From the NCBI GenBank assembly GCA_048940925.1, contig JBHLOC010000053.1:6823-23612 (forward strand): a stretch of DNA of 16,790 bases, in the 5' to 3' direction. Shown piece after piece: positions 1 through 16,790 of the stretch; the stretch's first letter is position 1; the number at the start of each line of letters is the position of its first letter. Below the pieces are notes generated by a model, which saw nothing but the letters and a program-made list of their open reading frames with translations, had not been told where the DNA came from and made no database searches. Both the position numbers and the translations under genes were made by a program. The stretch is from Promethearchaeota archaeon (lineage in GTDB: Archaea > Asgardarchaeota > Lokiarchaeia > Sigyniarchaeales > SOKP01).

Positions 1-1
1 T

Positions 2-658
2 ATTGTATTTGATGATAAATGTCCTAAACCTGGATTCTTACCAAGTTTTGGATTCTCTGTGCTGATCTATAATCATTTCACAGGGAGATTCTCTTTATTT
101 GATACAGGTGGGAATGGTAATATATTAATCCATAATATTAAACAATTTAATGTAGATGTTTCAGACATAAAAAATGTTATAATTTCGCATAATCATCATG
201 ATCATGCGGGAGGTTTAGACAAAATTCTTCAAATTAATCCTAATGTAGATATATATGTGCCTAAAGCTCATTTAAAATCTTATTTAAGAAGATATTCTAA
301 CTACAAAGTTCATGGATTCTCAGAATTAAAATTCATAGAAAATAACTTTATACTTTCAGGAGAAATCAAAGGAAATTTTATATCAGAACAAGCTGTTTTC
401 TTGAAGACTAAAAGTAATGAATTAATTATATTAGTAGGATGTTCACATCCCGGAGTAGAACAATTTATATTGAGAGCTCAAAATATCGGAAATATAATAG
501 CCATTATTGGCGGATTTCATGGTTTTCGAAAGCTCTCATATTTGGAAAACATTGAATTTATTGGTGCGTGTCATTGTACACAGTATTTGAAATTATTAAA
601 AGAAACATTTCCCAATCAATTTAAACGTATTTGCCTTGGAGATCATTATCTCTTTTGA
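2..658 (+). CDS. MBL-fold metallo-hydrolase, MJ0448/DHPS-like family (5' truncated by window edge)
   Basis: The frame is open from base 2 (IVFDDKCPKPGFLPSFGFSVLI...), so the true start lies upstream of the window. Motifs: GFS, LFDTG, SHNHHDHAGG (HxHxDH), GCSHPG, GGFH, CHCT. Confidence 0.85.
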   Translation: MVFDDKCPKPGFLPSFGFSVLIYNHFTGRFSLFDTGGNGNILIHNIKQFNVDVSDIKNVIISHNHHDHAGGLDKILQINPNVDIYVPKAHLKSYLRRYSNYKVHGFSELKFIENNFILSGEIKGNFISEQAVFLKTKSNELIILVGCSHPGVEQFILRAQNIGNIIAIIGGFHGFRKLSYLENIEFIGACHCTQYLKLLKETFPNQFKRICLGDHYLF

Positions 659-674
659 AAAATAGAAGTCTATA

Positions 675-1333
675 TTAGTAAATATATGGAATCAAACGTT
701 TAGTTTTTTCCATATATATTTCATAATCCTTGCCAAATTTTTCTTTAAGTATATTTTCTTCTAAATCCATACGATTTTTAAATAAGATAAATAAGGAAAG
801 GAAAAAAACAAAAGGTGATATAAGACTTCTAAACGACAAAGCATATCCAAAAAAACTAAGATCATTCCGAGATATAGTGGATGCCTTATATATTTATATA
901 TCCCTTTAATTATTAAGCGATGATTTTCCTCAATAGTAATCTTAGAGCTCCCATATTTTCCAAGTAATAATCTGCTATATATTAAAATAATTCCACCAAT
1001 GATTAAGAGGAAAATACCACATAGATATGTGATTGAATTATCCCAAATTCTAAGAATCTGTTGAATGAAAACGAGATTTTCTAAATATGGAAGAATTACA
1101 ATAAGAGGAAGAAGTAGGAATAACAAAATAGAGATTATAGGATATTTAAATTGATCTTTTTTTGAAGAAATCGGTCTAATATTAATATCTAAACATAAAA
1201 TTATATTGAAAATCATTAAAATGAGTAAGTTATTAATATTAGAATAGACCTCCTTAGCGAATATTAAGAAACCTAAATTAAGGAAAGAGATTAAAAATAC
1301 TGTAGCAATAACTTTTCTTAAATAATTTTTCAT
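675..1333 (-). pseudogene. Isoprenylcysteine carboxyl methyltransferase (ICMT/PEMT) family membrane protein, interrupted by a -1 frameshift (or a homopolymer sequencing error)
   Basis: The ORF 761..1339 carries L(I)xxGIYKYIRHPLY and then drifts off-family after the A7/T7 run at 849-855. Adding one T gives ...VFFGYALSFRS...KNRMDLEENILKEKFGKDYEIYMEKTKRLIPYIY* ending at TAA 677-675, the canonical ICMT C-terminus. ATG at 1333; restored length 219 aa. Confidence 0.8.
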
Positions 1334-1453
1334 TGTCAATCTTTTAAAAAATATTTAAAATATATTTACTTTAGATTAAAGTTTTATTTGAGTAGTTATA
1401 AATTTTATGTATACTTCTTTTCTACTTATTAGATTAGTGGTTAAATACTTTAA

Positions 1454-1469
1454 TTTAGGAATACCTAAA
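1454..1469. promoter_or_regulatory. Palindrome TTTAGG-AATA-CCTAAA in the divergent ICMT promoter region, candidate operator
   Basis: Perfect 6-4-6 inverted repeat about 25 nt upstream of the 1493 gene. Confidence 0.3.
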
Positions 1470-1492
1470 AATTTAAATAGCAGGAATAATAT

Positions 1493-2077
1493 TTGAAATT
1501 GATGGAAATTTTTCCAAGAATTCAGCTAGTGTTTTTAGGCGGATGGATGTTATTAGTTTGTAGTTGGTTAATAACCTTAATTCCACTTACTCTTTTACCA
1601 AAATCAGTTGTCTCGAGGTTGTTTGATAGATCTACATTTACTAGAAAACAAAAAATCCATACTATAATTTCAAAATTATTAGGACTAATAGTTCTGATTT
1701 TATGTTTTTTCTCTCCTTTAATTTTTGGGTGGGAACTTATACTTGGATTAACTTTATTTGGAATAGGAACGATTGGGTTAATAATTGCGATATTAAATTT
1801 TAAAAATACTCCACTTGATACACCGGTAATGCGGGGATTATATAGGATTTCACGTCATCCCCAAGAAGTTATGATATTCATTTATATTTTAGGCATTGTA
1901 ATAGCTATAGGCTCTGGAATTGCTCTAATTATATTGCTTATCTCTCGAATCTTTTTTCATTATAGAATATTAGCTGAAGAAGAAGCTTGTATAAAAAAAT
2001 ATGGAGATTCTTATTTAAAATACAAGAAAAGAGTTCCGCGATATTTTTTAAGAATTCAAATTAGTGAAATAGGATGA
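1493..2077 (+). CDS. ICMT/PEMT family membrane methyltransferase
   Basis: Several TM segments; GLYRISRHPQ, RILAEEEACIKKYGDSYLKYKKRVPRY. Start is TTG 1493 or ATG 1502. Confidence 0.85.
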   Translation: MKLMEIFPRIQLVFLGGWMLLVCSWLITLIPLTLLPKSVVSRLFDRSTFTRKQKIHTIISKLLGLIVLILCFFSPLIFGWELILGLTLFGIGTIGLIIAILNFKNTPLDTPVMRGLYRISRHPQEVMIFIYILGIVIAIGSGIALIILLISRIFFHYRILAEEEACIKKYGDSYLKYKKRVPRYFLRIQISEIG

Positions 2078-2688
2078 TAGAATCACTACATATTAAAATT
2101 TTTTTTATTATTTCAATACTATTATTTCTAGTCGGATTTTTTTGGCCTCTCATTTTAGTTAAAAAAAGCGGAAAAAATCCACATGGTACTCATGAAGGAG
2201 CTTCTATTTTAACCAGACTTAGTTCAGTGTCAATTTTTTTATGGTTAGGATTCATTATTTTATATTTATTTCTCAATAATACTTTAGAAAGCTTTTTGCA
2301 GTTTGATTTTTTGGCTAATGATATTATAGTTTTAATTGGTATGGTGATTGTATCTATAGGTTTTTTATTTGAAATCTTAGGAATTAAAGCACTTGGGATT
2401 AACTTTAGGATTGAACTACCTACTGATGAGACTGAACTAATTACTTCAGGAATTTATAGACAAATGAGAAATCCCATTGTTTTTGGAATTTTTTTGCTCG
2501 TTATTGGAAGCTTTTTAATTATACCAACAGGAATTACATTAATAATAACAATATTCAACATTATTACGTTTAATTCAAAAGCAATTACTGAAGAAAAGTA
2601 TCTGTTAAGTAAATTTGGTGAAGCATATAGAAAATATAAGAATTCAGTAGGAAGATATTTACCATTTAGGATAGCAAAAAAAACCTAA
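2074..2688 (+). CDS. ICMT/PEMT family membrane methyltransferase
   Basis: ALGINFRI, LITSGIYRQMRNPI, EEKYLLSKFGEAYRKYKNSVGRYLP. ATGA overlap with the upstream gene suggests translational coupling. Confidence 0.88.
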   Translation: MIESLHIKIFFIISILLFLVGFFWPLILVKKSGKNPHGTHEGASILTRLSSVSIFLWLGFIILYLFLNNTLESFLQFDFLANDIIVLIGMVIVSIGFLFEILGIKALGINFRIELPTDETELITSGIYRQMRNPIVFGIFLLVIGSFLIIPTGITLIITIFNIITFNSKAITEEKYLLSKFGEAYRKYKNSVGRYLPFRIAKKT

Positions 2689-2705
2689 AATATTGTTTTG
2701 AAATT

Positions 2706-2915
2706 ATGAAAATTTTAAAACATGGTGCGGGGGTATTAGGTAGTCTTTATGCTGCGAAGTTATCTGAATTTGGCTATGATATGTCGATATTAGATCGAGA
2801 TTAGCATTTAAAACCAGATGATATGTTTGATTTAGCAATGGTGATTCCAACCATTCTTTTTATGGGGAATAATGCGAAAGCGACTTTACTTAAAAATTTA
2901 GAGGGAAAAGTTTAA
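2706..2915 (+). pseudogene. Degraded 2-dehydropantoate 2-reductase (PanE/ApbA family) N-terminal remnant
   Basis: ATG 2706 reads MKILKHGAGVLGSLYAAKLSEFGYDMSILDRD* (Rossmann GAGxxG). After in-frame TAG 2802-2804 the same frame reads HLKPDDMFDLAMVIPTILFMGNNA..., matching later segments of this family with internal deletions; ends TAA 2913-2915. Confidence 0.7.
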
Positions 2916-2918
2916 ATA
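2905..2918 (+). promoter_or_regulatory. Putative archaeal BRE/TATA promoter of the 3010 gene
   Basis: GAAAAG-TTTAAATA about 95 nt upstream of ATG 3010. Confidence 0.45.
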
Positions 2919-3009
2919 TCAAAGGATAAATTATAGTATCAGTATATTTACAATACAGTAAATAAGTAAATTATACAATAAAATTCCAATTTAAAGGCGA
3001 AACCTAAAA

Positions 3010-4125
3010 ATGAAAAGAATTTGGTATAAATATATACTATTAATCTTTTGCATATTTGGATTAGTAGGTACTTTTGGCTCAATAAGGACAGCTTTTAGTG
3101 AATTTGACAATGATGGGCTCAAACTTTCTTCAACACAACAAAAAGTGGGAATTTTAAATTCTTTTGAAGTATCGGGTTATTTCGTAGGGGTACCACATAA
3201 TTATTATTCAATTATTTATAATGGACTAACGAGTAATGGTATAGATACAGTTCTTATTACTAACTATGATATTCTCATGGGTGATTTATCCACTATAGAT
3301 GTTCTTATCTTAATCGACAACGTACCCAATACTGATGCTTCATTGATAGTTAAAGATTGGGCTCAAGCTGGAGGGAATATACTTTCCTTTGATAGTAGTA
3401 TTTGTTTCTTAAATTGGGCGGGATTACTTCCACCAGAAGCAGAAGGAATGCCGGGGTATGGGCTGTATTGGGATTATATGTCTCCTTACGAAGGTGTAGT
3501 GATTAATGATATCCATCCTATTATGGCGGGTTATGGTGTTGGCGATATTCTCGGCATAAGTTGGTGGGGTGATGCGCAGTATTTTTCCAGTGTGATGATG
3601 AGTTCTTCAGTCGGAATGTATTATACCCCTTTAGTAAAAGCAAGCAATAATAATGACCGAGATCTTGTTGTTGCTTTAGATAATCCTTCTTATGGAAGAG
3701 TGGTACAAATTTGGAGTCAAGTGCATTGGGAAGCTCCTAATTTCCATCAGATGATTCTAAATGCCATTAATTGGCTTAGATCGCGGATGGTCTATGCAAC
3801 AGTCGATTTTAACCCTAATACATTAAATCAAAAGAGCAAGGGAAAATGGATTACAGTCTATATAGAATTACCAGAAGGATCCGATGTAGATGATATCGAC
3901 ATAACGAGCATTTTGCTCAATGAAATTTGTCCCATAGCTGATTCAAGTCCGTCTGGGATTGGTGATTATGATGAGGATGGCATTCCAGATCTAATGGTAA
4001 AGTTCGATCGACAAGCTGTTATTGGATTATTTAACCCTGGTGAAAACGTAGAAATAATGATATCTGGAGAGTTAAATGATGGTACTCCATTTGAAGGAAC
4101 AGATACAATTCGCGTTATCATTTAA
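3010..4125 (+). CDS. Exported protein: signal peptide, class I GATase-like (flavodoxin-like) domain and C-terminal archaeal surface-protein domain with a DxDxDG motif
   Basis: N-terminal MKRIWYKYILLIFCIFGLVG signal-like segment; DLSTIDVLIL...VKDWAQAGGNIL and GRVV...MILNAINW fit GATase-like/ThuA-type folds; C-terminal ~110 aa ATVDFNPNTLN.KSKGKWITVYIELP...IGDYDEDGIPDLMVKFDR. Confidence 0.7.
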   Translation: MKRIWYKYILLIFCIFGLVGTFGSIRTAFSEFDNDGLKLSSTQQKVGILNSFEVSGYFVGVPHNYYSIIYNGLTSNGIDTVLITNYDILMGDLSTIDVLILIDNVPNTDASLIVKDWAQAGGNILSFDSSICFLNWAGLLPPEAEGMPGYGLYWDYMSPYEGVVINDIHPIMAGYGVGDILGISWWGDAQYFSSVMMSSSVGMYYTPLVKASNNNDRDLVVALDNPSYGRVVQIWSQVHWEAPNFHQMILNAINWLRSRMVYATVDFNPNTLNQKSKGKWITVYIELPEGSDVDDIDITSILLNEICPIADSSPSGIGDYDEDGIPDLMVKFDRQAVIGLFNPGENVEIMISGELNDGTPFEGTDTIRVII

Positions 4126-4138
4126 CGTTTAAAATCTA

Positions 4139-4158
4139 ATTTTCTTTTTTTTTATTTT
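4139..4158 (+). terminator. Oligo-T archaeal-type terminator after the 3010 gene
   Basis: TTTTCTTTTTTTTTATTTT just downstream of stop 4125. Confidence 0.5.
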
Positions 4159-4383
4159 AAACTTTTTCTATTATATATAAATGAAATTTGTTTATCCAAA
4201 AGATTTAGAAAGTATATTCCTTTTATGATTAGGGAAAATTAAGTAATATTTAAATCACTTGCTGTTAAATAAGTGAGCTTATTATGGAACATATAAATAA
4301 TGTATTTTTTAACAATTACCAAATCAATATATTAAATTTCATATCTTTAGATTTAATTTAAGAGATGAATTAAAATAAATAAG

Positions 4384-4393
4384 AAAAAAAAAA
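4384..4393 (-). terminator. Oligo-T terminator after the beta-propeller gene
   Basis: A10 on the + strand (T10 on the - strand) 12 nt past the stop at 4405. Confidence 0.5.
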
Positions 4394-4404
4394 TAGTTTA
4401 TTTA

Positions 4405-6018
4405 TTATTCAATTTTTCGACGTTTTTTAAGTATAAAAACCGTTACTATGCTAGCAATTGCTATACTACCTATAATTGATGATATAATAATTATGAGTTC
4501 AAAAGGGAAAGCTTTATCTTTATCTCCTTTATCTCCATTGTTTTCCTCACCATCTCCTTTTAAAATAGGTTCTATTTTTATCCATTGTGCGTAAACATCG
4601 TAGTTCACAGCATTTCTCTTATCAAACCATGTGATAATTGCTCCCCCTTCTTCATCGCTGCATATTTGAGGTTGATGTTGTGCTAAAGCTACTTTACAAA
4701 CAACTACACCATCAGTAACTCCTTGTATTTCTCCAGTTGAATTAAGTCTTTGAGAATATATATCGCCCCATGTATCTCTTGAATCTTCCCAAGTAAGAAT
4801 AGCACCCTCACTTCCATCGTTGCAAATTTGAGGAGCTTTTTGATCCTTATCTGCAGCACATACTACCACACCATCGATACTCCATTGCACATATCCATTT
4901 GAATTGATTTTTTGAGCGTAAATGTCTGCATCCGTTCCTCTCGAATCTTTCCATGTGATGATTGCATTTCCTGTTCTAAGGCTACAAATTTGAGGCGTTT
5001 CTTGGTCATTGTCTGCTGTGCATATTGCAGTACCATTAGCATTCCATTGCACATGCCCTGTTGAATTAATCCATTGAACATAGATATCAAAGTTCGTTCC
5101 ACTTCTATAATCGGTCCATGTTATTATTGCACCGCCAATCCCATCACTGCAAATTTGAGGTTGCCATTGAGTATTATTTTCTGTACATATAGCTACACCA
5201 CCATCAACCCACACTACATCTCCAGTTGAATTAATCCGTTGAGCATAAATACCTCTTGAATCCTCCCAGGTTATAATGGCACCTCCAGCTCCGTCGCTGC
5301 AAATTTTAGGGAAAATCTGATCACCACCTTCTATACAAATTTCTGTACCGTTAGCGTTCCATACCACATCTCCAGTAGAATTTACTTTTTGGGCGTAAAT
5401 ATCGTAGTTCTTCTCGTTTCTGTAGTCGGTCCATGTGATGATCGCACCATCAGTACCATCGCTGCAAATTTGAGGTACCACTTGAGTTTCGTTTGCTGTA
5501 CAAATTTGTGTACCATTAGCTTCCCAAATCAAAGTTCCATTTGAATTTATTTTTTGAGCATAAATATCGTAGTTTAATCCGTTTCTTTTATCATTCCATG
5601 TAATTATTGCATCTCCATTTTTGTCATTACAAATTTGTGGAGATCCTTGAGTATTATTTGCTGTACAGATAGCTACACCACTATCAACCCACTGTATATC
5701 TCCAGACGAATTAACCTTTTGAGCATAAATATCACCGTTCAATCCACTTCTCTCATCTTCCCATGTGATGATCGCACCACCCGCACCATCACTGCAAATT
5801 TGAGAATACCATTGGTTATTGTTTTCTGTACATATTGCTATACCATTAGGAAGCCATGTATATACTTTAGATAATTGAGGTGTTTCTATCTTAATTGCTA
5901 TTGATTTTTGAATTCTTGAAGGAAATTTTCTAATAAATGCAGTATAAATAAGGATATATGTTGTTGAGATCATTATTAAAATCAAACTTATAAGTTTGAC
6001 ATTTCTTTTTTTCAACAA
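4405..6018 (-). CDS. Membrane-anchored cell-surface protein with eight ~55-aa repeats (predicted 8-bladed beta-propeller)
   Basis: N-terminal hydrophobic signal/TM; 8 copies of WxxNGxxICxxxxxQxxPQICSDGxGGAIITWxDxR...DIYAQKINSxG; acidic/Gly linker; C-terminal TM followed by basic tail LKKRRKIE; many N-x-S/T sequons. TTG start. Confidence 0.8.
   Translation of the reverse strand: MLKKRNVKLISLILIMISTTYILIYTAFIRKFPSRIQKSIAIKIETPQLSKVYTWLPNGIAICTENNNQWYSQICSDGAGGAIITWEDERSGLNGDIYAQKVNSSGDIQWVDSGVAICTANNTQGSPQICNDKNGDAIITWNDKRNGLNYDIYAQKINSNGTLIWEANGTQICTANETQVVPQICSDGTDGAIITWTDYRNEKNYDIYAQKVNSTGDVVWNANGTEICIEGGDQIFPKICSDGAGGAIITWEDSRGIYAQRINSTGDVVWVDGGVAICTENNTQWQPQICSDGIGGAIITWTDYRSGTNFDIYVQWINSTGHVQWNANGTAICTADNDQETPQICSLRTGNAIITWKDSRGTDADIYAQKINSNGYVQWSIDGVVVCAADKDQKAPQICNDGSEGAILTWEDSRDTWGDIYSQRLNSTGEIQGVTDGVVVCKVALAQHQPQICSDEEGGAIITWFDKRNAVNYDVYAQWIKIEPILKGDGEENNGDKGDKDKAFPFELIIIISSIIGSIAIASIVTVFILKKRRKIE
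4579..5856 (-). repeat. Intragenic tandem repeat, 8 units of about 150-165 nt
   Basis: Recurring nucleotide blocks such as CCATGTGATGAT, GCAAATTTGAG and TTTTGAGCATAAATATC at ~165-nt spacing, corresponding to the protein repeats. Confidence 0.85.
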
Positions 6019-6296
6019 TAATCGCCCAATTTATAAGACTTGAAAGTGTTTCAATAATTTAACGATTATGTTAATAATACAGATAATTTGTTTTAAAAAA
6101 GTTTCTTTATTTAAAAGATACGTACCTTTTAACCTATGATTTTTTAATTTAGATTCAAAAAGTAAATTACTTTATTTTCTTAATTTTTTTAATTGGATTT
6201 TGATGATCTCTTGAGATTTTATAAAGCAAACATAAATATCTCTAGATTTTTGTTTTATTGTAATTGAAATAGAAAAATTATTGTAAGGTGAAATTA

Positions 6297-6647
6297 TTGG
6301 CAGAATTAACAGAAGTAGAAGAAAAAGGTGAGATTGAAAAAGAAGAAGAACCTAAAAAGAGAGTTATAGTTCCAGAAATTTGTATGTATAACAACGAAGA
6401 TAATACGGGATACCAAATTGAAATCATTTTACCTGGTGTTGAGAAGGATACAATTAAATTACAAATGAATGAAAACAATTTGATTGTTTATGGCGAAGCT
6501 GATTCAATAAATTATGGTGCATTATATCAATTATGCGGTCCTATAGAACCAGAAAAGGCAAAATCCACATATAAAAATGGTTTGTTAAAGATTGAGGTTC
6601 CATATTTAGATATATTAAAAGATACAGTTGATGTTGAAGTAGAATAA
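6297..6647 (+). CDS. Small heat-shock protein, Hsp20/alpha-crystallin family
   Basis: YQIEIILPGVEKDTIKL...IEPEKAKSTYKNGLLKIEVP, C-terminal VEVE (IXI/V-like). AGGTGA at 6286-6291 favours TTG 6297 over GTG 6288. Confidence 0.88.
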   Translation: MAELTEVEEKGEIEKEEEPKKRVIVPEICMYNNEDNTGYQIEIILPGVEKDTIKLQMNENNLIVYGEADSINYGALYQLCGPIEPEKAKSTYKNGLLKIEVPYLDILKDTVDVEVE

Positions 6648-6659
6648 ATTCTTTTTTTT

Positions 6660-7925
6660 TCATATTTTTTTAGGGATAACTTGAAAATTTAAATTTCTTT
6701 TTACATTTCGTGAAAGATATATCAGAAGAGTTAAAACAGCAAGCCCAAAAATCATAATAAATACATGTATTGAATATAAATATATTTCAACGGAGTATCC
6801 TGCTATGATAGGGGTTAACCCAAAGCCAATGCCAATTAATATTTCATTTATGGTTGAATATTTAGTTGAACTCTTTGCAGTTCCATATTCTAGCATAATT
6901 TTCATACAAGTTCCATGAATTAGACCTAAGAAAAGTCCTGAAATGATAGTTAGTATTGAAATATACCATATATTTCCGAGGAATACAAAAAGAAATGCAA
7001 CCAAGGGAATTGTAATCATGCTTATGAGTGACGCTGTTTTTCGATCATAGATATCCATTGAATTAATCCATGTCAAACCAACGAGTTGCATAATTTGTAG
7101 GCCACATTGTATAAGATACGACAAATAAGAGGGGCTCTCAAAAGCCTTCAAAAGAATAGGATAACCAAAAACAAAAACTGATTTTGAGGTTGCTAAAAAC
7201 ATTATACCTATCCATGAAAATAATATTGGGTATATAATCATAGGTGTATTTGAATTAATTAACATATCTTCTTTGATATCTATATGAGAAATAGGATCTT
7301 CTGTTTGAAATTTTGTAATTTTGAGTAAGATAGGTTCTGCTGATTCTTTTTCAATGAAAAAACTAATAGGAATTAATAGAAACGATATTATCCAAGAAAT
7401 AAACATAGCAAAATAATCGCTCCACGAAAATGCCCAGACAAAGCCAATTAAGAGGCCACTAATAAAACCAAAATTCCAAGAGAAATTAAAATTTTTAAAA
7501 TTTCTTTTTGATCGTTCAATACTACTTACCTGTTGCCATTTACTTAATAAATTCATGCAATTTGGCCAGAAAATCCCTAAAGATAATCCCAATAATATAC
7601 GGCATATTATCAAAAACCATGGCTCAGGAATAAGTATTTGAGCTCCTGTCAAAAGTGGTGTAAGGACAGAGGATAAGATAAGTGAGTTTCGAATTCCAAG
7701 CTTTTTAGTGATTTTTTGACCAAGTACGGGGGCAAAAATATACGCTATAGATCCGACAGAAGAGATAAAACCTAAAATACTCTCACGGATATCTACTACA
7801 AAATATAGATAATTTTGAAGAGATCTTTCAAAAATAGAAACATAAAACAGTCGTACAAACGCAAGCATATATATTGGCCAAGTATGATAACTTTGAGCTG
7901 AGAATTGTTTATATGATAAAGCCAC
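6660..7925 (-). CDS. Major facilitator superfamily (MFS) transporter
   Basis: 421 aa, about 12 hydrophobic segments in two halves with a central hydrophilic loop; motif-A-like GQKITKKLGIR, motif-B-like CRILLGLSLG, GFGLTPIIAG. Confidence 0.85.
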   Translation of the reverse strand: MALSYKQFSAQSYHTWPIYMLAFVRLFYVSIFERSLQNYLYFVVDIRESILGFISSVGSIAYIFAPVLGQKITKKLGIRNSLILSSVLTPLLTGAQILIPEPWFLIICRILLGLSLGIFWPNCMNLLSKWQQVSSIERSKRNFKNFNFSWNFGFISGLLIGFVWAFSWSDYFAMFISWIISFLLIPISFFIEKESAEPILLKITKFQTEDPISHIDIKEDMLINSNTPMIIYPILFSWIGIMFLATSKSVFVFGYPILLKAFESPSYLSYLIQCGLQIMQLVGLTWINSMDIYDRKTASLISMITIPLVAFLFVFLGNIWYISILTIISGLFLGLIHGTCMKIMLEYGTAKSSTKYSTINEILIGIGFGLTPIIAGYSVEIYLYSIHVFIMIFGLAVLTLLIYLSRNVKRNLNFQVIPKKI

Positions 7926-8087
7926 AGTTTTATACCTTCACATATTTTGCAGTGAAATAATACTATCTTCAAATAGTTTTTTAAATTTAGAGCTCAGTAT
8001 TTAAGATATTTATATTCATTCTGGTATGTAATCTATAAATATTAACCAAAAATAGATTAAATTATCAATACTTTTTCTATTAAAAAT

Positions 8088-8558
8088 ATGCCAGATACTA
8101 ATTTGTTTTCTCAAAGGGATAATCTTATTGAACAAATAAATGAATTATTAATTTATTATGAGAAAAAAGCAGAATGTGGAATTTTTTTTATTTTGGATGA
8201 AGGTAAATCCCCTTTAGATATCATTGGGGTGTTAGATTTTTTGAAGTATAAGATTAAAAAATGGGGAAATACAAATATATTTAGTTACATTGGAAACTTA
8301 TTTGAGAATAATACTGTTCTTGTTGTCGGAGCACGTGATCTTGAGGAAGCAAAAAGTATAATTATATATATGTTATTATCGAAGGTTTTAACTGAAAATA
8401 AAAAGATTGATGATTTTTTAGACAATCAAACTACCTTTAATAATCTTCAGCAATTTTTAAACACTGAATTTACTAAAAATATAACAACTGGGTATCCTGT
8501 TGACCCAACTTTAGAAAGAAAGTTAAGAGACCATTTAGAGAAATTGATTATGAGTTAA
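8088..8558 (+). CDS. Hypothetical soluble protein (156 aa)
   Basis: Clean ATG-started ORF with genome-typical composition filling the gap between MFS and csp; no recognised motif. Confidence 0.7.
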   Translation: MPDTNLFSQRDNLIEQINELLIYYEKKAECGIFFILDEGKSPLDIIGVLDFLKYKIKKWGNTNIFSYIGNLFENNTVLVVGARDLEEAKSIIIYMLLSKVLTENKKIDDFLDNQTTFNNLQQFLNTEFTKNITTGYPVDPTLERKLRDHLEKLIMS

Positions 8559-8598
8559 AAGAAACTAAATTTCTTTAATTTTTATTGGTTGATATCAT

Positions 8599-8610
8599 AA
8601 ACCTTATATC
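8599..8610 (+). promoter_or_regulatory. Putative archaeal BRE/TATA promoter of the cold-shock gene
   Basis: AAACCTTATATC about 70 nt upstream of ATG 8680, inside an inverted repeat TTGATAT-N10-ATATCAA (8589-8612). Confidence 0.45.
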
Positions 8611-8679
8611 AATGAAATACTTACAAATCTTAATTGGTACAGTTTATTCTAATGTACTCAATTTATTTAGGTTTTTTCA

Positions 8680-8934
8680 ATGGTAAAAGGTACTGTTAAG
8701 TGGTTTAATAGCAAGAAAGGCTATGGGTTTATTACACCTGAGGATGAATCAGGAGATATCTTTGTGCATTATACAGCAATTCAAGCCGAAAGTGGGGCGT
8801 TTAAGGTCATTTATGAAGGTGATATCGTTGAATTCGAAATTACACAAGGAAAGAAAGGACCACAAGCAAGTGATGTTGTAGTAGTTCAAGAGGGTCCTCG
8901 AACTAACTTCCGTAGCCGTAAATCATTTTATTAA
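8680..8934 (+). CDS. cspA: Cold-shock domain protein (CspA family)
   Basis: [15 protein letters not shown] (RNP1), DIFVHY (RNP2), [10 protein letters not shown]; short basic/aromatic C-terminal tail. Confidence 0.95.
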
Positions 8935-9319
8935 TAACTAGATTTATTAGTAAAAAAAGGAATTAGAAAGATTAATATCAAGGAATTTTGAAAGATTAAA
9001 ATGTGTGGGAGAGGGAAATCTTAAATTTCTAATTTACATAATTTTATATCTTACAGATTCCCTTTTTTTTAAATTTTTAAATAAATAGAAGCTTAAAATA
9101 ATTTCTTCAATAGAGAAGAAGAATTTGTATTAAACTACTGTAATTAAGGCAGTTCTGGATTTTCCCATCCCATAAAATTTTATTTTGCATTCATACATTA
9201 GACATTTCCTAGAAGAATTATCAAATAATTAGGGATAATGTATAAAAAAAAATAATTGGAAATTTAGGAATTATAGAAATTTGATACTTACAATTGCTAT
9301 AATTTATCTACTAAATATT

Positions 9320-10168
9320 TCACCATTTATTGTACTTTGCCTCTCTTTTTTCGAGAGTCGCACTAACGCCTTCAAGAATATCCGCTGAGTTCGAGCAAAC
9401 TACTTGTGTTCTATTTTCTAATTTAATAGCAGCTTCAAGCGAGGATGCATCAACATTTATATTTAAGGCATCTTTTGTGAGTATGATTCCTAAAGGACTC
9501 TTGTTTAATATCTGATTTGCTATGTTCAGACTTTCACTAAGAAGGTTGCTATCAGATACTACTTTTGAAACAAGTCCTATTTTATCTGCCTCTTTAGCAT
9601 CGATAACTTTTCCTGTATACATGAATTCTGCAGCTCTTGAAAACCCAATTAACCGAGGTAACCAATAAGAACTTCCACAATCTGCCCCAGACACCCCTAT
9701 TTTTACAAAGGCATTGCAAAATTTAGCACTTTCTCCAGCAACTCTTATATCCGCTGCGAGAGCTAGAGTTAAGCCTCCTCCATAAGCAGACCCCTTCACA
9801 GCAGCAATGACAGGTTGCGGGATTTTTCTAAGTTGGACCATCATTTGAGAGATTAATTTCTGTACTATAACAGATCTTTTTATTTTGTCATCTGTAAGTA
9901 AATATGTGTACTTCTGGTATTCTTCCGGTATTTTTCTTTTATTAACATTTTGAAAATCTTTTAAATCAAGACCTGAAGAGAATGCACGACCTTCTCCAAT
10001 TAAAATTAGGACTCTTATATCCAAACTATTTTCTAAAGATTTAAGATAATCTAATATTTCCTCTGTAAATTGAAGATTAATTGCATTTAATCTCTTTGGT
10101 CTGTTGAATGTTAGAATTGAAATTCCATCTTCTCTTTCATCAACCTTTATGGTTTCATAATTTTGCAT
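9320..10168 (-). CDS. Enoyl-CoA hydratase/isomerase (crotonase) family protein
   Basis: LTFNRPKRLNA, GEGRAFSSGLDL, PQPVIAAVKGSAYGGGLTLALAADIR, LPRLIG, A.EA.KIGLV. GGAG upstream favours ATG 10168 over 10180. Confidence 0.93.
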   Translation of the reverse strand: MQNYETIKVDEREDGISILTFNRPKRLNAINLQFTEEILDYLKSLENSLDIRVLILIGEGRAFSSGLDLKDFQNVNKRKIPEEYQKYTYLLTDDKIKRSVIVQKLISQMMVQLRKIPQPVIAAVKGSAYGGGLTLALAADIRVAGESAKFCNAFVKIGVSGADCGSSYWLPRLIGFSRAAEFMYTGKVIDAKEADKIGLVSKVVSDSNLLSESLNIANQILNKSPLGIILTKDALNINVDASSLEAAIKLENRTQVVCSNSADILEGVSATLEKREAKYNKW

Positions 10169-10313
10169 TTTACACTCCATTAATTTTATTTATTCCTTTC
10201 GAATCTTTTAATTTAAGATTATACAATAATAATTAATCTTTTCGATAATATAGAATCAGAAAACAATATTCAACATAGAATTAGTAAGAAAATAAAAAAA
10301 TGTAAACTAAATT

Positions 10314-10324
10314 AAAAAAAAAAA
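10314..10324 (-). terminator. Oligo-T terminator of the cooF-cooS-FNOR operon
   Basis: A11 on + (T11 on -) 14 nt after the FNOR stop at 10338. Confidence 0.55.
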
Positions 10325-10337
10325 TATTTAGTTGAAA

Positions 10338-11573
10338 TTAAAAGATTGTTTGTAGCATAGCTGCGTCTGTCTCAATCATACCTATATTAAATCTATCTTT
10401 TAGCAATAGCTTTTTATATTTAGAAACATCACGTTTACTTGTCATAAGTGAGTGGAATACGCCGGCATTTTGCATTGTATTAATTAGCATATAACCATTA
10501 ATATGTGAGTTACTAAGATATATTTTCTTATAAGTATCATTTTTAAAAAATTTCAATTCCTCTCCTTCATATACTCCATCTGAAATTATCGGTGTCCCAA
10601 ATACCTTAATAATGGTTTGTATAGCAGATCCATCATATTTTGATTTCCTTCCAATCATATTATAACCTGCAACTGCTCCTTGAGTTAATGCGTTAGTCCA
10701 AAGTAATATAGATTCTCGATTTCCTGTTAAAATATTAATAGATTCAGTAATATCTCCTGCAGCATATACATCGGGGGCATTTGTTTCAAGATATTCATTT
10801 ACAATTATTCCTGAATTTGTTTTAATTCCACTACCTTGTAAAAATTCTAAATTAGGCTTAACACCTGTAGCAATTATAACAATATCTGTATCTAAGACAG
10901 TTCCATCGGCTAATTTAACATTCTTTACTCTTTTTTTACCTATAATCTTAGAAATATTATTTTCTAATAATAGATTGATGTCATTTTTTTCAAGAATCTC
11001 TTTTGCTATATCTCCCATTTCTCTGTCAAGCATTCGAGGTAGAACTCTATCTAAGGCTTCTACAATAGTAACATCTATATTTTTTTTCTTCAGTCCCTCA
11101 GCAGCATCAAGACCTATAAAGCCTCCGCCAAGTACAACTGCTTTTTTAACTTTTTGTGTATTAAGCCAATTATAAATACTATCAGTATCATTCAGGGTTT
11201 TGAAGGTAAAAACTCCATCTATATCAAGTCCCTTTATGTCTGGTACATCAACATGTCCACCTCCTGCTATGAGAAGTTTATCGTAGTCAACAGATTCTGA
11301 ATTTACTAAAACTTTTTTATGTTCAGGTTGAATGCTTTTTACTTCTTTACCTAAAATTGACCTAATATTCATACGATTGAAGAAATCTTTCCCTTTCCAG
11401 AAGATATTATCTCTTTCTTCCTCTTCCAAGATGTAATGGCAGAGAAGACAAGCCGAATATGGTGGAACATCTTCTTTTGAAATCATTATGATTTCTGATT
11501 CTTGATCATATTCTCGTATCGCTTCAACACAACTTACTCCTGCGCCCCCAGTACCAATTATCACATGTCTCAT
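10338..11573 (-). CDS. FAD-dependent NAD(P)H oxidoreductase (FNOR; NirB-N-terminal/rubredoxin-reductase-like), CODH-associated
   Basis: HVIIGTGGAG (FAD), YDKLLIAGG, VVLGGGFIGLD (NAD), ATGVKPN, TNAPDVYAAGD. GGTGAGGAG SD favours ATG 11573 over GTG 11594. Confidence 0.9.
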   Translation of the reverse strand: MRHVIIGTGGAGVSCVEAIREYDQESEIIMISKEDVPPYSACLLCHYILEEEERDNIFWKGKDFFNRMNIRSILGKEVKSIQPEHKKVLVNSESVDYDKLLIAGGGHVDVPDIKGLDIDGVFTFKTLNDTDSIYNWLNTQKVKKAVVLGGGFIGLDAAEGLKKKNIDVTIVEALDRVLPRMLDREMGDIAKEILEKNDINLLLENNISKIIGKKRVKNVKLADGTVLDTDIVIIATGVKPNLEFLQGSGIKTNSGIIVNEYLETNAPDVYAAGDITESINILTGNRESILLWTNALTQGAVAGYNMIGRKSKYDGSAIQTIIKVFGTPIISDGVYEGEELKFFKNDTYKKIYLSNSHINGYMLINTMQNAGVFHSLMTSKRDVSKYKKLLLKDRFNIGMIETDAAMLQTIF

Positions 11574-11602
11574 TTTTCTCCTCACCTTCTTCACATGAAA
11601 TA

Positions 11603-13504
11603 TTACATAGGTGCAGCAATTGGTGGTTCTGTTAATCCAAGTGCTTTTCGTTTTTCTTCAATATGATTAATTATTAATTCTGCTTCTTTCTCAGGATCTG
11701 GCTCTACAGCAAAAGTAGCTCCAACAACATCATTAAGTCCTTGTGTAAGAAGCGTGGTAACATTTTTGCTTCCTAACACTGGAGGTATAGCACCAAGAAC
11801 AGTAAATATACCTGAAGAGACGACATAGGCTCCTATACTAACTGCTTTTTCTGACATCCATTCAGGTGCAGCACCTGCAACTGGTAAGTCGCTTATGTCT
11901 ACATTTAGAGCTTTTGCAATAGCTGCTGCAACATTCATTATTCTACTTATATCTACACAAGATCCCATATGTAAAACAGGAGGAATACCAAGAGCTTTTG
12001 CAATTTGTTTTAACCCTTCACCTGCTTGGTCTGCTGCTTCTGGAACCAATAAACCCGCTTTACCACAAGCAATAGCAGAACATCCTGTTTCAACTACTAG
12101 AATATTATTTTCAATTAACCTCTTCGCAAGTGTTACATGATTATAATCATGCTTTATCTTTGGATTATTGCACCCCACAAGAGCCGCAATTCCTCTTATC
12201 TTACCATCTTTTATAGCATCGATGAGAGGTTCTGCAGTTCCACCAAGAGCTTTAATAATTGCTTCAGTAGAAAATCCACCCATTAATTTAACAGGATTTT
12301 TTGGGATATTCACACGATCAGGATTTCTATTTACAAAATTTTCAACAGCTTCTTTGACTATATTTTTTCCAATCTCGTATGCACGCTCTGGTTCAAATTC
12401 CATATGCATGGCTCCTTGCATCTTTGCTTTAGGGGAAGTAGTTATTAATTTAGTATGATAACAACTAGCAGTAGAAGAGAGTGCAGGCATAAGACACTGA
12501 TAATCAATTACCATTGCTTCTATAGCACCAGTTATTAATGCCAGCTCTTGTACTAAAAAATTACCTGCAATAGGAATTCCTTTTCTCATTAAGAGTTCAT
12601 TTGCAGTACAACATATTCCAGCTATATTAATTCCATTAGCACCTTTTTGTTTTGCTAACTCAATCATTTCAGAATCTCTACATGCATCTACAACCATTTC
12701 AGATAGCACTGGATTATGCCCATGGACAATAATATTTACCATATCTTCTTTTAACACAGCTAAGTTTACTGAACTTTCTTTTGGCTCAGGAGTTCCAAAT
12801 AAAATGTCACTAAATTCTGTAGCAATCATAGATCCGCCCCAACCATCACTAAGTGATGCTCTAAGACCATGTAATAATATGTTTGCATAATCTGCACCAA
12901 CACCAATATGGGTACGATGCATAATTTCGACTATTTCTCTATCAATACTTCTTGGCCAAATGCCAACATTTTTCCATAAATCTTTCCTTTTCTCTGGTAC
13001 TCGTTCAGCAAATTGGATTGTGTTTTTCACCATTCCAAATTCGTCCATTGCCTTTTCAGCTAACTCCTTTGCAATATCTTCTTTAGTTCTACCATCTAAA
13101 ACAACTTTATATTCTTGCGCTAGTCGTTTTAATTTCTCTTCATCAGTAATTTGATATCCAAATGTTTTACCTTCAGCAGTTAAATGAAGAACTTCAACTA
13201 TATCTCTCCCATGATCTGAGTGGGCAGCAGCTCCAGCAGCAATCATTCTTGCTAGATTTCTAGCTACAATTATATCTGAATCAGCACCACACACCCCTCG
13301 AGTTGGTTCATCTCCAAAAGGATCAATTCTACAGGGTCCCATTGCACAATTTCGGCAACAAATTCCTAGTAATCCATAACCACATTGTGGTTCTTGAGAT
13401 TCTAATCTGTCCCATGCTGTATTAATATGTTCTTCAGCCGCTTTTTCTAAGATTGGTTGAGCGGTTCTATCGATTGTTCTTTCAAAAATTTCTTCCTTTA
13501 TCAT
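11603..13504 (-). CDS. cooS: Anaerobic Ni,Fe carbon monoxide dehydrogenase catalytic subunit (CooS type)
   Basis: D/B-cluster PQCGYGLLGICCRNCAMGPC and GVCG; AAHSDH; C-cluster ligands HGHNP, GICCTANE, DYQC, GCNNPK, TGCSA, HMGSCVD; catalytic Lys in WMSEKA. AGGTGA SD favours ATG 13504 (GTG 13516 is the alternative). Confidence 0.97.
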   Translation of the reverse strand: MIKEEIFERTIDRTAQPILEKAAEEHINTAWDRLESQEPQCGYGLLGICCRNCAMGPCRIDPFGDEPTRGVCGADSDIIVARNLARMIAAGAAAHSDHGRDIVEVLHLTAEGKTFGYQITDEEKLKRLAQEYKVVLDGRTKEDIAKELAEKAMDEFGMVKNTIQFAERVPEKRKDLWKNVGIWPRSIDREIVEIMHRTHIGVGADYANILLHGLRASLSDGWGGSMIATEFSDILFGTPEPKESSVNLAVLKEDMVNIIVHGHNPVLSEMVVDACRDSEMIELAKQKGANGINIAGICCTANELLMRKGIPIAGNFLVQELALITGAIEAMVIDYQCLMPALSSTASCYHTKLITTSPKAKMQGAMHMEFEPERAYEIGKNIVKEAVENFVNRNPDRVNIPKNPVKLMGGFSTEAIIKALGGTAEPLIDAIKDGKIRGIAALVGCNNPKIKHDYNHVTLAKRLIENNILVVETGCSAIACGKAGLLVPEAADQAGEGLKQIAKALGIPPVLHMGSCVDISRIMNVAAAIAKALNVDISDLPVAGAAPEWMSEKAVSIGAYVVSSGIFTVLGAIPPVLGSKNVTTLLTQGLNDVVGATFAVEPDPEKEAELIINHIEEKRKALGLTEPPIAAPM

Positions 13505-13512
13505 TTTTATTT

Positions 13513-14121
13513 TCACCTACCTACTTTGGTCATAGAGAGAGCCAAATCACGCCATAATTTTACTAATTCAGGAACTTTTGCTTCAATTTGCATTTCTGCT
13601 GCAAATTGTGTAGCGGTTTTAGCCATAAGTTTTCTTTCTTCCTTGATAATCTCATTGATATCTCCATATAGAAGAGCTCCCGTTTTACAAGCTTCAACAC
13701 AGGCAGGGATTAAATCTGTATTAATACGCTCAAAGCAATTATCGCATTTATTAGCAACATCACGTTCAATAGAAACGCGCCAAGATGGATTAAACGTAAT
13801 AGCATCAAAAGGACAAACAATTGCACACATACCACATTCGATACATTTTTCATCATTAATAAGAACGATGTTTGTATCTTTATCTCTAGTTATAGCTCCA
13901 GAAGGGCAAGCTTGTATACATGGTGTTGGGTCACAATGTGAACATTTACCAGGATAAGCCATTATTCCAAAAGTAGGCATCACATGAATTTTCGAATTAG
14001 GCAAGGGTTCTTCAGATATTGCAGTATAAAGATTTTTTGTCTTAGAATGTTCTATTGTACAAGCAATTTCACAATGTTTACACCCAATACAGTTTTCGGG
14101 CCTTACAAAAACAGATTCCAT
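13513..14121 (-). CDS. cooF: CooF-type 4x[4Fe-4S] electron-transfer protein
   Basis: 16 Cys in the DmsB/CooF pattern: CIGCKHCEIAC, CSHCDPTPCIQAC, CIECGMCAIVC, KCDNC...PACVEAC; directly upstream of cooS; SD GAGGGAG at 14135-14129. Confidence 0.92.
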   Translation of the reverse strand: MESVFVRPENCIGCKHCEIACTIEHSKTKNLYTAISEEPLPNSKIHVMPTFGIMAYPGKCSHCDPTPCIQACPSGAITRDKDTNIVLINDEKCIECGMCAIVCPFDAITFNPSWRVSIERDVANKCDNCFERINTDLIPACVEACKTGALLYGDINEIIKEERKLMAKTATQFAAEMQIEAKVPELVKLWRDLALSMTKVGR

Positions 14122-14344
14122 TTAAAGACTCCCTCTTTTTAATAGTTTTTTTCTTTCTTATTTTTTGAAAAGTTTTTAGTTAGATTTCTCGATTCCTAAA
14201 AAAGATAACACTTTATAAAAATATATGTAAATGAAGGTTTTTCCCAACATTAAGACCCTCTATATTAAATATATAGCTTATTTTTATATATTGAAATTTT
14301 TTATTTCTTCTTAGAGAATCCTATTAAAGGAAAGGAAATAACAA

Positions 14345-15028
14345 ATGTTAGTCTCAAGAAATTATTTATTAATGATCCTTGATGAGGAAAAAGGAAAGCT
14401 TTACTCTCGAGCTTCGGCAGCAAAAGATCTTGGATTAATAGGAGCAATGTTGATGGATTTATATCTACGTGGTAAAATCTTGGTTGAAAGAAAAAAAATA
14501 AGAGTCATTGATCCAACCCCAACTGGAGATGAGCTTTTAGATGATGTATTGGAAATCTTGGATAGATCAAAAAAAATTAGGAAATTAAATAGATGGCTTG
14601 GATGGATTTCAAGAAGGTATAAAACATATTACTATGCCTTTTTTAAACGATTAGAGAAGCAAGAAATTCTGAAAATAAAAGTTAAAAAGACATTTAAAAT
14701 TTTTGAATCAAAAAGATTTTATTTGCAAAGAGCAGAAGTAAAATTGGTGATTCTGGAACAGATACAGAATGCAATAGTTAATAATTTAAGTCCTAGTATA
14801 GATTTATTATGTTTATTAAGCTTATTGGAAGTGAGTGGGTTAATAAAGGTATATATAGCAAAAGAATTTCGAAAACAATTTAGAATTCGGATAAATGAGT
14901 TAATTTATTCAGGAAACTTGAATCCAAGAGATCAAGAAATGATAATAAGCATAACAAAAGCTATAAAAGAAATAATAGCTGCGAGGCAAGCTACTGTAAC
15001 TGTTGTCGTTACTGCTGCTGTGGCATAA
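14345..15028 (+). CDS. GPP34 family protein (GOLPH3/Vps74 homolog)
   Basis: LLMILDEEKGK, LGLIGAMLMDLYLRGKI, VIDPTPTGDELLDDVLE, W, RLEKQEIL followed by a hairpin KKTFKIFESKRFY, LLSLL, and an Ala/Val-rich tail: the hallmark pattern of the GPP34 family. Confidence 0.85.
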   Translation: MLVSRNYLLMILDEEKGKLYSRASAAKDLGLIGAMLMDLYLRGKILVERKKIRVIDPTPTGDELLDDVLEILDRSKKIRKLNRWLGWISRRYKTYYYAFFKRLEKQEILKIKVKKTFKIFESKRFYLQRAEVKLVILEQIQNAIVNNLSPSIDLLCLLSLLEVSGLIKVYIAKEFRKQFRIRINELIYSGNLNPRDQEMIISITKAIKEIIAARQATVTVVVTAAVA

Positions 15029-15126
15029 GTTCAATTGATTACTCTCTTCCAGAAATCTTAAAAATCTCTAAGTTCTTAATGTAATAATAAACTGATTTTA
15101 AAATAATTTTACTTTAGATATAATAG

Positions 15127-16200
15127 ATGCTAAAGGTTCAAAGAAAGAAATTAATAATTGAAAATCAAACGGTTTTTTTCAAATCATCCGAAGACATGTC
15201 AGAATTAGATAATGAATCAATTGATCTTATTATAACTTCACCTCCTTATAACCGAGGAAAGACATATTCCTCTGATTTTGGTGAATTTCATAATGATAAT
15301 ATGGAGGAAAGCGAATATTTCTCACTTTTAATGAAAGTATGGAAAGAATGTTATAGAGTTGCCAAGAAGCAAGCTATACTTTTTCTTAATATTGGCGATT
15401 CTGCCCTTGATCAAGGAAAATCTGAAAAAGTAGCTTTATCAGCTGAGAAAGCTTCATGGATACGTCTACAAGATATTATCTGGATTAAAACATTTTTAGG
15501 TAAAGGGCATTATACCCCCACTGGAGGCTCTCGTCGTTTAAATAATATTTGGGAACATGTATATCTTTTCGTCAAAAATATGAGAGAATATAAAATGGAT
15601 CCTAAAGCAATTGGAATTCCTTATGCTGATAAATCGAATATTGGTAGGTATTCTGATTCAGATTTAAGAGATGCTGGTAACGTGTGGTTGATTGGCTACG
15701 AGAAAACTACGGGAGCCACAATAAAAAAAGGTCATGAAGCACCATTTCCAATTGGTCTTCCTTATAAATGTATTAAATTAGTTCCTGATGTTAAGACTGT
15801 CTTAGACCCATTTGGAGGAACTTGTTCAACATTAGCTGCATGTCTTAAATTAGGAGTAAAGGGTTATGCTTATGAAAAATATCCTCGGATTAAGGTTATT
15901 GAATCAAGAATTTTGGAAGGGAAAGAATATCAAGAGAAAGAGGAAAGTTTAATCCCACATTTAGAGTTGTCAATAAAATTATTAGGAGAATTGACTTCGA
16001 ACAAATATACTGAATTTCCTAAAATAAGAACAAAAATTGAATATAATAACTATAAGATACTAAATGTGATCTTCAAAAACTTAGGTTTTCGAAGTCCACT
16101 TAAATTAAGTCTAGAAAAAAGATTAAAATCCCTTGAAATCTCTTTAAGTGAAAAAGAGCAACATGCAAAAAAATATAAGCAAAAAAAATTAATGAATTAG
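15127..16200 (+). CDS. Site-specific DNA methyltransferase, beta class (N4-cytosine/N6-adenine)
   Basis: SIDLIITSPPYN (motif IV) precedes IIWIK, NVWLI, HEAPFP and VLDPFGGTCST (motif I); ~100-aa basic C-terminal extension. Confidence 0.9.
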   Translation: MLKVQRKKLIIENQTVFFKSSEDMSELDNESIDLIITSPPYNRGKTYSSDFGEFHNDNMEESEYFSLLMKVWKECYRVAKKQAILFLNIGDSALDQGKSEKVALSAEKASWIRLQDIIWIKTFLGKGHYTPTGGSRRLNNIWEHVYLFVKNMREYKMDPKAIGIPYADKSNIGRYSDSDLRDAGNVWLIGYEKTTGATIKKGHEAPFPIGLPYKCIKLVPDVKTVLDPFGGTCSTLAACLKLGVKGYAYEKYPRIKVIESRILEGKEYQEKEESLIPHLELSIKLLGELTSNKYTEFPKIRTKIEYNNYKILNVIFKNLGFRSPLKLSLEKRLKSLEISLSEKEQHAKKYKQKKLMN

Positions 16201-16229
16201 GAATTAGTTAATTAGTCTTAATTTTAACC

Positions 16230-16790
16230 TTATTCTTTCTTATAGTTCTTTCCTACAGTAAAAGCATTTTCAATAAATTCTCCGACTTTCCAATACTTAT
16301 TACGTGAATATACAAAAGGTTTTAGTTTTGTAATATCTGGTAATTCTTCAGTTAAATAAGATTCATCTGCATAAGCACCCTCTATTTTTCCTATAAAAAA
16401 GTCATGTCCTTCCTTGATATCTACAACTTCTTTTATTTTAATCGATTTAACGACTTTGCACTCAAGATTCAAGGGTGCGTTTGTAATCATTGGTGCTGTT
16501 TTAAGATCACCGTAAAAAACATCAAACACTTCTGATTTATCTACTTCTTTCCCTGATGTTATACCACAATAATCAGTAACCTCAACCATGCCTTCTGAAG
16601 GAGTATTAACACTAAAGGTGCCATTCTCTCTAATACCTCGATTAGTATAATGATTTTCATAAGATGAAATTGCTATTAATGGAATCTTCGATTCTACCAT
16701 TCCAACATATGCTAAAGTCTCAAAATTGGGTTTACTATCCACATTTGCTCCAATAAGAACTACCGGCATAGGAAACAAATAGGCTCCAAC
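16230..16790 (-). CDS. Flavin reductase-like FMN-binding protein (flavoredoxin family), 5' truncated
   Basis: PMPVVLIG, KPN, HYTNRGIRENGTFSVN, DYCGITSG, APMITNAPLNLECKV, HDFFIGKI. Frame stays open to the window end (VGAYLFPM...). Confidence 0.9.
   Translation of the reverse strand, partial: VGAYLFPMPVVLIGANVDSKPNFETLAYVGMVESKIPLIAISSYENHYTNRGIRENGTFSVNTPSEGMVEVTDYCGITSGKEVDKSEVFDVFYGDLKTAPMITNAPLNLECKVVKSIKIKEVVDIKEGHDFFIGKIEGAYADESYLTEELPDITKLKPFVYSRNKYWKVGEFIENAFTVGKNYKKE

Follow-up and report, generated by a model that had tools for sequence, protein, structure and literature searches.

The locus analyzed here is interpreted, with moderate confidence, as a Lokiarchaeial cooF-cooS-FNOR operon for a soluble, monofunctional Ni,Fe-CODH module, in which electrons would be passed from CO to a pyridine nucleotide. 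The three co-directional ORFs, cooF, cooS and FNOR (an FAD/NAD(P) oxidoreductase), fill positions 10338-14121 on the minus strand of the window, which is the whole stretch of 16,790 nucleotides that was studied (Table 1). The gaps are only 8 nt between cooF and cooS and 29 nt between cooS and FNOR. This tight spacing and the T11 run that follows, both described in the first-pass annotation, are recovered here, and the three genes form an intact operon that is probably co-transcribed. The T11 run is the longest T run of the minus strand within the window, and the other T runs of at least T9 in the window are also located just past gene ends, as expected for archaeal oligo-T termination. A strong Shine-Dalgarno sequence had been proposed for each gene; this holds for cooS (GGTGA) and FNOR (GGTGAGGAG), and the motif of cooF (GAGGGAG, 8 nt before the start) is weaker. 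When the upstream sequences are compared, such motifs are absent before most other window genes.

Table 1. Features of the cooF-cooS-FNOR locus (window coordinates)
Feature	Position	Strand	Remark
cooF	14121-13513	-	202 aa
cooS	13504-11603	-	633 aa
FNOR (FAD/NAD(P) oxidoreductase)	11573-10338	-	411 aa
GGTGA, Shine-Dalgarno-like, for cooS	13513-13517	-	9 nt before start; overlaps cooF stop codon
GGTGAGGAG, Shine-Dalgarno-like, for FNOR	11578-11586	-	5 nt before start
T11 run	10324-10314	-	13 nt past FNOR stop; probable archaeal oligo-T terminator
AT-rich divergent intergenic region, cooF/GPP34-family gene	14122-14344	.	presumed operon promoter region
FNOR core, recombinant patch versus sister species G182	10479-11528	-	DNA identity 63-82% versus 85-95% elsewhere in the syntenic locus

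As judged from homologue length, the ATG at 13504 is the most likely start of cooS, giving a protein as long as nearly all of its close homologues, and the GTG at 13516, which is the mechanical ORF start, is disfavored. Likewise, the ATG at 11573 is the most likely start of FNOR, and the GTG at 11594 is disfavored by the same comparison. The operon is flanked by genes for an enoyl-CoA hydratase and a GPP34-family protein. No regulator gene adjoins it, CooA and RcoM-like genes are absent from the window ORFs, and the operon is not linked to a gene for a CO sensor, CooC or Ni transport. Neither ACS (CdhC/AcsB) nor corrinoid protein genes are present in the window, and no energy-converting hydrogenase (ECH) genes adjoin cooS-cooF, so that the locus is neither a CODH/ACS cluster nor a hydrogenogenic CODH/ECH cluster. 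This is also in agreement with the earlier view of a module that is independent of ACS and hydrogenase, as CdhA (contig C66), cdhB-cdhC (contig C77) and two CooC-like maturase ATPases, having Walker A (GKGGxGKT) and CxC motifs, are encoded elsewhere in the genome. Because the genome also has these genes, the cooF-cooS-FNOR module is an extra one.

By its sequence, CooS is a canonical Ni,Fe-CODH catalytic subunit, for which CO oxidation and Ni content are predicted. It passes the curated CODH model TIGR01702 (724.9 bits, cut-off 478) and matches PF03063 with 630 bits. When aligned with ChCODH-II, the D-/B-cluster cysteines Cys39/47 correspond to C41 and C49, Cys48/51/56/70 to C50, C53, C58 and C72, and the C-cluster ligands His261/Cys295/Cys333/Cys446/Cys476/Cys526 to H263/C299/C337/C445/C475/C516, and the catalytic residues His93 and Lys563 are H95 and K553. 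The set is complete, as had been stated previously, and all these positions are invariant across 23 homologues. The residue register was checked via I563 and W555 of Tc-CODH2 (PMC13703895). The D-cluster motif is C-x7-C, as in clade E, and W549 is at the position of Ch-CODH-II A559, which has been linked to O2 tolerance, a link that is disputed (PMC13703895).

CooF (73 bits against PF13247, Fer4_11) has 16 cysteines that are invariant in 19 sequences, forming four [4Fe-4S] binding motifs (C11/14/17/21, C60/63/68/72, C93/96/99/103 and C126/129/141/145), and a C-terminal tail of ~45 residues. With these four motifs and its adjacency to cooS, it has the hallmarks of a CooF-type four-cluster ferredoxin; its PDB relatives are NrfC, HycB3/4 and AorA (8C0Z_C, 7.8e-13). 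FNOR belongs to the pyridine nucleotide-disulfide oxidoreductase superfamily (PF07992, Pyr_redox_2, 215 bits) and has two GxGxxG folds, with G7 and G149/G151/G154 being invariant. Its top NCBIfam matches are PadH and CoA-disulfide reductase, each scoring below its cut-off, and its top PDB match is AorC (8C0Z_E, 2.9e-49).

AorC and AorA are subunits of AorABC, the tungsten aldehyde oxidoreductase of Aromatoleum aromaticum (PDB entry: 8C0Z), a solved complex of a W-cofactor subunit, a four-cluster Fe-S subunit and an FAD subunit, which reduces NAD+ (PMC12318220). FNOR and CooF are thus homologous to two adjoining components of a chain in which electrons pass from a metallo-subunit via a polyferredoxin and FAD to NAD+, a logic common to both systems (PMC12318220), although the catalytic subunit is a tungstopterin protein in AorABC and a Ni,Fe-CODH here. 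In the co-fold, CooF and FNOR reach a score of 0.89, compared with 0.00 for the best of three controls, and pass a mark that was also cleared by 58 of 80 solved complexes and by two of 110 mismatched pairs. At least 80% of the contacts are common to the runs, the partner pLDDT is at least 91, and the predicted interface is formed by CooF residues 92-106 with FNOR residues 40-46, 292-300, 319-332 and 367-406. Both subunits of an AorA-AorC-like Fe-S/FAD module are therefore present, and an interface like that of AorABC is predicted by the co-fold, which may reflect mere likeness to, or memory of, the 8C0Z structure, since this complex is already solved.

In the favored interpretation, CO would be oxidized to CO2 at the C-cluster of a dimeric CooS, from where the electrons would travel via clusters B and D to CooF and its four [4Fe-4S] clusters. 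In the co-fold model, the third cluster motif of CooF (C93-C103) docks at the flavin side of FNOR, whose FAD would hand the electrons to a pyridine nucleotide, probably NAD+. NAD+ is suggested as the acceptor because FNOR, in the alignment with AorC, which extends through the ...VTIVE... strand, has Glu at the end of its NAD-binding Rossmann strand, and so does AorC, which reduces NAD+; the preference for NAD+ over NADP+ is probable on the basis of this one residue in one alignment. More generally, the AorC homology and the co-fold point to a putative CO:NAD(P)+ activity of the module. The potential of the CO/CO2 couple is ~200 mV more negative than that of NAD+/NADH, and therefore the module should run in the CO-oxidizing direction. 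CooS would be matured by the unlinked CooC-like ATPases, and the role of the module may be CO scavenging, detoxification or the supply of reductant.

The route was initially regarded as one little described for this lineage. CooS, CooF and FNOR have already been published as a putative CO-oxidizing, NAD(P)+-reducing unit in many lineages (PMC6344411, PMC4703632), and growth on CO is known for Geobacter sulfurreducens, whose cluster of this type contains a clade E-1 CooS (PMC4703632, PMC6344411). The window unit has the same three components as the Geobacter cluster (GSU2098-2095) and the clostridial cooS-cooF-FNOR clusters, tightly linked and in one direction, with a motif-complete CooS, a four-cluster CooF and an FAD/NAD(P) oxidoreductase, and all these units, including the one in the window, are putative. 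It differs from them in its gene order, cooF-cooS-FNOR, in having no cooC, RcoM or CooA, and in its Asgard host. The CooS of Geobacter is reported to be nearest to that of Thermococcus (PMC4703632), and the window CooS is likewise best matched in the PDB by CODH2 of Thermococcus sp. AM4 (6T7J, 834 bits, full length). The C-x7-C motif, Trp Tc-555 and Ile Tc-563 are common to the window CooS and this closest solved enzyme, but the identity to a near relative is only ~60%. The Geobacter FNOR is reported as only 29% identical to CHY FNOR (PMC4703632), and the window FNOR shares no more than 39% identity with the FNORs sampled next to bacterial CooS.

Two other known types were compared. The CODH-IV cluster of Carboxydothermus hydrogenoformans (cooF-cooS-IV-FNOR-rubrerythrin) has the same gene order and had been named as an example of such clusters, but it is not the closest model: there is no rubrerythrin in the window, and CODH-IV (6ELQ, 661 bits) is outranked by 6T7J and also by the D. 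vulgaris and C. autoethanogenum enzymes. The locus does not have the traits of a CODH-IV-type oxidative-stress cluster. CooS-V of C. hydrogenoformans (PDB entry: 7B7Q), which does not oxidize CO (PMC9311411), has the same protein scaffold, but it has Glu and Tyr where the window CooS has C299 (matching Cys295) and the catalytic His. A CooS-V or hybrid-cluster-like 'CODH' is ruled out by C299. The second 'CooS' of the genome (contig C69) is of this CooS-V-like type, as is the widespread Asgard paralogue, with Glu for Cys295 in the C69 copy and in 19 sampled copies, and Tyr in place of the catalytic His.

Of 400 Asgard species genomes, only nine, all of one family, contain orthologues of the window CooS. 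The order cooF-cooS-FNOR is kept in all nine, with gaps of 6-52 nt. Lokiarchaeial genes of this kind are already annotated in public records, for example in the marine-sediment metagenome LCGC14_0955910. Together with many Promethearchaeota-labeled proteins, the nine Asgard sequences form one CooS clade, with ~20% internal divergence, which is nested inside a mixed bacterial/archaeal clade-E radiation. The nearest sisters are metagenomic proteins carrying the same CooS and FNOR pair, and the two genes appear to be co-inherited in these sister lineages too, as the best CooS and FNOR hits are on contigs of identical recorded length; the same gene order is also seen in an Archaeoglobaceae MAG. 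The occurrence in 9 of 400 genomes, within one family and as a single nested clade, points to an old, patchy accessory module and not to a recent import. The horizontal acquisition proposed by the first-pass annotation is thus retained as a lateral history, but the divergence within the clade, the host-like base composition and the synteny with a sister species speak against a recent event, and the sister proteins and the Archaeoglobaceae MAG do not point to a bacterial donor. These sequence comparisons support an accessory trait of lateral history, confined to a minority of the Lokiarchaeial species. The module type is known from bacteria and other archaea and is rare in Asgard archaea. Compared with the congeneric genome G182, the protein identity is 95% for CooS, 92% for CooF and 70% for FNOR, and, judging from such alignments, the module is reshuffled among Lokiarchaeial species by recombination.

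It is very improbable that the operon came into the Asgard MAG by binning, as a contaminant or as a recent import from bacteria. The estimated contamination of the MAG is 8.4%, and lateral transfer is a known feature of CooS phylogenies (PMC3328121). However, the GC content of the contig (0.299) is like that of the rest of the genome, the named relatives of the operon proteins are from Promethearchaeota, in line with the probable Asgard host proposed previously, and the nine Asgard genomes and the Promethearchaeota-labeled proteins share one clade. Since the contig also encodes Asgard-type Ras GTPase, gelsolin-like and GPP34 genes, and since the operon lies between the same flanks in G182, a second species in which a 111-kb contig has the same 14-kb neighborhood with 78-92% protein identity, the contig is not chimeric. 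Somewhat less remote, but still improbable, is a redox-balancing CO2 reductase, for example feeding ACS, or a flavin-based bifurcation between NAD+ and a second acceptor. Judged by the standard potentials, NADH on its own is too weak a reductant for CO2, there is no second flavin or bifurcation-type subunit, and the genome has its own CdhA, with cdhB-cdhC on another contig.

A more serious, though unlikely, alternative concerns the final acceptor. FNOR has a cysteine, Cys42, in a PYS[AP]C motif that is kept in 33 of 34 Lokiarchaeial and in all seven sister sequences, and it resembles the cysteine of NADH oxidase, NADH peroxidase and CoA-disulfide reductase. Because Cys42 is kept, the acceptor could be O2, peroxide or (per)sulfide instead of NAD+: CO electrons would then reduce O2, H2O2, CoA-disulfide or persulfide via the FAD and Cys42, with NAD(P)H as a side partner at most. 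This would agree with the strongest PDB relatives of FNOR after AorC, which are NADH oxidases, CoA-disulfide and persulfide reductases and NADH peroxidase, with W549 of CooS at the disputed O2-tolerance position (PMC13703895), and with the oxidative-stress roles proposed for such clusters, for example Carboxydothermus CODH-IV and clostridial ones (PMC4703632, PMC6344411). On the other hand, AorC, the best structural relative, is an NAD+ reductase without this cysteine, which is also present in only 37 of 75 more distant FNORs. The match to CoA-disulfide reductase (TIGR03385, 239 bits, cut-off 578.8), although it could be taken to favor a disulfide acceptor, is far under the equivalog cut-off, as is that to Nox (178 bits, cut-off 600), and the window ORFs include neither rubrerythrin nor peroxiredoxin nor any other ROS gene. 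A bolder and rather doubtful version would see the operon as encoding the only canonical (C-cluster-complete) monofunctional CooS in the sampled Asgard genomes, as a mobile accessory cassette passed between Lokiarchaeia, whose Cys42-containing FNOR would link CO oxidation to a thiol/persulfide or oxygen-species acceptor and not simply to NAD+. If true, some Lokiarchaeia would have a CO-fuelled protective or sulfur-reducing route, which metabolic surveys would miss because they count the CooS-V-like paralogue as 'cooS'.

Reconstructions of Asgard metabolism are based almost entirely on gene content, in which the presence of 'cooS' is routinely taken to indicate the Wood-Ljungdahl pathway or the use of CO. 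Two kinds of CooS are to be separated in Asgard archaea, the widespread CooS-V-like one and the rare canonical one that always comes with CooF and FNOR. Because this kind of system has already been described, the present case adds to scope and annotation and brings no new principle. The CooF-FNOR pair is well suited for a first biochemical study of a CODH-linked FNOR, of which there was none in the literature as of 2019 (PMC6344411), and no later study was found. If the module indeed works as a CO:NAD+ oxidoreductase, low-potential electrons of trace CO would be available for NADH formation in a minority of the sediment Lokiarchaeia, with no need for ACS, ferredoxin pools or a hydrogenase.

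The span of the window for which the first-pass annotation proposed a cooF-cooS-FNOR operon is filled by three co-directional minus-strand ORFs in DNA of 30% G+C, separated by gaps of 8 nt (cooF-cooS) and 29 nt (cooS-FNOR). For cooS, the ATG is preferred as the start over the GTG at 13516 on the basis of homologue lengths. GGTGA is found upstream of cooS, GGTGAGGAG upstream of FNOR and a weaker GAGGGAG upstream of cooF. The T11 run located 13 nt past the FNOR stop is the longest T run on the minus strand of the window, where gene ends elsewhere are also trailed by long T runs. A scan for sigma-70 promoters and hairpin terminators was uninformative, as expected for such bacterial-type signals with an archaeal host. 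The ORFs, the short gaps, the upstream motifs, the T11 run and the complete set of CooS ligands confirm the three-gene unit. The operon is real, intact and well conserved.

Coordinates of the operon genes and other features (window positions unless a contig, C, or the handle of a compared locus, L, is named)
Feature	Location	Strand	Description
cooF	14121-13513	minus	202 aa; 4Fe-4S dicluster family matches
CooF C-terminal tail	13516-13650		~45 residues (about 158-202)
cooS	13504-11603 (start ATG 13504)	minus	633 aa; TIGR-type anaerobic CODH model and Prismane matches
FNOR	11573-10338 (start ATG 11573)	minus	411-aa FAD/NAD(P) oxidoreductase
FNOR core	10479-11528		segment of lowered DNA identity to G182
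ICMT/PEMT cluster	675-2688		three membrane methyltransferase genes
Insertion point	9133		site of the G182 (L233) insertion
Eukaryote-like genes, same contig (GPP34 family, Ras-family GTPase, weak gelsolin-repeat and MIT matches)	14345-15028; L016:5557-6093; L017:6831-7994; L016:2067-3440		
CooS-V-like paralogue	C69:8534-10438 (L014)		second 'CooS' of the genome
cdhA	C66:11271-13616		without cdhB-cdhC
cdhB-cdhC	C77 (L252:7451-9473)		without cdhA
CdhC/ACS-like ORF region	C71 (L243:702-2256)		263-aa ORF and CooC-like ATPase

With the curated anaerobic CODH model, CooS reaches 724.9 bits (cut-off 478), and with Prismane 630 bits. As the first-pass annotation had read from the sequence, the protein has every D-, B- and C-cluster ligand together with the catalytic His and Lys, and these residues are invariant in 23 homologues; the residue register was checked against W555 and I563 of Thermococcus AM4 CODH2 (PMC13703895). 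The latter enzyme (6T7J) is also the nearest solved structure, with the D. vulgaris and C. autoethanogenum enzymes, CODH-IV and CODH-II ranking below it.

The second 'CooS' of the genome, which has no adjoining CooF or FNOR, and 19 sampled Asgard copies of this paralogue (loci L029-L047) differ from canonical CooS at three positions, with Cys295 replaced by Glu, the catalytic His by Tyr and one D-cluster Cys by Arg. This paralogue, which has ~35% identity to the window CooS, is found in ~77 of 400 Asgard genomes, versus 11 with canonical CooS. Its nearest solved relative is the C. hydrogenoformans protein CooS-V (7B7Q; 671 bits), for which it has been demonstrated that CO is not oxidised. The residue changes and this kinship suggest that most Asgard 'cooS' calls are probably not CO dehydrogenases; within the genomes sampled, the rare operon is the canonical monofunctional form. 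In several Lokiarchaeial genomes a divergently transcribed FNOR-like flavoprotein gene, its product ~31% identical to the window FNOR, lies 180-220 nt upstream of the CooS-V-like gene (L032, L035, L036, L039, L041, L043, L044), an arrangement absent from the genome to which the window belongs.

Among named proteins, the closest homologues of CooS and FNOR (65-95% identity), which include the marine-sediment metagenome record LCGC14_0955910, bear the label Promethearchaeota; the NCBI taxonomy lists this name as a phylum of archaea. The base composition of the contig (0.299) equals that of the genome, and the contig carries a Ras-family GTPase, a GPP34 protein and weak gelsolin-repeat and MIT matches. 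In G182, another species of the window's genus, the operon lies on a 111-kb contig between the same neighbours, the proteins being 78-92% identical. One flank holds ICMT genes, an MFS protein, a cold-shock protein and an enoyl-CoA hydratase; the other holds GPP34, a DNA methylase and a flavin reductase. In four DNA runs the window is covered by short Logan contigs, the listed pieces being no longer than 1.5 kb, which span the cooF-cooS and cooS-FNOR junctions; no flank-spanning contig is among the pieces listed for these runs, and it is therefore the shared synteny with G182 that carries the case against a chimera. Given these shared flanks, the composition and the Asgard-type genes, a chimeric or contaminant origin is very unlikely, and the suggested Asgard host is borne out by the labelled homologues, the contig genes and the synteny, which speak against a bacterial or chimeric contig. 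The GPP34 (GOLPH3/Vps74) family gene adjoins the operon. G182 has a ~0.6-kb insertion between the cold-shock and enoyl-CoA hydratase genes that is absent from the window; it also has three ICMT/PEMT-family genes, with different pairwise identities.

Of 400 Asgard species genomes, 9 have orthologues (80% identity or more). These belong to a single family, in which 5 of the 54 species in the window's genus and 4 of the 42 in a second genus are carriers; one further Asgard genome has a 61% relative with CooF only and another a 49% relative. The gene order is kept in all nine orthologue genomes, with gaps of 6-52 nt, and the flanks differ among them, the sister species excepted. Protein identity is mosaic: between the window and G182 it is 95% for CooS, 92% for CooF and 70% for FNOR; the corresponding values for G208 and G213, two further Asgard genomes, are 91%, 73-75% and 82%. 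At the DNA level, identity to G182 is 63-82% in the FNOR core and 85-95% around it, and this confined drop indicates that recombination has replaced the allele of the core. G209, of the window's genus, carries an operon of the second-genus type. Across the nine genomes the identity matrices of CooF, CooS and FNOR disagree with one another.

Phylogenies were calculated with FastTree (277 CooS sequences) and IQ-TREE (69 sequences; LG+C20 PMSF, quick search). In both trees all Lokiarchaeial operon CooS proteins form one clade (support 99), to which the metagenomic proteins P0029/P0030, P0032/P0088 and P0031 are successive sisters, the joint clade also having a support of 99. The FNORs nearest to the Lokiarchaeial clade (55-59% identity, one of 55% being labelled a Desulfurococcales MAG) come from contigs that match those of the sister CooS in recorded length, and CooS and FNOR therefore probably travelled together in the sister lineages. 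The next CooS neighbours are mixed (Chloroflexota, Bacillota, Thermodesulfobacteriota, Petrotoga, WOR-3, Methanomicrobiales and Methanomassiliicoccales), and a lateral history of the operon is thus supported by the trees. The same gene order is also found in Bacillota, Chloroflexota, Thermodesulfobacteriota and Archaeoglobaceae loci. Of the proposed horizontal acquisition, the lateral history stands; the donor may but need not have been bacterial, given the metagenomic sisters and the order shared with Archaeoglobaceae, and recent bacterial import is rejected by composition, synteny and clade depth. The occurrence in nine genomes and the mixed neighbours also speak against an operon that is common and vertically inherited in the lineage.

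The genome has its own archaeal CdhA on contig C66 (1068 bits) and cdhB-cdhC on a separate contig, C77; thus the operon supplements CODH/ACS and does not replace it. Among the window ORFs the operon has no linked gene for a hydrogenase, ACS, CooC or a CO sensor, in agreement with the claim of a module independent of ACS and of a hydrogenase. On C77, two tandem amidase genes precede cdhB-cdhC. Two CooC-like ATPases, recognised by their Walker A (GKGGxGKT) and CxC motifs alone, are encoded elsewhere, unlinked to the operon, at C71:65210-65983 and C30:107434-108219; no CooC-specific NCBIfam match was obtained. On C71, the 263-aa ORF, weakly similar to the N-terminal part of CdhC/ACS, sits after an HdrB/TfrB-like gene and directly before a CooC-like ATPase (GKGGTGKT, CFC).

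The 16 Cys residues of CooF, in four motifs, are all invariant in an alignment of 19 sequences. Its NCBIfam matches and those of FNOR include PadI and PadH, components of the NADH-dependent phenylglyoxylate dehydrogenase. The nearest solved relative of FNOR is AorC (8C0Z_E; 2.9e-49), and CooF matches AorA, the four-cluster partner of AorC (8C0Z_C; 7.8e-13). AorC is the FAD subunit via which the tungsten aldehyde oxidoreductase of Aromatoleum reduces NAD+ (PMC12318220). The CooF-FNOR co-fold scores 0.89 (best control, 0.00) and passes a mark that 58 of 80 solved complexes attain, as do 2 of 110 mismatched pairs; between runs, contact agreement is at least 80%, and the partner pLDDT is at least 91. 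In the model the third cluster motif of CooF faces FNOR residues 40-46 and the FNOR C-terminal domain. Since a similar complex, 8C0Z, has been solved, this pass may reflect likeness only. At Chloroflexota and Bacillota loci with the same gene order, some CooFs share the C-terminal tail of the window CooF and others lack it. Among homologous subunits, AorA, WorS and HycB form Fe-S 'nanowire' filaments through a C-terminal helix (PMC12318220).

NAD+ is favoured as the acceptor, since FNOR, like AorC, has a Glu at the end of its NAD Rossmann strand. It is most likely that electrons would pass from CO via the C-cluster, the B and D clusters, CooF and FAD to NAD+, and, given the standard potentials, the complex would work in the oxidising direction. 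This working was proposed for Geobacter by Geelhoed et al. (PMC4703632), and no biochemical study of a CODH-linked FNOR was found in the literature (PMC6344411). FNOR may instead have a detoxifying or disulfide-reducing role in place of this predicted CO-to-NAD+ path, because Cys42 is conserved, like in NADH oxidase, NADH peroxidase and CoA-disulfide reductase, and is absent from AorC. A CxC-type redox disulfide (C42-x2-C45) was dropped as a candidate, C45 being present in just 15 of 34 Lokiarchaeial sequences.

The Ni-CODH/CooF/FNOR combination is a published putative unit of several CODH clades, including E-1 (PMC6344411, PMC4703632, PMC13240472), the survey of 2019 (PMC6344411) already included one Lokiarchaeota Ni-CODH, and the operon genes are annotated in public MAGs; no paper discussing the operon in Asgard archaea was found. 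The interest of the operon lies in its rarity and mobility within Lokiarchaeia, in the contrast of its CooS with the CooS-V-like paralogue and in the CooF-FNOR interface, which is testable.
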